Assembly: GCA_002791275.1 (NCBI GenBank) | Contig: PFWT01000009.1 | Span: forward strand, 72,797 to 136,796 | Length of the DNA stretch: 64,000 bases | Origin: Candidatus Uhrbacteria bacterium CG_4_9_14_3_um_filter_41_35 | GTDB lineage: Bacteria; Patescibacteriota; Patescibacteriia; UBA9934 | Direction of reading: 5' to 3' | Part shown: piece after piece, positions 1 through 64,000 of the stretch | Layout of the letters: each line of letters opens with the position of its first letter | How positions within the stretch are numbered: the first letter of the stretch is position 1 | Notes under the pieces: generated by a model | What the model saw: the letters and a program-made list of their open reading frames with translations, nothing else | What the model was told of the DNA's origin: nothing | Databases searched by the model: none | Position numbers and translations under genes: made by a program

Positions 1-119
1 TAATTATTCGAGAACCACAGGATACCGGCGACTGTAACTACAAAGACACAGAGTAGAACTACCTCGTTTAGCAAAATATTTTTTAAACTCCAAGGAGTCT
101 GTTCATCATTGTTTTGCAT
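1..119 (-). CDS. hypothetical membrane protein, N-terminal fragment (gene runs off the left edge of the window)
   Basis: Reverse-strand ATG at 117-119 opens a frame that reads MQNNDEQTPWSLKNILLNEVVLLCVFVVTVAGILWFSNN and is still open at position 1. It has a hydrophobic helix. The start lies 8 nt downstream of the stop of the 128..583 gene on the same strand. Confidence 0.3.
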   Translation of the reverse strand, partial: MQNNDEQTPWSLKNILLNEVVLLCVFVVTVAGILWFSNN

Positions 120-127
120 ATTCCGTG

Positions 128-583
128 TCATTGCTGCTCACGTTCATTTGATTTACGGAATGAACTCCGAAAGAACACCGATTTTGAAACAATCTTCTGG
201 ATTTCAGCCTGGGTAAAAGATTTCTTGACCAGACCTTCGTCCTTAATCGAAACCTTGGACTGCGCAACCTCAATCCAGCTATGAAGCTCAGATGTTGTTG
301 CGTCAAGATAGCTCTTCGTAACTTCCAGCTCATTTTGAACCAGTTTCTTCTCGACCCGATATTTTTCGGCGTTTAACCGTAGTATCCTGATCTTTTCAAG
401 AAGCTCTACTTGTTGTTTTCTGGCCTGAGCCATATTTACCGCAAACTGAATTGACTCTCCGATAAAGTAAATGGCAAGTGCAATTAGAAAGAATCTACTA
501 ATAAATCCTGCTGCTAAAATTACCAACAGAACTAGAATTGTCTGAACTACAGCAAGGAGCTGTAGTCTGTATTTTTCATACAT
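128..583 (-). CDS. hypothetical membrane-anchored coiled-coil protein
   Basis: 151 aa ORF with an N-terminal hydrophobic segment followed by a charged heptad-like region (QQVELLEKIRILRLNAEKYRVEKKLVQNELEV). No family recognised. Confidence 0.45.
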   Translation of the reverse strand: MYEKYRLQLLAVVQTILVLLVILAAGFISRFFLIALAIYFIGESIQFAVNMAQARKQQVELLEKIRILRLNAEKYRVEKKLVQNELEVTKSYLDATTSELHSWIEVAQSKVSIKDEGLVKKSFTQAEIQKIVSKSVFFRSSFRKSNEREQQ

Positions 584-671
584 TTTTAGCTCCGTTTGTG
601 AAAGGACTATATACCATAGTCTGATCTAAATATTTTGTCAAAAAAATAGACATATTAGTGTCTATTTTTTA

Positions 672-1340
672 TTACTTTTTAGATCGCTCGTAAAGCGCTA
701 TTGCGGTAGCGTGAGTTACATTTAAACTTTCTAGTAGGGCTGAATGAGGAATTACTATTGAAGTACCGTTAATACCTAGTTTTAAACCAGAACCTTCACT
801 GCCAACCACTAAAATTGCTGGCTCGTTAGTCATTTTAGAAACCGGTACGGATGTTTCACGATTTTCAATTCGATAAACTGGTCGCTTCAGCTGTTCCAGA
901 TATTTAGTTGCTTCTTCGCGTTTTACCTTGAGCCAAGGCACCACGAAAACTGCACCAACAGAGGATCTCACGACCTTGGGACTTGTGATGTCCGCAGACT
1001 CAATCAGAATAATACTAGCCTCAAACCCCAAACAAAGTCGTAGAATTGACCCCACATTACCAGGATCCTGAACGCCATCTAAAACAACGATGGTGTTTTT
1101 AGCTTCAATGTCCGCCTCCTGCCATTTTGGGATCTTGGCCACTCCTGCCATCTCCTGCGGTGTTTCGGTAGTAATTAACTCAAGAAAATTTTCACTCATT
1201 TCTTTAGTGAAAGTAAACTCAATAGCCTTACCAGCGGTTTCAATAACTTTCGCTCCTTCCACCAAACAACGATCCGCTTTTTCGCGCCCCTTTTTAGTGT
1301 GAAGAGATTTAATAAGTTTTTCCTGAGCAATACTTAGCAT
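672..1340 (-). CDS. SpoU/TrmH-family RNA 2'-O-methyltransferase (RlmB-like)
   Basis: 222 aa with the SpoU motifs VVLDGVQDPGNVGSILR and VVGSEGSGL. The N-terminal region resembles the L30e-like substrate-binding domain of RlmB/TrmH. Confidence 0.8.
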   Translation of the reverse strand: MLSIAQEKLIKSLHTKKGREKADRCLVEGAKVIETAGKAIEFTFTKEMSENFLELITTETPQEMAGVAKIPKWQEADIEAKNTIVVLDGVQDPGNVGSILRLCLGFEASIILIESADITSPKVVRSSVGAVFVVPWLKVKREEATKYLEQLKRPVYRIENRETSVPVSKMTNEPAILVVGSEGSGLKLGINGTSIVIPHSALLESLNVTHATAIALYERSKK

Positions 1341-1450
1341 AAACTAAAGAATAGCGATTATTTTTCTATTTGTCAATGTTCTATTAACATTTTTACCTTT
1401 ATAAAAATTGAAAAATATTATATACTCGTAACGATTTTTAGTAGCGATCG

Positions 1451-1747
1451 ATGCTTGATTCAGCAAGTCACAGTGAGCGTAAAGTACTTTTAGATTGTGT
1501 TAAACACTACCAGGAGTATTTTGAAGCGTTAGGCGTTGTTCCGATTGAAGTATCGGGAGACAATAAACGCGTTACACAAAAAGAACTCTTGGGTCACTGC
1601 GCGGGAAATCTTGAAAGGATCCGGGCAATGATCAACGCTGGCCGCCTGGGCGACGCCAAAGCGATCTTTTGTTTTATGGAGGGTGTGCTCTTTGCCACGG
1701 GTCTTGCAACACTAAACGATTTACGAAAACTAACTCACTCAATTTGA
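1451..1747 (+). CDS. hypothetical protein
   Basis: 98 aa ORF with no recognisable motifs. It is followed by a hairpin plus T-run. Confidence 0.35.
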   Translation: MLDSASHSERKVLLDCVKHYQEYFEALGVVPIEVSGDNKRVTQKELLGHCAGNLERIRAMINAGRLGDAKAIFCFMEGVLFATGLATLNDLRKLTHSI

Positions 1748-1756
1748 GTTTGAGAC

Positions 1757-1790
1757 CAGCCAGTCAATCATCGACTGGTCTTTTTTTACC
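1757..1790 (+). terminator. hairpin plus T7 run, intrinsic terminator-like
   Basis: The sequence agaccagccagtcaatcatcgactggtc is followed by ttttttt directly after the 1451..1747 ORF. Confidence 0.4.
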
Positions 1791-1831
1791 TATTGATTAC
1801 TGATCTGGTATACTATACTCGAAATACTTTT

Positions 1832-2155
1832 ATGCAAAATATTCAACAACTACTAAATTCAAAAATAATTTGGTCCGCACTAATTTTTAGTTTTGTTACA
1901 TTACTCGCAACTAGTCTTTATTTAAAAAATGTAACGCAATCAGCTCAGCCAACCGAAGCCGAACTTACTTCAAGTAATCAGGAGCTATTTAGTCGAGTCG
2001 CAGATTATGCTAATTTACGAAGTGATATTAAAACCGAATATTTGCGATGTCGAAATTTAATTTCTGATCATGTGGATGAAGAAAGTAATTTTGACATTGA
2101 TTATTGTTATGAATATATAAAATGGACAGATTCTCTAACAGTTAAGGTTTTTTAA
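1832..2155 (+). CDS. hypothetical membrane-anchored protein
   Basis: The ORF track starts at a TTG at 1793 inside the upstream terminator. The internal ATG at 1832 (MQNIQQLL...) is preferred. A TTGATT...TATACT promoter-like element lies at 1792-1819. One predicted TM helix. Confidence 0.4.
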   Translation: MQNIQQLLNSKIIWSALIFSFVTLLATSLYLKNVTQSAQPTEAELTSSNQELFSRVADYANLRSDIKTEYLRCRNLISDHVDEESNFDIDYCYEYIKWTDSLTVKVF

Positions 2156-2157
2156 TT

Positions 2158-2442
2158 ATGAAGCCTAGTCACAACCGCCATGTAAAAATTCGAGTTTACG
2201 GAAATGTTCAAGGTGTATTTTACAGAATATATGTTAAAGATCGAGCTGACGAACTCGGTATTAATGGATCTGTTAAAAATAGAACCGACGGCACTGTTGA
2301 AATTGTAGCCGAAGGTGAAGAAGAGGCTATCGACGAGTTCGTTCGGCAATGCAGGCGCGGTAATGAGCAGAGCATTATTAAAAGACTGCGGATTGTAGAT
2401 GGTGATGTTGAAGGCTACGAAGGCTTTACAGTGAGAGGCTAA
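2158..2442 (+). CDS. acyP: acylphosphatase
   Basis: 94 aa. It matches both acylphosphatase signatures: V-Y-G-N-V-Q-G-V-F-Y-R and G-I-N-G-S-V-K-N-R-T-D-G-T-V-E-I-V-A-E-G. Confidence 0.85.
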   Translation: MKPSHNRHVKIRVYGNVQGVFYRIYVKDRADELGINGSVKNRTDGTVEIVAEGEEEAIDEFVRQCRRGNEQSIIKRLRIVDGDVEGYEGFTVRG

Positions 2443-2469
2443 AAACAAAAAATAGGGCAAAACCCTATT

Positions 2470-2604
2470 TTATGCAGTCACTTTAGCTTCAGCTTTTGCC
2501 ATTCGAATAGCTTTTGCTTTTCGTCTAAGTGAAGCAGATTTTACTCTTTTAACAGCTTCTATTTCTCTTGATTTCTTTCGTTTCTTTTGGTGTCGTGATG
2601 GCAT
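2470..2604 (-). CDS. small, highly basic 44 aa ORF of unknown function (possibly ribosome-associated)
   Basis: Reverse-strand ATG at 2604 to TAA at 2470 encodes MPSRHQKKRKKSREIEAVKRVKSASLRRKAKAIRMAKAEAKVTA. It is below the ORF-track size cutoff and lies in an otherwise empty 280 nt gap. No SD is present. The composition is like small r-proteins but no family match is recognised. Confidence 0.2.
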   Translation of the reverse strand: MPSRHQKKRKKSREIEAVKRVKSASLRRKAKAIRMAKAEAKVTA

Positions 2605-2725
2605 AATAATTTTTTGTCGAATTGTAAGTCTAAAAAATTCGATTGAATACTAAAGGAGAATATAATATTTATGGTTAATTGTCAAGACTTTACAATGAAC
2701 AAAAAAATAGATAAAACATAGATAT

Positions 2726-4228
2726 ATGGAAATATTAGTTCAAAAAGGGGATATCTTAGAAGTTGCAACTGATTTATTAGTGGTCGGTGCTTATGAATCT
2801 GAGTTACTCCACGACCCGTTTACTGAAAGATTGAACGAACTTTTAGGTGGAAAAATGACAAAAATGGCCAAAGCTCAGGAATTTGAAGCAAAGCTTGGGC
2901 AAACCCTAATATTTGCGGCTCCAGACAAGATGGATATGGAGTATGTAATGGTCGTGGGTCTTGGTGAATTAAAATCCTCAGTTGTTGAAGCTGCCAGACT
3001 AGCCAGTGGTACTGCAGTACAGATGGCAAAAAAAATGGGCTTACGTAAAATCGCCATTGAATTTTTTGGTGAAGATCACGAGGAGTTTAGTGCTAAGAAC
3101 ACAGCAGAAGCTATGACTGAAGCTCTGCTTTTAGCAGACTACCAGTTTAACGTATACAAAAAACGTAAAGGCGTTTCGATTAAAGAAGTCATAATTGTAG
3201 CTGAAGATGGACGAGATGCTCGGAGTGCAGAAAAGGGGATTGAGAAGGGTCGAATTTGTGTAGACGGAACCACTGTGGCTCGAGATCTTGTAAACACACC
3301 TGGTCAGGATATGACACCAACCCGATTAGCTGAAGCCGCTGAAGAAATCTCTCGTATTTCAGGCGAGACGGTAAAGGTTGAGATTTTTGACCGCGCACAG
3401 GTTGAAAAAATGGGTATGGGTGCATATCTAGCAGTTGCGCAGGGAGCCGACAGCGAGCTGAAATTTATTCACCTCACCTACACACCAACAGTTGATTACA
3501 AAAAAACTGTGGCCGTAGTTGGGAAGGGTGTAACTTTTGACTCAGGCGGACTATCGCTCAAGCCTGGAAGCAGTATGGAAACAATGAAGTGTGATATGGC
3601 CGGCGCCGCTACAGTACTCGGACTTTTCACAGCGCTCGGTAGGTTACAACCAAAAGTAGCTGTCCACGGAATTATTGCTGCTTGCGAAAATATGCCATCT
3701 GGCCGAGCAATCAGACCTGGTGATATTGTAAAATCTGCCAACGGAAAAACTATCGAAATTCTGAATACCGATGCTGAGGGACGACTAACTTTGGCCGACG
3801 CTCTACATTACGCACAAAAATTTGAACCAGATTATTTAGTCGACCTGGCAACACTAACCGGAGCAATAGTTGTCGGACTTGGCGAGGAAATCGCTGGAGT
3901 ATTTTCAAACGATAACGTACTATCAAACAAGCTAGTTAAAGCTGGAGAGGAAACTGGCGAAGATATGTGTGCGCTACCACTTCACAGCGCTTACAAAAAG
4001 CTAATCCAATCAGAAGTAGCTGACATTCAAAATACCTCAACCTCACGTTATGGTGGTTCTATAACAGCTGCACTATTTTTATCGGAGTTCATTAACAGTA
4101 GTCAAAAATGGGCGCATATCGACATCGCAGGACCAGCTTTCGCAGAAAGACCGATGAATAGCTATACTGGGCTTGGCGGAACAGGTTTTGGAGTGCGAAC
4201 CTTAATTAGATGGATCGAGGAATTATAA
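2726..4228 (+). CDS. pepA: leucyl aminopeptidase, M17 family
   Basis: 500 aa. It carries the M17 signature NTDAEGRLTLADAL, plus GKGVTFDSGG and the metal-ligand region. Confidence 0.9.
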   Translation: MEILVQKGDILEVATDLLVVGAYESELLHDPFTERLNELLGGKMTKMAKAQEFEAKLGQTLIFAAPDKMDMEYVMVVGLGELKSSVVEAARLASGTAVQMAKKMGLRKIAIEFFGEDHEEFSAKNTAEAMTEALLLADYQFNVYKKRKGVSIKEVIIVAEDGRDARSAEKGIEKGRICVDGTTVARDLVNTPGQDMTPTRLAEAAEEISRISGETVKVEIFDRAQVEKMGMGAYLAVAQGADSELKFIHLTYTPTVDYKKTVAVVGKGVTFDSGGLSLKPGSSMETMKCDMAGAATVLGLFTALGRLQPKVAVHGIIAACENMPSGRAIRPGDIVKSANGKTIEILNTDAEGRLTLADALHYAQKFEPDYLVDLATLTGAIVVGLGEEIAGVFSNDNVLSNKLVKAGEETGEDMCALPLHSAYKKLIQSEVADIQNTSTSRYGGSITAALFLSEFINSSQKWAHIDIAGPAFAERPMNSYTGLGGTGFGVRTLIRWIEEL

Positions 4229-4237
4229 AATATAAAA

Positions 4238-4270
4238 ATATCAGTTGATAAATTTCACTGATATTTTTTT
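4238..4270 (+). terminator. intrinsic terminator after pepA
   Basis: An atatcagt/actgatat stem with an 11 nt loop is followed by T7. Confidence 0.5.
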
Positions 4271-4274
4271 GTTG

Positions 4275-4283
4275 TGCTACAAT
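4275..4283 (+). promoter_or_regulatory. extended -10 element (TGcTACAAT) upstream of the glutaredoxin gene
   Basis: TG-n-TACAAT lies 25 nt upstream of the ATG at 4309. Confidence 0.3.
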
Positions 4284-4308
4284 ATTTGCATAATATTAAA
4301 CACAAAAT

Positions 4309-4539
4309 ATGCAAGTAACTGTTTATTCAACTCCAACCTGTCCATGGTGTAAAAAAATCAAAGCTTTTCTTTCAGAACATAGTGTTGAATTTAATGATAT
4401 CGACGTCTCTGCGGATCAAGTAAAGGCAGCTGAAATGATTGAGAAGTCGGGCCAAATGGGTGTACCTGTTCTAGAAATTGGTGATGACCTAGTAATTGGC
4501 TACGACGAGGCAAGAGTTTCTCAGCTATTAAATCTATAA
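4309..4539 (+). CDS. glutaredoxin-like small redoxin (NrdH/Grx fold)
   Basis: 76 aa with a CPWC active-site motif near the N-terminus and thioredoxin-fold spacing. Confidence 0.8.
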   Translation: MQVTVYSTPTCPWCKKIKAFLSEHSVEFNDIDVSADQVKAAEMIEKSGQMGVPVLEIGDDLVIGYDEARVSQLLNL

Positions 4540-4541
4540 AT

Positions 4542-4576
4542 TAAAATCATCGAGTTTTAACTCGATGATTTTTTTG
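4542..4576. terminator. bidirectional intrinsic terminator between convergent grx and prx genes
   Basis: AAAA, then an atcatcgag stem, ttttaa loop and ctcgatgat stem, then TTTTTTT. The stem is perfect 9 bp. Confidence 0.6.
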
Positions 4577-4593
4577 TCGTTAGTTTTGGTTAT

Positions 4594-5118
4594 TTAAGCC
4601 TTACCTAGAGTTTCTTCACCTGTTTCCCATTCAACTGGGCAAAGATCACCACTTTGTAGCGCTTTTAATACTCGAAGGGTTTCAGTTACTGAACGACCAA
4701 CTGAGCCTGAAGATACAAGCGTGTATCTTACAACACCTTCAGGGTCAATGATAAAGAGACCACGTTCTGCAGAACCATCTTCGTCGTTTAGGACCTCGTA
4801 GTCAAAAGCTACATTCTGGGTTGTGTCTGCTAGTACAGGGTATTTTACCTCTGGCAAATCACGCTCAAGCCAGTTTTTGTGTGACCACTCAGAGTCTGTT
4901 GAAGCTCCAAGAATCTCACAGTTGAGTGCTGAAAACTCATCTGCTTTTTTTGCAAAACCACGAATTTCAGTTGGACAAATGAAAGTGAAATCTCGTGGGT
5001 AAAAGAAAAATACCAACCATTTTCCTTTATAATCAGCTAAACTCACTTTTGTGAACTCACCATTATGATAAGCGGTCACATTTTCAAACTCTGGAGCCTG
5101 TTTTCCTAATTCAATCAT
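4594..5118 (-). CDS. typical 2-Cys peroxiredoxin (AhpC/TSA family)
   Basis: 174 aa. The peroxidatic Cys lies in FTFICPTEI and the resolving Cys in the C-terminal LCPVEW. Confidence 0.85.
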   Translation of the reverse strand: MIELGKQAPEFENVTAYHNGEFTKVSLADYKGKWLVFFFYPRDFTFICPTEIRGFAKKADEFSALNCEILGASTDSEWSHKNWLERDLPEVKYPVLADTTQNVAFDYEVLNDEDGSAERGLFIIDPEGVVRYTLVSSGSVGRSVTETLRVLKALQSGDLCPVEWETGEETLGKA

Positions 5119-5221
5119 AATATTTTGTTAATAATCGTGATTAGATTCTACCAATTAATCCAATATTTGCAAAATCTATGATTTCTGGTACATTTTGATC
5201 ATTAAATACGATTATTGAAAT

Positions 5222-6391
5222 ATGAAAAAGATTCTGATTTTTATTGTTCTTGTTGCAGTTTTTAGCGGAGGTTTTTATGCTTTTCAGCAGTATCAGACTA
5301 AAAAAACTACTGAACTTTTTAGTAAGACCGAGCTAGTAAATGGAATACTACCTGAACCTATTATTGTAAACGGTGAGGAATTCCTTGTAAGACCAGCAGA
5401 TCTTTATGACTTTGGTGCAGACGAAACAGTGCGGGCAACACTAGATAATCCAAAGTTTACAAATGTCGCAACAGCTGACGAATATTTGGCTGACGAAGTC
5501 TTTGGAATTAACGTTGAAGTAAATGGCGCACACCGATTCTACTCATACCAGATTTTAAACTGGCACCAGGTTGTAAACGATAATTTTGATGGAAAAAATC
5601 TTACTGTAACTTATTGCGTATTTTGTCGATCGTTTGCAGTTTTTGAAACAAATAAGAAATTTGATCTAGATGGCCGGGTTTACAATAACAATGTCCTCAT
5701 TAAGGATCGTGAAAATAATTCCTCTTGGCTTCAGATTCGTGGTCTTTCGGTAATTGGAAACAACGTAGGTGAAAAACTAAATCAGTACCAGGCAGAATCA
5801 ATTACCTGGTCAGATTTCAAGAAACTTTACCCAGAAGGTGAGGTGCTCTCAACTGACACTGGTTTTGTTCGTGATTATACAAGACACCCATACGCAAGCT
5901 ACGACACCATAAAAACTGTTTATTTCCCTTTAACCAATTTTAACGATGTTTTTGACAAAAAAGATTTGGTTCACGGGGTAGACTTGGGTGATGTTCAGAT
6001 TGCTTTTTCTGAATACATCATGCGTAACGTGCCCGTTGAAACCGTTGACTATAAAGGGCACAAAATTGTTGGCTTTTTGGATGAAGTTGGAGTGATACGT
6101 ATTTTTAAAAATATCACTTTAGGCGAAACAGAGCTTGATTCAAAATATCTGCCAAAAAATGTACCTCTAGATGAAGTTCTAGATTTTACTTACGATCCCA
6201 AAAAAGACCTAATGATTGATAATCAAACAGGTTCAAAGTGGAATCGAAAAGGTGAAGTTATAGAGGGACCACTACTTCAAAAGAAACTAAAGCAACTTGA
6301 AAGCGTCGAAACTTTTTGGTTCTGTTATTCAGCAATGTTTGAAAATGCCGTCATTGCTGATATTAATGCCATTGAATTTAACAAACAATAA
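5222..6391 (+). CDS. secreted DUF3179-like protein
   Basis: 389 aa with an N-terminal signal/TM segment. The segment TVTYCVFCRSFAVFE...DGRVYNNNVLIKDRENNSSWLQ and the C-terminal ETFWFCYSAMFENAVI resemble the DUF3179 core as recalled from memory. Function unknown. Confidence 0.55.
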   Translation: MKKILIFIVLVAVFSGGFYAFQQYQTKKTTELFSKTELVNGILPEPIIVNGEEFLVRPADLYDFGADETVRATLDNPKFTNVATADEYLADEVFGINVEVNGAHRFYSYQILNWHQVVNDNFDGKNLTVTYCVFCRSFAVFETNKKFDLDGRVYNNNVLIKDRENNSSWLQIRGLSVIGNNVGEKLNQYQAESITWSDFKKLYPEGEVLSTDTGFVRDYTRHPYASYDTIKTVYFPLTNFNDVFDKKDLVHGVDLGDVQIAFSEYIMRNVPVETVDYKGHKIVGFLDEVGVIRIFKNITLGETELDSKYLPKNVPLDEVLDFTYDPKKDLMIDNQTGSKWNRKGEVIEGPLLQKKLKQLESVETFWFCYSAMFENAVIADINAIEFNKQ

Positions 6392-7060
6392 ATGTCAAAT
6401 AGAATTCTCTACATTGTTGGAACTCCAATCGGTAACTTGGATGACATGACTACGCGCGCCACAAAAATTTTGGCGGGCGTAGATGTTGTTTTATGTGAAG
6501 ATACTCGAGTAACGAAAAAAGTTTTAGATCGAATAGGTTCCAAGGCTCAAACAAGGCCACTTCATCAACACTCAACCGACCTTGAAATCAAGAAAACTTT
6601 CAATTCCATTTACAACTCAGTTGCTTACGTAAGCGACGCCGGCACACCTGGTATTTCAGATCCAGGCGGTAAGATTACTGAAATTGCTCTACAAGAAGGT
6701 TTTGAAGTTGTTGGAATTCCTGGAGTAAGTGCAGTTACAATGGCGCTTTCAATCTCGGCTTTTCCGGCTGACAAGTTTACCTTTTTAGGATTTCCACCCC
6801 ACAAAAAAGGGCGCAACAAATATTTTGAACAGCTATCGATGCTCGACCACACGATCGCGCTTTACGAGTCAAAGCACAGAATTCTAAAAACACTCGATGA
6901 ATTACCTCAAGAGAGACCAATTACCGTTGGTCGTGAACTCACAAAAATGCACGAAATTACTTACAGAGGTTTGCCCGCTGATGTTAAAAAAGAAATAGAA
7001 GAATCTAGCGCAAAAGGGGAGTTCGTCATTGTGGTAGCACCGAAAAAGTGGAAAGCCTAA
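6392..7060 (+). CDS. rsmI: 16S rRNA (cytidine1402-2'-O)-methyltransferase RsmI
   Basis: 222 aa with LYIVGTPIGNLDDMTTRA, VLCEDTR, VSDAGTPGISDPG and RELTKMHE, all typical of RsmI (tetrapyrrole-methylase fold). Its start abuts the upstream stop. Confidence 0.85.
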   Translation: MSNRILYIVGTPIGNLDDMTTRATKILAGVDVVLCEDTRVTKKVLDRIGSKAQTRPLHQHSTDLEIKKTFNSIYNSVAYVSDAGTPGISDPGGKITEIALQEGFEVVGIPGVSAVTMALSISAFPADKFTFLGFPPHKKGRNKYFEQLSMLDHTIALYESKHRILKTLDELPQERPITVGRELTKMHEITYRGLPADVKKEIEESSAKGEFVIVVAPKKWKA

Positions 7061-7091
7061 TTTTCAAACTTAAAGTAATCAATATTAATTT

Positions 7092-8546
7092 ATGTCAAAA
7101 TCTTATTACATTACCGCGGCTATTCCGTATGTAAATGGTGAACCTCACGTTGGTCACGCACTTGAGTTTATTCAGGTCGACGCAGCAGCTCGCTATCACC
7201 GACAAAAATTAGGTTTAGATCAGGTTAGGGCAATTACCGGCACAGATGAAAATAGTCTAAAAAACGTTCGAGCAGCGGAAGATGCTGGTCGAGACATTGG
7301 CGAGTTTGTTGCAGAAAACTCCCAGAAATTTAGAGATTTGTACAAAACTTTAAATCTTTCTTTTGAAGATTTTATTCGAACGCGTGAAGATCGTCATATT
7401 TTGGGCGCACAAAAATTATGGAGTGCCTTTAAACCTGAGGATATTTATCAAAAAACTTACAATGGACTTTATTGTGTTGGCTGTGAAGCATTTTACACTG
7501 AAAAAGATTGCGCAGACGGCAAGTGCCCAACACACAAAAAAGATTTGGAAAAAATTGAAGAGGAAAACTATTTCTTTAAGCTTTCAAATTATCAAACTAA
7601 ACTAGAGGAGCTAATCGAGTCAGGAGAGTTAAAAATTCACCCTGAAACTAGGAAAAATGAAATCCTGAGCTTCATAAAAAGTGGTTTAGAGGATTTTTCA
7701 ATTTCACGTTCACAGGAGCGGGCTAAAAACTGGGGGGTAACAGTTCCAGGTGATGAAAGCCAGGTAATGTATGTTTGGGTTGATGCACTTTCAAACTATA
7801 TTAACGTCTTAGGTTACGCTGAAGACTCTGAACTGTACCGAAAGTTCTGGGCAAATGGCGACGAGCGTGTTCACATTATTGGAAAAGACATTTCACGCTT
7901 TCACGCAATTTACTGGCCAGCGATGTTACTTTCCGCGAACGTTCCGGTGCCAACTGAAATTTATGTTCACGGATTTTTCACTGTGGAGGGGCAAAAAATG
8001 TCTAAATCACTCGGAAATGTTATTCACCCAAAAACTTTGGTTGATGATTTTGGCGTAGATGCAGTTCGCTACTTTTTACTTCGCGAAATGCCTTACGCTT
8101 CAGATGGTGATGTTTCAATGGAAAGAATCGAAAACCGTTACGCAGAACTTGCAAATCAACTTGGCAACCTAGTTAGTCGGGTAGCTACAATGTCTGAAAA
8201 ATACTTTGATGGTCAGCTAGATCAGTTCGATTTAAAATGGGACGATCACTTCGAGTACCTCGACTCCGCAATGCGTAGCTACGATTTTAAAAAATATTTA
8301 GACCGTGTTTTTGAATTAGTGGGTATGGCAAACGAAATCATTGACCGAGAAAAACCATTTAAACTAATCAAAGAAGATGAAGTCAAAACTAAACAGGTGC
8401 TTTCGGAAGTGGCAGAAATAATTCGGCAAGTTGGAAATTTCTTACTGCCAATCACACCAAACTCAGCAGAGGAAATATTAAGACGCTATTCCGGTACAAA
8501 AATTTTGGTCGGGGAGAGTCTCTTTCCAAGAAGAGATCAGGCTTAA
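7092..8546 (+). CDS. metG: methionyl-tRNA synthetase (minimal form without C-terminal tRNA-binding domain)
   Basis: 484 aa with the class I HIGH region (PHVGHALE), a CxxC...CxxC Zn knuckle and KMSKS (KMSKSLGN). Confidence 0.95.
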   Translation: MSKSYYITAAIPYVNGEPHVGHALEFIQVDAAARYHRQKLGLDQVRAITGTDENSLKNVRAAEDAGRDIGEFVAENSQKFRDLYKTLNLSFEDFIRTREDRHILGAQKLWSAFKPEDIYQKTYNGLYCVGCEAFYTEKDCADGKCPTHKKDLEKIEEENYFFKLSNYQTKLEELIESGELKIHPETRKNEILSFIKSGLEDFSISRSQERAKNWGVTVPGDESQVMYVWVDALSNYINVLGYAEDSELYRKFWANGDERVHIIGKDISRFHAIYWPAMLLSANVPVPTEIYVHGFFTVEGQKMSKSLGNVIHPKTLVDDFGVDAVRYFLLREMPYASDGDVSMERIENRYAELANQLGNLVSRVATMSEKYFDGQLDQFDLKWDDHFEYLDSAMRSYDFKKYLDRVFELVGMANEIIDREKPFKLIKEDEVKTKQVLSEVAEIIRQVGNFLLPITPNSAEEILRRYSGTKILVGESLFPRRDQA

Positions 8547-8555
8547 AATTTCATT

Positions 8556-9386
8556 ATGAAATTTATTGACTCGCATTGCCACGTTCAATTTAGAGCTTAT
8601 CTAGACGATATGGACGAAGTAGTGAAGCGCTCACTCAGCGAAGATGTGTTCATGATTAGTATTGGTACGCAGTCAGATACATCAAAATCTGCCATTGAAT
8701 TAGCGGAGCGTTACGATGGCGTTTGGGCCACCATCGGACTTCACCCGAATCACTTACATAAACAGGAGTTTTTTGACACAAACGAGCAAATCAAAACTCG
8801 GTCTGAAACTTTCGACAGTGCTGTTTACGAAAAAATGGTTCAGCACGAGAAGGTTGTAGCAATCGGAGAGTTTGGTCTTGATTATTACCGAATTCCAGAC
8901 GGTTACGAGCCAAGTGTTGTTATTCAGGATCAGATTAACGACTGTATTAAGCAACTCAAATTTGCGTCAAAATATAATAAGCCAGTTGTAATCCACTGCA
9001 GGGATGCTCACGAAAAACAATTTGAGCTTCTTAAGAATGAAATTGATGCTGGTGGGCTTACAAAACGTGGGGTCATTCACTCATTCACCGGAAATGTTGA
9101 GGAGGCAACACGGTACGCGGAACTAGAATTTTATATTGGAGTTAACGGGATCTTAACTTTTTCAAAAGAACTCCAAGCAGTTATTAAAGAAGTTCCGCTT
9201 GAACAGTTAGTTATTGAAACCGATGCGCCGTACCTCACACTGCCACCATTTCGAGGCAAACGCAACGAACCTCGCTACGTAAAATACGTTGCCGAACTTT
9301 TAGCAGAGATAAAAGGAGTTACCGTGGAAGAGATAGCTGAAGTTACTGCAAAAAATACAATCAAATTATTTAATCTGCCACTTTAA
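8556..9386 (+). CDS. tatD: TatD-family metal-dependent DNase/hydrolase
   Basis: 276 aa starting MKFIDSHCHVQF. The TatD HxH metal motif and conserved GEFGLDYY are present. Confidence 0.9.
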   Translation: MKFIDSHCHVQFRAYLDDMDEVVKRSLSEDVFMISIGTQSDTSKSAIELAERYDGVWATIGLHPNHLHKQEFFDTNEQIKTRSETFDSAVYEKMVQHEKVVAIGEFGLDYYRIPDGYEPSVVIQDQINDCIKQLKFASKYNKPVVIHCRDAHEKQFELLKNEIDAGGLTKRGVIHSFTGNVEEATRYAELEFYIGVNGILTFSKELQAVIKEVPLEQLVIETDAPYLTLPPFRGKRNEPRYVKYVAELLAEIKGVTVEEIAEVTAKNTIKLFNLPL

Positions 9387-9394
9387 TCCACAGA

Positions 9395-9436
9395 AAACAA
9401 ACAAACAACCGCCGTTTTTGACGGTTGTTTGTTTTC
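9395..9436 (+). terminator. terminator-like hairpin after tatD
   Basis: An 11 bp stem acaaacaaccg/cggttgtttgt is followed by a short T-run. Confidence 0.4.
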
Positions 9437-9450
9437 AAATTCATTTTCTA

Positions 9451-9479
9451 TTGACCTACAGTGTATTACAGGCTATACT
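9451..9479 (+). promoter_or_regulatory. sigma70-like promoter of the atp operon (TTGACC-17-TATACT)
   Basis: The -35 TTGACC is at 9451-9456 and the -10 TATACT at 9474-9479, with a 17 nt spacer. Confidence 0.35.
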
Positions 9480-9540
9480 TTTTGCGGTTTGTTTTTGGTT
9501 ATGTATATCTAAACTGAAAACAATAAACAGTTCTGTGGTT

Positions 9541-9780
9541 ATGAAATTCTACACACTTAAACATCGGCTAACTACGCTTTTTGCAACTACAGTGATTATC
9601 GCAATTTTTGCGCTTGCCGGCTATTTTATCGGTAAAAAAGTTGGGAATGTTAACTTGTTTATCATGCTCGGAGTGTTAATTTCCTACCCATTTTCCTTGT
9701 TTGGACTCACCAAGGTCTTAAAAGGATACGTTAAACAAGAAGAAAAAGAAGAAGACCTAATAGAAAAACAGGTGAAGTAA
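9541..9780 (+). CDS. small two-helix membrane protein preceding atpB (AtpZ/AtpI-like)
   Basis: The ORF track starts at a TTG at 9418 inside the tatD terminator. The ATG at 9541 gives about 80 aa with two hydrophobic helices, like the small PF09527-type proteins that precede atp operons. Confidence 0.4.
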   Translation: MKFYTLKHRLTTLFATTVIIAIFALAGYFIGKKVGNVNLFIMLGVLISYPFSLFGLTKVLKGYVKQEEKEEDLIEKQVK

Positions 9781-9781
9781 T

Positions 9782-10579
9782 ATGAAAGAAATCACAATCC
9801 CAGCAAAAATCATCTTTTCACTCGGTCCCGTACCAATTACAGATGCCAACCTCGGAGCTCTGCTCGTAACTCTCGGCATCTTCATAGTTGCATTCATGGC
9901 ATCGAGAAAATTCTCAATTATTCCAACACGAATTCAGATTGTCTTTGAAATGCTCACAGAGTACGTAATGGAACAACTTGAAAATGCTTTTGGTGACAAA
10001 GAACGAGCAAGAAACTTTTTCCCAATGTTCATCACTCTGCTCCTATTTCTAATAGTCGCTAACGAACTCTCACTGGTCCCGCTCATTTTCCAGATCACTT
10101 ATCAAGGTGACGACTTGTTCAGACTTCCAGCTTCAGACTTTTCACTGACGGTTGCGCTGGCACTTACAATTTTCGTCATTTCACACATAATGGCGCTCAA
10201 AATTTCACCAATCAATCACCTAAAAAATTTCATTGCAATTGAACCATTACTCAAGGCCCGCAAACCAATGGAGTTTTTCCAGGCAACGGTTGACTTCATG
10301 ATTGGTTTCCTAAACATCATTGGTGAATTTGCTAAAGTAATCTCGCTTTCGGCGCGTCTCTTCGGAAACCTATTCGCCGGTGAAGTGATGGTGATGGTGA
10401 TCATAAGTTTAGCCTCATTCACACGTTTTATTGTGCCGATACCTTTCATTGTTCTGTCGCAAATGGGTGGACTGGTTCAGGCTCTTGTCTTTTTTCTCCT
10501 CTCGATTCAATTTATTGCTCTTGCAATTGATGGCGCAACACCGCCAGCTGAAAGCAAGGAGCAACTAAGTCATTCCTAA
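9782..10579 (+). CDS. atpB: ATP synthase F0 subunit a
   Basis: 265 aa polytopic protein with the conserved LSARLFGNLFAGE stator arginine motif. Confidence 0.9.
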   Translation: MKEITIPAKIIFSLGPVPITDANLGALLVTLGIFIVAFMASRKFSIIPTRIQIVFEMLTEYVMEQLENAFGDKERARNFFPMFITLLLFLIVANELSLVPLIFQITYQGDDLFRLPASDFSLTVALALTIFVISHIMALKISPINHLKNFIAIEPLLKARKPMEFFQATVDFMIGFLNIIGEFAKVISLSARLFGNLFAGEVMVMVIISLASFTRFIVPIPFIVLSQMGGLVQALVFFLLSIQFIALAIDGATPPAESKEQLSHS

Positions 10580-10642
10580 GGAATGATCCTTGATCGATTG
10601 TAGAAATGTGATATTATCTCACTAAAATTAATAAATACTTAA

Positions 10643-10882
<240 letters not shown>

Positions 10883-10886
10883 ATCT

Positions 10887-11381
10887 ATGGAAGCACTTGG
10901 AAATTTAGGTATCGACGGCTATAGTATTCTCTTATATTTAGTGAACTTTGGTATTTTGATCGTTCTACTACAGCGTTTTGTCTATAAGCCAGTGCTAAAG
11001 TTCATAGATGAACGTCAGGAAAAAATTGAAAACAGTGTTAAACGAGCTGATGAAATTGAAAAGCGAGTTATCGCGATTGAATCAGAACGTGAGGAAATCA
11101 TTAAGGAAGCTAGAAGACAGGCTACTGAAACTGCAGAAAAAGCAAAAAACGAAGGTGATGCACGTCGAGACGAAATTATCTCTGCTGCAAAACGTGAAGT
11201 TGAACGGGTAGTTGCTTCTGGAAAGAAACAACTAGAGGAGGATCGAGCTGAAATGATGCGATCTGTTCGCAAAGATATTGTTGACATTGTAGTCAAAGCA
11301 TCTGCAAGAATTGTGTCGGACGCAATCGACGAGAAAAAATCTCAATCACTAGCTGAAGAAGTAGTAAGAAAAATGACCTAG
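10887..11381 (+). CDS. atpF: ATP synthase F0 subunit b
   Basis: 164 aa with an N-terminal TM helix then a long charged helix. Operon position supports the call. Confidence 0.8.
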   Translation: MEALGNLGIDGYSILLYLVNFGILIVLLQRFVYKPVLKFIDERQEKIENSVKRADEIEKRVIAIESEREEIIKEARRQATETAEKAKNEGDARRDEIISAAKREVERVVASGKKQLEEDRAEMMRSVRKDIVDIVVKASARIVSDAIDEKKSQSLAEEVVRKMT

Positions 11382-11382
11382 T

Positions 11383-11766
11383 ATGAAGCTTGATAATAAA
11401 AAATTAGCAAAAATACTAGTTGAGAGTCTTGAAAACGCTTCAGAAAGTGAACTACCTTCAATTACGAAGGAATTCGTAAGTTTTCTTGGTCAAAACCAAC
11501 TTTTAAGTTCATGGCGTGAAATAGAAGCGAACGTTCATAAGGTTTGGAAGGAAAAATACGGAGCTTCAAATGTCTCAATTATGCTGGCTCATAATTTGTC
11601 AAAAGAGGCTAAAGAGGCTCTAAGTAAGGTTGCGCAAGGAGCAGATGTTACAATTAAAGTTGATGATCGGCTCATTGGTGGGGCGATTATCCGAATTGAT
11701 GATATGAGAATAGATGGTTCAGTAACCGGAGCACTTAAGCGATTAAAACAAACATTGTTAGCGTAG
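11383..11766 (+). CDS. atpH: ATP synthase F1 subunit delta (short form, 127 aa)
   Basis: The C-terminal LIGGAIIRIDDMRIDGSVTGALKRL matches the delta/OSCP C-terminus. Operon position supports the call. Confidence 0.7.
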   Translation: MKLDNKKLAKILVESLENASESELPSITKEFVSFLGQNQLLSSWREIEANVHKVWKEKYGASNVSIMLAHNLSKEAKEALSKVAQGADVTIKVDDRLIGGAIIRIDDMRIDGSVTGALKRLKQTLLA

Positions 11767-11797
11767 GAAACCCTGTTAATTTCCTAAAACTGAAAAT

Positions 11798-13303
11798 ATG
11801 ACAAACAAGACAGATATAATTGGAGAGTTACGAAAGCAGGTCGAAGCTTTTAAAGTTGAATCAAAAATGGAGTCTGTAGGAACCGTACTTTCAGTTGCTG
11901 ACGGTGTGGTCCGAATGAGCGGACTTTCAAACGCAAAGTCACAGGAAATGCTTGAATTCCCTGGTGGAATCCTTGGTGTTGCTTTGAATATTGAAGAGGA
12001 AACAATCGGAGCTGTTGTGCTTGGAGAGTTTTCAAAAATTAACGAAGGTGATGTTGTAAAATCAACAGGTCAGGTGCTTTCAATCCCAGTTGGTGAAAAA
12101 GTGATTGGCCGAGTTGTGAGCCCGCTCGGGGTTGCACTAGACGGAAAAGGTGACATTCCTCAAGAAAAGATGCAACCAGTTGAACGAATTGCAGCTGGAG
12201 TTATGGCGCGAAAACCAGTTTCTGTGCCTTTGCAAACCGGAATTAAGGCGATTGACGCGCTGATTCCAATTGGGCGAGGACAGCGAGAACTTATTATTGG
12301 TGATCGTCAGACAGGAAAAACAGCTATCGCTATCGACACAATTATCAACCAAAAAGGCCAGGGCGTAAAATGTGTTTACGTCGCTATTGGTCAAAAAGAA
12401 TCAAAAATTGCCAGCATCCAAGCAAAACTTGAAGAGGCAGGTGCAATGGAATACACCACTATTGTTTTAGCTGGTGCTTCTGATCCTGCATCACTTAGCT
12501 ATATTGCTCCATACTCTGGTTGTGCAATTGCTGAGTACTTTATGGAAAAAGGGGAGGATGTACTTATCGTGTTTGATGACCTTTCAAAACACGCTTGGGC
12601 ATATCGAGAAATTTCTCTACTTTTAAGACGACCACCAGGACGAGAAGCGTACCCTGGAGATGTTTTCTATCTTCACTCAAGGCTTCTTGAACGATCAGCT
12701 CGCTTAAACGAAAAATTTGGTGGTGGATCAATTACTGCGTTACCGATTATTGAAACTCAGGGTGGTGATGTTTCTGCATACATTCCAACTAACGTGATTT
12801 CTATCACAGACGGTCAGATCTACCTTGAATCAGATCTATTTTTCAAAGGTCAGCGACCAGCTCTAAACATTGGACTTTCTGTATCTCGTGTCGGATCTGC
12901 AGCTCAAACTAAAGCGATTAAGGGCGTGTCCAAGACTCTTAAAGTTGATTTAGCTCAGTTTAGAGAGCTTGAGGCTTTTGCGCAGTTTGCCTCGGACCTT
13001 GATGAAGCAACTAAGAGCCAGATCGAACGTGGTCGAAGAGCTATGCAGGTTATGAAGCAAGATCAGTACGCTCCACTTTCAGTAGCCGAGCAGACTGTGA
13101 TTGTTTACGCGCTAAACAGTGGAAACCTAGACGATATCGACGTAGACAAAATCAACGAATTTGAGGCAAAATTCCTTGAATATATGAACACAGCAGGCCA
13201 CACTGTAATGAACGCAATCACTGAAACACTTCAGGTTTCAGACGAAACTAAAGCTGAACTAGAAGAACGAATTAAGGAATTCAAATCAACTTTCGAAAAC
13301 TAG
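11798..13303 (+). CDS. atpA: ATP synthase F1 subunit alpha
   Basis: 501 aa with Walker A GDRQTGKT and the alpha signature region. Confidence 0.95.
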
Positions 13304-13371
13304 TTCTAGTTTTCAGCACATAAAAGGGGCTGTCACTCAAAACGATAACGCGCATAACTCTAAATTAATGT

Positions 13372-15637
<2,266 letters not shown>

Positions 15638-15639
15638 TT

Positions 15640-16059
15640 ATGTCCAAAATCTCACTTAAAGTTGTCACACCTGAAAGAATCGTTTTCGAAGATTCGGTCG
15701 ACTCTATTTTGGTTAACACTGAAATGGGTGAGATTATGGTTCTCGCTCATCACACACCAATAGTTTCTCTGCTCCGAGCTGGTGAAATGATTCTCTCAGA
15801 TAACGGTAATGAAACGAGTTTGGCAGTTTCTACTGGTATGATCGAGGTTCGCGAAAATAGTCAGGTTATCGTTCTTGCAGACACTGCAGAGCGCTCAGAA
15901 GAGCTTGAGCTCGAGGTAATCGAAGAAGCTAAAAAACAAGCGCAGGCTCGAGTAGAGGAGGCTGAAAACAGCCACAACGAAGAGTTTGCTCTTGCTGCAG
16001 CTAACCTTGAAAGAGAACTCGCTAGACATAAAGTTGCACTAAAAAAACGACATCGATAA
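15640..16059 (+). CDS. atpC: ATP synthase F1 subunit epsilon
   Basis: 139 aa. Operon position and an N-terminal beta-sandwich-like sequence support the call. Confidence 0.8.
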   Translation: MSKISLKVVTPERIVFEDSVDSILVNTEMGEIMVLAHHTPIVSLLRAGEMILSDNGNETSLAVSTGMIEVRENSQVIVLADTAERSEELELEVIEEAKKQAQARVEEAENSHNEEFALAAANLERELARHKVALKKRHR

Positions 16060-16062
16060 TTT

Positions 16063-16091
16063 AAAAACTGGTGCTAAGCGCCAGTTTTTTT
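16063..16091 (+). terminator. intrinsic terminator of the atp operon
   Basis: A 9 bp stem aactggtgc/gcgccagtt (one G-U pair) is followed by T7. Confidence 0.55.
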
Positions 16092-16150
16092 GTTAAATTT
16101 TGACATTGAATATTTAGCCTGTTAGTGTAAGTATCTATTCGGAGGCTGAA

Positions 16151-16726
16151 ATGAGTGTGAAGTACATCATAGTTTTGTGTGATGAACTTGACTTAACTCC
16201 CACGTTTAATCACGTGATCGCACACTTTTGCTACAAACTATCCAAATTTGATGGCTTGCAAGATGCCAGTAAAGTCTCTTACATGCTCCTAAGATCAAGG
16301 TCAGCGGTTCATACAATCGCCACACAGGAAAATATCAGCAAAAGGGATTTGGATCCGGAATCAGCTGGGCAAAATCTGCTCAACATCATTGCCCAAAACC
16401 TCGTTCAAAGTCCGATTGCTTCGCATAATTTCGTTATCTTACTTTCACACTACGGCTGTGAATCTGTTCGTCTTATTCGGGCTGGAAACGAGAGGCGATT
16501 CTCAGAGCTTCAGTACCACATCGAAAGTCTGACCAGCGCACAAAATACTGTCCTTAACCGTATGGATGGTTTTATGTGCCTTTTTCCAGCAGTTGTTGAT
16601 GTTGTTCCGGCTGTATTAAAAACGCACCGAGACGGCAAGATGCTTATTCACGGTTTACCTGCTGTGAAACTAATGCGCCAGTGTGAGTTAAGACGAAGAC
16701 GCGAGCGACTAAAACAACGACGTTGA
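16151..16726 (+). CDS. hypothetical cytoplasmic protein with Arg-rich C-terminus
   Basis: 191 aa. A strong SD (GGAGG) lies 5 nt upstream. It is its own unit, bounded by the atp terminator and a downstream hairpin plus T6 at 16739-16763. No family recognised. Confidence 0.45.
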   Translation: MSVKYIIVLCDELDLTPTFNHVIAHFCYKLSKFDGLQDASKVSYMLLRSRSAVHTIATQENISKRDLDPESAGQNLLNIIAQNLVQSPIASHNFVILLSHYGCESVRLIRAGNERRFSELQYHIESLTSAQNTVLNRMDGFMCLFPAVVDVVPAVLKTHRDGKMLIHGLPAVKLMRQCELRRRRERLKQRR

Positions 16727-16738
16727 AATTCCAGGCTT

Positions 16739-16763
16739 GACCACTATAATTGTGGTCTTTTTT
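16739..16763 (+). terminator. hairpin plus T6, terminator-like
   Basis: The stem gaccac and its partner gtggtc are separated by the loop tataatt and followed by tttttt. Confidence 0.4.
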
Positions 16764-16768
16764 ATTCT

Positions 16769-16797
16769 TTGTCATTTTAATTTTGAGGTGCTAAGAT
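16769..16797 (+). promoter_or_regulatory. sigma70-like promoter (TTGTCA-17-TAAGAT) 9 nt upstream of the ATG at 16807
   Basis: The -35 is at 16769-16774 and the -10 at 16792-16797. There is no SD and the leader is at most 9 nt. Confidence 0.4.
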
Positions 16798-16806
16798 ACA
16801 GTTAAT

Positions 16807-17355
16807 ATGACTGATTGGAAGCCAAACTCTAATAAAAAGTGGAACAACAATCAATATCAAGATTGGAATAAGGGTAATGCCAAAAAAGCCTGGAATGCAG
16901 ACGATCCAACAAAAAAATGGCTTTCAAAAGAAGATTGGATTCAAGAACAAATTAGAAAAAGTAAAACAAAAAAAGACGTAAAAAAGTGGGAAGGCGCAAA
17001 AAAAATTGCCAAAAATCGCGTGAAGTTCCGAAAGGAACCGCTACCACTTGCCGCTATCGCCGCGAGTGCTTTTTTAAAACGTCACGGAATTGAACGGCAA
17101 GTTACGTCATCACTCATTGTAAACGAGGCAAACGCGCAACTTAAAAGCGTGCTCGACCTTTATGCTCAGCCAGATGTGCGAGCTGTCTCTTTTCGTAACT
17201 TTGAACTTTTCATTGCCTGCAGACACCCGGCAGCGGTGCACGCCGTTCACCCATTTACCGATGGTTTAAAAGAGCATCTCGAATCCGCTTTTGGCTCAAT
17301 CACAATATCAAAAGTTACTTGCAGATTCAGTCCACAGAGTTTTGATGATCTGTGA
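16807..17355 (+). CDS. DciA-like (DUF721) protein with Trp/Lys-repeat N-terminal extension
   Basis: 182 aa. The C-terminal ~95 aa (LKRHGIERQVTSSLIVNEANAQLKSVLDLYAQPDVRAVSFRNFELFIACRHPAAVHAVHPFTDGLKEHLESAFGSITISKVTCRF) follows the DUF721/DciA pattern. The N-terminal 80 aa carry about six K-K-W/D-W repeats. Confidence 0.45.
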   Translation: MTDWKPNSNKKWNNNQYQDWNKGNAKKAWNADDPTKKWLSKEDWIQEQIRKSKTKKDVKKWEGAKKIAKNRVKFRKEPLPLAAIAASAFLKRHGIERQVTSSLIVNEANAQLKSVLDLYAQPDVRAVSFRNFELFIACRHPAAVHAVHPFTDGLKEHLESAFGSITISKVTCRFSPQSFDDL

Positions 17356-17361
17356 TATAAT

Positions 17362-18261
17362 TTGATCATGATCACGGCAATATTAAGCTCAAGGTTATTT
17401 ACTGTGTTTACATTTGGATTAACACTGATTTTTATTTTTTCATTGCCTCTTAAAATAGAATCTCAAACATCATATTTGCCTTTTGTCGACTCTGTGCAGA
17501 TCAGCACTACTGCCTACAGCGCAAACGAAAACCCAATGGTCCTTTCAAGCGTTGGGTCAACAACAACTTTTCACATCAATGGCGTGGTTTCTGATCAAAA
17601 CGGTTGGACCGATATTAGTACCGTTACCGCATCACTTTACCGATCCGGCGTGGGTTCTTGGTGCACGGCTAACAATAATAATTGTTACTTCCATCCAGCC
17701 TGTATGTTTTCAAATAGCACTGGCACTATCCGTAGTTTTGATTGCGCTATTGAAGTTGCAAACTATGCGGAGCCTACAGACTCAGGCAGTATTTACTCAG
17801 CTGAAACCTGGAATGCCAATGTTATCGTTGAAGATTTAAGTGCACTCACCGGCACTAATTCAACTACAAACGAACTCCTGTCACTTCTTTCGGTCTCAAC
17901 CACAAATTCGATTGATTACGGTAATATGCCTGTTAACCAAACCAGTACCTCTAGCGCTACCCTCATTATAACCAATAGGGGAAACGTGAACATCGACGTC
18001 ACGATCGCGTCAGACGGTATGACCTGCACTGTTGGCTCATTACCTGCATATTTACAAAAATGGGATTTAGCAGATGTTGACTATACCAGTATGCAGAAAA
18101 CCTTGGGAGCGACCGGCCAGCTAGCTGGACTGAATTTACTAAAACAAACCTCGAGTCAAACTGCATCAACCGGTACTCTTTATTGGCGTATTAAAATTCC
18201 GTATGGCGTTGCAGGTGGCGTTTGTTCTGGCGCAACCTACATAAGTGCTTCACAAATCTAA
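17362..18261 (+). CDS. secreted/membrane-anchored Ser/Thr/Asn-rich protein
   Basis: 299 aa. The track start at 17362 is a TTG; the ATG at 17368 sits 6 nt after an extended -10 (TGaTATAAT at 17353-17361). An N-terminal hydrophobic anchor is followed by an S/T/N-rich ectodomain with 6 Cys. Confidence 0.5.
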   Translation: MIMITAILSSRLFTVFTFGLTLIFIFSLPLKIESQTSYLPFVDSVQISTTAYSANENPMVLSSVGSTTTFHINGVVSDQNGWTDISTVTASLYRSGVGSWCTANNNNCYFHPACMFSNSTGTIRSFDCAIEVANYAEPTDSGSIYSAETWNANVIVEDLSALTGTNSTTNELLSLLSVSTTNSIDYGNMPVNQTSTSSATLIITNRGNVNIDVTIASDGMTCTVGSLPAYLQKWDLADVDYTSMQKTLGATGQLAGLNLLKQTSSQTASTGTLYWRIKIPYGVAGGVCSGATYISASQI

Positions 18262-18655
18262 TATGAATCTCCGGCAATATATTTTGATCTTCATTTTTGG
18301 AACTCTGATCGCGTGGTCAGCTTGGATTATTGTCTTACTTAATATCGATCCAATTTCTTCTGGCTTGCCTGCACTTATAATCTTTTACATCACACTATTT
18401 GCCGGTCTCATGGGCTTCTTTATAACCATAAGTACAGTTATAAGAGCCTACCGCTTCAAAGAACGGGAGCTTGAGGATATTATCATTATTTCACTCAGAC
18501 AAAGCCTAATGCTTACAATTTTGCTCGAAGGAGCGCTCGTTTTGCTGAGCATTGAAAAACTGAATTATTTATCGATTGGCCTCATCATCTCTTTACTTGC
18601 CGTTATTGAATTTACCGCTTTAACCTTTAAACATGGGAGGAAACACACACATTAA
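18245..18655 (+). CDS. hypothetical polytopic membrane protein (4 predicted TM helices)
   Basis: 136 aa. It overlaps the upstream gene by 17 nt, suggesting translational coupling. Confidence 0.45.
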   Translation: MLHKSNMNLRQYILIFIFGTLIAWSAWIIVLLNIDPISSGLPALIIFYITLFAGLMGFFITISTVIRAYRFKERELEDIIIISLRQSLMLTILLEGALVLLSIEKLNYLSIGLIISLLAVIEFTALTFKHGRKHTH

Positions 18656-18675
18656 AGTGCACAATTTTTCTAGCC

Positions 18676-18704
18676 TTGCCAGAGGGTACAGCATTAGATA
18701 AGAT
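18676..18704 (+). promoter_or_regulatory. sigma70-like promoter of mreB operon (TTGCCA-17-TAAGAT)
   Basis: The -35 is at 18676-18681 and the -10 at 18699-18704. A GGAG SD lies 9 nt before the ATG at 18728. Confidence 0.35.
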
Positions 18705-18727
18705 GGGCTCCTAAGTGGAGTCATTTT

Positions 18728-19780
18728 ATGTTGAATAAATTTCTTGGTAGATTTTCAGAGGATATTGGTATTGATCTTGGTACATCAAATACCCGAGTTT
18801 TTGTTGCAGGGAAGGATATAGTCATCAACGAACCTTCGATTGTGGCACTTAACTCAAGAACGAACCAAATTATCGCCGTTGGACATGCAGCCAAAGATAT
18901 GCTCGGCAAAACCCCGCCACATATTCAAACCACAAGACCACTCACGAAAGGAGTGATTTCAGATTTCGAAGTGGCGGAAAAAATGCTCAAATACTTCATT
19001 GATAAGATTCACGAAGATTCTTTTACAATCGTTCCGCGACCTCGAGTTGTGATTGGCTCTCCGCTTGAGATCACCGAAGTGGAACGCAAAGCCGTTGAAG
19101 ACGCAGCTATAAATGCCGGAGCTCGGCAGGTTTTTTTGGTTGAAAACTCTATAGCTGCAGCGATTGGTGCGCGTCTGCCAATTTCAGAATCAGTTGGGAA
19201 TATGATTGTTGATATCGGTGGTGGAACTACTGAAATTGCAGTTATTTCACTCGGCGGAGTGGTAACCTGGAAATCACTTACGATAGCTGGCGAGGAAATG
19301 ACGAAGAATATTACGCAGTATGCTCGCGATGTTTTCAACTTATTAGTTGGTGAGCGGGTGGCTGAAACTGTTAAGTGGCGAATCGGGAGTGCCATTCCGC
19401 TCGAAAACGAGATCGAGCTCGAGATGCGAGGACGCGATCTTATCACTGGTTTGCCAAAGCAGATTATTGTGAACGATGGTCAGATTCGAGAAAGTATTAT
19501 GAAGTCTGTACGCACAATTGTTGATAATATCAAGACCACTCTTGAAGTCACGCCACCTGAACTCGTAGCTGATATTTATGAACGTGGTATTGTCCTAACT
19601 GGGGGAGGAGCGCTCCTTAAAGGTCTTGATCGGCTGATTTCAAAAGAGGCGGATATTCCAGTCCGCATTGCAGAGAATCCCGAGATTTGTGTTGCGCTTG
19701 GCACTGGGGAACTTCTCCAAAATAACGCGCTACTTAAAGACATAGCCCTCCCTTCAACTTCCGACGAAGGCTACTCCTAA
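18728..19780 (+). CDS. mreB: rod shape-determining protein MreB
   Basis: 350 aa actin-fold ATPase with GIDLGTSNTRVF, DIGGGTTEIAVIS and LTGGGALL. Confidence 0.95.
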   Translation: MLNKFLGRFSEDIGIDLGTSNTRVFVAGKDIVINEPSIVALNSRTNQIIAVGHAAKDMLGKTPPHIQTTRPLTKGVISDFEVAEKMLKYFIDKIHEDSFTIVPRPRVVIGSPLEITEVERKAVEDAAINAGARQVFLVENSIAAAIGARLPISESVGNMIVDIGGGTTEIAVISLGGVVTWKSLTIAGEEMTKNITQYARDVFNLLVGERVAETVKWRIGSAIPLENEIELEMRGRDLITGLPKQIIVNDGQIRESIMKSVRTIVDNIKTTLEVTPPELVADIYERGIVLTGGGALLKGLDRLISKEADIPVRIAENPEICVALGTGELLQNNALLKDIALPSTSDEGYS

Positions 19781-20607
19781 TGGCTTTTCTCCCCACAAAA
19801 ATTCCAGAGAATCTAAAAAAATTCATCCGACCGGCTTCGGTAATTTTTGGGGTTGTGATGCTTTTTTTAATGCTTAACTCGTTTAGTCTTACTTCAAGAA
19901 TGAGCAACGACACACAAGCTGGACTCTTTGCAGTAGGTTCACATGTTCAAACAATCTACAAAAAAATGTTTTCATCAAAAACAGAAATTATTGATGAAGG
20001 AAACCACTATAAATATTTGGTCACAAACCAAACACTAAACGAGGTACGATTGTTCGAGGCCGAAAAAAAAGTAAACGAGTTACAAAACTTACTTAACTAC
20101 AAGGCTTCACAGCCATACAAAACTATTACAGCCGATATTATTGCTCGCTCAGTAGCTGGCGAGAGTTCAATACTCATTGATCAGGGTGCAGAAGAAGGGC
20201 TTCGAGCAGGCTTACCCGTGGTTGTTGGGGATGGTTATATTATCGGAACAATTATCAGTACTCAGCCTCACAGATCAACCGTGAGACTACTGCGAGACTC
20301 AAATAGCAGCATTCCCTCTGCTTTATTAAACGGCAAAAAAGTAATGGGGCTTGTGAGTGGTCTTGATAGTTTTTTGCTATTTATGGATTATATCCCGCAG
20401 AGTGAAGAAGTAGGTAGCCAGATGATAGTTGTTACCTCAGGTTTAGATAAAAATATACCGTCAGGGTTAGTGATTGGCATTATTGACTCAGTTGTTGAAA
20501 ACGCCACAGCGCCGTTTAAGCAGGCCTACGTTGATCCGGTGATTGATGTTTTTGATTACCGCAGTGTGCTCATTCTTGATCCTCAAGCTGAAATATATGC
20601 TGAATAA
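19780..20607 (+). CDS. mreC: rod shape-determining protein MreC
   Basis: 275 aa with an N-terminal TM helix, a coiled coil, and beta-rich repeats carrying the VVTSGLDKNIPSGLVIG motif. Its start overlaps the mreB stop (TAATG). Confidence 0.8.
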   Translation: MAFLPTKIPENLKKFIRPASVIFGVVMLFLMLNSFSLTSRMSNDTQAGLFAVGSHVQTIYKKMFSSKTEIIDEGNHYKYLVTNQTLNEVRLFEAEKKVNELQNLLNYKASQPYKTITADIIARSVAGESSILIDQGAEEGLRAGLPVVVGDGYIIGTIISTQPHRSTVRLLRDSNSSIPSALLNGKKVMGLVSGLDSFLLFMDYIPQSEEVGSQMIVVTSGLDKNIPSGLVIGIIDSVVENATAPFKQAYVDPVIDVFDYRSVLILDPQAEIYAE

Positions 20608-21100
20608 TATTTTCACAGCGTTTATTTTTATTTTAACCGCAATGTTTGAGGTTAGTTTTTTGCACACCTTGCCATTTCCGTATTTTATTATTCCCCTTCA
20701 TTTTTTGATCGGTGTCATTGTTATGCACCGTGCCGATCCAGTGCTTGGTGCAGTTTGGTTTGCGATAAGTGGCTTTTTTCTGTCCTGGGTTGGCTTTAAT
20801 GAGGCTAACTCACTTACTTATATTGCGGTCGGCGCCATTGGTTACTTTTTGACTTTTAAAGTTTTTGCCAATCGATCAGTTTATGCGCTCATTGGTCTTG
20901 GGTTTAGTATGTACTTTATATTCACAATTCTAAACCTAATAATCCTCTCGTTTTCAGATAATTTTAATCGCAGTGATTTCTTACATCAACAATTCGTTGC
21001 TTTATTTTTTTTAGTTTTTGGTTTGTACTTTGGTTTTATAATAGCCAGATATATAGAGCACTTAGCGACCGATATGTTTTTTATTAGAATTAAACCCTAA
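20597..21100 (+). CDS. mreD: rod shape-determining protein MreD-like membrane protein
   Basis: About 167 aa polytopic membrane protein in the canonical position. The internal ATG at 20597 is preferred over the track start at 20543. Confidence 0.55.
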   Translation: MLNNIFTAFIFILTAMFEVSFLHTLPFPYFIIPLHFLIGVIVMHRADPVLGAVWFAISGFFLSWVGFNEANSLTYIAVGAIGYFLTFKVFANRSVYALIGLGFSMYFIFTILNLIILSFSDNFNRSDFLHQQFVALFFLVFGLYFGFIIARYIEHLATDMFFIRIKP

Positions 21101-23046
21101 TGTTTTTAAATCGCAAAAATGGTGAAAGTCAGCTATTTCCGTTACAACACGGAAATGATTTGGATGTGGTTACTCCAGGACGAGACGATGCTTTTTTTGA
21201 AGAAGCTTTTGCAGGCCACAAAAAATCTGCCGATGAACAAAATCGATCGTTTATTGGTTCGATCATTCCAAGCGGGCGCTACTTGGGTGGTGCAATAATT
21301 TTGATTTCAGCGTTTGCAATTTTGCTTTTACGAACCGGAACAATGCAAATTTGGCACGGTAACGATTACCGAGCTCTGGCCGATAATAACCGCTTTAAAC
21401 ACCGTGTCTTGCCTGCGGAGCGAGGGATTATCTACGACAGAAACGGCAAAATTCTGGCGAAAAATGAGCCAACCTTTCGAATTACCGCTTCAAAGGCACT
21501 ACTACCTCAAAAAAGTGAGGATTTGCTACTTATGTTAAATGAGCTTAGCACTATAATCGACTTTGATCGCGAACCAATCATTACTTTAGTTAATAATATA
21601 AAAATCAGAGACGAAGATTTACTTGTGAGTGAAGACGTTACTTACAATGAGGCTATGCTTTTTGCTTCAAAACGCAATGATTTTCCTGGTGTGGATTTGG
21701 AGCTTGGTACGCGGAGAAGTTACGTAACAAACCATATTCCTTCGCTATCGCTAGTTATGGGTTACACCGCTGCCATGAATGAAAGGGAATATACTGAAGT
21801 AAAAGACCAAAACTACCGTAAATTTGATCACATTGGTAAACAAGGACTGGAAGCTGAATACGAAACAAGTTTACGCGGAACCTACGGTGAAGAAGTAGTT
21901 GAAGTAAATGCCCTTGGAAAGACCGAGCGTATTGTTTCGAAAATTAATCCAGTAAACGGTGAAAATCTTTACCTGAGTCTTGACTCTGAACTACAATCAT
22001 ATATTGAAAAAGTTCTCACTGAAGCTCTAGAAGGGCAGACAGCGGAAAAAGCTTCGGTAATTGCAATGGATCCTACAACTGGTGAGGTTTTAGCTATGGT
22101 GTCCTGGCCATCTTATGATGCTAATTTATTCACTTATGGAATCGATAACGAAAGCTATCAGGCGTTAATAAACGACGAAAGGCTGCCGATGTTTCCAAGA
22201 GCCTATGCAGGTGAATTTCCCTCTGGTTCAACAATCAAAATGGCGCACGGCGCCGCAGCTTTAATGGAAGGGATTATCACTGATCAAACCAGTTTTTTAT
22301 CAACTGGTGGTTTGAGAGTTGGCCCTTGGTTTTTTCCAGACTGGCGTTCAGCCGGGCATGGGCAAACAAACATTTACTGGGCGATTGCGGATTCTGTCAA
22401 CACCTTTTTCTACACTATCGCTGGTGGTACTGAAACTTTTGATGGTCTTGGTATTGAAAAACTAATGCAGTACGACAAACTTTTTGGTTTTGGTGAAAAA
22501 ACTGGACTCGATGTACCAGGTGAAGCAACGGGATTCTTGCCAAGTCAAGACTGGAAACTTGAAACTAAAGATGAACCTTGGTACATCGGGGACACTTATC
22601 ACGTGGCTATTGGTCAAGGAGACTTTTTAGCAACCCCACTGCAAATTGCCAGATCAACAGCGCTGTTTGCTAATGGTGGAATTTTAGTTACACCGCATTT
22701 CAATAGTAAAGAGGCTATCGAGGCTGTGCGAGTGGTGCCGGAAGATGTGGCGCAAATTGTTAAAAAAGCAATGCGCTTTACGGTCACCGCAGGTAGTGCG
22801 CGGTCACTACAAACCGTACCAATTGAGGTGGCTGGTAAAACCGGAACAGCTCAGTGGTCGAGTGTTAAACCGAACCATTCGTGGTTCACGGGTTTTGCGC
22901 CATACAGCAACCCGGAAATAGTGTTAACAGTTCTTGTTGAAGAAGGAGCTGATGGCTCCAGCCACTTATCTATTCCTATCAGTAACAAGATCTTTACTTG
23001 GTGGGCAGAAAATAGAGAAACTCAGGCCACAACTTCAGAACCTTAA
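21100..23046 (+). CDS. mrdA: penicillin-binding protein 2 (peptidoglycan D,D-transpeptidase)
   Basis: 648 aa with an N-terminal TM helix, a dimerisation domain, and a transpeptidase domain carrying SGSTIK (SxxK) and KTGTAQ (KTG). It sits directly after mreD. Confidence 0.9.
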   Translation: MFLNRKNGESQLFPLQHGNDLDVVTPGRDDAFFEEAFAGHKKSADEQNRSFIGSIIPSGRYLGGAIILISAFAILLLRTGTMQIWHGNDYRALADNNRFKHRVLPAERGIIYDRNGKILAKNEPTFRITASKALLPQKSEDLLLMLNELSTIIDFDREPIITLVNNIKIRDEDLLVSEDVTYNEAMLFASKRNDFPGVDLELGTRRSYVTNHIPSLSLVMGYTAAMNEREYTEVKDQNYRKFDHIGKQGLEAEYETSLRGTYGEEVVEVNALGKTERIVSKINPVNGENLYLSLDSELQSYIEKVLTEALEGQTAEKASVIAMDPTTGEVLAMVSWPSYDANLFTYGIDNESYQALINDERLPMFPRAYAGEFPSGSTIKMAHGAAALMEGIITDQTSFLSTGGLRVGPWFFPDWRSAGHGQTNIYWAIADSVNTFFYTIAGGTETFDGLGIEKLMQYDKLFGFGEKTGLDVPGEATGFLPSQDWKLETKDEPWYIGDTYHVAIGQGDFLATPLQIARSTALFANGGILVTPHFNSKEAIEAVRVVPEDVAQIVKKAMRFTVTAGSARSLQTVPIEVAGKTGTAQWSSVKPNHSWFTGFAPYSNPEIVLTVLVEEGADGSSHLSIPISNKIFTWWAENRETQATTSEP

Positions 23047-23087
23047 CTTAATTAAGAGCGGAAAAAACTTCGAATTTAAGCTTATTA

Positions 23088-23115
23088 TTGACGTTTTGAG
23101 TAGGTAAGGTATGAT
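23088..23115 (+). promoter_or_regulatory. sigma70-like promoter of greA (TTGACG-16-TATGAT)
   Basis: The -35 is at 23088-23093 and the -10 at 23110-23115. Confidence 0.35.
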
Positions 23116-23147
23116 GTACCTATCCGAAATTACGGGTAATTTTTATT

Positions 23148-23612
23148 ATGACTAAAAATGTTTATTACGTCTCTCAAGAGGGACTAGACAAATTGAACGA
23201 AGAACTTGAATATCGTTCTACAACACTTCGAAAACAGATTTCAGACGCAATTGGAACTGCAAAAGAACAAGGTGATCTTTCTGAAAACTTTGAATATCAG
23301 GATTCAAAAGAACGTCAGGCGGTAAACGAAGCCAGAATCATTGAACTAAACGACACAATTGCTCGTACCGTGGTGATTGCGTCAGAAGAGGGCGGAACAG
23401 AAATCAGGATCGGCTCCACTTTTGAAGCAGAAATGAACGGTGTTACAAAAACGTACTCAATTGTTGGTCAAACCGAAAGCGATCCAATGGCTGGTAAAAT
23501 CAGTCACGAATCACCACTTGGAAACGCCTTTATGGGACACAAACCTGGCGATACTATCGAGGTAACGGCTCCAGCAGGAAAAATTAGCTACAAGATCATC
23601 TCATTAAAATAA
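23148..23612 (+). CDS. greA: transcription elongation factor GreA
   Basis: 154 aa with an N-terminal coiled coil carrying the acidic DLSEN-FEY tip, and a C-terminal FKBP-like domain. Confidence 0.9.
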   Translation: MTKNVYYVSQEGLDKLNEELEYRSTTLRKQISDAIGTAKEQGDLSENFEYQDSKERQAVNEARIIELNDTIARTVVIASEEGGTEIRIGSTFEAEMNGVTKTYSIVGQTESDPMAGKISHESPLGNAFMGHKPGDTIEVTAPAGKISYKIISLK

Positions 23613-23726
23613 ATTGTCATCTCGAGCGACACATTTAGTTGTTTGAAACAATTTCAACAACCAGCCTGCGGTCGAGATTACAATTTTAGGGATATAACTC
23701 GCACAACTTATTTATCGAAACTCAAT

Positions 23727-25220
23727 ATGATCAAAGAAGAAGTTGCCAGACGTGAGCGTCTACAAAATTTGACTGACTCAAATATAAATCCATATCCAGC
23801 CTCTGCCAAACGAACACACATGGCGTCAGAGGTTATGGATAAATTTGAGACTCTTGAGAAATCAAATGATCATATTTCAATCGCAGGTCGCGTGCGCGCT
23901 ATCCGTAAACACGGTGGTCTAACTTTTGTGGTAATAGAAGACACAAGCGGAACTTTTCAAGCTGTCCTTCATCGCGATGTTATCGGAACTGAAAAGTACG
24001 ATCAGTTTGGTGTGCAAGCTGATGTTGGTGATTTTTATTCAGTTTCAGGTCCTTCTTTTAGAACCAAGCGAGGCGAGCCATCGATCGATGCTCAAGAATA
24101 TCAACTGTTAACAAAATCCTTGCTACCACTTCCTGAAAAATGGCACGGTTTAACTGACACTGAAAAACGCTACCGTCACAGATACCTCGACCTTATTTCA
24201 AATCCAAGCGCTATGGAAATAGCCAAAACTCGTTCAAGAATGGTTGCGGCTATTCGTAGGTTTCTTGAAAGCGAAGGCTTCATGGAAGTAGAAACACCTG
24301 TTCTTCAGGCTCTGGCCGGGGGAGCGAACGCTAAACCATTTGTAACTCATCACAACACACTTGATCACGATTTTTATCTACGTATTGCACCAGAACTTTT
24401 CCTAAAACGCTTAATCGTTGGAGGTTTTGAGAAAATATACGAGTTTGCCAGATGTTACCGCAACGAGGGGATTAGTCCTCAACACAACCCAGAGTTCACA
24501 CAAATTGAACTTTACTGGGCTTATGCAGAAATTGAAGATTTAATGGATCATCTTGAAAGGATGATGAGTCAAGTTGTAAAAGAGACTATCGGCTCATCAG
24601 TTATTCAGCTTGATAATCTCGAACTAAAATTTGAAACGCCGTTTCCACGAACCTCTTTTCACGACGTGGTGGAAGCAAAAACTGGTATTGATCTAGATCA
24701 GATTTCAGGCGAAGAAGCTTTGCGGGAACTAATGATTGCAAAAAAAATTGATGTTCGCGGGGTAGTTGGTGAGGGTGAGTTAATCGATACTCTGTACAAA
24801 CACGCCGTTCGACCGCAAATTATCCAACCAACCTTTGTAACTGACTACCCAGTAGCAATGAAGCCTCTGGCGAAGGTTCGAGAAAATAATCCAAAATATA
24901 GTGCCAGCGCACAGCTGGTTGTAAACGGTTTAGAGGTTTGGAACGCCTTTAACGAGTTAAACGATCCGCTCGAACAAGAGGCACGCTTCAATGAACAGGA
25001 GTCGTTAAGAGAACGGGGCAGTGAAGATGCGCAACGAGTTGATTTTGACTTCTTGAAAGCGCTTAAACACGGAATGCCACCAACTGCCGGCTATGGTCTC
25101 GGAATCGATCGCCTAGCGATGATTTTAACCGGTAGTCCAAATCTTAAGGAAGTAATTCTCTTCCCAACGCTTAAACCACTAGCTGATGGAGCTGAAGACG
25201 AGGAAGAAACTGCGGAATAA
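23727..25220 (+). CDS. lysS: lysyl-tRNA synthetase, class II
   Basis: The ATG at 23727 (MIKEEVARRERL) is preferred over the track start at 23643. It has an N-terminal OB anticodon-binding domain, class II motifs (FMEVETP and the motif 3 GLGIDRL), and an acidic C-terminal tail. Confidence 0.95.
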   Translation: MIKEEVARRERLQNLTDSNINPYPASAKRTHMASEVMDKFETLEKSNDHISIAGRVRAIRKHGGLTFVVIEDTSGTFQAVLHRDVIGTEKYDQFGVQADVGDFYSVSGPSFRTKRGEPSIDAQEYQLLTKSLLPLPEKWHGLTDTEKRYRHRYLDLISNPSAMEIAKTRSRMVAAIRRFLESEGFMEVETPVLQALAGGANAKPFVTHHNTLDHDFYLRIAPELFLKRLIVGGFEKIYEFARCYRNEGISPQHNPEFTQIELYWAYAEIEDLMDHLERMMSQVVKETIGSSVIQLDNLELKFETPFPRTSFHDVVEAKTGIDLDQISGEEALRELMIAKKIDVRGVVGEGELIDTLYKHAVRPQIIQPTFVTDYPVAMKPLAKVRENNPKYSASAQLVVNGLEVWNAFNELNDPLEQEARFNEQESLRERGSEDAQRVDFDFLKALKHGMPPTAGYGLGIDRLAMILTGSPNLKEVILFPTLKPLADGAEDEEETAE

Positions 25221-25221
25221 T

Positions 25222-25629
25222 ATGTCTAAAGTTTTAGTATTTGGCTCGTTCGATGGTTTGCATCCCGGGCACTTAAAATTTTTAACTGAAGCAAAAAAAT
25301 TAGCGGATGAGCTTGTAGTAGTTCTAGCACAAGACAAAGTCATTGCTCAGCTTAAAGGTTCGCTACCCCTACATAAATTTGCAGGACGCCAGTCGGATCT
25401 AACCAAAGTGCCTGAGGTAAACTATGTGTTACCTGGCGACTATGAGCTCGGCACATATTCTTCAATCGCGACCCTGAAGCCGGAAATCATTGCTTTTGGC
25501 TATGATCAGGTAGAACTGAAAAACGATGTCGAGGCTTGGCTAAAGACTAAAACAGCTCACACAAAAATAATCACTATCGAGGCTTACAAGCCAGATAAAT
25601 ACAAATCTTCGCTGTTGAATAAGAAATAA
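25222..25629 (+). CDS. cytidylyltransferase-fold nucleotidyltransferase, RibL/TagD-like (possible archaeal-type FAD synthetase)
   Basis: The ATG at 25222 (MSKVLVFGSFDGLHPGHL...) is preferred. It has the HxGH motif, and ELVVVLAQDKVIAQLKG and LKPEIIAFGYDQ resemble RibL-type FMN adenylyltransferases. Confidence 0.65.
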   Translation: MSKVLVFGSFDGLHPGHLKFLTEAKKLADELVVVLAQDKVIAQLKGSLPLHKFAGRQSDLTKVPEVNYVLPGDYELGTYSSIATLKPEIIAFGYDQVELKNDVEAWLKTKTAHTKIITIEAYKPDKYKSSLLNKK

Positions 25630-25630
25630 T

Positions 25631-26902
25631 ATGATTGACATTAAAGCATTAAGAGAAAATCCAACCTATTTTCAAGAAGCATCGCTAGCTAAAAATGTAA
25701 CTATTGATGTTGATAAAATATTAGATCTAGATCAAAAAGCTCGATCTTTAAACTCCGACCTTGAAAGCATTGCCGCACAAAAAAACGAAGCAAGCAAACG
25801 AATTGCAACTTCAGAAGGAGAAGTTCGCAATCAGCTCATTAAAGAAATGCGCGATATTGACACCAAGGTTGAAGGTCTTAAAGCAGAATATACGCCAATC
25901 AAGGATGAACTCGATGCTTTGCTCCACCGCATTCCAAACCCAGCACTTGCAGACGTTACTGTTTCGCCAAACGAAACGGATAACGAAGTTATTCGTACTG
26001 TTGGTGAAAAAACAGTTTTTGATTTTGAGCCAAAGGATCACCTTACACTCGGAGAAAATCTTGGCATTATCGACGTAGAACGAGCTGCAAAAACTTCAGG
26101 GGCGCGGTTTACATATTTAAAAGGTGACGGTGCGCTCCTGCAATTTGCGCTTGTTCAATACGCACTAAACACGGTAATGGAGTCAGGTTTTACACCAATT
26201 GTTGTGCCTCACATGATCAAAGCTGAGGCTATGCAGTCAATGGGTTACCTTGAACACGGTGGTCACGATGAAATTTATTATCTTTCAAAAGACAATCTTT
26301 ACCTAATCGGCACCAGCGAACAGTCAATTGGACCAATGCACGCCAACGAGGTTCTGCCAGCGGATCAACTGCCACTTCGTTATGTTGGAATTTCAAGCTG
26401 TTACCGTCGCGAGGCTGGGTCTTACGGTAAGGATACCAAGGGAATTTTACGTGTGCATCAGTTCGACAAAGTAGAAATGTTTAGTTTTACTAAACCTGAA
26501 AACTCAGAAGCGGAGCATGAACTAATTCTCTCACTTGAAGAAAAATTGATGCAGGGCCTAAAATTGCCATATCAGGTAATTAAAATGGTCTCTGGTGACC
26601 TCGGTCTGCCTGCAGCGCGTAAATACGACATTGAGGCTTGGCTCCCAACTCAAGAGGCCTACCGTGAAACACACTCTTGCAGTACAACTACCGACTTCCA
26701 AACCAGACGGCTTAATACCAGGTACAAAAACGATGACGGTAAAACCGAATTTGTACACGCACTTAACGGAACAGCATTCGCAATTGGTCGAACACTTATT
26801 GCAATCTTGGAAAATTACCAGCAAGCTGACGGTAGCGTGGTAATTCCTGAAGTTTTACGTGCATATCTTGGTGGTCGAGAAATAATTAAACCTGTCAAAT
26901 AA
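25631..26902 (+). CDS. serS: seryl-tRNA synthetase
   Basis: 423 aa with an N-terminal coiled-coil arm (MIDIKALRENP...) and class II catalytic motifs. Confidence 0.95.
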   Translation: MIDIKALRENPTYFQEASLAKNVTIDVDKILDLDQKARSLNSDLESIAAQKNEASKRIATSEGEVRNQLIKEMRDIDTKVEGLKAEYTPIKDELDALLHRIPNPALADVTVSPNETDNEVIRTVGEKTVFDFEPKDHLTLGENLGIIDVERAAKTSGARFTYLKGDGALLQFALVQYALNTVMESGFTPIVVPHMIKAEAMQSMGYLEHGGHDEIYYLSKDNLYLIGTSEQSIGPMHANEVLPADQLPLRYVGISSCYRREAGSYGKDTKGILRVHQFDKVEMFSFTKPENSEAEHELILSLEEKLMQGLKLPYQVIKMVSGDLGLPAARKYDIEAWLPTQEAYRETHSCSTTTDFQTRRLNTRYKNDDGKTEFVHALNGTAFAIGRTLIAILENYQQADGSVVIPEVLRAYLGGREIIKPVK

Positions 26903-26921
26903 ACGCTTCAACTAAAAAATC

Positions 26922-28064
26922 ATGCAACACAAAACATGGTTAGAACTTAATAGTGCAAATTTGAGATCCAACATTCAGATGCTTGGATCTCTTTTGTCTT
27001 CCGGAGTTGTATTTTGCGCGGTTGTAAAAGCTAATGCCTACGGTCACGATCTTGAAACAATGGCACGAATACTCGTGCTTGAAGGTATAAATACTTTTGC
27101 AGTTGATTCAGTTGACGAAGCAATGAAACTTCGGGCACATCATCCGAATATCACCATTTTTATTTTAGGCTTTACCGTTCCGGAGCGTTTTAAAGACGTT
27201 ATCAAAGGAGGTTTTATTCAGACAGTGACCGAGCTCGAGACCATTCACAAGCTTGCTCAAGCAGCGCTAGATTTACAGACAAAGGCTAAAATTAATCTAA
27301 AAGTTGAAACCGGCACCCAAAGGCAAGGTATAAACTCGGAAAAAATTAGAGACTTTGCTTTTGAAATAGAAAAAATGAAGGATGACATTGAGTTTGTTGG
27401 TCTTTCGTCACATTTTGCCAATTCAGAGGATGTAAGAAATCCCGATTTTTGTTTAACGCAAAATCAGATATTTTTTAATACCGCTAAAGAACTCGATATC
27501 TACAAAGTACAGCAACCGCATTTTTATCATATTAGTTGTTCTGCCTCAGCAATTAGTCAACCTACCACGCAATTCAATATGGTGCGTATTGGTCTTGCAC
27601 TCTACGGACTCTGGAGTTCAGAGGAGCTTAGACGACAAAATCTTAGTACTAGCAGACACATTGATCTAAAACCCGTACTCAGCTGGAAAACTAGAATTGC
27701 CCAGACTAAAGACGTTAGAGCAGGTGCCACTGTTGGTTATGGTCGAGCATTTTTAGCCGACCGCCCACTGCGTATTGCAGTTCTACCCGTAGGATATTAT
27801 GATGGTTATAGACGCCTAGCAATGAATAAAGGCTACGTTTTGGTAAACGGACAAAAATGTCGTATTCTTGGAAAGATTTGTATGAATATGATGATGATTG
27901 ATGTCTCACAGGTGCCACAGGCGAAAACAGGTAGCGTTGTCACACTGCTCGGACGAGATGGTATGAACGAAATTAAGGCTGAAGATTTAGCAAGCTGGTT
28001 CGAAACCATTAATTACGAAGCTGTAACTGGTATTAGTAGTCATTTACCGCGTATAATCACTTAA
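26922..28064 (+). CDS. alr: alanine racemase
   Basis: 380 aa with the PLP-binding motif AVVKANAYGHD and a C-terminal beta domain. Confidence 0.9.
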   Translation: MQHKTWLELNSANLRSNIQMLGSLLSSGVVFCAVVKANAYGHDLETMARILVLEGINTFAVDSVDEAMKLRAHHPNITIFILGFTVPERFKDVIKGGFIQTVTELETIHKLAQAALDLQTKAKINLKVETGTQRQGINSEKIRDFAFEIEKMKDDIEFVGLSSHFANSEDVRNPDFCLTQNQIFFNTAKELDIYKVQQPHFYHISCSASAISQPTTQFNMVRIGLALYGLWSSEELRRQNLSTSRHIDLKPVLSWKTRIAQTKDVRAGATVGYGRAFLADRPLRIAVLPVGYYDGYRRLAMNKGYVLVNGQKCRILGKICMNMMMIDVSQVPQAKTGSVVTLLGRDGMNEIKAEDLASWFETINYEAVTGISSHLPRIIT

Positions 28065-28083
28065 AACCTGCCTAAACGACCAA

Positions 28084-28989
28084 ATGGAACGGAGAAATTT
28101 TACAAAGACTGTTCACAGTAAAGAATATGAGCAGAAACGGTTTAAAAATCCGTTTTTTGAGAGTCAGGAAGAAAAGCAAAAAAAGTCTTTTAAGTTCTTG
28201 ATTATAGGTCTAGTTCTGATGCTCATCGCCGTCCCTATCATTCTCCTTTTCGGTGGGCTGTTTGAGCTCAAAAATAACTCTGTAAATGGCCTTACTACCA
28301 TTCCCCAGGCTGAGGTTGAAACAGAAATAAACCAGCATTTAGCCACAAAATGGCTGAACATCATTCCAAAGACTCATAAGTGGTTTACTCGTCCAAACGT
28401 GCTACGCGAAAGCTTGCAAAACAAATATAATTTTGAAAATATAAGCGTTAAAATTGAAGGCGATGAACTGAAGGTTGAAGTTGAGGAACGGATTTCTTCG
28501 CTTGCCTGGAAAAGTGCCGGTAATCTGTATTTTTTAGATCTCGACGGAAAGATTTTTAGAGAGATGTTACCTCAGGAACGGGCCAAAATCAATGAACGGC
28601 TAGGCGGAAAGATTGAACTAGTGGCACCCGAAGATATGCAAAGTGTGCCAATACTTCAACCAACACTGCCAATCATCCAGGATATGAGCGAACAGGTTGT
28701 TGAAATTGGGGGGGAGGTTATAAGTCCGGTCACCAGCGAGGCACTGATTAGTTTTGATAAAAACCTACGGTCTTTACATATTGATCCAGTTATTTATCAA
28801 GTTGAAAGACCACACAAACCCTGGCTTAGAGTGAAGACAAGGCAAGGGTACGACATACTCTTTGACGGGCTAGGGGATATGAATGTTCAGATAGCTTACC
28901 TGAACTCAATTTTGATTGAATACAAAGAAAAACTAAGCGAAATTAGCTATATCGACATTCGCTTTGAAAATCATATTTATATAAAGTAA
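28084..28989 (+). CDS. membrane-anchored protein with POTRA-like region (FtsQ/DivIB-like)
   Basis: 301 aa with a single N-terminal TM helix and a segment ISVKIEGDELKVEVEERISSLAWKSAGNLYFLDLDGKIF that resembles a POTRA domain. It sits next to alr. Weak call. Confidence 0.4.
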   Translation: MERRNFTKTVHSKEYEQKRFKNPFFESQEEKQKKSFKFLIIGLVLMLIAVPIILLFGGLFELKNNSVNGLTTIPQAEVETEINQHLATKWLNIIPKTHKWFTRPNVLRESLQNKYNFENISVKIEGDELKVEVEERISSLAWKSAGNLYFLDLDGKIFREMLPQERAKINERLGGKIELVAPEDMQSVPILQPTLPIIQDMSEQVVEIGGEVISPVTSEALISFDKNLRSLHIDPVIYQVERPHKPWLRVKTRQGYDILFDGLGDMNVQIAYLNSILIEYKEKLSEISYIDIRFENHIYIK

Positions 28990-29883
28990 TCGGGGATTCC
29001 CGTAGCAAAAATAATGCGTTAGAAAATTTATTCTAGATTTTACGACACTAGAATAATTGTTAGGTGCCAGTAAGGGGGAGTACTAACCTGTAAAGTTATT
29101 GTATGATCAAGATTCTGTATATTGGTGGTTGGTTTGTAATAAAAAAATTGCAAATTTCAGATATAAAATTTTCTACAAATAAATTCTTTTAATAAAATAA
29201 TGAGACAAAAAATTTATTTAATAAGTTGTGCGACACGATTCAACTTAATGATGATACTAAGGATAAGTTAAGAGCGTCGACTTGAAGCGAAAGAAACTTA
29301 ACTTGACGTTGTGGACTACTTAAAGAGAGTTAAGCAAAAAAATAATTCAACTCTAAGGCCAAGACAAAATCTAAAATAAATCCAAGGTACAAAGATACCT
29401 TATATCTTATACGACGCCACCAGTTTATTTAGGGGTGATAGGTAGTACCGCTTAAAATAAAACTAGAGAATAAAAAGTCTAAAAATTCTTAAAAAAGCCA
29501 ATAAAAACAGTAAAATCAAGCCAAGGTTCAGGACTGAAAATATTTTCCTACCTTATATATTTAATATAAAAAATGATGTCTAGAATCTGATACTTACAGT
29601 AAGTCAGAAAGCTTGAACCAAACCAACAATCAAAATACAGAATCTATTTTAAACTATCAGTATATAAATTATAGCACACCTCCCCACTTTATATTTATAT
29701 ATATGTATGTGTCGTAAAATAAAATATACCCCAAACACATTCTCCACCATCATTTAATTAACAAGAAACCTAATTAAGTATAAAAATATACTGATAATAT
29801 TTTTTTTCGCAGTCGTCACAAACTTTTCAGATCGAATACGAATGCTCAACCATCAAAACTTTACACCACCCCCCTGCTAAGAT

Positions 29884-29917
29884 AAAAAAATCCTGAATAA
29901 CAATTCAGGATTTTTTT
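29884..29917. terminator. perfect intrinsic terminator (A7, 9 bp stem, loop AACA, T7)
   Basis: The sequence is aaaaaaa, atcctgaat, aaca, attcaggat, ttttttt. It lies 3 nt beyond the stop of the minus-strand M23 peptidase gene. Confidence 0.65.
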
Positions 29918-29920
29918 ATC

Positions 29921-31114
29921 TTATTTCAAACCCGGTACATAGTTTCGCGGATCAACTGGAATACCGTTAAGTCTAACCTCAAAGTGAAGGTGTGGCCCGG
30001 TTGAGAAACCAGTTGAACCCACATAACCGATAATATCCCCTCTTGCCACGAACTGATCTTGCTTTACATTAAAGGCAGACATGTGCGCATATAAGGTGGA
30101 AAAACCACCCTCGTGAATTATGATCACATAATTACCATAATCCCGACCTCTCTTGGTCCAGGCTACCACTCCAGGCGCAGACGCTCGAATAGGCGTACCT
30201 GTCGGGGCTGCTAAGTCATGACCTGAGTGTTCGAAGAGATTTCTAAACGGATAGGTTGGATCGTGGAATATTGCGGTTGTAACCGCACTCGGCACCGGAT
30301 CTATGAACACTCCAGGATCGCCAAGATCGGCTGAATTATCTGAATTTCTAATCTTTGCCTCAATTTCCGCCTGCAGTTTTGAAATCTGTGTTGTAATATA
30401 TTGTTGCTCCTGGCGCAATTCACTCATCATTATCCTGTACTCTGCCTCACTGGATTGCGTTTCCGCAATCAGTGTATTCTTTGCCTCTTCATTAGCAGTG
30501 AGTGTGTTAATTTTTTGTTTAAGATCAGCCTCGAGTGAGACTAGACCATCTAAACGTTCCTGCCGGCCAGCCTTATTAGTTTCAAGCCCATCTTTTGCAG
30601 CTTTAGAGGTAGTTAGAGCCTTATTCAAACCCTTGTTCACACTTTCCAGGTTTTCAATTTCAGTAAACATCTGATTGAAATCCTGTGAGCTAAACAGCAC
30701 CTGCACCAAACCAATTTTATCACTCTTGTGTAGCTCGAACAACATTTCTTCAAGCATCGCTTTTTGGTTTTCAATGGTGGCTGTTTCTTCAGTAATTTGT
30801 TTGTCTATTTCTTCGATTTCTAGCTGTTGTTTTTTGATATTCGCTCGAGTTGCCTCAATGTCTAACTTAGCCAGCGCTGTTTGGTTTTCAATGAGTTCGA
30901 TGTCGTTTCGAAGATTAGCAGATTTAGAAGAAAGTTCCTGAATCTTCTTTTTGTATGTATCCATCTTTGAATTAATACTGTCTATCTCGGATTTTTTGTT
31001 TGAGATCTCACTATTTAAACTATCGACCTCAGCATTTTGAGCAAAAACTAAATGCCCGCCACTCATTGTGGTAGAGATAATAATAAGTAAGATGATGTAC
31101 AGTATTTTCCGCAT
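29921..31114 (-). CDS. secreted coiled-coil M23 (LytM-type) metallopeptidase, EnvC-like architecture
   Basis: 397 aa with a signal peptide, about 250 aa of coiled coil, and a C-terminal M23 domain that keeps HSGHDLAAPTGT and HLHFEV, the catalytic Zn ligands. Confidence 0.85.
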   Translation of the reverse strand: MRKILYIILLIIISTTMSGGHLVFAQNAEVDSLNSEISNKKSEIDSINSKMDTYKKKIQELSSKSANLRNDIELIENQTALAKLDIEATRANIKKQQLEIEEIDKQITEETATIENQKAMLEEMLFELHKSDKIGLVQVLFSSQDFNQMFTEIENLESVNKGLNKALTTSKAAKDGLETNKAGRQERLDGLVSLEADLKQKINTLTANEEAKNTLIAETQSSEAEYRIMMSELRQEQQYITTQISKLQAEIEAKIRNSDNSADLGDPGVFIDPVPSAVTTAIFHDPTYPFRNLFEHSGHDLAAPTGTPIRASAPGVVAWTKRGRDYGNYVIIIHEGGFSTLYAHMSAFNVKQDQFVARGDIIGYVGSTGFSTGPHLHFEVRLNGIPVDPRNYVPGLK

Positions 31115-31121
31115 GAGTTTA

Positions 31122-32582
31122 TTATAACAAACTAATTCCTTTTTCGATACGGTTCAGAGACTGAGTTTTACCAAGTGCCCAAATCAATTCAAAGGGACTT
31201 GAGGACTTTTCTCGTCCTGAAAGCGCTGTACGGAGTGGCCAGAGTACATTTCCATTACTTAGTCCGTTTGCTTCAATATAATTTTTAATCAGCGTCTCAA
31301 TTTGCTCAATACTTGAGAGCGCATCATCTTCTACACCTTGTAGTAATTTAAGCATCCCTTCAAGTTGAGCTTTAGCATCTCCCGCATCCGCCTTTTTCCA
31401 AATTAAAATTGCTCCATCATAAGCCGGTTCCTCTAAATAATAACCAATTTTTTCCTGAAGTTCGTCGAGTCTACTAACACGTTCTCGTTCGATCATTATT
31501 GCGTTTAAAACAAGCTCATTATCTACGTTAGCCTGCACAAAAGGCCTTGCAACCTCTTTTAGTTCGTCTCTTGAAAGCGCTTTAAGGTAGTGATTATTCA
31601 TCCAATCAAGCTTTTCCATATTCAAAACCGCGCCCGATTTATTTACTTTTGATAAATCAAAAAGCTCTGTAAATTCTTCAATCTCATATAACTCCTGATC
31701 TCCTTTTGGATTGAACCCTAAGAGCGACACAAAGTTAATAAGGGCTTTTGGTAAATAACCCCGTTTTAGATAATCCTCAACTGCAACGTCACCCTGACGC
31801 TTTGAGAGCTTTGATTTATCTGGATTTAGAAGCAGTGGCAAGTGAGCAAAAACCGGTGCTTCCCAGCCGAACATTTTATAGAGAAGTACGTGTTTTGGCG
31901 TTGAAGAAATCCATTCTTCACCCCGTAAAATGTGGGTAATTTTCATCAGATGGTCATCAACAACCACAGCTAAATGGTAGGTTGGAAAACCATCTGCTTT
32001 TAATATAACCTGATCGTCTACTTCAGAGTTGTTAATCTTTATAAGTCCTCTTACCGCATCCTCAAATATAGTCTCCCCTTCTGGAATTTTTAATCTAACC
32101 ACACTATTTTCACCAGTGCTTAGTTTTGCTTGAACCTCATTCTCTGAAAGCCTTAAGCAAGTTCGATCATACTTTGGTGATTGTTTTGTTGCCTGTTGCT
32201 CCTCACGCATTGTTGTTAAACGTTCCTTTGAACAAAAACAATGATACGCATTACCCTGTGAAATGAGCTGGTTCACGTAGTCTGCATAAATATGCAGGCG
32301 AGCAGATTGCGTGTAAGGACCGTACTCACCAATTTCCTCGATGACACCATCTTTATCAATCACTGGACCTTCATCGTGCTCGAGTCCTAGAAACTTCATA
32401 GTTTCGAGGAGGTTTTCAACCGAGCCTTCAACCAATCTTTCCCGATCCGTGTCTTCGATTCTGATGATATATTTTCCACCGGTTTGCTTAGCTAAAAAAT
32501 AATTATAGAGCGCTGTTCGAAGCGTTCCAATATGAACATAACCGGTTGGTGATGGTGCTATTCTAGTTCGTGCTGGTGTCAT
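31122..32582 (-). CDS. gltX: glutamyl-tRNA synthetase
   Basis: 486 aa with class I HIGH (HIGTLRTA) and KMSKS-like KLSKR motifs, and GluRS-typical domains. Confidence 0.95.
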   Translation of the reverse strand: MTPARTRIAPSPTGYVHIGTLRTALYNYFLAKQTGGKYIIRIEDTDRERLVEGSVENLLETMKFLGLEHDEGPVIDKDGVIEEIGEYGPYTQSARLHIYADYVNQLISQGNAYHCFCSKERLTTMREEQQATKQSPKYDRTCLRLSENEVQAKLSTGENSVVRLKIPEGETIFEDAVRGLIKINNSEVDDQVILKADGFPTYHLAVVVDDHLMKITHILRGEEWISSTPKHVLLYKMFGWEAPVFAHLPLLLNPDKSKLSKRQGDVAVEDYLKRGYLPKALINFVSLLGFNPKGDQELYEIEEFTELFDLSKVNKSGAVLNMEKLDWMNNHYLKALSRDELKEVARPFVQANVDNELVLNAIMIERERVSRLDELQEKIGYYLEEPAYDGAILIWKKADAGDAKAQLEGMLKLLQGVEDDALSSIEQIETLIKNYIEANGLSNGNVLWPLRTALSGREKSSSPFELIWALGKTQSLNRIEKGISLL

Positions 32583-32605
32583 AAAGTTTTTAGTTTTTAA
32601 ATATT

Positions 32606-33325
32606 TTATTTACCTCTAAGCTGATTATAAATCTCTGGAAATACATTTCTTACAGCTCGTAAAAGTCGTCCTTGCCTGACCGTATCATAGAGCACATAGG
32701 CTGGGAAAATTACACTAGCGCGCCAGATTCGGTTAAACCGTTTTGGTTCCAAGTAGACCCGCCAAGCCCACTCAAGCCCGGATTGACGCATCCAATCCGG
32801 AGCTCTTTTTAAACTGCCAGAAATCATTTCAAACGCCCCACCTACGCCAATTGCCACGCGAACACTCGGTAAGCTATACAGCTGGCCTACAATAAACTTT
32901 TCCTGTTTATGCATCCCAAGCGCCACCGCAAGAACAGCGGGTTTTTCAGTATTAATTTTTAAAATTAGATCAGGGTCGATAACAAGCTGGCCTTTTTCAT
33001 CCTTTTCTATAAAACCAGGGTCAACCCCTACTACATCAAGTTGCGAAAATTGCTGTCGAAGATTCGATGCCGCTGTTCTGGCGCTTTCAGAATCGCCACC
33101 AAGCAACATTAATTTTTTGCCCAAATCCTCACAAATACCAGCCAAATTAACCAGTGTATCTGTGCCCGTGTGCCGAAAGCTGAGTCGATCGTCGGTCAGG
33201 GCTGCCACCGCAAAACGCAAACCAGTGCCGTCTGGAATTGAGAGATGGCTCTCATTGATAAGCGCCTGAAAATTAGCATCTTTCCGAGCCCGCAACATAA
33301 ATTCTGGGTTTGGCGTAACCACCAT
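32606..33325 (-). CDS. WecB/TagA/CpsF-family glycosyltransferase (GT26)
   Basis: 239 aa from the first ATG. The C-terminal EWAWRVYLEPKRFNRIWR and central DGTGL and LLGG motifs match the TagA/WecG family. Homology appears to continue about 41 codons upstream of the ATG (see findings). Confidence 0.8.
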   Translation of the reverse strand: MVVTPNPEFMLRARKDANFQALINESHLSIPDGTGLRFAVAALTDDRLSFRHTGTDTLVNLAGICEDLGKKLMLLGGDSESARTAASNLRQQFSQLDVVGVDPGFIEKDEKGQLVIDPDLILKINTEKPAVLAVALGMHKQEKFIVGQLYSLPSVRVAIGVGGAFEMISGSLKRAPDWMRQSGLEWAWRVYLEPKRFNRIWRASVIFPAYVLYDTVRQGRLLRAVRNVFPEIYNQLRGK

Positions 33326-33448
33326 TTTTTGATGATGACCAACTACCCAACCTCGAAGTAACGCATCAAGTTGTGATGCGCTCAGGTGGTCGATTGTTGT
33401 GTCGAAGATTTGAAAAGTAATATGCTTGTTTAAAATTTGAATACAGGG

Positions 33449-33874
33449 TTAGCGTTTGCGGTGAAAAACTATTACCGAACCGAGTGCTCCAAGTAATCCG
33501 TTTAACATATCGAACATCGTGTCTGCCAAGCTAGTTTGCGTAAAATTCCGGTAAATAATCTGCTCAGCAGTAGCAAACCAGTTATCGAGGATAAATTCGT
33601 GCACCTCCCAAAGAATTGCAATAATTGCCACAAAGCCAGTTACAAAGAGTGGTACAAACCAAAAGGCTAAATGCTTCTCAAATCGGCCTTTGAACTCAAT
33701 GTCCTTTATTCCCTGATTATAGATGGCGAGCGCTAGCATACCCATCGCAAATCCACCCATTATGTGTACCGGGATATCGAACCAGTTGAATCTACTGTAG
33801 AAACCAAATATTACTCCCAGCCAATTAATCGCGTAAACCCCAATTGTGGTAAATATAGCTTTTGTAAACGTCAT
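33449..33874 (-). CDS. hypothetical polytopic membrane protein
   Basis: 141 aa with 4 predicted TM helices. Its stop is in frame with the downstream GT26 gene. Confidence 0.4.
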   Translation of the reverse strand: MTFTKAIFTTIGVYAINWLGVIFGFYSRFNWFDIPVHIMGGFAMGMLALAIYNQGIKDIEFKGRFEKHLAFWFVPLFVTGFVAIIAILWEVHEFILDNWFATAEQIIYRNFTQTSLADTMFDMLNGLLGALGSVIVFHRKR

Positions 33875-33918
33875 ATTTTAGTCTATTCTAGCAGAAATAC
33901 GGATATCCTTCAAATAGC

Positions 33919-33948
33919 TTGACAGCAGATAAATTAGCAGTCTATAAT
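33919..33948 (+). promoter_or_regulatory. consensus sigma70 promoter of clpB (TTGACA-18-TATAAT)
   Basis: A perfect -35 lies at 33919-33924 and a perfect -10 at 33943-33948, ending 20 nt before the ATG at 33969. Confidence 0.55.
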
Positions 33949-33968
33949 GCAGAGTGCTAGATATACAT

Positions 33969-36614
33969 ATGATGCCAAACAATTTTACAACAAAATCACA
34001 AGAAGCTATTCAGTTAGCCCAAATAATCGCTAACGATCACGGTCAGCAAGGAATTGACCCAATTCACCTACTTCGGGCTATTTTAGAGCAAAATGACAGT
34101 ATCGTGATTACAATTCTACAAAAACTAGATGTTAACCTACTGCAACTAAAGTCAGAAGTTGGCACCATTTTGGAAACACTGCCAAAAACTTTTCAACAGG
34201 ACCAAGGAAACTTTGGTCAGGTTTTACTGTCTCAAACCCTAGGCAAAGTTTTGGCTTCTGCCTCTGATGCCTCTAAAAAATTTGGCGATGAGTACATTTC
34301 AACCGAACACCTTCTTTTAGGTTTACTTACCGATGGACCGATTAGTAAACTTGTAGCCAAACACGATATTGATGTTGGCTCTGTAATGGATGTTTTAGAT
34401 GAAGTTCGTGGCGACGAACGAGTAGATACCCAAAATCCGGAGGCAAAAATGCAGGCTCTTGAAAAATATAGTGTTAATTTAACCGAGCGAGCGCGCAACG
34501 GTAAGCTTGATCCAATCATTGGTCGGGATCAAGAAATTCGCAGGGTTATGCAGGTCTTGGTTCGAAGAACAAAAAATAATCCAGTTCTTGTTGGTGAAGC
34601 CGGTGTAGGAAAAACAGCTATTGCCGAAGGTTTGGCTTTGCGGATTGCAACTGGCGACGTGCCGGAAATTCTTAAAAATCGTGAAATTGCTACGCTTGAT
34701 TTAGGAGCCCTGATTGCCGGAACTAAATTTCGAGGTGAGTTTGAAGAGAGGCTAAAAGCGGTGATTAAAGAAGTTGAAAAATCTGATGGTCGAATAATTT
34801 TGTTCATTGACGAACTCCACACCCTAGTTGGAGCTGGAAAAAGTGACGACTCACCAATGGATGCGTCAAACCTTCTAAAGCCTGCTCTTGCTCGAGGTGA
34901 ACTTCGCGTTATTGGTGCAACCACTTTGCGAGAGTACCAAAAACACATTGAAAAGGATGCAGCTTTTGAAAGACGTTTTCAGCCAGTTACAGTTGAGGAA
35001 CCCTCAGTTGTAGATACCGTGGCAATTTTGCGTGGGATTAAAGAAAAATATGAAATCCACCACGGCGTTCGAATTTCAGACCCGGCCATTGTAGCCGCAA
35101 CTCAGCTTTCACATCGTTATATTACTGATCGATCACTGCCCGACAAAGCAATTGATTTAATGGACGAAGCAGCGGCAGCTCTTCGAATGCAGATTGATTC
35201 AATGCCTGAGGAACTAGACCAATTAAAGCGTGAGGAAATGCGTCTAGAAATTGAAAAGCGTTCACTTCTTAAAGAAGAAAGTAAAGATTCTAAATCAAGA
35301 CTTCGGGAAATTAAAAAACAAATCGCCGACTCAAAAGAAAAATCCGATGAAATAGAAATGCGCTGGAAGAATGAAAAAGAACTTATTGCAAAATGCACAA
35401 CGCTTCGCGACAGTATCGATAAACTAACAAATGAATCTGATATTGAAGAACGTAAGGGTGACCTTCAAAAAGTTGCCGAACTTAGGTACGACGCAATACC
35501 TAAAAAACGCACTGAACTTAAAACCGCTGAAGAACAGCTAAAGAAATGGCAGGCTAAGCGCGGTTTATTAAACGAAGTCATCACTGAAGAAGAAATCGCC
35601 ACGGTTGTTTCAAGATGGACTCATATTCCTGTATCAAAAATGCTCGAAAGTGAGATGAAGAAATTGGCGCATATGGATAGCAAGTTGAAGGCTCGAGTTG
35701 TTGGCCAGGAGGAAGCAATTACGGCCATTAGCAACGCTTTACGGCGCTCTCGAGCTGGAATTAGCGAAGAAAAGAAGCCGATTGGATCCTTTATCTTCCT
35801 TGGTCCGACAGGAGTTGGTAAAACAGAACTTGCTAAAGCCTTGGCTGAGTTTATGTTCAACGACGAAGAGGCTTTAGTTCGTGTTGATATGTCGGAGTAT
35901 ATGGAGAAACACTCAATCTCGAAAATGATTGGTTCACCACCGGGCTATGTTGGTCATGACGAAGCCGGCCAACTGACCGAAACAATAAGGCGTCGCCCCT
36001 ACTCTGTTGTGCTCTTTGATGAGATTGAAAAAGCCCACCCGGACGTGTTCAACATCCTTTTGCAGATTTTGGACGACGGTCATATTACCGACTCAAAAGG
36101 TCGGAAGATCAACTTCAAAAATACAGTCATTATTATGACCTCAAACCTTGGTTCGGACATTATTTTAAATTCAAGCACCATTGGTGATATTGGATTTGCC
36201 GGTGAAGAAAAACAAAATGTAGATGGTACAAAAAATAAGGTACTCGAGCTTCTCAAAAACCGCTTCCGACCTGAGTTCCTAAACCGCATCGATGAAGCAA
36301 TCTTCTTCCACGCCCTAACAAGGGAAAATATTGCAGACATTGTTGGTTTGCAAATTAATCTCGTAGCTAAGCGTTTACAGACTCAGAAACGGATTGATCT
36401 TAAGGTGTCAGAGCGTGCCCGCAAGTTACTCGCTGACAAAGGCTTTGATCCAAAATATGGCGCACGGCCACTCAAACGGTTGATTCAAAATCTAATTCTA
36501 AACCCACTAGCTATGCAAATAGTTTCTGGTGAAATTGGCGAGGAATCAAAAGTCACCATCGACGCTATTCAAGATGAAATTCAAATAAAAACCCGCGGAA
36601 CTGTAACTGCATAA
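33969..36614 (+). CDS. clpB: ClpB disaggregase (Hsp100 AAA+ chaperone)
   Basis: The ATG at 33969 is preferred; the track starts at a GTG at 33954. It has an N domain, two AAA+ modules (GEAGVGKT and GPTGVGKT Walker A), and a long coiled-coil M-domain between them. Confidence 0.95.
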
Positions 36615-36616
36615 AC

Positions 36617-36644
36617 AAAGACCTGGCATTTTGCCAGGTCTTTT
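36617..36644. terminator. bidirectional intrinsic terminator after clpB
   Basis: The stem agacctggc pairs with gccaggtct across an atttt loop, followed by a T-run. It lies between convergent genes. Confidence 0.55.
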
Positions 36645-36673
36645 AGTTACAAAAAATACTTTAGAACTAACCG

Positions 36674-37408
36674 CTACGGAATTATAATGGCATTTTCTAT
36701 ATCTGATGCAGATGGCTTAAAGTTTATAGTTTTAATAACACTCCAAAGCTCTCCGGAACCCTGCTCAGCAACGGGCTTATAAATTCCGGTGTAATAGTCG
36801 TCATTAATCTGCCCAAAATACATCTGCCAGTGCGCAGAGCCAATAAAACCAGTTCTGCAGGTCGTTACAATTCCACCCAAACTTTCACCCTCGCATTCTT
36901 TCACCTCCGTCATATTTTCAGTTGATCCCAGTATCCAGTCGTCAAAACTAAGGGTGATATCTTCAAAATCCATTTTTACCGCCTGAACCCAAAGTGTAAT
37001 TGAGTCGCCTGGATTATTTGGTTCGTAAATTTCAACAATACTCACCGGCCCCGCGTCAATCTGATGCACTTCCCAGGCTACCGGTGCCTGAACCGTGAAT
37101 AGATCCTGAGAATTCTTCCACAAATTTTGACCCCCAGCTGTTCCATAACGACCAGCTGTAACTAGACCAGACCCGCCTTTTCCGTCCGGTACCTTATTTT
37201 CGTTATTCGTTAGTTGATTACTCTCATCATTTGCCACTTCCTCGCCTATATTGTGAGCTGTTAAAAAGTAATAACTAGCGAAGAAAACAACAACTATCGC
37301 TACTAAATAATATAACTTATTTGACTTCTTTTCTGTCTTTATCGGTTCTTCCACCTTAGTAAATTCGTGCATTTCCATATATAACCCGCTAATAATAATT
37401 TTTGTCAA
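36674..37408 (-). CDS. hypothetical secreted/membrane-anchored protein
   Basis: 244 aa with one N-terminal TM helix and a Gly-rich linker. The C-terminal domain has 4 Cys. No family recognised. Confidence 0.4.
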   Translation of the reverse strand: MTKIIISGLYMEMHEFTKVEEPIKTEKKSNKLYYLVAIVVVFFASYYFLTAHNIGEEVANDESNQLTNNENKVPDGKGGSGLVTAGRYGTAGGQNLWKNSQDLFTVQAPVAWEVHQIDAGPVSIVEIYEPNNPGDSITLWVQAVKMDFEDITLSFDDWILGSTENMTEVKECEGESLGGIVTTCRTGFIGSAHWQMYFGQINDDYYTGIYKPVAEQGSGELWSVIKTINFKPSASDIENAIIIP

Positions 37409-37469
37409 AAAGTAATTGAACCTTTAAAACTACTCAAAGATTAACCGATTACGCTAGTCTTGACAACAA

Positions 37470-37757
37470 CTACTCGTTAGCTGCGTCCTTCTCGTTCTTT
37501 TTTGATAATTTTACAAACAGTGACGCCACTAAAACAACAAGAAAAGTCATCGAAACCGCATAAACTAACTGTGCTTTAATTCCATCGGTCTCAAGTGGCC
37601 AGATACTTTGAATGATTGCCTTAATTGCGTCGTTCCAAGCTAGACCAGCTACCAGTCCAAAGGCAGTCAGTAAATAACCCGTTACCTTTTCCCAAACTTT
37701 GCCCGCAAACTGCTCCGCCTCCACCTTGGCTTCGTTAATATGTTTTGAAATTACCAT
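37470..37757 (-). CDS. hypothetical small membrane protein
   Basis: 95 aa with two predicted helices. Confidence 0.4.
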   Translation of the reverse strand: MVISKHINEAKVEAEQFAGKVWEKVTGYLLTAFGLVAGLAWNDAIKAIIQSIWPLETDGIKAQLVYAVSMTFLVVLVASLFVKLSKKNEKDAANE

Positions 37758-37830
37758 AGTTTTACATACCCCTTTTCGGGCGAATAAGAATATTCAATTA
37801 GTAAAATCATCTTACGACATTTTACAGAAT

Positions 37831-37859
37831 TTGTAACGCTTTAATTTACAGGATAAAAT
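37831..37859 (+). promoter_or_regulatory. sigma70-like promoter (TTGTAA-17-TAAAAT) 6 nt upstream of the GIY-YIG gene ATG
   Basis: The -35 is at 37831-37836 and the -10 at 37854-37859, with the ATG at 37866. There is no SD, so the mRNA is predicted leaderless. Confidence 0.4.
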
Positions 37860-37865
37860 TGATAA

Positions 37866-38126
37866 ATGAAACACTTCGTTTATCTTGCCCGATGCAAAGA
37901 CAATTCCCTTTACACTGGGACCTGTGTTGATATTCAGGCCCGTGAGGATAAACACAACGCCGGAACAGGGGCAAAGTATACTCGAGCAAAGCGACCGGTG
38001 AAGATTATTTATTTTGAAGAGTTTAAAACACTGTCTGACGCACGAAAACGAGAGGCGGAGATAAAGAAATGGTCAAAGAGTAAGAAAGAGGAACTGATTT
38101 TAAAAATAAAAAAGCCCCGATCCTAA
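37866..38126 (+). CDS. GIY-YIG nuclease-superfamily protein (UPF0213/YhbQ-type)
   Basis: 86 aa with YLARCKDNSLYTGTCVDIQAREDKHN-GTGAKYTRAKRPVKIIYFEEF. This is the GIY-YIG motif pair with the conserved Arg and Glu. Confidence 0.85.
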   Translation: MKHFVYLARCKDNSLYTGTCVDIQAREDKHNAGTGAKYTRAKRPVKIIYFEEFKTLSDARKREAEIKKWSKSKKEELILKIKKPRS

Positions 38127-38158
38127 GATGCGGGGCTTTGCTCACTCGACAGAGTGAG

Positions 38159-38686
38159 CTAGTTGAGCCGGTCGTTCGACCAGCTAAGGACACATGATGA
38201 GGTGTCCGTTCTTGTGGTGACTTCGTAGTCTCCAAAACGTACTCCGGCCTCCCCCCATTCGGTGTTACCGCAGAACACCTCCTTTGAGGTGATGCCCTCG
38301 AAGATGAGCTGACCGCTCACCTCCACGTCCCCGTCGGGGGGGGCGTTCGGCATGGTGACGGCGTAAGTGCCGTCCCAGCCTGGGTAGACCACGACCGTCT
38401 GGCCGTGGTCTACCCATGATCCGTCCGTGTTTTGTCGCCCCCGGTAGCTGAAGCCGAGCTCCAACCACGTGGAGGTTGTGTCAGATGGCACAACCTCAAG
38501 GTGGTTACTGCCAGGGAGATCGAAATCTCCCTGGCAGTACTCCGTGCCCCAGGGGGCGGAGGTGTTGCAACCTCCGAACCCGCCGGTGGGGGACGTTCCC
38601 GGGCCGCCGTAGCCCGGGTTGTAGCCAACGTCGCAACCCGTGAGGGCTGCGACGAAAAACACGACAGAAAACAGAAACCTGGTCAT
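38159..38686 (-). CDS. high-GC lipoprotein of unknown function (probable horizontally acquired gene)
   Basis: 175 aa. It has a signal peptide with lipobox-like ALTGC, a Gly/Pro-rich linker and 4 further Cys. The gene and about 30 nt of each flank are over 60% GC in a 40% GC background. Many overlapping stop-free frames here are GC artefacts. Confidence 0.65.
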   Translation of the reverse strand: MTRFLFSVVFFVAALTGCDVGYNPGYGGPGTSPTGGFGGCNTSAPWGTEYCQGDFDLPGSNHLEVVPSDTTSTWLELGFSYRGRQNTDGSWVDHGQTVVVYPGWDGTYAVTMPNAPPDGDVEVSGQLIFEGITSKEVFCGNTEWGEAGVRFGDYEVTTRTDTSSCVLSWSNDRLN

Positions 38687-39167
38687 GATGACCTCCGGTC
38701 ATTTATTTAAAGTCCCAGACAGGGGACTATAGTTTCCATAGTCAATTTCAGAATGAAAAAGACTGGATTATATATGTCGGTGAGAAATACACAATCCAGT
38801 CTTTTTAAGCATAATGATGCTTAATGCCTAATTACCCCAGGCTAGGGTCTCTCCTTGTGAAAACTACTGTTACAAGCACTGGTAGCTGTTTAAGTAGGTT
38901 TCTATAAATTGTGAATGGATGATCAAGGGCTCGTACCTCCTTTTCTCATCTTTACTATGATGATACAAATATACCATAAAATGAAGGTTTTGTCAATAGT
39001 AAATCTATATAATCCCCATAACATTAGCCAAATTATACACTTTTGACCGCCGGAACTTAACAAAAGTAATTCTAGATAGAATAGCCAAAATAGGTTAAAA
39101 ACCTGTCGTTTCAAATTTCCATCAAAGTTAAATACTTAACACCTATCTTTTATAATATGGTATTATT

Positions 39168-40583
39168 ATGGTGAAAAAAGATGTAATACTTTATATGAAA
39201 AATTCCCATTTATATACTCTTCTCACCGGAGCGCTTCTGGTTGGGGCGCCAATCAATGCTTTGGCTTTTGATTTCAATCCAAACTATATTTTATCCGACA
39301 GCGAGCTGCATGACTCATTTTCCATGGATCTAAACCAAATCCAGCACTTTCTTAGCCGTGGTTATCTTGAAAACTATGTTACCGAAGACTGGCAAGGTAA
39401 TCTAAAATACGCTTCAGACATTATCTGGCGAGCTGCGCAAAATAATCGAATCAATCCCAAATTCCTGCTGGTACTCCTTCAAAAAGAGCAGAGCCTGGTT
39501 GAAGACAACACCCCAACCGATCGTCAGCTCGACTGGGCAACCGGCTACGCTGTTTGCGATAATTGCAGTAAATCAGACCCAGCCATTCAAAGATGGAAAG
39601 GTTTTGGTAAACAGGTTAACTCCGCCGCAATGCAGTTTTCAGATGGTTATATGGCCGATATTGAAGCCGTTGGCTCAACCCAGGGGATTTACGGGCCAGA
39701 TATTCCTGTTATAATCGACAACCAAGTCTTGGTTCCAGAAAATGCCGCCACTGCCTCAATGTACGCCTACACGCCTCACATTCAGGGAAATCAAAACTTT
39801 GCTTTAATTTGGAACCGCTGGTTCAGTGTTCAGCACCCTACCGGAACTCTTGTTCAAGCAGAAGGCGAACCTGGTATTTATCTTATTGAGTTTGGTTACA
39901 AAAGACCAATTCATAGCTGGAGCGCCTTTATTTCAAGGTTCAACAAAGATTTAGTTATCACGGTTTCAAAATCTGCACTCGATAATTACCCTGACGGTCG
40001 AGCTATCGATTTCCCTAACTACTCACTGTTACAAGATGAAAATGGTGAGATCTATTTGCTAGTTAACGACTCACTCAGACACTTTGATTCACTCGAAACC
40101 TTTAAAAAAATTGGTTTCTCTGAAGACGAAATTGTTGAAATAAAAAACTCCGATGTTGCCGGTTTCGATCTTGGTGAAGAACTCACTTACAAATCCTCAA
40201 ATCCTCGCGGAGACCTACTGCAGTTAAACACAAACGGTGCGGTTTTCCACATTAAAGACGGTGTGAGGCACGCTATTAACGATCCTTCAATTTTAAAGGC
40301 TCGTTTTCCAAATGAAGCTGTAACTCAAGTTAGCCCTACCGTAGTTGAGCAGTACAAAGAGGGTCAGGCCCTAAATTTCCCTGATGGCTATTTAGTAAAG
40401 TCAGACGACGATCCAACTGTGTATGTAATCTCAGAGGGTAAGAAAAAACCAATTGTGAGTGGTGCTGTTTTCACCTCGTATGGTTGGGATTGGGCAGATA
40501 TTGTTACGGTTGATAAATACACATTAATGCTTCACGAAACAGGTTTATCAATCACAGACGCAGCTGACGGTTCAACCAATTAA
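39168..40583 (+). CDS. secreted protein with 3-4 degenerate ~60 aa tandem repeats
   Basis: 471 aa. A signal peptide (MKNSHLYTLLTGALLVGAPINALA, alternative ATG at 39195) is followed by an N-terminal domain with NPKFLLVLLQKEQSL. Repeats follow of the form hYhI-x2-G-x-KRPI...F, e.g. GIYLIEFGYKRPIHS, EIYLLVNDSLRHFDS, VFHIKDGVRHAINDPS and TVYVISEGKKKPIVS. Confidence 0.5.
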   Translation: MVKKDVILYMKNSHLYTLLTGALLVGAPINALAFDFNPNYILSDSELHDSFSMDLNQIQHFLSRGYLENYVTEDWQGNLKYASDIIWRAAQNNRINPKFLLVLLQKEQSLVEDNTPTDRQLDWATGYAVCDNCSKSDPAIQRWKGFGKQVNSAAMQFSDGYMADIEAVGSTQGIYGPDIPVIIDNQVLVPENAATASMYAYTPHIQGNQNFALIWNRWFSVQHPTGTLVQAEGEPGIYLIEFGYKRPIHSWSAFISRFNKDLVITVSKSALDNYPDGRAIDFPNYSLLQDENGEIYLLVNDSLRHFDSLETFKKIGFSEDEIVEIKNSDVAGFDLGEELTYKSSNPRGDLLQLNTNGAVFHIKDGVRHAINDPSILKARFPNEAVTQVSPTVVEQYKEGQALNFPDGYLVKSDDDPTVYVISEGKKKPIVSGAVFTSYGWDWADIVTVDKYTLMLHETGLSITDAADGSTN

Positions 40584-40622
40584 TGAAGCCCGGGTTTATA
40601 ATAAACTGCGAATCAATATCAC

Positions 40623-41414
40623 ATGTTAGTTTTCTCCGCATTTACACCTAATTCTCCCCTGCTACTGCCGGAGATCAACAAAGACAAAGCTCATCGACTC
40701 GAAAAAACGACCGAAGCTATGGCCGAGCTCGCTGATGAACTTTATGCCACGCATCCTGAAACTATAATTTTAATTTCAATGCACCCTACCATTTTTAATG
40801 GTAGCTTTTCTATTGCGCTTAAAGATCCATTCACTTTCGATCTTAGTGAGTTTGGAGAGCTAAGTTTTGATAAAAAAATCAAACCAGATATTGAACTCAT
40901 TAACGAACTCCAAGATTCACTCAGATCTCAAGGTCAACCGGTCACGCTTACTTCAGACGAAACTCTTAACTACGCCTCAGCTGTACCTTTGCAAATCCTG
41001 ACCGAAGATTTGAAAAATGTAAAACTTGTAGCAATTACCTATTCAGAACTCGACACAAAATCACATTTTCAGTTTGGTAATGCGTTAAAAGAAACTATTA
41101 TGAGTAGCGATAAACGCATTGCCGTTATTGCTGTGGGTGATATGTCGCACGCTCTTACAAACAATTCACCAGCCGATTTTCATCCAGACGGAGAAAAGTA
41201 CGACAAAAAAATTCAGGAGCTAATTGCCCAAAAAAATACCGTTGGTCTTATCAGTTTAGATGAGAAGCTAATTGAAAATGCCGTAGAAAATTCCTACAGA
41301 TCCCTTACAATTCTATTTGGATTACTCGACCGGATTTCAGTAAAGCCAGAAATTTTAAACTACGAAGCACCTTTTGGCGTTGGTTATTTAGTTGCTAACT
41401 TCGCAATCAAATAA
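40623..41414 (+). CDS. LigB/Memo-like (class III extradiol dioxygenase fold) protein
   Basis: 263 aa. ISMHPTIF and VGDMSHAL resemble the SAHW and SGNxxHNL motifs of YgiD/LigB-type proteins. The N-terminal GHGSP-type His appears replaced (FTPNSP). Confidence 0.45.
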   Translation: MLVFSAFTPNSPLLLPEINKDKAHRLEKTTEAMAELADELYATHPETIILISMHPTIFNGSFSIALKDPFTFDLSEFGELSFDKKIKPDIELINELQDSLRSQGQPVTLTSDETLNYASAVPLQILTEDLKNVKLVAITYSELDTKSHFQFGNALKETIMSSDKRIAVIAVGDMSHALTNNSPADFHPDGEKYDKKIQELIAQKNTVGLISLDEKLIENAVENSYRSLTILFGLLDRISVKPEILNYEAPFGVGYLVANFAIK

Positions 41415-41415
41415 T

Positions 41416-43149
41416 ATGTTTGCCGAAATTTATCCTTTGGTAAGAATGCCGAGGAGGTTCGGTCATTTTGATTATTCTATTCCTGCTAATCTTTCGCTTC
41501 AGGCAGGAGATTTGGTCGAAATAAGTTTCCGAAATAGAATCATTCGCGGAGTTGTAAAAAAAACTAAGGCAACGACTACTGTTAAAAAAACTTTACCCGT
41601 AGTTTCAATTCTGATAAAGAATTTAATGAATGCAGATGATATTGCACGATTTGAAACAATTGCCCGCGCCGTAGTTCAATCACCATCAACGATTCTTCAC
41701 AGTGCACTTGGTCAACTTCGTAACCGTAATAACTTAGTCCAGTCCAATGTTTTTAAGAGCCAACCTTTTTCGGTTTCAAAAGAAATTGTAAAAGATATTC
41801 AAAAAATCTTAAAGGATACGAACGAGGATGTTAACGAAGTATTTTTTCAAACCTCAAACGAAGGTGCCTTTGCGCTGATTTCAGTTTTACGAAAAAAATT
41901 CAAAAATCAAATCCTGATCGTTGCACCACGAGAAAAATTAACCACTGAACTCATAGGGTTAATCGACCTAGGCGATTCCGCCCAAATCTTGCACGGTCAC
42001 ACTAAACCCAGGGATCGAGAAGCGATAATTAAGGCCTGGGCACAAGGTACAATTAAAACCCTAATTGGTAGTCGCCAGGTGTCAACCTTGCCAGCAAAAA
42101 AAATTGATGCAATTATAATTCTCGAAAGCGCCAGCGACGACTACACCCATCTTGAAAGAAATCCCAGAGTGGACCCAAGACGAGCTGTTGAACTGCTCAA
42201 AACTCAGCACTCCGCAAAACTGTTTTATACATCGTACGTGCCAAGCTTAGAGACAATTTACAAAAAAATTCCTTTATTTCTATGTGATCTTCCTAAACCA
42301 ATAGTGATTAATCTTGAGGCACAGGAAGAAAACATTGGCGTACCTTTTCTAACAGATCAGCTATTTAAAGCCATCTATACATCTTTACAAAACCGTAAAT
42401 CTGTGTTACTTTCATTTAACCGCAAGGGAGTTGCAAATAGACTTCAATGTGCTAAATGTGACCATATTCCAACCTGCGGTTCCTGTGGTTCAGTACCGAT
42501 TGTGCGAACTGATGATCTTGCCTGTCCTAACTGCGGAGTTGAGATGTGGATACCGGCTAAATGCCCAGGGTGCAATAGCGATCGTCTAAAACAACGTGGT
42601 ATTGGTAACAAGCGACTAAAGACAGAGATTCAAAAACAGTTTCCAGAAGTAACTGTCGGGATAGTTGATAAAAGTACTAATGAATCTAATGCAGATATAA
42701 TTATTGTTACCGAGTTTTTTTTCAAAAACTTACTCCACACCTTTCCACAAAAAAAATTCGGGGTTGTGGCAGAACTGAGTTTTGACAACGCGCTGATTGG
42801 CAATGATTTCCGGGCTTCTGAATACGCAACCTTTAAACTGTTTAGACTAATGACGATTGCCGAGCAACAAAACGCAACCTGTCTTATTCAAACTTGGGTT
42901 CCGGAGGTGGTGAGGAGCATGCTCAACATTCAAAAATATTTGCTCAGTGAACTTTCTCTGAGAGAAAAATACAGACTCCCACCAATATCTATTTTAGCTA
43001 CAATAACAAATAAGAAAGATAAACTTGAAGATACAGGGACTGTTAATCAAGAAAATCTGCCCGAATTATTTAATAAACCAGATGAAGAAACGATCTTTAT
43101 CGACACCGCATCATATGAGCCATTTAGAAGTACTGAAAAATCCGAATAA
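41416..43149 (+). CDS. priA: primosomal protein N' (PriA)-like, helicase motifs degenerate
   Basis: 577 aa. It has the PriA N-terminal 3'-DNA-binding domain start (MFAEIYPLVRMPRRFGHFDYSIP...GDLVEISF) and the four-CxxC zinc-binding insert (CAKCDHIPTCGSC...CPNCG...CPGCNSD). Co-linearity with def-fmt supports orthology. Walker A, DEEH and GSATP positions read TSNEGAFA, LESASD and TSYVP. Confidence 0.7.
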   Translation: MFAEIYPLVRMPRRFGHFDYSIPANLSLQAGDLVEISFRNRIIRGVVKKTKATTTVKKTLPVVSILIKNLMNADDIARFETIARAVVQSPSTILHSALGQLRNRNNLVQSNVFKSQPFSVSKEIVKDIQKILKDTNEDVNEVFFQTSNEGAFALISVLRKKFKNQILIVAPREKLTTELIGLIDLGDSAQILHGHTKPRDREAIIKAWAQGTIKTLIGSRQVSTLPAKKIDAIIILESASDDYTHLERNPRVDPRRAVELLKTQHSAKLFYTSYVPSLETIYKKIPLFLCDLPKPIVINLEAQEENIGVPFLTDQLFKAIYTSLQNRKSVLLSFNRKGVANRLQCAKCDHIPTCGSCGSVPIVRTDDLACPNCGVEMWIPAKCPGCNSDRLKQRGIGNKRLKTEIQKQFPEVTVGIVDKSTNESNADIIIVTEFFFKNLLHTFPQKKFGVVAELSFDNALIGNDFRASEYATFKLFRLMTIAEQQNATCLIQTWVPEVVRSMLNIQKYLLSELSLREKYRLPPISILATITNKKDKLEDTGTVNQENLPELFNKPDEETIFIDTASYEPFRSTEKSE

Positions 43150-43603
43150 AGAGCTTCGCGAAACCTCGCGCGTGCTTTCTGTTGTGGAAATTCTTTCTGA
43201 GAAGTACCAAACCTTAGCAGACAATATGATTCAAACCACCAAAGAAGAAAATGGCGTTGGTCTTGCTGCTCCACAGATCGGTGAACATGTACGTTTAATT
43301 ATTTGTGATACTGGCAAAGAACTAGTGCCATTTTTCAACCCCATTATTACTGATTTTTCAACTAAACTAATGGTTAGCGAAGAAGGCTGTCTTTCGATTC
43401 CTGGTGTTTTTGGCTTAGTAAACCGTCATCGAACGGTTAAGGTTGAGGCGCTAACGAGAGATGGTGAGAAAATAAAGCTAACCGCAGGTGGGCTAATTTC
43501 TACTATTTTTCAACATGAAATTGATCACTTAGACGGGATTTTATTTATTGATCGAGCTACGATTTTAAAGGATGCCAAAACCGGTAAACGCATCGAGATA
43601 TAA
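43115..43603 (+). CDS. def: peptide deformylase
   Basis: The ATG at 43115 is preferred; the track start at 43025 overlaps priA. It carries the three PDF motifs GVGLAAPQIG, EGCLSIPG and QHEIDHLDG. Confidence 0.9.
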   Translation: MSHLEVLKNPNKELRETSRVLSVVEILSEKYQTLADNMIQTTKEENGVGLAAPQIGEHVRLIICDTGKELVPFFNPIITDFSTKLMVSEEGCLSIPGVFGLVNRHRTVKVEALTRDGEKIKLTAGGLISTIFQHEIDHLDGILFIDRATILKDAKTGKRIEI

Positions 43604-43606
43604 TTT

Positions 43607-44563
43607 ATGAATATAGTATTTTTCGGCACACCAGATTTTGCCAGAGATTTTTTAAAAGAGCTCTATGAAGATCAAGATATAAATATTTGTGCAGTCGTTG
43701 CTCAAAGTGACAAACCGGTTGGCCGAAAACAAATACTCACTCCCCCTGCTACAAAAGTATTTGCCCTGCAAAACAATATTCCAGTCTTGCAACCTGAAAA
43801 ACTTAAGGATCAAGCGGTACTAGAAGAGCTCAAGAAGTTTAATGCTGATATTTTTGTTATCGTGGCCTACGGAAAAATTATTCCACAAAATATTCTAGAT
43901 ATACCAAAACTTGGTAATATAAACGTTCACCCTTCAAAATTACCAAAATATCGCGGTCCTTCACCTTTACAGGCTGTAATTGAGGCCGGAGATTCAGAAA
44001 CTGCAATTTCAGTAATGTTAATCGATGATAAAATGGACCACGGTCCTTTACTAGCTCAGCAAACTCTAAAACTCGATGCACAAGAAACGCCGGAAACGCT
44101 ACGTGCTAAAGTTGTAACGATTGGCAGTCCACTCTTGGTAGCCACACTAAAAAATTTCGTTGCAGGTAAAATCATCCCACAAGATCAAGATCACGAAAAA
44201 GCAACTTTCTGTAAACTGCTCGAAAAAGAAGATGGTGAAATAGACTGGCACATACCAGCTGAAATCATAGAACGTCGGCGCAGAGCATACGATCCTTGGC
44301 CGGGCGTCTACACCAATTTAAGTTTCGAAGATGCGGGTAAGGTTCAGAAAATAAAAATCCACTCCTTGAAATTTATTAGTCCGGATTGGTTTAGTGAAAG
44401 TCTAAAGCCTGGTGAGGTCCGAATTTATGAAAAAAGACTACTTGTCGGAACCGCAACAGTGCCAATTGAGATATTAAAACTTCAACCTGAAAACAAAGCA
44501 GTTATGGACGCAAAAGCCTACATTAATGGCAATCAGGAAATCAATGGAAAAATACTTGGGTAA
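43607..44563 (+). CDS. fmt: methionyl-tRNA formyltransferase
   Basis: 318 aa starting MNIVFFGTPDFA. It has the formyltransferase N domain with the HPS motif and a C-terminal tRNA-binding domain, and sits directly after def. Confidence 0.9.
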   Translation: MNIVFFGTPDFARDFLKELYEDQDINICAVVAQSDKPVGRKQILTPPATKVFALQNNIPVLQPEKLKDQAVLEELKKFNADIFVIVAYGKIIPQNILDIPKLGNINVHPSKLPKYRGPSPLQAVIEAGDSETAISVMLIDDKMDHGPLLAQQTLKLDAQETPETLRAKVVTIGSPLLVATLKNFVAGKIIPQDQDHEKATFCKLLEKEDGEIDWHIPAEIIERRRRAYDPWPGVYTNLSFEDAGKVQKIKIHSLKFISPDWFSESLKPGEVRIYEKRLLVGTATVPIEILKLQPENKAVMDAKAYINGNQEINGKILG

Positions 44564-44578
44564 ACCCAAGTATTTTTA
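44551..44578 (+). terminator. intrinsic terminator overlapping the fmt stop codon
   Basis: A 10 bp stem aatacttggg/cccaagtatt is followed by T5, with the TAA stop in the loop. Confidence 0.55.
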
Positions 44579-44636
44579 ATAAAAAAATCCGTCATTCCTG
44601 ACAGATTGAGCCGTGAGTTAAGTTAACGAACCCGCG

Positions 44637-45221
44637 TCATCCCTGCGTTTCTCGCTGTAACTCCAGCCAGTCGTCGCGCATAATGGCGAGAACTACCTCA
44701 TCGAGATATTTTCCAGTCCTAAAAACCTTTTTCCGCAGAAGTCCCTCTCGAACATAGCCACAGGCTTCCTGGCATTTGATTGAGGCTTTGTTTTCTGCAA
44801 TGACAGCCGTTTCGATTCGGCGAAGGTTCATTTCCATAAAGGCATGCCTGAGCAGAAGCTTTTTTGCCTCCTTGGCGTAACCCTTATTCCAACAATCAAC
44901 CTCACCGATCATTGTTCCCGTGGTTCCAGTACGATCAATCCAGTTGATATTGTGGATTCCCATAGTCCCAATAGCACGGTCGGCTTCCTTCAGAACAATA
45001 ACAAATATACGGTGGTTGGCTGATCCCATCATTTGCCTCAGGAACTCAGCCTCCTGCAGTTTCGAAATCGGACCTCGAGTAACAAGGTATCTTCGCACCT
45101 CTGGGTCATTAATCCATCTTTGGAAATTGTGAACATCCTCCATCTCAATCGGGCGAAGGTACAGCCGATCACCATCAAGAAATAAGACTCGACTACGCTT
45201 CGATACGTTAATCTTGTTCAT
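44637..45221 (-). CDS. GNAT-family N-acetyltransferase (RimJ/RimL-like)
   Basis: 194 aa with an acetyl-CoA binding motif region (RIETAVIAENKASIKCQEACGY). GC is visibly higher (about 47-48%) than its neighbours. Confidence 0.8.
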   Translation of the reverse strand: MNKINVSKRSRVLFLDGDRLYLRPIEMEDVHNFQRWINDPEVRRYLVTRGPISKLQEAEFLRQMMGSANHRIFVIVLKEADRAIGTMGIHNINWIDRTGTTGTMIGEVDCWNKGYAKEAKKLLLRHAFMEMNLRRIETAVIAENKASIKCQEACGYVREGLLRKKVFRTGKYLDEVVLAIMRDDWLELQRETQG

Positions 45222-45275
45222 CTTACCTCCAGTAGTTGAGGTTAACAGTTTTTTTTTCTAATGTCAAGCATTTTA

Positions 45276-46889
45276 TCAGCCTTCAATCTTGCTACCTAAG
45301 ACTGGGCTCATCTTTACAACATTTCTGACCTGAGCTATTTGTGTCTTTTTACTCATTAAACGTTTCTTTTCCATACCTTTAAAATCTATAAAAGGCACCA
45401 CGAAAATCATATATGCGAAACCTATTGGATGATTCAAATAAGGTGAGAAGATATTACTGATAAACAAAATTACGAGTCCACCACCTAAACCTAAAACTAG
45501 CCAACTATGACCGTGATTGTTCATTGTAAAACGCACTCCAACCATCATTACGGCAAAATACCAGGCAAAAGCAATTAAGCCCAAAATTCCCATCTTCAAC
45601 CACAAATCCTGGTACCCCCACTCAAATCTATAAGTAGTCACCACCCCACCCTCATAAGCTGACCGCACACGAGGATCGTCTGAGGTATAAGTAACTTCAT
45701 GGCCAAAGCCATTACCTACAATCGGTGCCTGCCATATGTCTGTCATCATTGGTGTAAGTAGTGACCAGCGACTCGAAACAGCTACCTCCCTATTGGTATC
45801 TGACGAGGTCGAATAAAAAACGGCGTCTTGTATATTTGGCTGAGCAGGAAATGGAAAAATAACCGTAAACAATGCTAGACCAAAACCTAATAAACCTAAA
45901 CCGATTGCCTTAAATAATCTTTTTCCAATATTGAAAATTGGCCTCTTACCCTCAAAAAAAGCTAGGCACCAAATAATAAACAATGCGCTACCAAGTCCCA
46001 ATATAAAACTTCGAGACATCGATAAGAGAGTGGTAGAAACTGTACCAATTACTAAAATCGAAACTAAATCAGGTAGTTTTTGATTACGCCACATAATCAT
46101 CATACTTGAAAATAATACCGAAAGCGCAATCACAACAAATATTTGCGATTGCATAAATATTCGGTACCAGTACCCACTACCACCAAGGAGTTGTGCGCCT
46201 AAATGATTAGTAACCTCCCCATTATTATTAGCAACTGTTTGTAATGTAACCTCTGCTAAGCGCGAATCGCGCACAAATGTGTAGATGTGACTCAAAATTT
46301 TACCATCAAGGTGCGTAAACAAATATGAAAGTAGGAGCGTGAATATAACCAGCCAAACAGTGGAGCCTGTAAAAACTTGCAGTAGCTCCCGTTTTTTTAA
46401 TTGATTCCAGTTTATAGAAATGACCGGCAATAAATAAAAAATTGTTAAATATCCGTTCATGTCATCGAACGCTTTTGAAAAATCATTTTTTAAAAAACCA
46501 ACCCCAGTCCCCAAAACAATGGCAACGAGTAAAATGAGCCAAGGTGTGTCTCTGAACGAATCAAACTTAATTGTGAGCTTCTTAGTTAACAGAAGGTAGA
46601 GCCAAGCTAGCATCACCGCTGAAAAAATCACAATTCTAATTGAAACCGAAAAACCCAAAATAGACGCTTCAATCAAGTGCCCATGACCACCCACAAAAAT
46701 TTCAGTGAACGCAAGTAAAAGCCCAGTGGAAAGAGATTCTTTCGATACAAAAAGTGTTATTAAACTAATTCCGATTAAAACTGGCAGTTCAAACCCAGAA
46801 CCTCTCACTACAATCGCTATTAAGTGCATCCCCACTATTAGCAGAAGTATTTGCCAAGTTAGTTTCCCAAAGAATTGTTTTGAAAACAT
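45276..46889 (-). CDS. polytopic membrane protein, O-antigen polymerase/ligase (Wzy)-like
   Basis: 537 aa with at least 10 predicted TM helices and a large periplasmic loop. It lies at the 3' end of a Wzx-GT4-GT2 gene string. Confidence 0.5.
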   Translation of the reverse strand: MFSKQFFGKLTWQILLLIVGMHLIAIVVRGSGFELPVLIGISLITLFVSKESLSTGLLLAFTEIFVGGHGHLIEASILGFSVSIRIVIFSAVMLAWLYLLLTKKLTIKFDSFRDTPWLILLVAIVLGTGVGFLKNDFSKAFDDMNGYLTIFYLLPVISINWNQLKKRELLQVFTGSTVWLVIFTLLLSYLFTHLDGKILSHIYTFVRDSRLAEVTLQTVANNNGEVTNHLGAQLLGGSGYWYRIFMQSQIFVVIALSVLFSSMMIMWRNQKLPDLVSILVIGTVSTTLLSMSRSFILGLGSALFIIWCLAFFEGKRPIFNIGKRLFKAIGLGLLGFGLALFTVIFPFPAQPNIQDAVFYSTSSDTNREVAVSSRWSLLTPMMTDIWQAPIVGNGFGHEVTYTSDDPRVRSAYEGGVVTTYRFEWGYQDLWLKMGILGLIAFAWYFAVMMVGVRFTMNNHGHSWLVLGLGGGLVILFISNIFSPYLNHPIGFAYMIFVVPFIDFKGMEKKRLMSKKTQIAQVRNVVKMSPVLGSKIEG

Positions 46890-46908
46890 ATTTATAAATA
46901 AATATAAA

Positions 46909-47793
46909 CTATTTTTTTATAAGTGCTACAAGGTGACCAAGCCCGATAAAGACTGGTGATAAAATCCACAAAAATAGCCAAGCTGGAATGCCGACGTGTT
47001 TTTTTACATATTTTCGCAAACTCTCCCGCATCCACTTCTGTTTTTTCAGTGTCGGGATTTGCTCAAACATATGGCCTTTAATATGAGTGATCTCCGTATC
47101 CGAATAGTGTCTTATTTTCCAGCCAGCATCGTGGGCCATTTTGCAATAATCCACTTCTTCAAACCAAATAAAATATCGTTCATCAAAATAGCCAATATCA
47201 TTAATAAGTTCCCGGCGAATCCACATAAACGCACCCATTATCGAATCCACATCTTGAGTTTCAAGCGGATCTGCGTCCCGCATCATATATTTATCCACGG
47301 CTTTGGTTTTCAAAAAATGCGGAACTTTCAGCATTACCAAAGTCTGATCTAACAGTTTTGGGAATCTGCGGATACTGTCCTGTATCTCACCGCCCGGGTA
47401 CTTAATCAAACAACTGCCAACGCCAACCTCTGGATTATGATCGAGTTTTTCTGCCATCTGCGCTAAAACGCTTTCACCGAATTTTGTGTCGGGGTTAAGA
47501 AGCAACATATAGCGTGCCAAACCTCGTTTCATTCCTAAATTAACCGCTGCTGCAAATCCAAGGTTGGCACTGTTCTTAATATATTTTGCGTAGCTGTATT
47601 GTTTTACTAGTGCCTCAGTATCTTCACGACCCGCGTTGTCGACCACGATCATCTCATATTTAATATCAACCGACATTTCAACGGAGTCAAAGCACTGTTT
47701 TAACAGCTCAAGCTCTTCTTTATAAGTTACAATAACAATCGAAACATCGGGTACTTCACTGTCGAGGATTGGCTTGATTTCGTTTTCAATCAT
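46909..47793 (-). CDS. glycosyltransferase family 2
   Basis: 294 aa with VSIVIVTYKEE...VVDNAG..D and DxD-type motifs. Confidence 0.8.
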   Translation of the reverse strand: MIENEIKPILDSEVPDVSIVIVTYKEELELLKQCFDSVEMSVDIKYEMIVVDNAGREDTEALVKQYSYAKYIKNSANLGFAAAVNLGMKRGLARYMLLLNPDTKFGESVLAQMAEKLDHNPEVGVGSCLIKYPGGEIQDSIRRFPKLLDQTLVMLKVPHFLKTKAVDKYMMRDADPLETQDVDSIMGAFMWIRRELINDIGYFDERYFIWFEEVDYCKMAHDAGWKIRHYSDTEITHIKGHMFEQIPTLKKQKWMRESLRKYVKKHVGIPAWLFLWILSPVFIGLGHLVALIKK

Positions 47794-47797
47794 ATAG

Positions 47798-48796
47798 TTA
47801 TATCAATTTTTGTAATTTTTGAAACTGAGCTTCAGCCGTAAACTCGGCCAGTGTTCTATCTCTACCCGCGAGACCCATTTTTAGACATAAACTTTGGTTC
47901 TCGACAAGTCTTATAATCGCGGATTTGAGTTCTTCTTGACTATCATTGATTAAAATCCCTGTCTCGTTATCTAAAACAGCCTCATCTACACCTGGATGGT
48001 TTACTGCAATTGACGGTAATCCAAATAAGCCTGCTTCTAAATAGACTATGCCAAAACCCTCTCGGTCGGTGTTTGTTTTGGAAGTTGGCATCACAAAAAT
48101 ATCTGCTTCTTTGTAAATTTCCGGTAGATCTTCATCTGCAACTTCTGTTCGTAGTTCCACCTGATCTTCAAGTTTATACTCCGCTATTTTTTTCAAAATT
48201 TCAGTTTTCATTTCACCGTCGCCAACAATGAGATATTTTACATCTCTTAAATTCTTCAATACTTCAAGGATCTTCAAATGACCCTTCCGCTCAACTAAAC
48301 GACCAACTGTTAATAGTTTTACGGTTTTTCGATTTAGGCGGTTAGGAATATGGGATGTTTTGATTAAAGCGTCAGATACTACCGGGTACACAACCAGTGA
48401 ATCTACTCCACAAAATTTCTTTACTTCGTTTGCGAGCGCCTGCGAATTTACAGTGACCACTTTTGCTTTTTTTAGAATTTTCCGAGCAAAATAAGCTCTA
48501 GCAATATTCCTTCGAGCTAAATCAAAGTCCATACCGTGTAACATTACTAAGTATGGTTTACGGATCTTTCTAAGTGCGTTTCCAATCGGATATATGTGAC
48601 TCGTCCAGATTTCGTCGTAATCTACCGCAAGCGTTTGTATTTTTTTAACTAATTTCTTTCCTCGTGGAAAATTCGTTGGCCAATATTTAATCACAATATT
48701 TTCGCCCAAAACCTGCTTAAGTGCAGATAAATAGCGTGCAACCCCACCTCTTTGAGGTGTAAAATCAGGCGTTGGAAGTAATATCCTCTTCGACAT
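47798..48796 (-). CDS. glycosyltransferase family 4 (GT-B)
   Basis: 332 aa with the EGFGIVYLEAGLFGLP E-x7-E motif. Confidence 0.85.
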   Translation of the reverse strand: MSKRILLPTPDFTPQRGGVARYLSALKQVLGENIVIKYWPTNFPRGKKLVKKIQTLAVDYDEIWTSHIYPIGNALRKIRKPYLVMLHGMDFDLARRNIARAYFARKILKKAKVVTVNSQALANEVKKFCGVDSLVVYPVVSDALIKTSHIPNRLNRKTVKLLTVGRLVERKGHLKILEVLKNLRDVKYLIVGDGEMKTEILKKIAEYKLEDQVELRTEVADEDLPEIYKEADIFVMPTSKTNTDREGFGIVYLEAGLFGLPSIAVNHPGVDEAVLDNETGILINDSQEELKSAIIRLVENQSLCLKMGLAGRDRTLAEFTAEAQFQKLQKLI

Positions 48797-50237
48797 AACC
48801 TGCTTTTTTAAAAATTAAATTTTTAAAAGTTTTGAAGTGCTCTAAAGTTAAAGACTTAAATAAAAATGCAGCAGTAATATAAACAATTGCACCTATTGGC
48901 ACAGCGAGTGAAAAATGAATGTAAGGTTTTATTAGGATAACTGCAAACGCCATTAATAACGCTGATATGAGCAATCCGCCTGTTTGTTTAAAGAGGTCTT
49001 TCAAAGAAATATTGATAGCTTTTTTAGCAAACAACCAACCGCTCAAAAACATAAAACTAAAACTTACAAGAGCAGAAATACTAGCGCCTGAAGTGCCATA
49101 ATTTGGAATCAAAATAAGATTCATTATTACATTTATAATCATCGTAACCCCCATTACAGCGGTCTTTATGTAGTGTCGGTTTGTAGCATTTAAAAGTGAA
49201 CCAACTGGAAAATCAAGGAATATAGGGATTAGACCAAAAACCAGAATTTGAAGCGGTAAAATTGAGTTCAAAAACTCTGCTCCATAAAAAGCTTGAATAA
49301 TTTCAGGCGCTATCGACCAAAGACCAAAAACTATTGGAAAACCAAGTAAGGCCATATACCAAAAAGCACTTAGCAGTGTTTGCTTGAGCGCTAGTTTATC
49401 TTCAGCTTGTGCACTCATTGTTGGGTAAAGCGCTGCTACGAAAGCGAGTGGTAGGAACTGAAAGGCATATGTTAACTTATACGCAACTGCATACTCACCA
49501 ACTGCTATATCCCCCACTACTTTTGATAAAATCAGTGAGTCAACATAAGAATAAACTTTAACAAAAATTGCAGCTAAAAAGAATGCAAAAGACATCGAAA
49601 GCACCTTCTTGCTCATACTTAGTTTTGGCACAAGCGCTTCCCAGCCTAAATAGCGAACAATCTGAACAGAGCTAAAAAACATATTCCAAACACTCCCGAG
49701 AAGCAATGCCAAAATTAGCAAAGGTAAAGTTACATTATCTGTTGCTATTAAAATTATTCCAACAACAAGGGTTAGTGATTGACCGACAAATATTCCAATC
49801 GATTCATATTTTAGATTTTGCAAACCTCGCATTACTCCAAAACAAGTAACCGTCACCGCGTCCGCAATCATTACTAGAGTTGCAATATGAACTAGTTTTA
49901 TAACATCTGCATCATAGTGCAGAAATATTGGGGTAAAGTATGTTAAAACAGCTGCCAGTGGTATGAAAAATAATTTTAAACCAATAACATTTCTAACCCA
50001 AATTTTAGCATCCTCCTTAGCCTTAGCTACTTCACGAATTACCACCGAAGTTAAGCCAAAATCCGTAACTGCCTGAAAAACCATTGTAACTGCAATAGCT
50101 AAAAAGTATTTCCCAGTTCCCTCAACTCCAATTGAGCGCGCGATAATTGTAAAATAAATAAAAGAAATAGCCTTAACAGCTACCATTGCCATGGTATAGT
50201 ACATGGTATTTTTAGCGAGTTTTGGTGAAGTTGACAT
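48765..50237 (-). CDS. polysaccharide flippase, MOP/Wzx family
   Basis: 490 aa with 12-14 predicted TM helices and an N-terminal region typical of Wzx/PST transporters. Confidence 0.75.
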   Translation of the reverse strand: MSTSPKLAKNTMYYTMAMVAVKAISFIYFTIIARSIGVEGTGKYFLAIAVTMVFQAVTDFGLTSVVIREVAKAKEDAKIWVRNVIGLKLFFIPLAAVLTYFTPIFLHYDADVIKLVHIATLVMIADAVTVTCFGVMRGLQNLKYESIGIFVGQSLTLVVGIILIATDNVTLPLLILALLLGSVWNMFFSSVQIVRYLGWEALVPKLSMSKKVLSMSFAFFLAAIFVKVYSYVDSLILSKVVGDIAVGEYAVAYKLTYAFQFLPLAFVAALYPTMSAQAEDKLALKQTLLSAFWYMALLGFPIVFGLWSIAPEIIQAFYGAEFLNSILPLQILVFGLIPIFLDFPVGSLLNATNRHYIKTAVMGVTMIINVIMNLILIPNYGTSGASISALVSFSFMFLSGWLFAKKAINISLKDLFKQTGGLLISALLMAFAVILIKPYIHFSLAVPIGAIVYITAAFLFKSLTLEHFKTFKNLIFKKAGYVEEDITSNA

Positions 50238-50324
50238 GCGGATATAATACGTCAGTTATCCCTTTCTATCAAGTAATTTATTGACTATTTAACCGAATCC
50301 GATACTATAAATAAGGGGTGTGGA

Positions 50325-50603
50325 ATGAAGTACTCAAGCCTTGAAGACACAATTAGAGAATTTCGTGTCCTGGTGTATTTAATGTATGTTGTTGCAACAC
50401 TGTTTATTACTGCCTATCTACTTAGCTCGTTTCATAAACATGAGGCACAGCCGATCTTCTACCTATTTCCTGGACTCGTGTTCCTGATAATTAGCCATTA
50501 TTTTGCAACCCAGTATTTTACCAAGGATCACGCATACAGGCTGACAACACTCACCTGCTATACTACCTTCTTGATGATTGTAGCAATTGCAGTCATTTTC
50601 TAA
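50325..50603 (+). CDS. hypothetical small membrane protein
   Basis: 92 aa with three hydrophobic helices. No family recognised. Confidence 0.3.
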   Translation: MKYSSLEDTIREFRVLVYLMYVVATLFITAYLLSSFHKHEAQPIFYLFPGLVFLIISHYFATQYFTKDHAYRLTTLTCYTTFLMIVAIAVIF

Positions 50604-50630
50604 CCCAGCTACGCTGTGGTTTTTTTGTAC

Positions 50631-50660
50631 AAAAAAAATCCCCTTTTGGGGATTTTTTTT
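50631..50660. terminator. bidirectional intrinsic terminator (A-run, 10 bp stem, T-run)
   Basis: The stem aaaaatcccc pairs with ggggattttt across a tttt loop. It lies between the 50325 gene (+) and rpsI (-). Confidence 0.6.
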
Positions 50661-50664
50661 GAAT

Positions 50665-51060
50665 TTATCGTTTTCGCCACTGTTGTGAACGTCGAGCTTT
50701 TCGAAGTCCAGGTTTCTTTCTTTCTTTTACTCGAGCATCTCGAGTAAGAAGTCCAGTAGCCTTAATAGCAGCCTTTAGTTCCTCATCCATTTTTACAAGT
50801 GCGCGCGCAACTCCAAGTCTCACAGCGTCTGCTTGTCCCTTCATTCCACCACCTAAAACTCTAACAGTAATGTCAACGGTTTCAGTCTTACCAACTCCAA
50901 TAAGTGGTAGTGCGGCAATCTCTTGAGTTGCAGCAGTGTGGAAGTATTCCTTTAGCTCTTTGTCGTTTACGGAGAATTTTCCAGTTCCGGCTGGGTAAAG
51001 TCTTACCTGAGCAGTAGCTTCTTTCCGTCGACCTATTGCTTGTACGTATGTTTCAGCCAT
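50665..51060 (-). CDS. rpsI: 30S ribosomal protein S9
   Basis: 131 aa with a C-terminal RDARVKERKK-G-RKARR--Q-RKR signature. Confidence 0.95.
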   Translation of the reverse strand: MAETYVQAIGRRKEATAQVRLYPAGTGKFSVNDKELKEYFHTAATQEIAALPLIGVGKTETVDITVRVLGGGMKGQADAVRLGVARALVKMDEELKAAIKATGLLTRDARVKERKKPGLRKARRSQQWRKR

Positions 51061-51061
51061 A

Positions 51062-51418
51062 TTATGAAATATTCAATCGATTCATTCGCTCAACTCGGTG
51101 CTTGTTTTTAGGAAGCATTCGTGAAACTGCGAACTCTAGGACCTTTCGTGGATCTTCCGCGAAAATTGCTCCCATTACCTTTGTTGTAAGTCCACCTGGA
51201 TAACCAGAGTGACGGTAATATTGTTTCTGATTAAGCTTTTTACCAGTGATTTTAACCTTTGCGATATTTTCTACCACAATTACATCTCCAGCATCGATAT
51301 GAGCCTGGTATGTTGGCTTGTGCTTTCCAATAAGGTGGGTTGCAATATCAGTTGCAATTCTTCCCAAAGTCTTATCGGTTGCATCAACCTTATAAGTATC
51401 TCTATTTACTGTAGTCAT
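51062..51418 (-). CDS. rplM: 50S ribosomal protein L13
   Basis: 118 aa. L13 N-terminal motifs, plus position upstream of rpsI as in the canonical rplM-rpsI pair. Confidence 0.9.
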   Translation of the reverse strand: MTTVNRDTYKVDATDKTLGRIATDIATHLIGKHKPTYQAHIDAGDVIVVENIAKVKITGKKLNQKQYYRHSGYPGGLTTKVMGAIFAEDPRKVLEFAVSRMLPKNKHRVERMNRLNIS

Positions 51419-51419
51419 A

Positions 51420-51770
51420 TTAAACTAGTTCTAAAATTACAACTTCAGCTCCATCTCCCTTACGGTGACCCATCTTAACGATTCGAGTATATCCACCGTT
51501 TCGGTCCTTGTACTTAGGTACAATAACCTCAAGAAGCTTGTTTACCGGCTGTTCTGTTGTAAAGAAAGCTAGTAAATTTCGTCGTGCTGCTAGGTTATCC
51601 TTTTTTGCGGCTGTAATTAGCTTCTCAACAACTTGTTGAGTTACCTTCGCCTTTCCAAGTGTAAGCTTGATTCTATCGTAGATAATTACGCTAGTTGCAA
51701 GATCACGAAGAAGAGCTTTCCGAGCGGATACCTTTCTTTTTAATGTTTTTGTAGTATTTCGATGTCGCAT
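51420..51770 (-). CDS. rplQ: 50S ribosomal protein L17
   Basis: 116 aa starting MRHRNTTKTLKR. Lies after rpoA as usual. Confidence 0.95.
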   Translation of the reverse strand: MRHRNTTKTLKRKVSARKALLRDLATSVIIYDRIKLTLGKAKVTQQVVEKLITAAKKDNLAARRNLLAFFTTEQPVNKLLEVIVPKYKDRNGGYTRIVKMGHRKGDGAEVVILELV

Positions 51771-51772
51771 AT

Positions 51773-52582
51773 TTATTCTTCAGTTTCCTCAATTTCTTCG
51801 GAAATGTTTTCAACCTCTTCTTTAGTTTCATCAATTACTTCTTCAGCATCCTCTGAAGCAGCTGCAATTTTCTCTGTTAGAGAAGCGTGCGCTAGCTGAC
51901 CTTCGATCCAGTTAAAGTGGTTAAGAAGGATTTTTACTGCATCACCCACAGCTTCCTGTGCTGAAACAGTACCGTCAGTTAAGATATTCATGTTAACTTT
52001 GTCGTAGTTAGTAATTTCACCAACACGAGTGTTTTCAACAGTGATTCCAACATTCACAACTGGGCTGAAAAATGCGTCCATAGCCATTACACCAATATCA
52101 TTGCCAGTTGAATTCTGTTCTTCCGTAGGAACGAAACCGCGACCTCGACCAACTGTAATTTCCGCGTGGAAAGTTGCAGATTTATCTGTCATTGTAGCGA
52201 TCACTAGATCTGAGTTTACAATTTCAACATCAGCGTTTCCGCTAATATCTTTCGCAGTAACTTCACCCTGTCGACCTGTCACCTCTAGATTAAGGATTAT
52301 AGGTTCGTCTGTGTGAACTTTTAAGCGAAGCAACTTGAGATTTAAGATGATCTCGAGCGTATCTTCTTTCACGCCCTCAATAGTTGAGTATTCGTGATTA
52401 GCACCTTTGATCTTAACAGCAGTAACTGCAGCACCCTCCAAAGAGGAGAGCAACACACGCCGAAGGGCGTTTCCTACCGTCGTTCCATAACCATGATGAA
52501 GTGGCTCGATCGTTAGAATCGATTCATTCTCTAGGTCTCCGTCCCGGAAGGACATTTTTGATGGAAGAAGGATGTTCTCCAT
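51773..52582 (-). CDS. rpoA: DNA-directed RNA polymerase subunit alpha (NTD only, acidic C-terminal tail)
   Basis: 269 aa. The alpha-NTD motifs (EPLHHGYGTTVGNALRRVLLSSLEGAAVTAVKI) are present. No alpha-CTD helix-hairpin-helix region follows; instead there is a 35 aa E/D-rich tail. Confidence 0.9.
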   Translation of the reverse strand: MENILLPSKMSFRDGDLENESILTIEPLHHGYGTTVGNALRRVLLSSLEGAAVTAVKIKGANHEYSTIEGVKEDTLEIILNLKLLRLKVHTDEPIILNLEVTGRQGEVTAKDISGNADVEIVNSDLVIATMTDKSATFHAEITVGRGRGFVPTEEQNSTGNDIGVMAMDAFFSPVVNVGITVENTRVGEITNYDKVNMNILTDGTVSAQEAVGDAVKILLNHFNWIEGQLAHASLTEKIAAASEDAEEVIDETKEEVENISEEIEETEE

Positions 52583-52612
52583 AATATATGTTAATAATTG
52601 ATGAAAAATTAT

Positions 52613-53239
52613 TTATCGTGAATAGAACTCAATGATGAGTTTTGGATCGTAAACTTCTTTTAGATCCTCACCTTCTGGTAAACTCACAACCTTACCTTCT
52701 TTTGTACCTAGATCAAGATGTAGCCACCCTGGCACAGTTTGATTCTTCAACCGGTCATCTAGTTCGTTGAAAATTGGCTTTAAAACTTTGTTTGGGCGAA
52801 TAGTAATCACATCGTCAACCTTAACAGTATATGATGGAATATTTACCTTCTGTCCATTTACACAAAAGAGTGCGTGACTAACCAATTGTCTAGCTTGTGG
52901 TCTTGTTTTAGCAAAACCTAGTCTGTAAACCGTGTTGTCTAGTCGCATTTCAAGTAGACGTGGTAGGTTTTCAGCTGTGTTTCCTTCCATTCTTGAAGCC
53001 TTTGTAAAGTAGTTTCGGAACTGTTTTTCTAACAGACCGTAAAGTCGTTTAGCTTTCTGTTTTTCACGAAGCTGAATTCCGTAAACTGAAAGTCGAGCTG
53101 GACGTTTTCCACTATTTCCACCGTGTTGCCCTGGAGCAGACGGTCGTCTTTGCATTATTTTGAGTACTTTGTCACCGGTTGAAAGTGCAACACCTTCTCG
53201 TCGGCTCATTTTACCCATTTTTTTGAGTGTCTTTCCCAT
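52613..53239 (-). CDS. rpsD: 30S ribosomal protein S4
   Basis: 208 aa with the S4 N-terminal SRREG region and a C-terminal S4 RNA-binding domain. Confidence 0.95.
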   Translation of the reverse strand: MGKTLKKMGKMSRREGVALSTGDKVLKIMQRRPSAPGQHGGNSGKRPARLSVYGIQLREKQKAKRLYGLLEKQFRNYFTKASRMEGNTAENLPRLLEMRLDNTVYRLGFAKTRPQARQLVSHALFCVNGQKVNIPSYTVKVDDVITIRPNKVLKPIFNELDDRLKNQTVPGWLHLDLGTKEGKVVSLPEGEDLKEVYDPKLIIEFYSR

Positions 53240-53266
53240 ATCAATTCGATATTCTAAATTTCTATG

Positions 53267-53746
53267 TTAGATCCGTCGAGGACGTCTAGCACGGCAACCA
53301 TTATGTGGCACCGGTGTTGTCTCCTTAATAGAAACAATATTAAATCCTTTTGCGTTAAGTGTTCGGATTGCTGAATCTCGTCCATTACCAATTCCAGTAA
53401 CGAAAACTTGTAGATCCTTCATACCAAGCGCTTCAGCCTTATCTGCAACCTTGTTTATGATGATACTTGCAGCGTAAGGAGTTGCCTTTTTAGGTCCCTT
53501 AAAACCGCAGTTTCCAGCACTTGCCCAAGTTAGCACGTTTCCATTTGCGTCGGTTAGTGTAACGATGGTGTTGTTAAGTGTTGACTGAACGTAAGCTCGT
53601 CCTTTTGGATGTGACTTAACAGTTCGTTTCTTTCCTTTTGCTGTACGAATAAACTTAGGTTGTTTTTTCTCAACTTTCTTTTTATCATCAGCAGCTACTT
53701 CAGTAGCTTCAGTCGTCTCTTCGATTGTGATTTCTTCTTCTGTCAT
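53267..53746 (-). CDS. rpsK: 30S ribosomal protein S11 (with ~30 aa acidic N-terminal extension)
   Basis: 159 aa with the S11 core (NNTIVTLTD-NGN-L-WASAG...PHNGCR) at the C-terminus. Confidence 0.95.
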   Translation of the reverse strand: MTEEEITIEETTEATEVAADDKKKVEKKQPKFIRTAKGKKRTVKSHPKGRAYVQSTLNNTIVTLTDANGNVLTWASAGNCGFKGPKKATPYAASIIINKVADKAEALGMKDLQVFVTGIGNGRDSAIRTLNAKGFNIVSIKETTPVPHNGCRARRPRRI

Positions 53747-53774
53747 AATCTTTTAAGATTTGAGTATGAATTTT

Positions 53775-54161
53775 CTAGGTCTTAGAGATGGTTCGACGTC
53801 CACTTCCTGCTGTTGACCGTTTGTTTCCTCGAACTGTTCGAGAGTTAGTCTTGGTTCTCTGTCCACGCGCTGGTAGGCGTTTTGTGTGTCGAGAACCTCG
53901 GTAAGAACCGATTTCCTTAAGTCGTTTAATGTTTCCTGAAACATCACGTCTTAATTCTCCCTCAACTCTGTATTCTTTTTCTACAACCGTACGAACAATG
54001 TTTTCTTGGTCGATTGTAAGATCCTTAACTCGGACGCTTTCATCGATATCTACCTGCTTCAAAATCTTTTTTGAAGTTGTAGGGCCAATACCATGAATAT
54101 AGGTAAGCGCGATTACGATTCTTTTATCTGATGGGATTGTAACTCCTGCGATACGTGCCAT
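53775..54161 (-). CDS. rpsM: 30S ribosomal protein S13
   Basis: 128 aa starting MARIAGV-IP. Confidence 0.95.
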
Positions 54162-54191
54162 AATATATAATTATTTGCAAACAAAGCTAAT

Positions 54192-54305
54192 TTAGCCCTG
54201 TCGCTGTTTATGCTTTGGGGTCTTACAAATAACATGAACTCGTCCTTTTCGACGGATTACATGACAGTCTCTACATATCTTTTTTGCTGACGATCTTACT
54301 TTCAT
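54192..54305 (-). CDS. rpmJ: 50S ribosomal protein L36
   Basis: Not in the ORF track because it is 37 aa. The reverse frame from ATG 54305 to TAA 54192 encodes [37 protein letters not shown], the L36 zinc-ribbon signature, between infA and rpsM as is canonical. Confidence 0.9.
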
Positions 54306-54373
54306 AATATCTATTTTTATCAGAAAATCACCCAAAATTAGCGGTGATCTTCAACTAAGGTCGACATATCGTA

Positions 54374-54589
54374 TTAAAATCTATACGTGATGCGTCCTTT
54401 TGTGAGATCATAAGGGCTGATCTCAACTTTGACTTCATCTCCTGACATTATACGGATGCGAAATTTGCGCAACCGGCCGGAAAGATGAGCGATTAATTCC
54501 TGATCGTTCTCAAGTTGAACGCGGAAATTGCCACCGGGAAGTGACTCTTCCACAGTGCCTCGCATTTCTATAAAATCTTTTTCTGCCAT
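54374..54589 (-). CDS. infA: translation initiation factor IF-1
   Basis: 71 aa S1-like OB fold with near-consensus IF-1 sequence. Confidence 0.95.
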
Positions 54590-54599
54590 AAGCTGATGA

Positions 54600-54628
54600 A
54601 AGTATATACTAACTTACAATTTTTGGCA
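54600..54628 (-). promoter_or_regulatory. sigma70-like promoter of the infA-rpmJ-rpsM... cluster (TTGCCA-17-TATACT, minus strand)
   Basis: On the minus strand the -35 is the complement of 54623-54628 and the -10 the complement of 54600-54605. The -10 ends 10 nt before the infA ATG, and there is no SD. Confidence 0.4.
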
Positions 54629-54735
54629 AGAAGTAGTCAGATTTCAATGCTTTGAGATCTTACTAGACAGACCAAATATTGTCAAGAATATGTGAGTATT
54701 AACAACTTAATTAGTTATAATTAGCCAGCGCACTG

Positions 54736-54763
54736 AAAAACTACATAAAAAATGTAGTTTTTT
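54736..54763. terminator. bidirectional intrinsic terminator downstream of alaS
   Basis: It reads A5, then a ctacat stem, aaaaa loop and atgtag stem, then T6. Confidence 0.5.
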
Positions 54764-54768
54764 GTTGT

Positions 54769-56544
54769 TTAACCCAAAATTGCTTTAATTCTACGGATTC
54801 CAGCGCTTGAAGCTTCCTCTTTTTGTAATGTAAAGTGGCCAAGTTCAGCAGTATTTTCAACATGTGGACCACCACAGATTTCACTCGAGTAATCCCCAAT
54901 AAAATAAACCTTTACCTGATCACCAACGCTCTCGTATTTATCTTCAAATAGACCAATCGCTCCCCTTTTCTTTGCTTCAGCCACTGTTAATAACTCCTGA
55001 TGAACCGATAATTTTGCATCAATTTGCGCGTTTACAATATCTTCAACCCGTTTCTTCTGTTCATCTGTCATCTTTTCTGGGTGACTAAAATCAAACCTTA
55101 GTCTCTCCTGGGTAATATTTGAACCTTTTTGCTCAACGTGATCTCCAAGAACGTCTCGCAGTGCTTGGTGCAAGAGATGTGTTGCTGTATGTAGTTTTCT
55201 TGCTTCAACAGAATCGTCAACTAATCCGCCAGCAAATTTCTGACCAGCGCCAGCTCGACTCAATTCTTGATGGTTAACAAATTCAGATTCAAAAAGCTGT
55301 CTTTCAACTTTTTGACCGTACTCTGAAGCAATTTCTTCAGTGAGCTCCAAAGGAAAACCATAAGATTGATAAAGATCAAAGGCGTCCTTGCCAGTAATTT
55401 GGTTTTGTTCGTCCCAAAGCTTTTGAAGTTGTTTAAGTCCTTTTTGTACTGATTTATCAAATTTCGCCGCCTCTGTTAGTAACACTTGTACCAAACGATC
55501 CCGCTGTTCATCCAAAATTGGGTAACCAGCCCTTAAAGACGCTATAATCTCATCAACAACCTGCTCCACAAGATCCACTGAATCGATATTGAGTTTTCTC
55601 GCATGACGAATAGCTCTACGTACCAGTCGGCGTAAAATATAACCCTGATCTTTGTTGGATGGCTCAATGCCGTCCGATATGATCATAACCGACGACCGCA
55701 AGTGATCAGCGATAATTCTCATTGAAACACCAGTTTGATGTTCTGCATCGTATTCTTCCCTTGCTAAAAGAGAAATTCTTGCCAAAATTCCAGTAAATAA
55801 CTCAGTTTCGTAAACACTCTTTTTTCCTTGAAGTACCGCTGTTGTGCGTTCAAGACCCATTCCGGTATCCACATTTCGTTTTGCAAGCGGAAGAAGGGCT
55901 CCGGATTCATCTTTATTAAACTGCATGAACACATTATTCCAAATTTCGACCCAAGCGTTATTTTCAGGATCAAAATCTTCCGGTGCCTCACCTTCTCCGG
56001 TCCAATAAAAAATTTCTGTGTCCGGTCCCTGGGGTCCTGTGTGCTTACCACCAGCTGGCCACCAGTTCTGCTCATTGTTCAGTTTTGCGATGCGACCTCG
56101 ACTAACACCGAGTGCTAACCATTTTGTAAAAGCTTCTTCATCAAAAGGCGCATTCTCATCCCCTTCAAACACACTAAATGCCAATTTTTCAAGAGGGATA
56201 TTGAGCCACTCAGGGGAAGTCAGGAACTCAAAACTCCACTCAATGCTTTCGTTTTTGAAATAATCACCAAGCGACCAGTTTCCAAGCATTTCAAAAAAAG
56301 TTAGGTGAGTTCGATCGCCAACCTCATCAATATCACCGGTTCGAACACATTTCTGATAATCAACCAAACGTGTTCCAGCTGGGTGGTCCTCCCCCATTAA
56401 ATATGGAACCAGAGGATGCATACCAGCGGTTGTAAATAAAACCGAAGGATCGTTCACAGGAACCAGTGAAGCACTTGGTATTTCTCGATGCCCTTTTGAA
56501 GCAAAAAATTGAATATATTTTCGTCGAAGTTCGTTTGCAGTCAT
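54769..56544 (-). CDS. alaS: alanyl-tRNA synthetase, catalytic plus editing domains only
   Basis: 591 aa. The N-terminal class II AlaRS catalytic core (FTTAGMHPLVPY, WGGPAG-like region) and the editing-domain Zn motif (HTATHLLHQAL...CGGPHV) are present. The C-Ala domain is absent, since the ORF ends soon after the editing domain. Confidence 0.9.
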   Translation of the reverse strand: MTANELRRKYIQFFASKGHREIPSASLVPVNDPSVLFTTAGMHPLVPYLMGEDHPAGTRLVDYQKCVRTGDIDEVGDRTHLTFFEMLGNWSLGDYFKNESIEWSFEFLTSPEWLNIPLEKLAFSVFEGDENAPFDEEAFTKWLALGVSRGRIAKLNNEQNWWPAGGKHTGPQGPDTEIFYWTGEGEAPEDFDPENNAWVEIWNNVFMQFNKDESGALLPLAKRNVDTGMGLERTTAVLQGKKSVYETELFTGILARISLLAREEYDAEHQTGVSMRIIADHLRSSVMIISDGIEPSNKDQGYILRRLVRRAIRHARKLNIDSVDLVEQVVDEIIASLRAGYPILDEQRDRLVQVLLTEAAKFDKSVQKGLKQLQKLWDEQNQITGKDAFDLYQSYGFPLELTEEIASEYGQKVERQLFESEFVNHQELSRAGAGQKFAGGLVDDSVEARKLHTATHLLHQALRDVLGDHVEQKGSNITQERLRFDFSHPEKMTDEQKKRVEDIVNAQIDAKLSVHQELLTVAEAKKRGAIGLFEDKYESVGDQVKVYFIGDYSSEICGGPHVENTAELGHFTLQKEEASSAGIRRIKAILG

Positions 56545-56690
56545 AGTGCAGAAACTATACCAGATTAGTTATAATTATCAAGATATTTGTTGAAGCAAAA
56601 TATTCTTTCAAAACTAAAGAGACACTAGCTAATACTTTTGATAAATAAATAAATAAATGTCGTACTCTACAACCCACCTCTTTATTTTCA

Positions 56691-58304
56691 CTAGCCAATC
56701 TCGGTAACTATTTCCTCTTCAACCTTAACCTTTTTTATTAACTTACGTCTGAGTGCACTAATAAACACTGTCATTTCCTGACTCTTTAGAAGTAGTGCCG
56801 TTAAGGCGTAAACAAATAGTCCCACTGTTCCAGCCACAAAACCTTGAGTAAATATCCCCAAAACAGTGTCGATATTCAAATAGATGTCAAGAAGTTGTTT
56901 TAAAGCCTGAGTTACAAACGCAGCTACGAGTCCAGCTGATAAAAGTGTAATAATAGTTTTGAAAATTCTTCCCTCATCTAGCGAGCCCAGACGTTTTCTT
57001 AGCGGAATCCACAAAATTATCATTTGCACTATGGCCGATATTGAATAGGCCATTCCTAAACCTAAAACTCCAAATTCTTTTGTTAGGATTAGTGCCGAGA
57101 TAATATTAACTAGTCCGGTTGCGAGACCAACTATAAACGGGGTTATTGTGTTATCCATTGCAAAGTAACCACGTACCAATACAAAGACGATTGACTGCGC
57201 AAAGAGACTGACTGCGAAGAAGCCTAAAGTATTCGCAGTTAAAAATGTTGCTTCCCAGTCAAAGACTCCGGAACCAAGAACAACTCGAACAATCTGAGCT
57301 CGAAGCAGAATAAACATTACAGTTGCTGGAATAATAAAAAGAAGAATCTGTCTAATTGTCTGAGAGAACGATTTTATAAATTCCTCGGTTTTGTTTTTGT
57401 TTAGTAATTCACAAAAAGTTGGAAATGCAGCGATTGCGTAAGAAATGGCAATAACGCCGACCGGGAAAAAGTTTAGGTTGTACGCAAACTGTAAAACTGT
57501 CACTGAACCCGCAGTGAGTGTTGTGGCAATAACAGTCATTGCCACAAAATTTATCTGATTCACAGCCAGACCCATAACCCGCGGAGCCATATGTTTTAGC
57601 ATATACTGCGTGTCCTTATCTTTCCAAATAAGTATTGGCTGGTAGCGGTAACCTAGTGAAAAAATTCCGGCTGACTGCAATAGCAAATGCAAGATCGCGC
57701 CAAAACCTACGCCCCAGGCAAGGCCGATCTGACCTAAAATTGGGACGAAAAATATAGCTCCGGCGATAATTCCAAAGTTATAGAAAATTGGCGCTAAAGA
57801 ATACAGAACAAATCTCTTAGCCCCCTGTAAAGCTGAACCAAAAACCATTGAAATCGAGAGGAAAAACTGTGCTGTAAACATTATCCGAGCCATTTCAACC
57901 ACCGCCCTTTGCTTATCTGCATCAAAACCAACTGCCACAAAAGGCACCAACTGATTCATAAAAATAATTGCAAGCAAAATTGCTACACCAAAAGCAATTG
58001 CAATTAAATTTAACAATTTATTTGTTAAAAGCCAGGCTTTTTCTCTGGCATTTTCCGAATAGTTGCGTGTAAACAGCGGAATAAAGCTTGCTGATAAAGC
58101 TCCAACTACGATTAGCTGAAACAAAAAATCCGGTACTCTAAAAGCCGTAAAATAGATATCGAGCGTGTCGCCCGCCCCAAACTGACCGGCTAAAATGCGG
58201 TCGCGAATAAACCCGACAACGCGGGAAAGAATAGAAAACGAGGCGACAATGACTGCCGCACTCGTTATCGTGCTTGACTGACCATTTATAAATTTCTTGA
58301 ACAT
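56691..58304 (-). CDS. murJ: lipid II flippase MurJ
   Basis: 537 aa with 14 predicted TM helices. The N-terminal SRVVGFIRDRILAGQFGAGDTLDIYFTAFRVP matches the MurJ/MviN signature. Confidence 0.85.
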   Translation of the reverse strand: MFKKFINGQSSTITSAAVIVASFSILSRVVGFIRDRILAGQFGAGDTLDIYFTAFRVPDFLFQLIVVGALSASFIPLFTRNYSENAREKAWLLTNKLLNLIAIAFGVAILLAIIFMNQLVPFVAVGFDADKQRAVVEMARIMFTAQFFLSISMVFGSALQGAKRFVLYSLAPIFYNFGIIAGAIFFVPILGQIGLAWGVGFGAILHLLLQSAGIFSLGYRYQPILIWKDKDTQYMLKHMAPRVMGLAVNQINFVAMTVIATTLTAGSVTVLQFAYNLNFFPVGVIAISYAIAAFPTFCELLNKNKTEEFIKSFSQTIRQILLFIIPATVMFILLRAQIVRVVLGSGVFDWEATFLTANTLGFFAVSLFAQSIVFVLVRGYFAMDNTITPFIVGLATGLVNIISALILTKEFGVLGLGMAYSISAIVQMIILWIPLRKRLGSLDEGRIFKTIITLLSAGLVAAFVTQALKQLLDIYLNIDTVLGIFTQGFVAGTVGLFVYALTALLLKSQEMTVFISALRRKLIKKVKVEEEIVTEIG

Positions 58305-58307
58305 GTA

Positions 58308-60305
58308 CTACTTATTCTTCGGTTTCTGAGTTTTTGCCCTTTTAGAGGTAGGTTTTTTTGTTGGTTTTTTGCTTTCTGTCTTCTTCACAATTTTCTTTTT
58401 CGCTGGTTTTTTTGAAGTTTTCTTGGTTACTGCAGACGCAGATGCTATCTTTTGAAGACCATCTGAATCTGGCAAATCTTTTTGCTCAGTTTGAGCAAGC
58501 TCGTCTTCTCCCAAATCCCCTTCTTCGAGAAGTCCTTTGTCCTCTAGACTGTCTGCTGTGTCGTCTAAAGCCTCGTCATCAGAGTCCATCTCTAAATCAT
58601 CATCTAAACTGTCGAGACCCTCGATACCTTCTTCTTCATCATCAGTCTCTTCCTCAGTATCTGCTTCTGATTCTAAAGGATCTGCATCTTCTGACTCTTC
58701 TTCAACACTTTCGCTTTTATTATCCTCGATATCTAAATCAGATTCTGATGACTCGTCGTCGATAATTTCTTCATCGTCTTCGGCTATTTCTTCCTCCGTT
58801 TCTTCATTTTCGTCGACGACCATACTGTCTTCGTCTTCCTCAATCACATCTTCATCTTCGACAGTATCCTCGGTATTTTCGTCCTCGATATCGCTATCAA
58901 TCTCATCTTCTTCATCGTCCTCCTCTTCTACATTTTCGCTTCTTTCTATAATTTTTGCGTTCTTTGCAGTTTTTCCACTTCCACCTTTCTTTAGCGCGAG
59001 CGCTATGAATGCGAACATTAATAGTCCTAGCCCGCCAATTATAACCTTCACATATGGATTTGCTAGGTGGAAAAACGAGATCTGAATTTCCTCGGAGTCC
59101 ACTTTTACATTTCCAGCCTGATCAGTTACTGAGAGTTTTACTAAGTATTTTCCTGGTTTCAAAAATTTATGCTCAACCTGCGACTGTTGTGAAATTGAAC
59201 TATCGCCAAAGTCCCATTCAACCTGAATATTGTCGTTTGGATTTAATGACCTAAAACTGTAGGTTTTCCAGTCTATTGGCGAATAAACAAAAGAAGCATT
59301 TGTTGAGACAAGAATTAAATCGTTTGATGCAATTTCATTTGCTTTTTGTATATTTGAGTCAAGCGGTACCGCATCTTTAGAATCAGTAGCGCCATCACCG
59401 TCTGTGTCACTATTATTTGGATCTGTACCCAATACCGCTTCCTGACTGGCGTTTAAACCGTCACTATCAACATCAGCGCTTAAATCTGAGGCTGGATCTG
59501 GCGTAGGTTCGCTGGCTGGAATATCGTTTTTCGCGAGTGAATCATCGACTGGAGCTTCGCTAACTGTTGTAGTTAAGACCGGGTCAAAAACTGGGTCTGC
59601 CTGGACTACGGCACTCACTACTGGTTCATTACCCGTTATATTTGGATCAAGCGGAGCTGGATCTTTTGCATCGCCAACTCCATCACCGTCTGTATCTGCG
59701 TTAAAAGGTGAGGTGCCGAGTTCAGCTTCAACTGCGTCTGTAAGCCCATCATTGTCGTCGTCATCATCACAAACATCACCCATGCCATCATTATCAAAAT
59801 CAAGCTGGTCGGTATTTGCCGTGTTTACACAATTATCTCGATCGTTTGGAACAGTATCGTAATCATCGTCAACAACAATACTGAACAGTGTTGTAATCGC
59901 TACATCATTTGCTGGATTAGTGTCAGCCGGATCTGTTCCTTTAATTTCGGCGCGAATATTAAAATTGCCGTATGGCACCACAAAGTCCGCCCACACATCT
60001 TCGTTTGCACCACCACTAGCAGCTGAAACTATTTGACTTGGCCCAATAGGCTCACTGCCTTTATAAAAGAAAACATAGCCGGAAATATCGATATCGCCTT
60101 CATTCTTAATTGTTGCATAGATACGGATAGTGTCTCCCGCAACCAAAGTGGGTTCTGAAAAACGAATACCACTTGCATAGATACCCATGTCTGGCGCAGC
60201 GAGCGCAGCAAACGGCATTATGAGTAAAAATGAAGCTGTAATTATTATTCGTTTAAACATATGATTGCAGTATAGAGGAAAAGTAGAATTGTTCGAAGTG
60301 GACAA
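58308..60305 (-). CDS. bitopic surface protein with TSP3-like Ca-binding repeats, PKD domain, one TM helix, and poly-acidic/poly-Lys tail
   Basis: 665 aa. A signal peptide (alternative ATG at 60260) is followed by an ectodomain with D-x-D-x-D-G-x-x-D repeats (DNDGMGDVCDDDDDNDGLTD, DTDGDGVGDAKD, DTDGDGATDSKD) and a PKD-like segment (WDFGDSS...YLVKLSVTDQAGN). One TM helix follows, then about 170 aa with over 50% Asp/Glu, then about 45 aa of Lys-rich sequence. Confidence 0.7.
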   Translation of the reverse strand: MSTSNNSTFPLYCNHMFKRIIITASFLLIMPFAALAAPDMGIYASGIRFSEPTLVAGDTIRIYATIKNEGDIDISGYVFFYKGSEPIGPSQIVSAASGGANEDVWADFVVPYGNFNIRAEIKGTDPADTNPANDVAITTLFSIVVDDDYDTVPNDRDNCVNTANTDQLDFDNDGMGDVCDDDDDNDGLTDAVEAELGTSPFNADTDGDGVGDAKDPAPLDPNITGNEPVVSAVVQADPVFDPVLTTTVSEAPVDDSLAKNDIPASEPTPDPASDLSADVDSDGLNASQEAVLGTDPNNSDTDGDGATDSKDAVPLDSNIQKANEIASNDLILVSTNASFVYSPIDWKTYSFRSLNPNDNIQVEWDFGDSSISQQSQVEHKFLKPGKYLVKLSVTDQAGNVKVDSEEIQISFFHLANPYVKVIIGGLGLLMFAFIALALKKGGSGKTAKNAKIIERSENVEEEDDEEDEIDSDIEDENTEDTVEDEDVIEEDEDSMVVDENEETEEEIAEDDEEIIDDESSESDLDIEDNKSESVEEESEDADPLESEADTEEETDDEEEGIEGLDSLDDDLEMDSDDEALDDTADSLEDKGLLEEGDLGEDELAQTEQKDLPDSDGLQKIASASAVTKKTSKKPAKKKIVKKTESKKPTKKPTSKRAKTQKPKNK

Positions 60306-60878
60306 CTATTGTCTTAAAGTTGCGTGGGTTGGCCGTGTAATCCAAAGCTCCCTTGCGTAATCTTGGTGAATTTCTAGACGAAGTCTAAAAGTTGGGTGCA
60401 CCCTTACCACCACATTTGCAAGTACTAAATTCTTATACCCGGAAATTTCAACAGAAACCGTCTCGCCGTTTTGTAAATGTAAATCTCGAGCGTCGGTATC
60501 TGAACAGGTTAAATGCGGTTTTGGAATAATAAGACCTGCCGATAGCTCAACCTCCCCAACCGGACCGACTAAACGACAAGGCGCCGCCTCCATTAGGGTT
60601 CCTGTTTTTACCTCTGGTAAATTTAAGCCCAAAAATATTGCTTCTGTTGGCGTAATTTCAACATGACTTCTAGCCCAGTTTGGTCCCAGAACTCTAAGCT
60701 CTAGCGATCTTTTTAATTTTCCGTAAACCTGTACGGTGTCGTCATAAATAAACTGTCCTTGCTGGGTATGCTCTGCGCCAATCGTCATAGCGTGACCAAC
60801 GCCAAACAATTTTTTCTGATCATCTTCAGATAAATAAACGTGAGACGGAATAATATCAACTGGGATTGGCCTGGACAT
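60306..60878 (-). CDS. pduL: PduL-type phosphate acyltransferase (phosphotransacetylase analogue)
   Basis: 190 aa with two PduL repeats: RPIPVDIIPSHVYLSEDDQKKLFG and GLIIPKPHLTCSDTDARDLHLQNGETVSVEI, co-linear with Salmonella PduL. Confidence 0.8.
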   Translation of the reverse strand: MSRPIPVDIIPSHVYLSEDDQKKLFGVGHAMTIGAEHTQQGQFIYDDTVQVYGKLKRSLELRVLGPNWARSHVEITPTEAIFLGLNLPEVKTGTLMEAAPCRLVGPVGEVELSAGLIIPKPHLTCSDTDARDLHLQNGETVSVEISGYKNLVLANVVVRVHPTFRLRLEIHQDYARELWITRPTHATLRQ

Positions 60879-60881
60879 AAG

Positions 60882-61796
60882 TTATTTTTGACGGCGATCA
60901 ATGCCGATAGTTAAAAACCAAAATACAATAATTGAAAACGTGATGATTACTGAAACAATAAGTACATCATCCGCAAACGGTAGTCGTTCCACATTCATTC
61001 CGTAGTAACCCGTAATAAGTGTTGGTGGCATTAAAACAACTGAAATAACCGTAAGAAGTCTAATTATCTCGTTCATTCTATGTGAAAGCAGTGATTCGTT
61101 CACCTCAAATAAACCATCAACAATATTTTTTAGATTATCACTTACCACACTGGTGTTATCAAGCGAGTCTTTAACGTCGTCGAAATAAATATTAAGTTCA
61201 TTACCAATAAATGATTTTTTATTATGTTTGAACTGATCAACCAGCAACCGCTCTGGATCGATAATGTGTCTCAAAAATAAGATATTTCTGCGAAGAACCC
61301 CGAGCCGTTTTGTGGTTACTTTGGTGTTTAAATCATAAACCTGATTTTCAACCCTTTCCGTTTCCCTTACAAGTTCCCGTAAAATAACATTTGAGTCTCT
61401 AAAAATATAATCCAGCAGTTTATACAAAAAGTAACCAGTTGATTTTCCAAGGGCATCACGTTTTAAACCGGGGCTTCGTTTTACCCGAGCAAAGAAACGC
61501 TCCACTGTTTCAATTGGTTTACGTGAGGTAGTGATAACATAGTTTTTCCCTATGAATATCGCCAGATTTCGCTTAACTAACCTGTTACTCACAGTATCAA
61601 AAACTGGAATGTTTATAATAGAAAAAAGATAATATTTATAAACGTCGAGCTTAGAAAGTTCGGAGTCATCGCGGATGTCGTCAAAATCGAGCGGATGAAA
61701 TTTGAATTCTTTACGTAAAAAATCAAAGTCAGCATCTTTCAATTCCGAAAAATGCAACCAAACCATGCTTCCGCTTTTTATTTGTTCGTGTGACAT
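60882..61796 (-). CDS. corA: CorA-family Mg2+/Co2+ transporter
   Basis: 304 aa with a cytoplasmic N domain and two C-terminal TM helices. The YYGMNV (GMN) signature is present. Confidence 0.85.
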   Translation of the reverse strand: MSHEQIKSGSMVWLHFSELKDADFDFLRKEFKFHPLDFDDIRDDSELSKLDVYKYYLFSIINIPVFDTVSNRLVKRNLAIFIGKNYVITTSRKPIETVERFFARVKRSPGLKRDALGKSTGYFLYKLLDYIFRDSNVILRELVRETERVENQVYDLNTKVTTKRLGVLRRNILFLRHIIDPERLLVDQFKHNKKSFIGNELNIYFDDVKDSLDNTSVVSDNLKNIVDGLFEVNESLLSHRMNEIIRLLTVISVVLMPPTLITGYYGMNVERLPFADDVLIVSVIITFSIIVFWFLTIGIDRRQK

Positions 61797-61824
61797 GTCC
61801 CCCTAGTTAAATTTGTAAAATCTA

Positions 61825-62523
61825 TTACTCACTTTTTAAAATTTTTTCTTCTTTTTTTACATAAGACGCCACTGTTTTTCTATATCTACCAAAGCCAAGC
61901 ATAGCAAAAATAAATAAGGCTATCGTAATAATACCAAATAAGTTAATTAGGAAAAGCTGAATTGCATCCATCATCAAACTCCAGTCAGTCGAACCAAGAC
62001 CAATCCCGATGCTCACAAGTGGCGGTAACAGTGCCTCAGAAATTGCAACACCAGTAACCGCCTCTTTAATATGTTCGTACGAAAGAGCAAAGGCAGCCGC
62101 GGCACCAGCTGCAATAGCTACCGGAAACATGAAGGTAAAGTTGGTTGCTTCTAGAATTATTTTTGAGGAACCTAACGGTACGTAAAAAAATGTAATTAAA
62201 ACTGCTGTTGTAACCGCAATCATCACCGAAACAAAAATTGAAATCAGCGAAAGTTTTAGCATTTTAAAATCCATTACTAACGCCCCCATACTCACACCCA
62301 AAATTGGCCAAAGAAGAGGAGAAACCAACATAGCACCAATAACAACAGATGGGCTACCGTTCAATAAACCAAGTGTTGCAATAACGCTCGAAAAAAAAAC
62401 CAAGGCCATGAGGGTTTGTCGTGGCGAGCTTTCACGCACCACTTTATTTATAACCTCCGAATGATTTACATCTTGCGGATTGAATAGTTTATTCTTCTCC
62501 ATATTATTTCTTCCTGTAATCAA
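61825..62523 (-). CDS. DUF389-like hydrophobic-domain membrane protein
   Basis: 232 aa with 6 predicted TM helices. GAMLVSPLLWPILGVSMG resembles the DUF389 core as recalled from memory. Confidence 0.45.
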   Translation of the reverse strand: MITGRNNMEKNKLFNPQDVNHSEVINKVVRESSPRQTLMALVFFSSVIATLGLLNGSPSVVIGAMLVSPLLWPILGVSMGALVMDFKMLKLSLISIFVSVMIAVTTAVLITFFYVPLGSSKIILEATNFTFMFPVAIAAGAAAAFALSYEHIKEAVTGVAISEALLPPLVSIGIGLGSTDWSLMMDAIQLFLINLFGIITIALFIFAMLGFGRYRKTVASYVKKEEKILKSE

Positions 62524-63226
62524 ATGAATAGTTGAAGGCGTTATGCCGAATTGGACCTAGAAGCAGAATGTGCAGTTCAGCTAGAGTAAATTTTATGGCA
62601 ATGCTCAACATTCCATCTTTTTCTAAACGTCGATTTGAAACTGTTATTTCCACATTTGATAAAAAACCAAATTTTCCTATTTTATTAGCCCGAATAGCGT
62701 AATCATGGTCTTCGCAAAACAAAACCCCTTCGTCGAATCCATGGATTGCTTTATGCAAGCTCCGGCGGACTAAGATAAAAAATCCAGGTGCGTGCGGGTG
62801 TATATCTCCCCACATTCTAACATACTTATTATAAAACTTATGCCCAAAACGGTCGAGCTTTGAGCCAGACATTGGTACAACGTCCGCTGTTGCGATATCA
62901 AAACCCTTTTCCTGAAACTCTGCGAGCGCTTTTTTTAGAAAATTTTCATCGGTTAATTCCACATCTGCATCGAGAAACAGAATTAAATCCGTGGTTACCT
63001 TCCCTGCTCCGCGATTTCGACCAGGCCCTGGCATACCACCATCCACAACTACAGCTCCAAGCCCTGAAGCTATCTCTCTGGTTTTGTCTGTGGAGTGGGC
63101 ATCAGCCACAATAATTTGTTCTGGCAACACCGTTTGCTTATTAATCGAACGCAAAAGTCGAGGCAAATTTTCCTCTTCATTTTTTGCTGGAATTACAATT
63201 GCAAGAGTAGCCATAGGTGTCTCCAT
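62504..63226 (-). CDS. glycosyltransferase family 2 (Dpm1/GtrB-like)
   Basis: 240 aa with LAIVIPAKNEEENL...VADAHSTDKT...FLDADV, the GT-A DxD arrangement. Confidence 0.75.
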   Translation of the reverse strand: METPMATLAIVIPAKNEEENLPRLLRSINKQTVLPEQIIVADAHSTDKTREIASGLGAVVVDGGMPGPGRNRGAGKVTTDLILFLDADVELTDENFLKKALAEFQEKGFDIATADVVPMSGSKLDRFGHKFYNKYVRMWGDIHPHAPGFFILVRRSLHKAIHGFDEGVLFCEDHDYAIRANKIGKFGFLSNVEITVSNRRLEKDGMLSIAIKFTLAELHILLLGPIRHNAFNYSFDYRKK

Positions 63227-63270
63227 TATATCAGTTTTCAGTTAAATAAAAAATTACAGACCTTAAAAAG

Positions 63271-63741
63271 TTAGTCTGTAATTTTTGTAAGTTCGTACAT
63301 TGCGATTCCGGAAGCTACCGAAACGTTCAGCGAGCGTTTTTTTCCCATCTCAATTTCAAACAGTCCGTCAAGTAAAGCAACCGTATTCTGATCAATTCCC
63401 TCTACTTCGTTCCCGAGCACCACAGCCAATTTATTTGATTTTGCAAGTTCCGAGCTTTGCGCGGTACCAAGTTTAATCGAGCCTTCGCCCTGTTCAAGAC
63501 CAAACACTTTGTAACCAGCCTCCTTCACTTTTTGAATAACCGTATTAATATCCCCACCTTCCCATGCGATTAAATCCTCTGCACCAAGCGCAACCTTTGA
63601 AATTTCCTTGCGCGGAGGCCTCGCAGTAATACCTGTTAAATATAATTTTTCAACATTAAAAGCTCCTGCGTTTCGAAAAATCGAACCTACGTTGTGCATA
63701 CTTCTAATATTGTGAGCAATAACTATCATAGCAAAGAGCAT
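63271..63741 (-). CDS. SpoU/TrmH-family tRNA/rRNA 2'-O-methyltransferase (short, TrmL-like size)
   Basis: The internal ATG at 63741 (MLFAMIVIAHNIRSMHNVGSIFRNAGAF...) gives about 156 aa. It carries SpoU motifs 1-3 (NVGSIFRN, VVLGNEVEGI, VASGIAMYE). The track start at 63828 would leave no room for the divergent promoter. Confidence 0.75.
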   Translation of the reverse strand: MLFAMIVIAHNIRSMHNVGSIFRNAGAFNVEKLYLTGITARPPRKEISKVALGAEDLIAWEGGDINTVIQKVKEAGYKVFGLEQGEGSIKLGTAQSSELAKSNKLAVVLGNEVEGIDQNTVALLDGLFEIEMGKKRSLNVSVASGIAMYELTKITD

Positions 63742-63803
63742 AAACTTATTCCGAAGTTGAGTCAATAAATATACACAACAAAATACCAAAATATCGGAGT
63801 TTT

Positions 63804-63832
63804 CTTGACTAAAGTAAAGCAAAACCATATTA
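63804..63832 (+). promoter_or_regulatory. sigma70-like promoter (TTGACT-17-TATTAT) 9 nt upstream of the ATG at 63842
   Basis: The -35 is at 63804-63809 and the -10 at 63827-63832. There is no SD and the leader is short. Confidence 0.45.
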
Positions 63833-63841
63833 TCTTTGCAT

Positions 63842-64000
63842 TATGCATCTATGTCCAAATAAAGAAGTGTGCGGATCTTGTAGCTGGTCACACATTCCCT
63901 ACGAAAAACAGCTCGAACAAAAACTTTCCGATATTAACGGTTCTTTTAAACTAAAGAGTTTAAAATTGAAGGTGAAAGAAATCATACCATCACCAGTAAC
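63842..64000 (+). CDS. RlmD/RumA (TrmA-family) RNA methyltransferase, N-terminal fragment (continues past window end)
   Basis: MHLCPNKEVCGSCSWSHIPYEKQLEQK matches the Fe-S Cys cluster and Y-x2-QL-x-K opening of RumA-type 23S rRNA m5U methyltransferases. The frame is open to the window edge. Confidence 0.55.

Follow-up and report, generated by a model that had tools for sequence, protein, structure and literature searches.

Genes and repeats at the locus

In the window, i.e. the whole 64-kb stretch of Candidatus Uhrbacteria DNA that was analysed, a gap of 931 nt (positions 28990-29920) separates the 3′ ends of two convergent genes. On the left, it is bordered by a gene on the + strand (28084-28989) that encodes an FtsQ-like protein. 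This gene has no Pfam match, its product has only 3 homologues in an index of 5.8 billion proteins, and it adjoins the alanine racemase gene in relatives too. On the right, the border is formed by an M23 peptidase gene on the - strand (29921-31114), whose 3′ end is at 29921. An earlier note, made from the letters of the window, had described a gene-free, AT-rich gap of about 930 bp without any ORF of 60 aa or more. This description is accurate: the longest ORF inside the gap is 37 aa, and 28990-29920 is the longest stretch of the 64 kb without an ORF of at least 60 aa, the runner-up being 265 nt. The gap has a GC content of 29.5%, while windows of equal length have a median of 40.4% and only 0.2% of them are lower. 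Six contigs, each from a different metagenome sample (JGI, ENA), agree in this sequence at every position, and thus an assembly artefact is unlikely.

At its 3′ end the gap carries an ordinary bidirectional intrinsic terminator for the M23 gene (29878-29923), which overlaps the M23 stop codon. It consists of a perfect 21-nt inverted repeat (29878-29898 and 29903-29923) with A and T runs, i.e. a stem-loop with a T run at the M23 3′ end, has fold z-scores of -7.7 on the + strand and -6.8 on the - strand, and is kept in the closest relative. A perfect terminator had already been recognised near 29884-29917, and the coordinates given here are those of the full repeat. A simple promoter/terminator scanner missed it.

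Several short repeats had also been pointed out inside the gap. The two copies of the CCAAGGT...ACCTTATAT motif are present, with stems at 29384-29401 and 29523-29554, as are the AGTTAAG/CTTAAC words and the GTCGAC palindrome. The TACGAC repeat and the CGGGGATTCCCG hairpin exist as well, but the TACGAC copy placed at 29061 is at 29041-29046 and the hairpin placed at 29011 is at 28991-29002; some coordinates in the earlier note were off by about 20 nt. Three features had been missed, namely: a third TACGAC copy on the reverse strand (29711-29716); an inverted arm, TTGTGCGACAC, at 29226-29236; and a 12-nt inverted repeat, ATTTTACGACAC / GTGTCGTAAAAT, whose arms are 660 nt apart.

We compared the gap with that of L007, the closest relative, whose flanking proteins are 87-93% identical to those of the window. 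Conserved islands within the gap are 87% identical between the two loci, vs. 45% for the other gap sequence, and exact runs of 30 and 29 nt are common to both, which bears out the view that the gap is not a simple spacer. No closer relatives were found in the metagenome contig collection, which did not return the window's own sequence either.

A dif-type site in the gap of relatives

Known dif consensus sequences (E. coli, B. subtilis, difSL and difH) match the window poorly, with at best 9-11 mismatches that are scattered, so the site was revealed instead by comparison with L007 and with a second relative, L008. In the syntenic gap of at least 17 other Patescibacterial genomes, where the gene order is SerRS-AlaRac-FtsQ-like → ← M23-GluRS, lies a 28-bp palindrome, GTCGCACAA-TATATC-TTATACGAC. 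Judged from its sequence, this 11-6-11 layout is the architecture of dif, the site of Xer recombination.

A genome-wide pattern scan, in which synteny was not used, yielded at least 120 loci, mostly from Patescibacteria, with the consensus RY-GTCGCACAA-TATATC-TTATACGAC-RY. No Patescibacterial genome occurs twice among the matches listed. In at least 17 of the scan loci, and also in L007 and L008, which were found via the FtsQ-like protein and not via the scan, the FtsQ-like and M23 genes flank the site; its position is thus orthologous in these relatives, and AlaRac/SerRS and GluRS genes are alongside it in most of them. The contiguous core of about 28 bp is present in L007, in L008 and in 55 Patescibacterial loci among the scan matches listed, and the counts below refer to 57 such loci. 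In 19 Patescibacterial loci the same gap holds no gene, and it is 300-1070 nt long in most of them.

Additional sites or arms are seen at some loci. Tandem second sites with 12-nt spacers occur in L038 and L078, and second left arms, similar to the tandem-site cases, in L048 and L092. Sites of this type are present in the Saccharibacteria loci L020, L043 and L121 as well. Dif-like sites of the Patescibacterial type are also found on some viral contigs, e.g. L166 and L161.

The core of the site in this strain

In the window, only the centre and the right arm of the site are contiguous: TATATC (29401-29406) is followed by TTATACGACGC (29407-29417) on the + strand, and no full dif site is found in the window even if as many as 3 mismatches, or spacers between 3 and 15 nt, are allowed. 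An exact run of 30 nt common to L007 begins with the first base of the centre, 29401, and only 2 of the 12 nt that stand in place of the left arm match L007. This place is taken by the first copy of the CCAAGGT motif, the hairpin AAGGTA-CAAAGA-TACCTT (29384-29401, + strand), which abuts the dif centre. The canonical left arm, GTGTCGCACAA, occurs in the window only as an inverted copy on the - strand (29226-29236), 164 nt from the centre; this exact 11-mer is single-copy in the 64 kb. Since the canonical left arm lies there inverted, the core looks split.

The split may perhaps have arisen by inversion of a 175-bp segment (29226-29400), since re-inverting this segment in silico restores the canonical 28-mer, GTGTCGCACAA TATATC TTATACGACGC. 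Against this model, the two junctions would be left with spacers of 1 and 14 nt, unlike the outcome of a canonical Xer exchange, and isolated half-sites of the arm type are also found near an intact dif in about 9 other genomes. In local alignment, the left flank of the site in L007 and positions 29238-29400 of the window give z of about 0 in both orientations, i.e. homology is undetectable. The earlier note had considered the gap to be possibly the decayed remains of an insertion; the local rearrangement of the dif core agrees only loosely with this idea, and evidence of an inserted element was not found. If the core has been split in this way, canonical recombination at this place would probably be lost.

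Solitary half-sites around the core

The two arms of the 12-nt inverted repeat are solitary Xer-type half-sites with the sequence ATTTTACGACAC, a T-variant that differs by one base from the dif arm TTATACGACAC. Half-site A (29037-29048, + strand) and its inverted partner, half-site C (29709-29720, - strand), both read toward the dif centre. They are the only two copies of ATTTTACGACAC in the window, and no partner arm was found for either. Both half-sites are kept in L007, and so is their spacing (660 nt in the window and 664 nt in L007). Half-site A is part of island 1 (29021-29053), in which it occupies the 11-nt loop of a 9-bp palindrome, TTATTCTAG / CTAGAATAA (29028-29056), and a run of 16 nt around it (29035-29050) is identical in L007. 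We infer from the common TACGAC[A/G]C core that the half-sites may be bound by Xer.

Across the 57 loci, TTTTACGAC has 44 copies within 1 kb of dif vs. 3 in the other 322 kb. This raw enrichment is overstated, because 18 of the 44 copies are inside long open frames, and at least 7 of these in a conserved stretch of the FtsQ-like gene that encodes F-Y-D. The 26 copies outside long open frames are distributed over 18 of the 57 loci. It should be noted that this specific half-site sequence is kept at a locus where the FtsQ-like proteins are only 22-34% identical.

A pair of inverted sites around dif could represent converging polar fork barriers, i.e. a Ter-like trap bound by Xer or by another protein. 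Such sites bracket dif in the window, in L007, L060 and L064, and apparently in L095, the region sits at a strand-switch point (see below), and the terminus of B. subtilis was first recognised as a pair of imperfect inverted repeats (IRI/IRII). However, a fork trap needs a fixed polarity, and the orientation of the half-sites with respect to dif and the flanking genes varies across genomes, with 16 pointing toward dif and 10 away from it, so that their polarity lends no support to a fork-trap or KOPS-like reading. In addition, many loci have one half-site or none, and the TACGAC core is more indicative of Xer than of a protein dedicated to termination. We therefore consider a fork trap very unlikely.

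The half-sites also share their axis with a 27-nt inverted repeat that is specific to the window (29110-29136 and 29619-29645; 24 of 27 positions match). An exact 12-nt and a 27-nt inverted repeat around one axis, enclosing about 480-660 nt, are what the remnant of a small mobile element might look like, either a MITE bounded by 29037-29136 and 29619-29720 or a miniature Xer-exploiting integrative element (IMEX) that entered at dif and of which degenerate half-sites remain. IMEX integration leaves extra dif-like sites and half-sites beside dif (PMC5357621), and the tandem sites, second left arms and viral-contig sites mentioned above would be in keeping with such events. Several observations argue against both versions. 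Neither the repeats nor the islands have an additional copy elsewhere in the 64-kb window, and the 27-nt repeat is not kept even in L007. One half-site sequence is kept across distant genomes, and decaying integration scars would not act so; furthermore, the half-sites are not hybrid att sites, because they have no recognisable partner arm. A mobile-element remnant is thus unlikely. The long inverted repeat was also rejected as a conserved structure, since only its 12-nt core is common to L007.

Other conserved islands and the case for an RNA gene

To the right of the core, comparison with L007 reveals a conserved right flank of dif (29418-29449, + strand), which ends in GATAGGTAGTACC; a looser GGT..AGTAC element is found at a similar distance in L008, L044, L052, L089 and L095. 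The elements described next are all given on the + strand. Island 3, AAAAAAGCCAATAAAA (29491-29506), is common only to L007. The second copy of the CCAAGGT motif, an imperfect AAGGT...ACCTT hairpin (29523-29554), is absent from L007. Island 4, TACCTTATATATTTAATATAAAAAATGAT (29549-29577), is the exact 29-nt run common to L007; it holds the palindrome TTATAT-ATTTA-ATATAA and is lineage-specific. Island 5a, CACCTCCCCAC (29677-29687), mirrors a GGGGGAG run on the left (29075-29081), and island 5b/c, GTATGTGTCGTAAAATAAAATATACCCCAAAC (29705-29736), recognised by comparison with L007, holds half-site C. Islands 3, 4, 5a and 5c fall outside the dif explanation.

The earlier note had proposed that the gap contains one or more non-coding RNA genes. 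The islands would in that case represent parts of unannotated small or structured RNA genes (promoter, RNA body and terminator), and islands 3, 4 and 5a/5c (29491-29506, 29549-29577 and 29677-29736), kept in L007 and with no assigned function, would be suitable candidates. A -10-like TAAAAT is present in GTCGTAAAAT, a transcript of about 200 nt that starts after 29720 could be stopped by the terminator (29878-29923), and one fold tile on the minus strand (29140-29289) has z = -2.5. On the other hand, Rfam gives no match at the gathering threshold in the whole window and, at E ≤ 10, only terminator look-alikes in the gap, and ARAGORN finds no tRNA or tmRNA. Of 14 fold tiles (150 nt, both strands), 13 are in the noise (z of -2.5 to +1.7), and no strong signal is seen except at the terminator. 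The number of sigma-70 promoter-like sites, 7, is close to that expected from shuffles (5.9 ± 2.6). No RNA body is conserved either, because the sequence between the islands is only 45% identical with many indels; just two sequences, those of the window and L007, were alignable for RNA covariation. Comparison with orthologous loci, which had been suggested as a check, did yield conserved islands, but the most widely conserved of them, which extends beyond the genus, is a family of DNA recombination sites and not an RNA. The proposal of an RNA gene is therefore quite unlikely to be correct.

Gene orientation, GC skew and Xer genes

In the 57 Patescibacterial loci, 307 of 336 ORFs of at least 150 aa (91%) are oriented toward the site, and none of the long ORFs contains it. 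The gene strands of the window follow the same pattern, with 22 of 25 genes to the left of the gap on the + strand and 21 of 26 to the right on the - strand. The cumulative GC skew also peaks at the gap. When GC skew was analysed by regression, the effect of the side was 0.025 ± 0.014 vs. 0.061 ± 0.014 for the effect of the strand, while GC3 skew was not significant. GC skew was thus discarded as proof of a terminus, as it is mostly a coding-strand effect after regression. Because the replication-associated skew is weak, the terminus call is based chiefly on the orientation of the genes and on the homology to dif loci.

An AT-rich region with repeated, possibly protein-binding motifs might alternatively be a replication origin, and the gap is indeed the most AT-rich 931 nt of the window and contains repeated short motifs. 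However, the gap has no DnaA box even with 1 mismatch, and the number of such boxes in the whole window, 16, is that expected by chance (15.6); a cluster of DnaA boxes between divergent genes or next to dnaA, as in oriC, was not found. Furthermore, the genes converge rather than diverge, the cumulative GC skew has its maximum rather than its minimum here, and relatives carry dif at the homologous position. The chance that the gap is an origin is practically nil.

In a Falkowbacteria-like clade (L009 and L168), the FtsQ-like/M23 gap is filled by a gene encoding a 314-aa Xer protein, and an 11-6-11 site, ACTGAGTGTAA GGGATA TTATACTCAGT, lies 35-40 nt upstream of xer. In L168, the locus is at 440-449 kb of a contig of 881,714 nt, i.e. 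at the contig midpoint. The Xer family of L009 is widespread and strongly conserved in the phylum, with 4435 proteins at E ≤ 1e-30, the best 120 clusters being at least 71% identical; among these best 120 clusters, there is no Xer that can be linked to the organism studied here. The 64-kb window contains no xer gene, and none was seen near the site in Uhrbacteria-like genomes, this one included.

The xer gene of the Falkowbacteria-like relatives is 945 nt long, which is near the 931 nt of the gap, and the gap might accordingly be a decayed protein gene with xer as the candidate, similar to the pseudogene that the earlier note had considered as an alternative. In tblastn searches, though, the syntenic Xer gives only noise against the gap (best E = 25) and against the gap of L007 (E = 71), and two small syntenic ORFs likewise give only noise against the gap. 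No frame exceeds 37 codons, and the gaps of the 19 other Patescibacterial loci mentioned above are gene-free as well. A decayed gene is extremely unlikely.

Interpretation

We conclude with a probability of about 0.8 that the gap is a gene-convergence (terminus-type) region where relatives keep an Xer/dif chromosome-dimer-resolution locus, the core of which looks split in this strain. The gap would thus be an element of a known kind, a terminus/dif region, in an unusual state, and not an RNA gene.

The solitary half-sites and the orphaned right arm may still bind Xer monomers without recombining. Such binding would resemble that of XerD to the XDS sites at which SMC complexes are unloaded in the B. 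subtilis terminus, and the half-sites would stay under selection because they are still bound by Xer. A broader possibility, which we put forward tentatively and which is rather less likely to be right than wrong, is that terminus gaps are nucleoprotein platforms in which half-sites such as ATTTTACGACAC recruit Xer for a non-recombinational job (SMC unloading or stalling, or terminus organisation). This strain would then be a separation-of-function case, in which an inversion with its end at the Xer cleavage point abolished the core but left the half-sites and the orphan arm perfectly conserved. If so, the non-recombinational role would be under the stronger selection in an ultra-small genome.

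Patescibacteria (CPR) are almost all uncultivated, and their chromosome biology is deduced from sequence alone. A dif region is, as far as we found, seen here for the first time in this phylum: a full-text literature search returned no description of a dif site in Patescibacteria, and the available text of a 2011 survey of dif sites names no candidate-phyla lineage (PMC3025954). A 28-bp site that occurs throughout the phylum in one syntenic gap can serve as a terminus marker for the finishing of MAGs, and it also aids growth-rate estimates from ori/ter ratios and the spotting of mis-binned or mislabelled MAGs. Given that the half-sites recur, the XDS-like use of Xer may not be restricted to Firmicutes. 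Finally, the population is clonal and widely recovered, and its apparently split dif raises the question of whether genomes of about 1 Mb still need dimer resolution.

Comparison with known systems

The architecture of bacterial dif and the criteria for its prediction are described in two studies (PMC5357621, PMC3025954). Like the dif/XerCD systems of E. coli and B. subtilis (CodV/RipX), the site of the relatives is 28 bp long, has 11-bp arms with partial dyad symmetry that end on the inner side in ..AYAA / TTAT.., and has an A/T-rich centre of 6 bp (TATATC here vs. TGTATA or TATATA). It also lies in non-coding DNA where gene orientation and skew switch. In contrast, the arm sequences differ, and the E. 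coli and B. subtilis dif sequences match the window with at best 9-10 mismatches in 28 positions; the Patescibacterial arms are near-perfectly palindromic, and in this strain they are not contiguous.

In the B. subtilis terminus, XerD bound at XDS unloads Smc-ScpAB (Karaboja et al. 2021, cited by PMC10945525 and PMC11894783). The Patescibacterial half-sites resemble XDS in being conserved one-arm sites: they are related to the dif arm, have no partner arm, for which reason they are not recombination substrates, and are confined to the putative terminus region. The two differ in several respects. XDS are spread over a larger terminus region, whereas the half-sites lie within about 100-950 bp of dif and occur as one variant, TTTTACGAC vs. 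TTATACGAC in the arm, and their link to Xer and SMC is putative.

A further parallel is found in the archaeon Thermococcus kodakarensis, in which the intergenic region surrounding dif is an SMC-dependent domain boundary and the function is carried by the sequence around dif and not by dif itself (PMC11840125). As in the window, dif lies there inside a long intergenic region (about 1.9 kb vs. 0.93 kb here) between convergent genes. The archaeal boundary depends on TrmBL2 and has another sequence.

The scars of IMEX and the pdif modules of Acinetobacter share with the gap a clustering of Xer-type sites and rearrangements that end at an Xer site (PMC5357621, PMC12907356). Here, however, there is no cargo and there are no complete hybrid sites, and the half-sites are not strain-specific but conserved even between distant genomes.

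Single-recombinase modules (XerS/difSL, XerH/difH and archaeal XerA/dif) likewise have near-palindromic arms, and the short distance of about 35-40 nt between the Falkowbacteria-like xer and its site is another point of likeness. They differ from the Uhrbacteria-like genomes, which have no xer near the site, and the centre of the Patescibacterial site is 6 bp vs. 11 bp in difSL. Among the matches of the same search pattern, the archaeal ones adjoin xerA-like genes.

Gene-free gap and its terminator

In the window, the FtsQ-like gene ends at 28989 (+) and the M23 peptidase gene at 29921 (-), and the 931 nt between them are gene-free, as the earlier note had described, with a longest internal ORF of 37 aa. 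The gap is the longest stretch of the 64 kb without an ORF of at least 60 aa (the second longest is 265 nt), and its GC content of 29.5%, vs. a median of 40.4%, lies below that of 99.8% of equal-sized windows. The perfect terminator that had been noted at its right end was recovered as a 21-nt inverted repeat (29878-29898 / 29903-29923) with an A-run on one side and a T-run on the other. On either strand its fold stands out from those of shuffled sequences (z = -7.7 on +, -6.8 on -), and the element (29878-29923) overlaps the M23 stop codon. Both copies of CCAAGGT...ACCTTATAT and the other words reported from the gap are present, two of them about 20 nt away from where they had been placed. 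Since six contigs from six different metagenome samples (JGI, ENA) carry the identical sequence, an assembly error is an unlikely source of it.

The structured-looking repeats had been taken to fit one or more ncRNA genes, a reading that the searches do not bear out. No Rfam family reaches gathering score anywhere in the window, the only Rfam matches at E≤10 within the gap are terminator look-alikes, and the search for tRNA and tmRNA returned none. In structure predictions of 14 tiles of 150 nt on both strands, z ranges from -2.5 to +1.7 except in the terminator tiles. In addition, promoter-like sites in the gap are at chance level, and there are no DnaA boxes within it.

In the protein index, the FtsQ-like protein carries the annotation of Candidatus Uhrbacteria bacterium CG_4_9_14_3_um_filter_41_35, and just three further homologues are listed. 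A short hairpin, CGGGGATTCCCG, directly follows the stop codon of the FtsQ-like gene (28991-29002); no T-run follows the hairpin on the + strand, and the gene thus lacks an evident intrinsic terminator. Elsewhere in the window, ORFs of 80-100 aa or more are also missing from stretches of 430-750 nt at 37409-38158, 50238-50664 and 54162-54768.

A dif-like palindrome conserved in relatives

In L007, the closest relative, the flanking proteins are 87-93% identical to those of the window and the gap in the same place measures 1066 nt. Aligned with each other, the two gaps share short islands of 87% identity, between which identity falls to 45% and indels are numerous. Exact runs of 30, 29, 16, 16, 16 and 15 nt are common to both; DNA at this lower identity would not be expected to keep such runs unless constrained. 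The more distant L008 (FtsQ-like protein 34-35% identical, M23 53%) has a gap of only 297 nt and keeps one island, a clean palindrome, GTGTCGTACAA TATATC TTATACGACAC, the L007 counterpart of which is GCGTCGCACAA TATATC TTATACGACGC. The passages on dif in PMC5357621, and the criteria in PMC3025954, describe a Xer recombination site in which two 11-bp arms, partly dyad-symmetric, enclose an A/T-rich centre of 6 bp and carry ..ACAA / TTAT.. as their inner bases. The palindrome is like dif in arm lengths, centre, dyad symmetry and inner bases.

Further elements are conserved with L007 and were not found in more distant relatives, namely: island 3 (29491-29506); island 4 (29549-29577), with the palindrome TTATAT-ATTTA-ATATAA inside; CACCTCCCCAC (29677-29687), with a mirror GGGGGAG at 29075-29081; AAATATACCCCAAAC (29722-29736); and GATAGGTAGTACC (29437-29449). 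Several other genomes have a looser GGT..AGTAC element at a similar spacing from the right arm. A 27-nt inverted repeat (29110-29136 / 29619-29645) is window-specific. TAGGTAGTA(G/C) occurs in the L007 gap as four or five direct repeats (L007 positions 1995-2044, 2232-2247 and 2365-2380). One of these is the conserved dif-adjacent GATAGGTAGTACC, the single copy present in the window.

A probable dif locus in fixed synteny across Patescibacteria

A scan of one genome per prokaryotic species for GTCGNAYAA-N6-TTATACGAC, made without the use of synteny, gave at least 120 matches, where we estimate a few dozen by chance in such a collection. Those listed are mostly from Patescibacteria, with the consensus RY-GTCGCACAA-TATATC-TTATACGAC-RY; among the others listed are marine group II and other archaea, in which the site adjoins xerA-like genes, and some Paenibacillaceae. 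At least 17 of the scan loci, as well as L007 and L008, have the site in the FtsQ-like/M23 gap as in the window, and most such loci have alanine racemase/SerRS on one side and GluRS on the other. Their gaps are mostly 300-1070 nt long, a few reaching 2.7-3.4 kb. Across 57 Patescibacterial loci (from the matches listed, plus relatives), 307 of the 336 ORFs of at least 150 aa face the site, which lies inside a long ORF in none of the 57.

Of the genes in the window, 22 of the 25 left of the gap lie on the + strand and 21 of the 26 right of it on the - strand, and cumulative GC skew peaks at the gap. By regression the skew is mostly a coding-strand effect, and we therefore give it little weight as evidence for a terminus. 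The synteny, the gene convergence and the dif pattern across genomes argue that the gap, as read from the 64 kb and the related loci, is a gene-convergence, terminus-type locus where the lineage keeps its dif. The element is thus of a known kind, a putative terminus-type region that comprises a Xer/dif locus and a terminator, at which all protein-DNA interactions are predicted ones. The literature searched gave us no earlier account of a phylum-wide dif of Patescibacteria with a fixed syntenic position.

Many MAGs titled 'uncultured Gammaproteobacteria bacterium' (L011, L013, L026, L033, L044, L050, L052, L059, L081, L082, L095, L096, L111, L114 and L128) carry the Patescibacterial dif and relatives of SerRS, alanine racemase, the FtsQ-like protein, M23 and GluRS. 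These proteins are 40-69% identical to those of the Uhrbacteria window, the whole block is present in L044, L081 and L111, and the taxonomic labels look wrong. In one Uhrbacteria-like clade (L038, L078, L092 and L093), a small conserved open frame seems to end a few bases from dif, judging from the 60 nt to its left; our translation gives a hydrophobic peptide, roughly MGAILLLSLYLTNVFG. L007 may retain a remnant of the 3' end of this frame.

An apparently split dif core

In the window, the centre TATATC occupies 29401-29406 and the right arm TTATACGACGC 29407-29417, and no left arm adjoins the centre. The 30-nt exact run with L007 starts at 29401, the first base of the centre, and the preceding 12 nt match L007 at only 2 positions. 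No full dif site was found in the 64 kb, even when 3 mismatches were allowed or the spacer was set anywhere between 3 and 15 nt; the contiguous 11-6-11 core that defines dif is thus absent from the window and present in its relatives. The exact place of the expected left arm is taken by the AAGGTA-CAAAGA-TACCTT hairpin, one of the motifs in the earlier note, and the sequence upstream of this hairpin loosely duplicates that before island 4 (repeat families D1 and D7).

The canonical left arm, GTGTCGCACAA, occurs once in the 64 kb, on the opposite strand at 29226-29236, 164 nt leftward, and no isolated canonical left arm is found in L007. Re-inverting 29226-29400 yields GTGTCGCACAA TATATC TTATACGACGC. 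The simplest reading would be that 175 bp were inverted, one of the breakpoints falling at the arm/centre junction, which is where a tyrosine recombinase cuts. We give this inversion about a 50% chance, because the segment 29226-29400 is too diverged from L007 for a homology check, isolated arm-type half-sites also lie close to an intact dif in about nine other genomes, and the proposed junctions leave spacers of 1 and 14 nt, unlike the product of canonical Xer exchange.

Solitary half-sites beside dif

ATTTTACGACAC, which differs from the dif arm TTATACGACAC by one base, occurs exactly twice in the window, both times in the gap (29037-29048, +, and 29709-29720, -), the two copies converging across 660 nt. 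The pair is also present in L007, separated by 664 nt. Among the 57 Patescibacterial loci, the 9-mer TTTTACGAC is found 44 times within 1 kb of dif vs. 3 times in the other 322 kb, and no other NNNN[A/G]CGAC 9-mer comes near this enrichment. The raw count needs correction, since 18 of the 44 copies lie in long open frames, at least 7 of them in a conserved FtsQ-like stretch encoding F-Y-D. Outside long open frames there remain 26 copies in 18 loci, still well beyond the less than one that we estimate by chance for as much DNA. They lie at about 75-950 nt from dif; 16 point toward dif and 10 away, so that orientation is not fixed.

As the half-sites have the TACGAC[A/G]C core in common with the arms and the partner arm is absent, we infer that each would bind a Xer monomer and not take part in recombination. 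The B. subtilis terminus is the closest precedent: there, as cited in PMC10945525 and PMC11894783, XerD on XDS sites unloads Smc-ScpAB. A second precedent, for function in the DNA around dif, comes from Thermococcus kodakarensis, where convergent genes enclose an intergenic region of ~1.9 kb that forms an SMC-dependent boundary even in the absence of dif (PMC11840125). Besides the phylum-wide dif in fixed synteny, two further points go beyond the known picture: a specific solitary half-site that recurs beside the Patescibacterial dif, and a natural strain with an apparently split dif core in which the half-sites are still conserved.

In the FtsQ-like ORF of L026, L050, L059, L070, L079, L096 and L112, a DnaA-box-like word, TGTGGATAA (TGTGGAAAA in L050), lies 13-14 nt upstream of TTTTACGAC, in the coding frame for the peptide W-I..F-Y-D. 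The two words together reflect protein-level conservation, which inflates the raw half-site count near dif.

Xer modules and dif-like sites elsewhere

A Falkowbacteria-like clade has a xer gene in the same gap, 35-40 nt from an 11-6-11 site, ACTGAGTGTAA GGGATA TTATACTCAGT, with different outer arm bases (L009, site 3109-3136 and xer 3175-4119; L168, 3947-3974 and 4001-4945). The L168 module occupies 440-449 kb, the midpoint, of an 881,714-nt contig, and this Xer family is strongly conserved in the phylum, the best 120 clusters being at least 71% identical. A decayed xer gene was also considered for the window; tblastn with the Xer that occupies the gap in a distant relative gave a best E of 25, and a remnant is not detectable.

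In several Patescibacteria, a long near-perfect hairpin of up to 23 bp has the dif right arm as one half and, as the other, a sequence that recreates a left arm (L038, about 20-130; L078, 2405-2520; L092, 462-560; L048, 7270-7345). In L038 and L078, a second dif-like site comes after the hairpin, with a spacer of 12 nt and TTTTACGAC at its end; such structures could represent Xer sites in tandem, secondary Xer sites, or scars left by IMEX. Paenibacillaceae have two identical dif-like sites, inverted and ~1.1 kb apart (L063, 564-587 + and 1720-1743 -; L100, 1188 + and 2334 -; L051, 1853 + and 3014 -; L104, 980 - and 2087 +), which in L063 and L100 bracket a xer-like recombinase gene. These pairs have the appearance of a Xer cassette, invertible or mobile, and not of the chromosomal dif. 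Finally, the dif pattern matched in 38 viral contigs of IMG/VR (among them L130, L132, L136, L150, L154, L161 and L166), a few with the Patescibacterial-type centres tatatc and tatacc; these sites could be phage/IMEX attachment sites that imitate the host dif, or the contigs could be host DNA wrongly classed as viral.

What the first reader, a model, noticed from the sequence alone, without database searches (positions are those of the whole stretch)
41416..43149. PriA homolog that keeps the 3'-DNA-binding and zinc-finger domains but has degenerate ATPase/helicase motifs
The protein is co-linear with PriA. It has an N-terminal 3'BD start, a segment alignable to helicase motifs I-III, and the four-CxxC zinc-binding insert. 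It sits in the conserved priA-def-fmt arrangement. At the alignable positions, the Walker A GxGKT reads TSNEGAFA (no Lys/Thr), DEEH reads LESASD, and GSATP reads TSYVP. This predicts loss of ATP hydrolysis, while the DNA-binding and Cys4-Cys4 Zn modules are intact. It may act as a replication-restart scaffold, or be repurposed, rather than as a motor. A pseudo-helicase PriA in a reduced genome is notable.
Basis: partly seen in the sequence, partly recalled or inferred. Interest (0 to 1): 0.6.

Follow-up and report, generated by a model that had tools for sequence, protein, structure and literature searches.

The report
ATPase-dead PriA in Uhrbacteria
This gene is the replication-restart protein PriA of a tiny-genome (Patescibacteria/Uhrbacteria) bacterium that has lost every ATP-burning helicase motif but keeps its DNA-fork-binding and zinc modules under strong selection; this is a second, more extreme natural case of the "PriA pseudohelicase" already shown in Deinococcus.

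Summary
Observation confirmed. Window 41416-43149 (+) encodes a 577-aa PriA ortholog, identical to a "hypothetical protein" of Candidatus Uhrbacteria. Profile-profile alignment (probability 100%, E 1e-65) and an AF2 model whose best PDB match is E. coli PriA without its winged helix both show PriA.

All ATPase motifs are gone:
- Walker A Lys/Thr are Ser147/Asn148.
- DEEH reads LESA and SAT reads SYV.
- GTQxxxKG reads TEFFFKN and QxxGRxGR reads RLMTIAEQ.
- No such motif occurs in any register.

Kept: the 3'BD FDY pocket, motif IV, the fork-junction loop (RNPRxDxR) and all eight zinc cysteines.

It is not a pseudogene. dN/dS is about 0.065 (0.045 over helicase lobe 1). The exact protein recurs on at least 24 contigs. 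At least 150 clusters at 50% identity share the motif-less state. LigB-priA*-def-fmt synteny holds in 28 of 28 species genomes. Patescibacteria show canonical, partly eroded and fully eroded PriAs; the two eroded grades sit at the same locus, and the canonical example shares only upstream neighbours because its contig ends within the gene.

Most likely it recognises abandoned forks and recruits the replicative helicase without unwinding DNA, like D. radiodurans PriA or E. coli priA300. It is a new lineage of a known kind, of moderate interest. Whether the genome also holds a second, intact priA could not be tested.

The parts
41416..43149 (+). priA* gene: 577-aa PriA ortholog without ATPase motifs (pI 9.15, about 65 kDa)
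   Evidence: Identical to P0001, Candidatus Uhrbacteria 'hypothetical protein COY25_02885'.
41416..41715 (+). 3'-DNA-binding domain (aa 1-100), with the F18-D19-Y20 pocket motif and K57/K58
   Evidence: Pfam PF17764, E 2e-8. FDY aligns to E. coli F16-D17-Y18. F18, D19 and Y20 are at least 90% conserved and G31-D32 are invariant in the clade. Pocket residues are taken from PMC5778457.
41716..41820 (+). Short linker (aa 101-135) in place of the winged-helix domain
   Evidence: hhalign leaves a gap of about 118 columns against the canonical WH region. The best PDB match is E. coli PriA with WH deleted, 6dcr. This segment has the lowest pLDDT outside the CRR.
41821..42285 (+). Helicase lobe 1 relic (aa 136-290), a RecA-like fold without motifs I, II and III
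   Evidence: AF2 model and Foldseek. dN/dS 0.045.
41839..41874 (+). Walker A relic VFFQTSNEGAFA (aa 142-153); Ser147 and Asn148 occupy the Lys and Thr positions
   Evidence: Column conservation is 0.41 here against 0.93 in canonical PriA.
42112..42135 (+). Motif II relic IIILESAS (aa 233-240); LESA replaces DEEH
   Evidence: Variable across the clade (LESA, LDAG, LEAG, YDPT and others).
42139..42183 (+). Retained aromatic-rich-loop equivalent, the fork-junction wedge: DYTHLERNPRVDPRR (aa 242-256)
   Evidence: R248 and P250 are invariant, and N249, R251 and D253 are at least 90% conserved, in the clade. It aligns to E. coli Y327...W333-R334-Y335-H336-A337-R338. The (Q/R)NPR[YF]xAR loop is shared by canonical, intermediate and eroded Patescibacteria PriAs. 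Its role is described in PMC5175346 and PMC10175261.
42229..42246 (+). Motif III relic TSYVPS (aa 272-277)
42406..42432 (+). Retained motif IV LLSFNRKGV (aa 331-339)
   Evidence: N335, K337 and G338 are invariant. Conservation is 0.82 against 0.86 in canonical PriA.
42448..42573 (+). Cys-rich region with four CxxC pairs (two predicted Zn sites) and the clade-specific EMWIP motif (aa 345-386)
   Evidence: All eight Cys are invariant. Conservation is 0.73 against 0.57 in canonical PriA. dN/dS 0.047.
42700..42729 (+). Motif V relic IIVTEFFFKN (aa 429-438); the clade-specific T-E-[YF]-[YF]-F replaces GTQxxxKG
   Evidence: T432 is invariant; E433 and F436 are at least 90% conserved.
42844..42873 (+). 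Motif VI relic RLMTIAEQQN (aa 477-486); no arginine fingers
   Evidence: 0 of 177 clade proteins carry QxxGRxGR.
42991..43146 (+). Reduced C-terminal module (aa 526-577), modelled as beta-beta-alpha-beta; the least constrained part
   Evidence: No PriA_C Pfam hit. hhalign ends at about aa 534. Secondary structure. dN/dS 0.24. Conservation 0.35.
40623..41414 (+). LigB/Memo-like gene; its stop lies 1 nt before the priA* start. A conserved operon neighbour; no functional link is shown.
43115..43603 (+). def (peptide deformylase); its start overlaps the priA* 3' end by 35 nt
43607..44563 (+). fmt (methionyl-tRNA formyltransferase)

Best explanation
This is the single-locus priA ortholog of an Uhrbacteria (Patescibacteria/CPR) bacterium, and it has become a pseudohelicase. 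The PriA fold is kept: a 3'BD, two RecA-like lobes, a zinc-binding Cys-rich insert and a small C-terminal module. Every residue set needed to bind and hydrolyse ATP has been replaced (P-loop Lys/Thr, the DExH acid and base, motif III, motif V, the motif VI arginine fingers).

Shown here: the motifs are absent, the fold is PriA, the gene is under strong purifying selection, and the DNA-contacting elements and zinc ligands are the best-conserved parts.

Inferred: the protein still does the ATP-independent half of PriA's job.
1. It recognises an abandoned fork or D-loop. [quoted passage not shown]
2. The retained lobe-1 loop (R248-N249-P250-R251) wedges at the junction.
3. The inert lobes, the Cys-rich region and the C-terminal module hold lagging-strand ssDNA.
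4. The strongly conserved Cys-rich surface then presents a docking site for the next factor, either the replicative helicase DnaB directly or its loader, so that the replisome is reloaded.

It cannot unwind a duplex lagging arm. Forks that need remodelling would have to be handled by another helicase or not at all.
For: PriA orthology:
- hhalign probability 100%, E 1.2e-65, collinear.
- AF2 model at pLDDT 88 and pTM 0.88. The top nine PDB matches are all PriA at E 2e-30 to 5e-24 and TM about 0.62-0.69; the next match is Mfd at 5e-11.
- The gene sits in unk-LigB-priA*-def-fmt in 28 of 28 GTDB species loci. Canonical PriAs of Actinobacteria and Xenobia MAGs also sit in priA-def-fmt.
- The partly eroded Patescibacteria PriA (P0244) lies at the same locus. 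The canonical Moranbacteria PriA (P0342) shares only upstream neighbours, gltX and wecG, and its contig ends within the gene.

ATPase loss:
- Motif tables.
- No motif in any register.
- Walker A column conservation drops from 0.93 to 0.41, below the clade mean.

The gene is functional:
- dN/dS is 0.065 overall, 0.045 in lobe 1 and 0.047 in the Cys-rich region.
- The identical protein occurs on at least 24 contigs from different samples.
- At least 150 clusters at 50% identity share the state.

DNA and partner modules are kept:
- FDY, motif IV, the ARL-like loop and eight invariant Cys.
- Cys-rich region conservation rises from 0.57 to 0.73.

Precedent for the mechanism:
- D. radiodurans PriA has no ATPase or helicase activity but binds ssDNA, forks and DnaB (PMC4504706).
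- E. coli priA300 K230R supports restart (PMC5778457).
- The cryo-EM roles of the 3'BD, the HD1 loop and the CRR/HD2/CTD pore come from PMC10175261.
Against: - There is no biochemistry for this protein. DNA binding, zinc binding and any partner are all inferred.
- The C-terminal domain helps form the ssDNA pore and the SSB site in E. coli PriA. Here it is reduced and poorly conserved, and the WH domain is missing, so fork binding may differ from the E. coli model.
- priA* diverges faster than its neighbours (32-45% identity against 41-65%). That fits partly relaxed constraint.
- Only 64 kb of the genome was searched, so a second, canonical PriA is not excluded.
- dS is near saturation (1.45), so the dN/dS value is approximate.
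Confidence: 0.75

Rival explanations
1. The protein has been repurposed. It keeps structure-specific DNA binding but works outside replication restart, for example as a fork or 3'-end sensor in repair or regulation. Restart would then be done by another factor, or by a second PriA encoded elsewhere.
For: - Clade-specific conserved motifs (TE[YF][YF]F, EMWIP, QTW) and a Cys-rich region more conserved than in canonical PriA suggest a new or tightened interaction surface.
- WH is lost and the CTD is reduced.
- The rest of the genome was not examined.
Against: - The gene keeps the ancestral locus, and the partly eroded grade sits at that same locus, which argues for continuity of function.
- The elements retained are exactly those PriA uses for fork recognition.
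- A helicase-dead PriA is known to be enough for restart (PMC4504706, PMC5778457).
- No second PriA lies in the window.
Confidence: 0.13
2. It is still an active ATPase or helicase that uses non-canonical residues or a shifted nucleotide site.
For: - Biochemical hints of a second, weaker nucleotide site in E. coli PriA are mentioned in PMC5778457.
- A few clade members carry AxxLHGKT near aa 187.
Against: - P0001 has no GK[ST], no DExx and no arginine-finger motif anywhere.
- The AxxLHGKT string is homologous to canonical WHSxLT, not a P-loop. It occurs in 9 of 177 members and is absent from this protein.
- The positions of motifs I, II, III and VI are variable within the clade, so none of them is a selected active site.
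- A single K230R change already kills E. coli PriA ATPase (PMC4504706, PMC5778457).
Confidence: 0.04
3. It is a decaying remnant, a pseudogene in progress in a shrinking genome, with no function.
For: - The catalytic motifs are lost.
- It diverges faster than neighbouring genes.
- Its C-terminus is variable.
Against: - The reading frame of about 553-610 aa is intact across at least 150 clusters at 50% identity.
- dN/dS is about 0.065.
- 27 columns are invariant, including all eight Cys.
- The AF2 model is confident.
- Streamlined CPR genomes would be expected to delete a useless 1.7-kb gene.
Confidence: 0.03
4. It is an extra, degenerate paralog that coexists with an intact PriA encoded elsewhere in the same genome.
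For: Only 64 kb of this genome, plus flanks of no more than 10 kb in relatives, could be inspected.
Against: - It occupies the ancestral priA-def-fmt position.
- The partly eroded form occupies the same locus in related lineages, and the canonical Moranbacteria gene shares upstream neighbours. That pattern indicates orthologous replacement, not duplication.
- tblastn of seven PriAs against the window hits only this gene.
- From general knowledge, priA is normally single-copy.
Confidence: 0.05

Closest known systems
Canonical PriA replication-restart helicase (E. coli / K. pneumoniae; PDB 4NL4, 6DCR, 6DGD, 8FAK; TIGR00595)
   Same: - Collinear sequence, hhalign probability 100%.
- Same fold: 3'BD, two RecA-like lobes, a Cys-rich zinc insert in lobe 2.
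- FDY 3'-end pocket, motif IV, the loop after motif II, four CxxC pairs.
- priA-def-fmt gene order, as in the Actinobacteria and Xenobia MAG loci.
   Different: - Motifs I, II, III, V and VI are all absent.
- No winged-helix domain, and the C-terminal domain is cut to about 50 aa with no PF18074 hit.
- Scores below the TIGR00595 cutoff, 126 against 230 bits.
[quoted passage not shown]
Deinococcus radiodurans / Deinococcus-Thermus PriA pseudohelicase (Lopper et al. 2015, PMC4504706)
   Same: A natural PriA ortholog with degenerate Walker A and B motifs that is retained in the genome. The predicted outcome is the same: no ATPase or helicase activity, with fork binding and replisome recruitment kept.
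   Different: - The Deinococcus-Thermus proteins differ mainly in motifs I and II; Walker A keeps G-R-T, with Lys changed to Arg. Here all ATPase motifs are erased.
- The lineage is different (Patescibacteria), and its own canonical, intermediate and eroded series implies an independent loss.
- The Deinococcus case is proven biochemically. This one is sequence inference only.
E. coli priA300 (K230R) and K230A/D laboratory alleles
   Same: ATPase-, helicase- and translocase-dead PriA that still assembles primosomes and supports restart through the PriA-PriB route (PMC5778457). This is the functional model for what the protein here can still do.
   Different: Those alleles carry an engineered single substitution in an otherwise intact helicase. 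They depend on PriB and DnaT, and no homologs of these were seen or sought here.
Partly eroded and canonical Patescibacteria PriAs (P0244/P0042 group; Moranbacteria P0342)
   Same: - P0244 sits in the same ClpB...unk-LigB...priA-def-fmt neighbourhood. P0342 shares only the upstream gltX and wecG genes, and its contig ends within the gene.
- Same short architecture without WH.
- Same (Q/R)NPR[YF]xAR loop.
   Different: - P0342 keeps GPASSGKT, DEEQ, GTQ and GRTGR.
- The P0244 group has lost motifs I and VI but keeps DxEE, GT[QE] and a PriA_C signal.
- The window protein has lost all of these.

Membership tests
PriA (replication restart protein, TIGR00595 / PRK05580) | N-terminal 3'-DNA-binding domain (PF17764) with the FDY 3'-end pocket | tested here: met
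   PF17764 scores E 2e-8, 34.4 bits against a 22.7-bit cutoff. F18-D19-Y20 aligns to E. coli F16-D17-Y18 and is at least 90% conserved in the clade.
PriA (replication restart protein, TIGR00595 / PRK05580) | Two RecA-like SF2 lobes in the PriA arrangement (fold) | tested here: met
   AF2 pLDDT 88. Foldseek's top nine hits are all PriA, at E 2e-30 to 5e-24 and TM 0.62-0.69.
PriA (replication restart protein, TIGR00595 / PRK05580) | SF2 ATPase motifs I (GxGKT), II (DExH), III (SAT), V and VI (QxxGRxGR) | tested here: not met
   All absent at the aligned positions and in every other register.
PriA (replication restart protein, TIGR00595 / PRK05580) | Cys-rich region with four CxxC pairs inserted in lobe 2 | tested here: met
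   C345/348, 354/357, 370/373 and 383/386; all eight are invariant in 38 sequences. Zinc binding itself was not tested.
PriA (replication restart protein, TIGR00595 / PRK05580) | C-terminal domain (PF18074 PriA_C) | tested here: not met
   No PF18074 hit at E up to 1. hhalign stops near aa 534. Only a module of about 50 aa remains.
PriA (replication restart protein, TIGR00595 / PRK05580) | Score at or above the curated equivalog cutoff | tested here: not met
   TIGR00595 scores 126 bits against a cutoff of 230.35. The NF0040xx models score 87-132 bits against cutoffs of 763-1249.
PriA (replication restart protein, TIGR00595 / PRK05580) | Orthology by position (priA-def-fmt) and by descent | tested here: met
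   Synteny holds in 28 of 28 clade loci and in canonical outgroups. The partly eroded grade P0244 sits at the same locus. The canonical Moranbacteria P0342 shares only upstream gltX and wecG, and its downstream genes are off the contig.
PriA (replication restart protein, TIGR00595 / PRK05580) | Structure-specific fork and D-loop binding, and primosome assembly | not testable with these tools
   Inferred only, from the conserved 3'BD pocket, motif IV and the junction loop.
PriA pseudohelicase (as defined for D. radiodurans PriA, PMC4504706) | Clearly derived from an ancestral PriA helicase | tested here: met
PriA pseudohelicase (as defined for D. radiodurans PriA, PMC4504706) | Catalytic Walker A Lys and Walker B residues replaced | tested here: met
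   Lys is Ser147, Thr is Asn148, and DEEH reads LESA.
PriA pseudohelicase (as defined for D. radiodurans PriA, PMC4504706) | No ATP hydrolysis and no duplex unwinding in vitro | not testable with these tools
   Predicted from the sequence; needs purified protein.
PriA pseudohelicase (as defined for D. radiodurans PriA, PMC4504706) | Retained ssDNA and fork binding, and interaction with the cognate DnaB | not testable with these tools
PriA pseudohelicase (as defined for D. radiodurans PriA, PMC4504706) | Gene maintained by selection (not a pseudogene) | tested here: met
   dN/dS about 0.065; at least 150 intact clusters at 50% identity.

The most novel reading that the evidence does not exclude
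A major Patescibacteria lineage has turned PriA into a purely passive, ATP-independent fork-recognition adaptor. It eroded stepwise (canonical, then loss of motifs I and VI, then loss of all motifs plus CTD reduction) while tightening selection on the zinc-bound Cys-rich surface. On this reading the clade defines a minimal PriA (3'BD, junction loop, Cys-rich region, inert RecA scaffold). Its Cys-rich region, with the clade-specific EMWIP and TE[YF]FF motifs, would dock an as yet unidentified CPR-specific partner, or DnaB directly. That would be a helicase-free restart pathway distinct from both the PriA-PriB-DnaT and the PriA-DnaD-DnaB-DnaI schemes.
Probability: 0.35. Interest if true: 0.6.

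Novelty: new member of a known kind. Interest (0 to 1): 0.42.

Why it matters

- **A second natural case.** This clade is independent and much larger, and the erosion is complete, not limited to motifs I and II. Intermediate grades survive in related lineages.
- **A separation-of-function series.** What selection keeps is the 3'-end pocket, motif IV, the fork-junction loop and the zinc module. What it discards is the ATP site, the WH domain and most of the CTD. This maps the part of PriA needed for its essential, motor-independent job.
- **A minimal scaffold.** The protein is a compact candidate for structural and reconstitution work.
- **An annotation gap.** These proteins fall below the TIGR00595 cutoff and are often labelled "hypothetical protein", so replication restart looks absent from many CPR genomes when it probably is not.

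Tried and rejected
- **Shifted registration or a motif elsewhere.** Rejected by the regex scan of the whole protein and of 177 clade members. The nine A..LHGKT strings are homologous to canonical WHSxLT and are absent from this protein.
- **Pseudogene.** Rejected by dN/dS, invariant columns and breadth of the clade.
- **Assembly artefact.** Rejected, because the identical protein occurs on at least 24 contigs from different samples.
- **Weak Pfam Helicase_C hit and DbpA/Hera PDB hits on aa 154-221.** I considered that lobe 1 might have been swapped for a lobe-2-like domain. Rejected, because hhalign is collinear with PriA lobe 1, with a long similar block LHG..R..W..G.I.LIGTR matching WHS..ER..W..G.A.VVGARSA.
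- **Second priA in the window.** tblastn with seven PriAs hit only this gene.
- **AFDB50 fold search.** It would have shown whether other phyla have catalogued motif-less PriAs, but the library was unavailable.
- **Literature on PriA in CPR/Patescibacteria.** Three searches found no paper pairing PriA or 'primosomal protein' with a CPR term among the papers listed. A search on mycobacterial PriA was uninformative.
- **UniProt note on actinobacterial PriA.** I recall that UniProt flags actinobacterial PriA as lacking detectable helicase domains. I could not verify this, so it is not used as evidence. The two Actinobacteria MAG PriAs fetched here are fully canonical.
- **Side checks of the window.** No tRNA, no Rfam family, no dif-like site.
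- **Functional link to the LigB-like and 471-aa neighbours.** The synteny is conserved, but nothing ties them mechanistically to PriA, so they are left as neighbours.
Full report
**1. What is at the coordinates**

Window 41416-43149 (+) is an intact ORF of 577 aa. An alternative TTG start lies at 41392, but public gene calls use the ATG. The product is identical to P0001, a "hypothetical protein COY25_02885" of Candidatus Uhrbacteria bacterium CG_4_10_14_0_2_um_filter_41. The exact sequence was found on at least 24 independently assembled contigs (49 index blocks), so it is not an assembly artefact.

The upstream LigB/Memo-like gene stops 1 nt before the ATG. def starts 35 nt before the priA* stop, and fmt follows. 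The rest of the 64 kb is housekeeping: aminoacyl-tRNA synthetases, ATP synthase, MreB, PBP2, MurJ, ClpB and ribosomal proteins. It holds no other helicase or replication gene. tblastn with seven PriAs hits only this gene.

**2. It is PriA**

- Pfam finds the PriA 3'-DNA-binding domain above threshold.
- NCBIfam PriA equivalogs match at E 1e-25 to 1e-38, but far below their cutoffs; TIGR00595 scores 126 against 230 bits.
- phmmer finds the K. pneumoniae and E. coli PriA structures at E 4e-17.
- A profile of 38 clade members aligns to a profile of 37 canonical PriAs with probability 100%, E 1.2e-65, over 525 collinear columns.
- An AlphaFold2 model built on the clade alignment is confident (pLDDT 88.2, pTM 0.88).
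- The model's nine best PDB matches are all PriA. The top one is E. coli PriA lacking its winged-helix domain (6dcr, E 2e-30, TM 0.67). The next family, Mfd, is about 20 orders of magnitude weaker.

The predicted architecture is as follows:

| Residues | Module |
|---|---|
| 1-100 | 3'BD |
| 101-135 | short linker in place of the WH domain |
| 136-290 | lobe 1 |
| 291-340 and 396-525 | lobe 2 |
| 341-395 | Cys-rich insert in lobe 2 |
| 526-577 | small C-terminal module, beta-beta-alpha-beta |

**3. The ATPase machinery is gone**

MAFFT, phmmer and hhalign agree on the register.

| Motif | Canonical | This protein |
|---|---|---|
| I (Walker A) | VTGSGKTEV | VFFQTSNEG (Lys is Ser147, Thr is Asn148) |
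| II | DEEH | LESA |
| III | SATP | SYVP |
| V | GTQxxxKG | TEFFFKN |
| VI | QxxGRxGR | RLMTIAEQ |

At similar overall alignment conservation (0.54 for the clade, 0.52 for canonical PriAs), conservation at the catalytic positions falls. Walker A drops to 0.41, below the clade average.

| Element | Canonical | Clade |
|---|---|---|
| Walker A | 0.93 | 0.41 |
| Motif II | 0.86 | 0.57 |
| Motif III | 0.87 | 0.57 |
| Motif VI | 0.80 | 0.59 |

So these positions are no longer a selected site.

**4. What is kept**

- The 3'BD pocket motif F18-D19-Y20 aligns to E. coli F16-D17-Y18 and is at least 90% conserved. A Lys equivalent to E. coli K61 is present (residue roles from PMC5778457).
- Motif IV (NRKG) is invariant.
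- The loop just after motif II reads Y243...R248-N249-P250-R251-x-D253-x-R255. In E. coli this is the aromatic-rich loop that crosslinks to, and wedges into, the fork junction (PMC5175346, PMC10175261). R248 and P250 are invariant in the clade, and N249, R251 and D253 are at least 90% conserved. The loop has the same (Q/R)NPR[YF]xAR form in canonical Patescibacteria PriAs, although the adjacent DEEH has been erased.
- All eight cysteines of the four CxxC pairs are invariant. The Cys-rich region is more conserved in the clade (0.73) than in canonical PriAs (0.57).
- New clade-specific conserved strings appear: TE[YF][YF]F, EMWIP and QTW.

In short, the nucleic-acid-contacting and zinc elements are retained, and the nucleotide-contacting elements are lost.

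**5. It is a working gene, and the state is old and widespread**

Compared with an 84%-identical relative (L040), pN is 0.088 and pS is 0.64. That gives dN/dS of about 0.065. dS is near saturation, so the ratio is approximate.

| Region | dN/dS |
|---|---|
| whole gene | 0.065 |
| lobe 1 | 0.045 |
| Cys-rich region | 0.047 |
| 3'BD | 0.094 |
| C-terminus | 0.24 |
| LigB-like neighbour | 0.044 |
| def neighbour | 0.007 |

A profile search of 1.84 billion representatives returned 150 best hits, each standing for a cluster at 50% identity. When aligned to a canonical PriA HMM, every one lacks motifs I, II and VI. Named members are Uhrbacteria or "Patescibacteria group".

**6. Orthology and evolutionary series**

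In 28 of 28 clade loci from GTDB species genomes the order is [about 460-aa unknown]-[LigB-like]-priA*-def-fmt. The same holds for members only 27% identical and for P0153.

Fully canonical PriAs of two Actinobacteria MAGs carry GVTGSGKT, DEEH, GSATP, GTQMVAKG and QVSGRAGR. They, and the PriA of a Xenobia MAG (motifs not checked), also sit in priA-def-fmt. The clade gene therefore occupies the ancestral locus.

Within Patescibacteria there are three grades:

| Grade | Example | Motif state |
|---|---|---|
| Canonical | Moranbacteria P0342 | GPASSGKT / DEEQ / GTQ / GRTGR |
| Partly eroded | P0244, P0042 group | motifs I and VI lost; DxEE and GT[QE] remain; PriA_C signal kept |
| Fully eroded | this clade | all motifs lost |

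The partly eroded P0244 lies in the same ClpB...unk-LigB...priA-def-fmt neighbourhood as the window. The Moranbacteria gene shares the upstream gltX-wecG genes, but it lies at a contig end, so its downstream genes are not visible. This pattern indicates progressive erosion of one ortholog, not a paralog beside an intact PriA.

A second priA elsewhere in the genome could not be excluded directly, because only the window and flanks of no more than 10 kb were accessible.

**7. Mechanism**

Shown here: PriA fold and ancestry, absence of any ATP site, purifying selection, and retention of the fork-recognition elements and zinc ligands.

Inferred: the protein performs the ATP-independent part of PriA's role.
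1. It binds abandoned forks or D-loops through the 3'BD pocket, the junction loop and the inert lobes.
2. It offers the Cys-rich surface to the next factor, so that DnaB can be reloaded.
3. It cannot unwind a duplex lagging arm.

Three published results support this reading. E. coli priA300 (K230R) is ATPase-, helicase- and translocase-dead yet restart-proficient (PMC5778457). D. radiodurans PriA has no ATPase or helicase activity but binds ssDNA (Kd about 215 nM), forks (about 109 nM) and DnaB (PMC4504706). In the E. coli cryo-EM complex, fork recognition and partner docking are structural and do not depend on catalysis (PMC10175261).

Caveats:
- The WH domain is absent.
- The CTD contributes to the ssDNA pore, to leading-strand contacts and to the SSB site in E. 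coli. Here it is reduced and weakly constrained.
- priA* evolves faster than its neighbours.
- The partner is unknown.

**8. Comparison with what is known, and novelty**

As a family member, the protein is a PriA ortholog by fold, collinearity, 3'BD, Cys-rich region and locus. It fails the helicase-motif, CTD and equivalog-score criteria. It is therefore best described as a PriA-derived pseudohelicase, not as "replication restart helicase PriA".

That kind is already known from Deinococcus-Thermus, and the 2017 review treats Deinococcus as the sole exception. This case differs in lineage (an independent loss with intermediates preserved) and in degree (all motifs, plus WH and CTD reduction). 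It also affects a very large uncultured clade whose members are often annotated "hypothetical". Three literature searches returned no paper pairing PriA or 'primosomal protein' with a CPR term among those listed.

I rate it a new member of a known kind, bordering on a new variant. Interest is moderate: a specialist would find it useful more than startling.

Noticed in passing
window 39168-40583 (+): A 471-aa protein with an N-terminal hydrophobic segment that looks like a signal sequence and no Pfam hit. It is 53-65% identical across all 28 clade loci, so it is better conserved than priA*. It always lies directly upstream of the LigB-like gene and priA*. Function unknown.
   Followed up: partly
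window 40623-41414 (+): A LigB/Memo-like 263-aa gene whose stop codon is 1 nt from the priA* start, which suggests translational coupling. The LigB-like gene lies directly upstream of priA* in every clade locus. In the partly eroded P0244 locus two phosphoribosyltransferase genes separate them. No mechanistic link to PriA is evident.
   Followed up: partly
window 38159-38710 (both strands): A 175-aa lipoprotein-like ORF on the minus strand sits in a locally GC-rich patch (45.5% against about 40%), with a 92-aa antisense ORF. Gene callers choose different strands in different assemblies of the same sequence. No Pfam hit is on record. It may be a recent acquisition.
   Followed up: no
window ~28000-30000 (gap 28990-29920): The cumulative GC skew peaks here. 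The GC content is the lowest in the window (35%), and the flanking genes converge on a 930-bp ORF-free gap. This would fit a terminus-like switch in replication direction. No E. coli-type dif site was found at up to 3 mismatches.
   Followed up: partly
window 41875-42078 (aa 154-221 of PriA*): The weak Pfam Helicase_C hit and the DbpA/Hera hits, which are to the second RecA domain of DEAD-box proteins, fall on PriA* lobe 1 and not on lobe 2. The LHG..R..W..G.I.LIGT block resembles the Helicase_C consensus. It is judged to be generic RecA-fold similarity.
   Followed up: partly
window 1-64000: No tRNA gene and no Rfam family reached threshold anywhere in the 64 kb.
   Followed up: yes
L017, L019-L021, L026, L028-L030 (GTDB genome loci): Several MAGs titled 'uncultured Gammaproteobacteria bacterium' carry the Uhrbacteria-type priA* in the full Uhrbacteria synteny. 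Their record titles are probably taxonomic mislabels.
   Followed up: no
window 37866-38126 (+): A small stand-alone GIY-YIG nuclease-domain protein of 86 aa lies between ClpB and the priA* block. It is present in all three assemblies of this locus that were inspected.
   Followed up: no

Follow-up and report, generated by a model that had tools for sequence, protein, structure and literature searches.

The window analysed here, a 64-kb (64,000-nt) stretch of DNA from an uncultured Uhrbacteria-type Patescibacteria bacterium, carries upstream of the lipid II flippase gene murJ a reverse-strand reading frame (58308..60305) whose product combines predicted extracellular calcium-binding repeats with a long C-terminal tail, first strongly acidic and then Lys-rich, and the question that it raises is what a surface protein would do with such a tail. 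The reading frame itself was listed by an earlier, sequence-only reading of this DNA and is indeed present, but its TTG at 60305 is only the mechanical start of the maximal ORF. The real start is most likely the ATG at 60260, because exactly the corresponding 650-aa product is called by gene callers in the public assemblies (contigs in 43 blocks) and because the family alignment begins at the same, nearly invariant Met. It follows that the abutment to the pduL stop reported by the sequence-only reading (0-nt gap) was an ORF-calling artefact of the TTG start, the actual gap being 45 nt, while the position of the gene upstream of murJ is as described, with murJ beginning 3 nt past the stop (TAG-TAC-ATG). 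The antisense poly-Ser ORF mentioned in the same reading is also there and is a by-product rather than a gene, being the expected reverse-frame product of an acidic block with GAN-rich codons. Scans of the DNA returned promoter-like sites at chance level, no terminator-like site at the start or the end of the gene (overall, such sites were slightly above the shuffle mean) and no tRNA gene in the 64-kb window. The features of the locus are collected in Table 1, in which, as in the text, residue numbers refer to the 650-aa product.

Table 1. Features of the locus, with positions in the 64-kb window
Feature	Positions	Strand	Evidence or remark
PTAC/PduL-type phosphotransacylase gene	60306..60878	-	Pfam PTAC 1.3e-37; ends 45 nt upstream of the start
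CDS, 650-aa protein (start most likely ATG 60260)	58308..60260	-	Stop TAG at 58308-58310
Signal peptide, aa 1-21	60198..60260	-	n-region MFKR, hydrophobic core, A-L-A / A-P cleavage
CARDB-like beta-sandwich, aa 22-132	59865..60197	-	Predicted most membrane-distal domain
TSP3 Ca-binding repeats, aa 131-208	59637..59870	-	Cys144-Cys164 pair and first bacterial-type unit (169-208)
Disordered P/T/S/D-rich linker, aa 209-264	59469..59636	-	pLDDT 39-55; variable, unaligned in the family
Second bacterial-type TSP3 unit, aa 265-304	59349..59468	-	Internal duplicate of aa 169-208
PKD (Ig-like) domain, aa 318-395	59076..59309	-	WDFGD motif at 349-353
Juxtamembrane motif FFHLANP, aa 396-402	59055..59075	-	Predicted extracytoplasmic; family consensus SFFxLxNP
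TM helix, aa 404-423	58992..59051	-	Hydropathy; AlphaFold2 helix 402-425, high pLDDT
Basic juxtamembrane stop-transfer stretch, aa 424-438	58947..58991	-	KKGGSGKTAKNAKII, net +5
Acidic disordered block, aa 439-601	58458..58946	-	163 aa, 55% D/E, net -86
Lys-rich basic tip, aa 613-650	58311..58424	-	38 aa, 50% K/R, net +18
murJ, lipid II flippase	56691..58304	-	Pfam MurJ 3.6e-82; conserved downstream partner
Antisense poly-Ser ORF, 182 aa	58537..59085	+	Translation; wholly within the region coding for acidic block and TM helix

The N-terminus reads as a signal peptide with an AxA site, MFKRIIITASFLLIMPFAALA before the cleavage point and AP after it, and this region coincides with a hydropathy peak and with a helix in the AlphaFold2 model (residues 2-18); among 106 homologs A21 is nearly invariant and D24 invariant. 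The first domain of the mature protein is modelled with pLDDT 95-98, and its top PDB matches in Foldseek are the CARDB structures 3idu and 2kl6 (probability 1.0; TM-score 0.70-0.77, normalised to the target). On sequence the Pfam CARDB model (PF07705) scores weakly (E 0.035, 14.8 bits against a cut-off of 22.7), and PF07705 is precomputed for four homologs. For the thrombospondin type-3 (TSP3) repeats, single-sequence Pfam scores remain under the cut-off of 25 bits both for TSP3_bac (PF18884; 5.9e-5, 23.3 bits) and for TSP_3 (PF02412; 7e-3, 16.4 bits), whereas the family profile bears the repeats out. Built from 106 sequences and compared with PDB sequences, this profile matches COMP (1.9e-50) and thrombospondin-2 (1e-45) across the DNC...GDxCD Cys pair, with Cys and Asp columns aligned; in the family alignment C144, C164 and the Asp and Asn columns of the repeats are invariant. 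The two bacterial-type units are 63% identical over 40 aa (E 7e-15). For the PKD domain both Pfam models exceed their cut-offs (PKD_4, PF18911: 4.9e-12, 46.2 bits against 27; PKD, PF00801: 1.4e-9, 38.3 bits against 23.5), its strands (324-394) are modelled at pLDDT >90, and the PKD domains of ColH and PrtV match it in fold and in sequence alike. In the short motif that links this domain to the membrane, N401 is invariant and F396 nearly so (106 sequences).

The relatives of these modules help to place the ectodomain. With COMP and thrombospondins it shares the DxDxDGxxDxxDNC...Q.D.D.DG.GD.CD repeat and its Cys pair, but it holds no more than about two type-3 units and two short units of the bacterial type, and it lacks the lectin-like C-terminal domain of thrombospondins. 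Bacterial TSP3 proteins are also recognised by the family profile (the OmpA-family protein 5wtl at 5e-6), yet our protein has neither an OmpA domain nor MYXO-CTERM, and it is not a member of the Myxococcus cell-cell cohesion family MtsC: the NCBIfam model throspo3_MtsC (NF047638) matches the TSP3 repeats alone, at 5.6e-13 and 48.6 bits against an equivalog cut-off of 350. The PKD domains of ColH and PrtV and the CARDB domain of Pyrococcus PF1109 are Ig-like beta-sandwich folds, typical of adhesion or spacer modules outside the cytoplasm; in our protein each of these folds is found a single time, unaccompanied by an enzymatic domain, and is followed by a C-terminal TM anchor and a charged tail. 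The domain and fold matches support the Ca-binding, adhesin-like ectodomain that had been proposed from the sequence.

A single TM helix follows, as had also been predicted, and several signs agree on its orientation. Lys and Arg residues flanking it number none on the outer side and five on the inner side, and the only two Cys of the protein both lie within the extracytoplasmic type-3 repeat. Together with the AxA signal peptide, the positive-inside rule and this Cys placement argue for an N-out/C-in topology, by which the tail would lie in the cytoplasm. The first eight residues of the tail are net positive in 94% of homologs.

The protein belongs to a conserved Uhrbacteria/Patescibacteria family. 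A family search returned 1,852 matches, and the family-specific N-terminal domain was matched in 133 species-level genomes. Co-linear homologs (105) share the layout of signal peptide, CARDB-like domain, TSP3, PKD, FFxLxNP and TM helix over their full length, at 33-48% identity to our protein and with 27 invariant columns. Searches of the literature on this family, on Uhrbacteria and MurJ, on thrombospondin repeats in CPR bacteria and on MtsC yielded no description of it, and the only database label of its members is 'PKD domain-containing protein'. Six of the seven contigs inspected show the family gene (X) in the order SpoU-GT2-DUF389-CorA-PTAC-X-MurJ-AlaRS, with murJ directly downstream. 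Among the orthologous loci of 76 species-representative genomes, PTAC is upstream at 47 and murJ follows directly at 72, 61 of these 72 showing a gap of at most 10 nt or an overlap. Translational coupling of the two genes is probable. The adjacency could nevertheless reflect no functional link but a gene order passed down in a single lineage; the neighbouring genes (SpoU, GT2, DUF389, CorA, PTAC, AlaRS) are of mixed function.

The tail itself, 227 aa long, is charge-segregated and disordered, in agreement with the earlier description of an acidic stretch followed by a Lys-rich one. Its acidic block is made up of 40 Asp and 50 Glu with only two Pro, the basic tip holds KKKIVKK at 621-627, and the net charge of the whole is about -62. 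Its charges are more segregated than in shuffled versions of it, by about 8 SD (kappa about 0.44), and AlphaFold2 gives pLDDT mostly below 50 and no predicted structure. Within the 64-kb window the acidic run is unique to this ORF. Recent slippage was rejected as its origin, since a tandem-repeat search of the tail DNA found only two tiny low-scoring repeats, neither significant, and the acid-block codons are a mixture of GAA, GAG, GAT and GAC. No Pfam model matched the tail or its Lys block even at E<=10, a tail-only homology search of 5.8 billion proteins gave no matches, and homology ties the basic tip to no ligand. A full-length profile search of 1.84 billion representatives gave 224,736 matches swamped by giant multi-PKD/TSP3 proteins, and for this reason added no tail statistics. 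A metagenome scan with the whole protein, aimed at population indels in the tail, was uninformative: low-complexity patterns (CDDDDDND, EEEDDEED) dominated, and the matches listed comprised only distant TSP3 proteins and did not include the contigs of our own organism.

Tails of murJ-linked orthologs range from 3 to 243 aa, with a median of 13 aa among species representatives and of 28.5 aa over 166 distinct tails, and the acid block is missing from about 85-90% of orthologs. Most relatives thus have a short disordered tail or none, and the one studied here is unusually long. In an ectodomain neighbor-joining tree, long-tailed members are interspersed among short-tailed ones, although this tree is crude and the number of independent expansions correspondingly uncertain.

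Such variability invites a neutral explanation, according to which only the short stop-transfer stretch matters, acid block and Lys run are tolerated low-complexity drift, and Lys-richness near the stop may in part be a consequence of selection on the mRNA, which would favour an A-rich, unstructured leader to the coupled murJ start. Tails of at most 20 aa in 47 of 76 species-level orthologs are in keeping with this, as are the lack of detectable homologs or domains of the tail, the A-rich last 60 nt of a gene that ends 3 nt before murJ, and the acid blocks themselves, which in close pairs are the fastest-evolving and least conserved part (0.38-0.58 identity in the acid middle, with indels). 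The counts of D/E and K/R are not significantly coupled across tails either (Spearman 0.36, p=0.16). That result, together with the fact that strongly acidic tails (D/E:K/R >1.5) all remain net negative, also led us to drop the idea of an internally neutralised polyampholyte. Several observations nonetheless speak against drift as the whole account. Long acid blocks are sporadic, but they always lie between the membrane and the basic tip, and the order is never reversed: all 12 of the tails of at least 95 aa that were listed run from acidic to basic, eight of nine species-representative tails above 60 aa end net-positive, and all long-tailed orthologs except one carry a basic C-terminal tip. 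In close pairs the last 16 aa are conserved (0.62-0.81 identity) about as well as the folded domains (0.68-0.88 for the ectodomain), and the motif [KR][IVL]x[IV][KR], located 7-12 aa from the C-terminus, occurs in 42% of tails and in 4% of shuffled ones, an enrichment of about 10-fold; the Lys block of our protein lacks the canonical K-I-x-V-R-x-E-E and contains only the loose variant KKKIVKKTES. Acidic runs are moreover a trait of the family and not of the genome, since 24 of 25 D/E-rich ORFs in 599 kb of related loci sit at the position of this family's gene. Every long tail preserves the reading frame, for as many as 243 codons and to within a few nucleotides of murJ, and the Lys block (114 nt) is far longer than a translation-initiation region. 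On balance we regard neutral expansion as unlikely, if still the strongest of the competing accounts.

From these lengths, rates and conserved ends, the tail is best interpreted as a variable acidic spacer with a constrained basic tip. The possibility, raised beforehand, that the tail is a variable expansion therefore stands in one half, that of the acid block and of tail length, and fails in the other, that of the conserved basic tip and its motif. We propose, with about even confidence for and against, a type I membrane protein with a Ca2+-stiffened stalk outside and a tail inside made of an acidic spacer and a basic-tip ligand. Outside, the stalk would consist of the distal CARDB fold, a disulfide-containing TSP3 'wire', a flexible linker, the membrane-proximal PKD domain and the FFxLxNP collar, an anatomy that, judging from the domain types, would suit a surface, adhesion or wall-associated scaffold. 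Inside, the disordered tail would comprise the basic stop-transfer stretch, a hypervariable acidic spacer and the basic tip, with visible constraint falling only on the first and last of these. The basic tip may be a ligand on a tether, binding an anionic partner on the cytoplasmic side of the membrane, for instance phospholipid head groups or nucleic acid. The acidic block, repelled by itself and by the membrane, may be a generic spacer, or a competitor, and thereby set how far the tip reaches or how available it is; it would be a lineage-specific elaboration, extremely expanded in this organism, and not a sequence-specific domain. Even so, the long tail may do nothing, because most orthologs manage with one of 4-20 aa.

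The pattern of a hypervariable linker with a conserved terminal element is familiar from the C-terminal linker and peptide of FtsZ and from the linker and acidic tip of SSB, both soluble proteins with known partners; in our protein the corresponding linker would be membrane-tethered, is extremely acidic and in the family is often absent. The (Glu-Pro)n-(Lys-Pro)n spacer of TonB offers an acidic-then-basic diblock in a bitopic protein, but one that is periplasmic, Pro-rich and rigid, whereas the present tail is predicted to be cytoplasmic and disordered, with just two Pro in its acid block.

Another parallel is found in HubP/FimV/TspA of Vibrio, Shewanella and Pseudomonas, which like our protein have a signal peptide, a periplasmic Ig-like part and a single TM helix. 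In HubP/FimV the large, very acidic cytoplasmic region differs strongly in length and sequence even among closely related species, and a C-terminal interaction element accompanies it (PMC12918733). A single TM helix with a large unstructured acidic cytoplasmic region, by which HubP/FimV proteins are characterised (PMC12918733), is present here too. Hence the acidic region might be a membrane-anchored anionic scaffold, possibly forming a condensate with the tip, that recruits basic clients to sites set by a wall-embedded ectodomain and MurJ. The layout (PMC12918733), the acid block with its disorder and the adjacency to a wall-synthesis gene agree with such a hub. Our protein, however, has no LysM (Pfam, NCBIfam) and no C-terminal FimV/TPR domain, its tail matching no Pfam model; the 46-aa acidic repeats of HubP are lacking, its C-terminus is a Lys-rich tip, and the core function of the family cannot reside in an acid block that is optional and that about 85-90% of orthologs lack. 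We therefore consider the hub improbable. Equally doubtful is the broader claim of an envelope-spanning organiser peculiar to these ultra-small bacteria, in which a Ca2+-dependent stalk would be coupled, mechanically or functionally, to MurJ and the diblock tail would serve, on the inner side of the membrane, as an electrostatic hub or condensate tethering nucleoid, ribosomes or basic clients. Patescibacteria would then have evolved their own counterpart of the HubP landmark, and the length of the tail would adjust how far it reaches.

To the sequence-only reading the tail looked like a histone-like or polyelectrolyte module binding DNA or polyP; such a module would link nucleoid or polyP with an adhesin on the surface. 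The small size of the cells in this group brings the nucleoid close to the membrane, the Lys block has PAKK/PTKK-type tetrapeptides and the composition of a strongly cationic segment (50% K/R, net +18), and within the tail it is the basic tip that is conserved. Such tetrapeptides number, however, only two or three in 38 aa, not the long arrays of H1-like, Hc1 or HU tails, and no H1, Hc1, HU-tail or other Pfam model matches even at E<=10. Many orthologs end in only 4-13 basic or neutral residues, and a whole-tail net charge of about -62 would repel DNA and polyP. Homology gives a histone-like or polyP-binding role no support, and we hold such a module to be as improbable as the hub; the tail is an accessory feature, not a conserved DNA-binding module. 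Finally, a C-terminal sorting signal, in which FFxLxNP, TM helix and basic cluster would be recognised by a sortase-like enzyme, the ectodomain released or re-anchored and the tail discarded, is very improbable: the short-tailed majority does show the classic three-part layout, in which a motif precedes the TM helix and a cluster of basic residues follows it, the Asn of the motif being invariant and its Phe nearly so, both just outside the membrane, but no known sorting-domain model fits (LPXTG, PEP-CTERM, MYXO-CTERM and other NCBIfam models gave no match at E<=10 to our C-terminus and, in five homologs, one weak LPXTG_anchor match in one of them, E 0.082), and there would be no sense in a throw-away propeptide that reaches 243 aa and keeps a conserved tip.

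Uhrbacteria and related Patescibacteria are uncultured, and to our knowledge almost nothing is known of envelope construction in these bacteria or of their attachment to other cells. The present analysis corrects the attractive but unsupported view of the tail as a conserved histone-like module, and defines a conserved surface-protein family whose gene lies nearly always directly upstream of murJ, often overlapping its start. The tails of this family, from 3 to 243 aa, constitute a natural series for the origin and constraint of disordered, charge-blocked cytoplasmic tails, and the family itself is a concrete candidate for a lineage-specific wall-synthesis partner or surface stalk.

The gene belongs to a family with 1,852 detectable relatives, whose full-length members, where annotated, are listed as PKD-domain proteins from Candidatus Uhrbacteria or from the Patescibacteria group; a literature search found no published description of this family or of its linkage to murJ, the lipid II flippase gene. 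The common gene order in six of the seven contigs inspected is SpoU, GT2, DUF389, CorA (sometimes absent), PTAC, this gene, MurJ, AlaRS, infA and rpsM, and the seventh contig harbors a divergent subfamily located elsewhere. When species-representative genomes were scanned with the N-terminal domain specific to the family, 133 relatives emerged, from which 80 loci were retrieved, 76 of them with complete genes. Immediately downstream and on the same strand, murJ is present in 72 of these 76 genes, at a distance within 30 nt in 66 cases and with a gap of at most 10 nt or an overlap in 61. In the window, murJ begins 3 nt past the stop codon, in agreement with the location upstream of murJ given in the sequence-only reading.

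The order of this mixed-function block, which starts with a SpoU methylase gene, is kept even though orthologs are only about 40% identical. Its alanyl-tRNA synthetase carries catalytic and SAD domains (Pfam), with orthologs of 591-626 aa in related loci, and appears to lack its C-terminal part, since typical bacterial enzymes are far longer. The stand-alone PduL/PTAC-type phosphotransacylase gene is found upstream in 47 of the 76 orthologous loci, with no microcompartment genes among its scanned neighbors, and its product may form acetyl phosphate in a fermentative pathway. The divergent subfamily (P0099, encoded at 6001-7506 of homolog locus L010, together with P0074, P0085, P0105 and P0116) comprises proteins of about 480-500 aa with a conserved end, KKKNE(L/I)NEIDGEIK, and is possibly a paralogous lineage; the P0099 gene is not beside murJ: its neighbors are dnaE on one side and, on the other, an unknown 393-aa gene with thrS after it. 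Metagenome-assembled records with the Patescibacteria-type locus are often titled "uncultured Gammaproteobacteria bacterium" (L063, L067, L071, L072, L074 and many others) and, in the case of L135, "Candidatus Kapaibacterium sp."; such titles seem to reflect placeholder names, wrong assignment or contaminated bins.

The open reading frame originally described, 58308..60305 (-), exists in the window, but its TTG, which abuts the pduL stop codon, is a start only in the mechanical sense of giving the longest frame. Gene callers report exactly the 650-aa product from the ATG at 60260 in contigs from 43 blocks of public assemblies, and the family alignment begins at the same methionine; pduL and this gene are therefore separated by 45 nt, and the absence of a gap formerly noted is an artefact. 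Apart from the start codon, the earlier description is accurate and the feature is real, including the antisense poly-Ser frame, which is an expected by-product of GAN-rich codons.

The signal peptide, type-3 repeats, PKD segment and single transmembrane helix initially recognized all hold. Scores above the Pfam cut-offs identify the Ig-like domain as a genuine PKD domain. Matches of the single sequence to thrombospondin type-3 repeats fall just under the Pfam cut-off, but a 106-member family profile matches those of COMP (1.9e-50) and thrombospondin-2 (1e-45), with the ladder of Asp residues and the cysteine pair (DNC...GDxCD) in register; these are true type-3 repeats. The likeness to MtsC (5.6e-13) is confined to the repeats and far under the equivalog cut-off. 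The only two cysteines, C144 and C164, are invariant across the family, as would fit a disulfide on the extracytoplasmic side. AlphaFold2, run on the family alignment, modelled aa 21-210 and 320-420 at pLDDT above 90, and the N-terminal domain is predicted to adopt a CARDB fold (the top PDB matches are to CARDB of Pyrococcus PF1109, with target-normalised TM-scores of 0.70-0.77), its membership by sequence being marginal (E 0.035). The bacterial-type TSP3 unit is duplicated internally, the two copies sharing 63% identity (E 7e-15) across a disordered linker. Ectodomain and helix together span 423 aa, more than most homologs (typically 345-390 aa), and the protein has therefore expanded outside the membrane as well as inside. 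Immediately outside the membrane lies an FFxLxNP motif, the Asn of which is invariant and the first Phe nearly invariant. Lys/Arg residues number 0 in the 15 residues outside the helix versus 5 inside, and in 94% of homologs the tail opens with 8 residues of net positive charge. From the signal peptide, the extracytoplasmic-type domains, the cysteine pair and this charge bias, we infer that the tail sits in the cytoplasm. The NCBIfam model TIGR04561 (membra_charge) gives a weak match (E 0.039) that, at 14.2 bits, stays under the cut-off of 30 and is probably compositional.

Features of the murJ-linked surface protein gene and its surroundings
Feature	Residues	Window coordinates (strand)	Remarks
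Gene	650 aa	58308..60260 (-)	from ATG 60260
Mixed-function gene block		54769-63828 (-)	conserved order, also in homolog loci L001-L012
Alanyl-tRNA synthetase gene	591 aa	54769-56544 (-)	
PduL/PTAC-type gene	190 aa	60306-60878 (-)	
Antisense poly-Ser ORF		58537..59085 (+)	
Signal peptide	N-terminus		MFKRIIITASFLLIMPFAALA followed by AP; basic n-region, hydrophobic core, A-x-A site; layout of cleavable type
TSP3 unit, first	169-208	59637-59756 (-)	
P/T/S/D-rich linker	209-264		low-confidence prediction (AlphaFold2)
TSP3 unit, second (bacterial type)	265-304	59349-59468 (-)	low-confidence prediction (AlphaFold2)
Transmembrane helix	404-423		only hydrophobic helix beyond signal peptide
TIGR04561 match	403-460	58992-59051 plus tail	helix and start of charged tail
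Tail start			KKGGSGKTAKNAKII; net +5
Acid block	439-601		163 aa; 40 Asp, 50 Glu; 55% D/E; net -86
Spacer after acid block			11 aa; neutral
C-terminal block	613-650		38 aa; 50% Lys/Arg; net +18
KKKIVKKTES	621-630	58380-58400 (-)	looser motif variant

The succession of an acidic and a Lys-rich segment in the tail is as first described, and its charge segregation stands about 8 SD over shuffled versions of this tail. No other ORF of the 64-kb window contains a comparable acid run, and tail homology and domain searches detected no homolog or domain. A recent slippage origin of the acid block was rejected, because no significant tandem repeats were found in the tail DNA and all four D/E codons are used. 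Acid runs are not widespread in these genomes: across 599 kb of related loci, 25 ORFs reach 20 or more D/E per 40 aa, and 24 of them occupy the family's gene position, roughly half of these 24 scoring through the ectodomain TSP3 repeats instead of the tail.

Comparison of the tail among relatives, the decisive check suggested in the sequence-only reading, showed that it is not a conserved module. It measures 3-243 aa (median 34) among 117 close homologs and 4-229 aa (median 13) among the 76 species-level orthologs, in which it is at most 20 aa long in 47 and exceeds 100 aa in only 6; just 3 of 166 distinct tails, this one included, reach 200 aa. It is an extreme case of a hypervariable accessory region. 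Long tails are interspersed among short-tailed relatives on a crude neighbor-joining ordering of the ectodomain, which points to repeated expansion and contraction. The layout is nevertheless regular: acid precedes base in all 12 listed tails of at least 95 aa among close homologs, the end is net positive in 8 of 9 tails above 60 aa among species representatives, and the acid block is invariably flanked by the stop-transfer residues on one side and a basic C-terminus on the other. Across three pairs of close orthologs, identity is lowest in the acid middle (0.38-0.58, a value inflated by composition, with up to 13 gap columns), against 0.62-0.81 for the last 16 residues and 0.68-0.88 for the ectodomain. 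The motif [KR][IVL]x[IV][KR] is present in 42% of tails of at least 15 aa (4% in shuffles), where it sits 7-12 residues before the C-terminus and usually has acidic residues after it (KISVRHDD, RIIVREE or KLTVRNLDGE, at C-termini including those of homologs P0025, P0039, P0050, P0067 and P0102), and resembles a short linear motif; in the Lys-rich subclade to which this protein belongs, the variant is looser. Four further homologs (P0018, P0031, P0082 and P0029) present almost purely basic, P/A/T/S/K-rich tails of 80-165 aa, three of them with few acidic residues and that of P0031 with an internally duplicated KKPA(R/K)GRSGSAGK unit, so the basic part can expand alone.

The protein is a type I surface protein, conserved and linked to murJ, that combines a Ca-binding stalk with a disordered, modular cytoplasmic tail, in which the acid block is an optional, fast-evolving elaboration and the basic ends are the constrained parts. 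We give about even chances to a joint reading in which the ectodomain would be a Ca2+-stiffened scaffold, at the surface or wall-associated, the basic tip would act as a tethered ligand of an anionic partner at the inner membrane face, and the acid block would play a generic role, either as a spacer that repels itself or by competing for the tip. Purely neutral expansion of the tail, with an A-rich 3' end possibly serving murJ translation too, is rather unlikely. The best architectural analogue is HubP/FimV, with a signal peptide, a periplasmic Ig-like and LysM region, a transmembrane helix, an unstructured acidic cytoplasmic region that differs in size even among close species, and a C-terminal client-binding domain (PMC12918733). 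Domain-model searches found neither LysM nor the FimV/TPR domain in our protein, so membership was rejected, and a HubP/FimV-like acidic hub seems improbable. Equally doubtful is the histone-like DNA- or polyP-binding module proposed in the sequence-only reading, which is weakened because no family match was found, the whole tail carries a charge of about -62 and in most orthologs the tail is just a few residues long. A novel sorting signal is very improbable. The protein belongs with known bitopic envelope proteins having disordered charged cytoplasmic tails; of more lasting value are the family as such and its almost universal coupling to murJ among genomes of the Uhrbacteria type.
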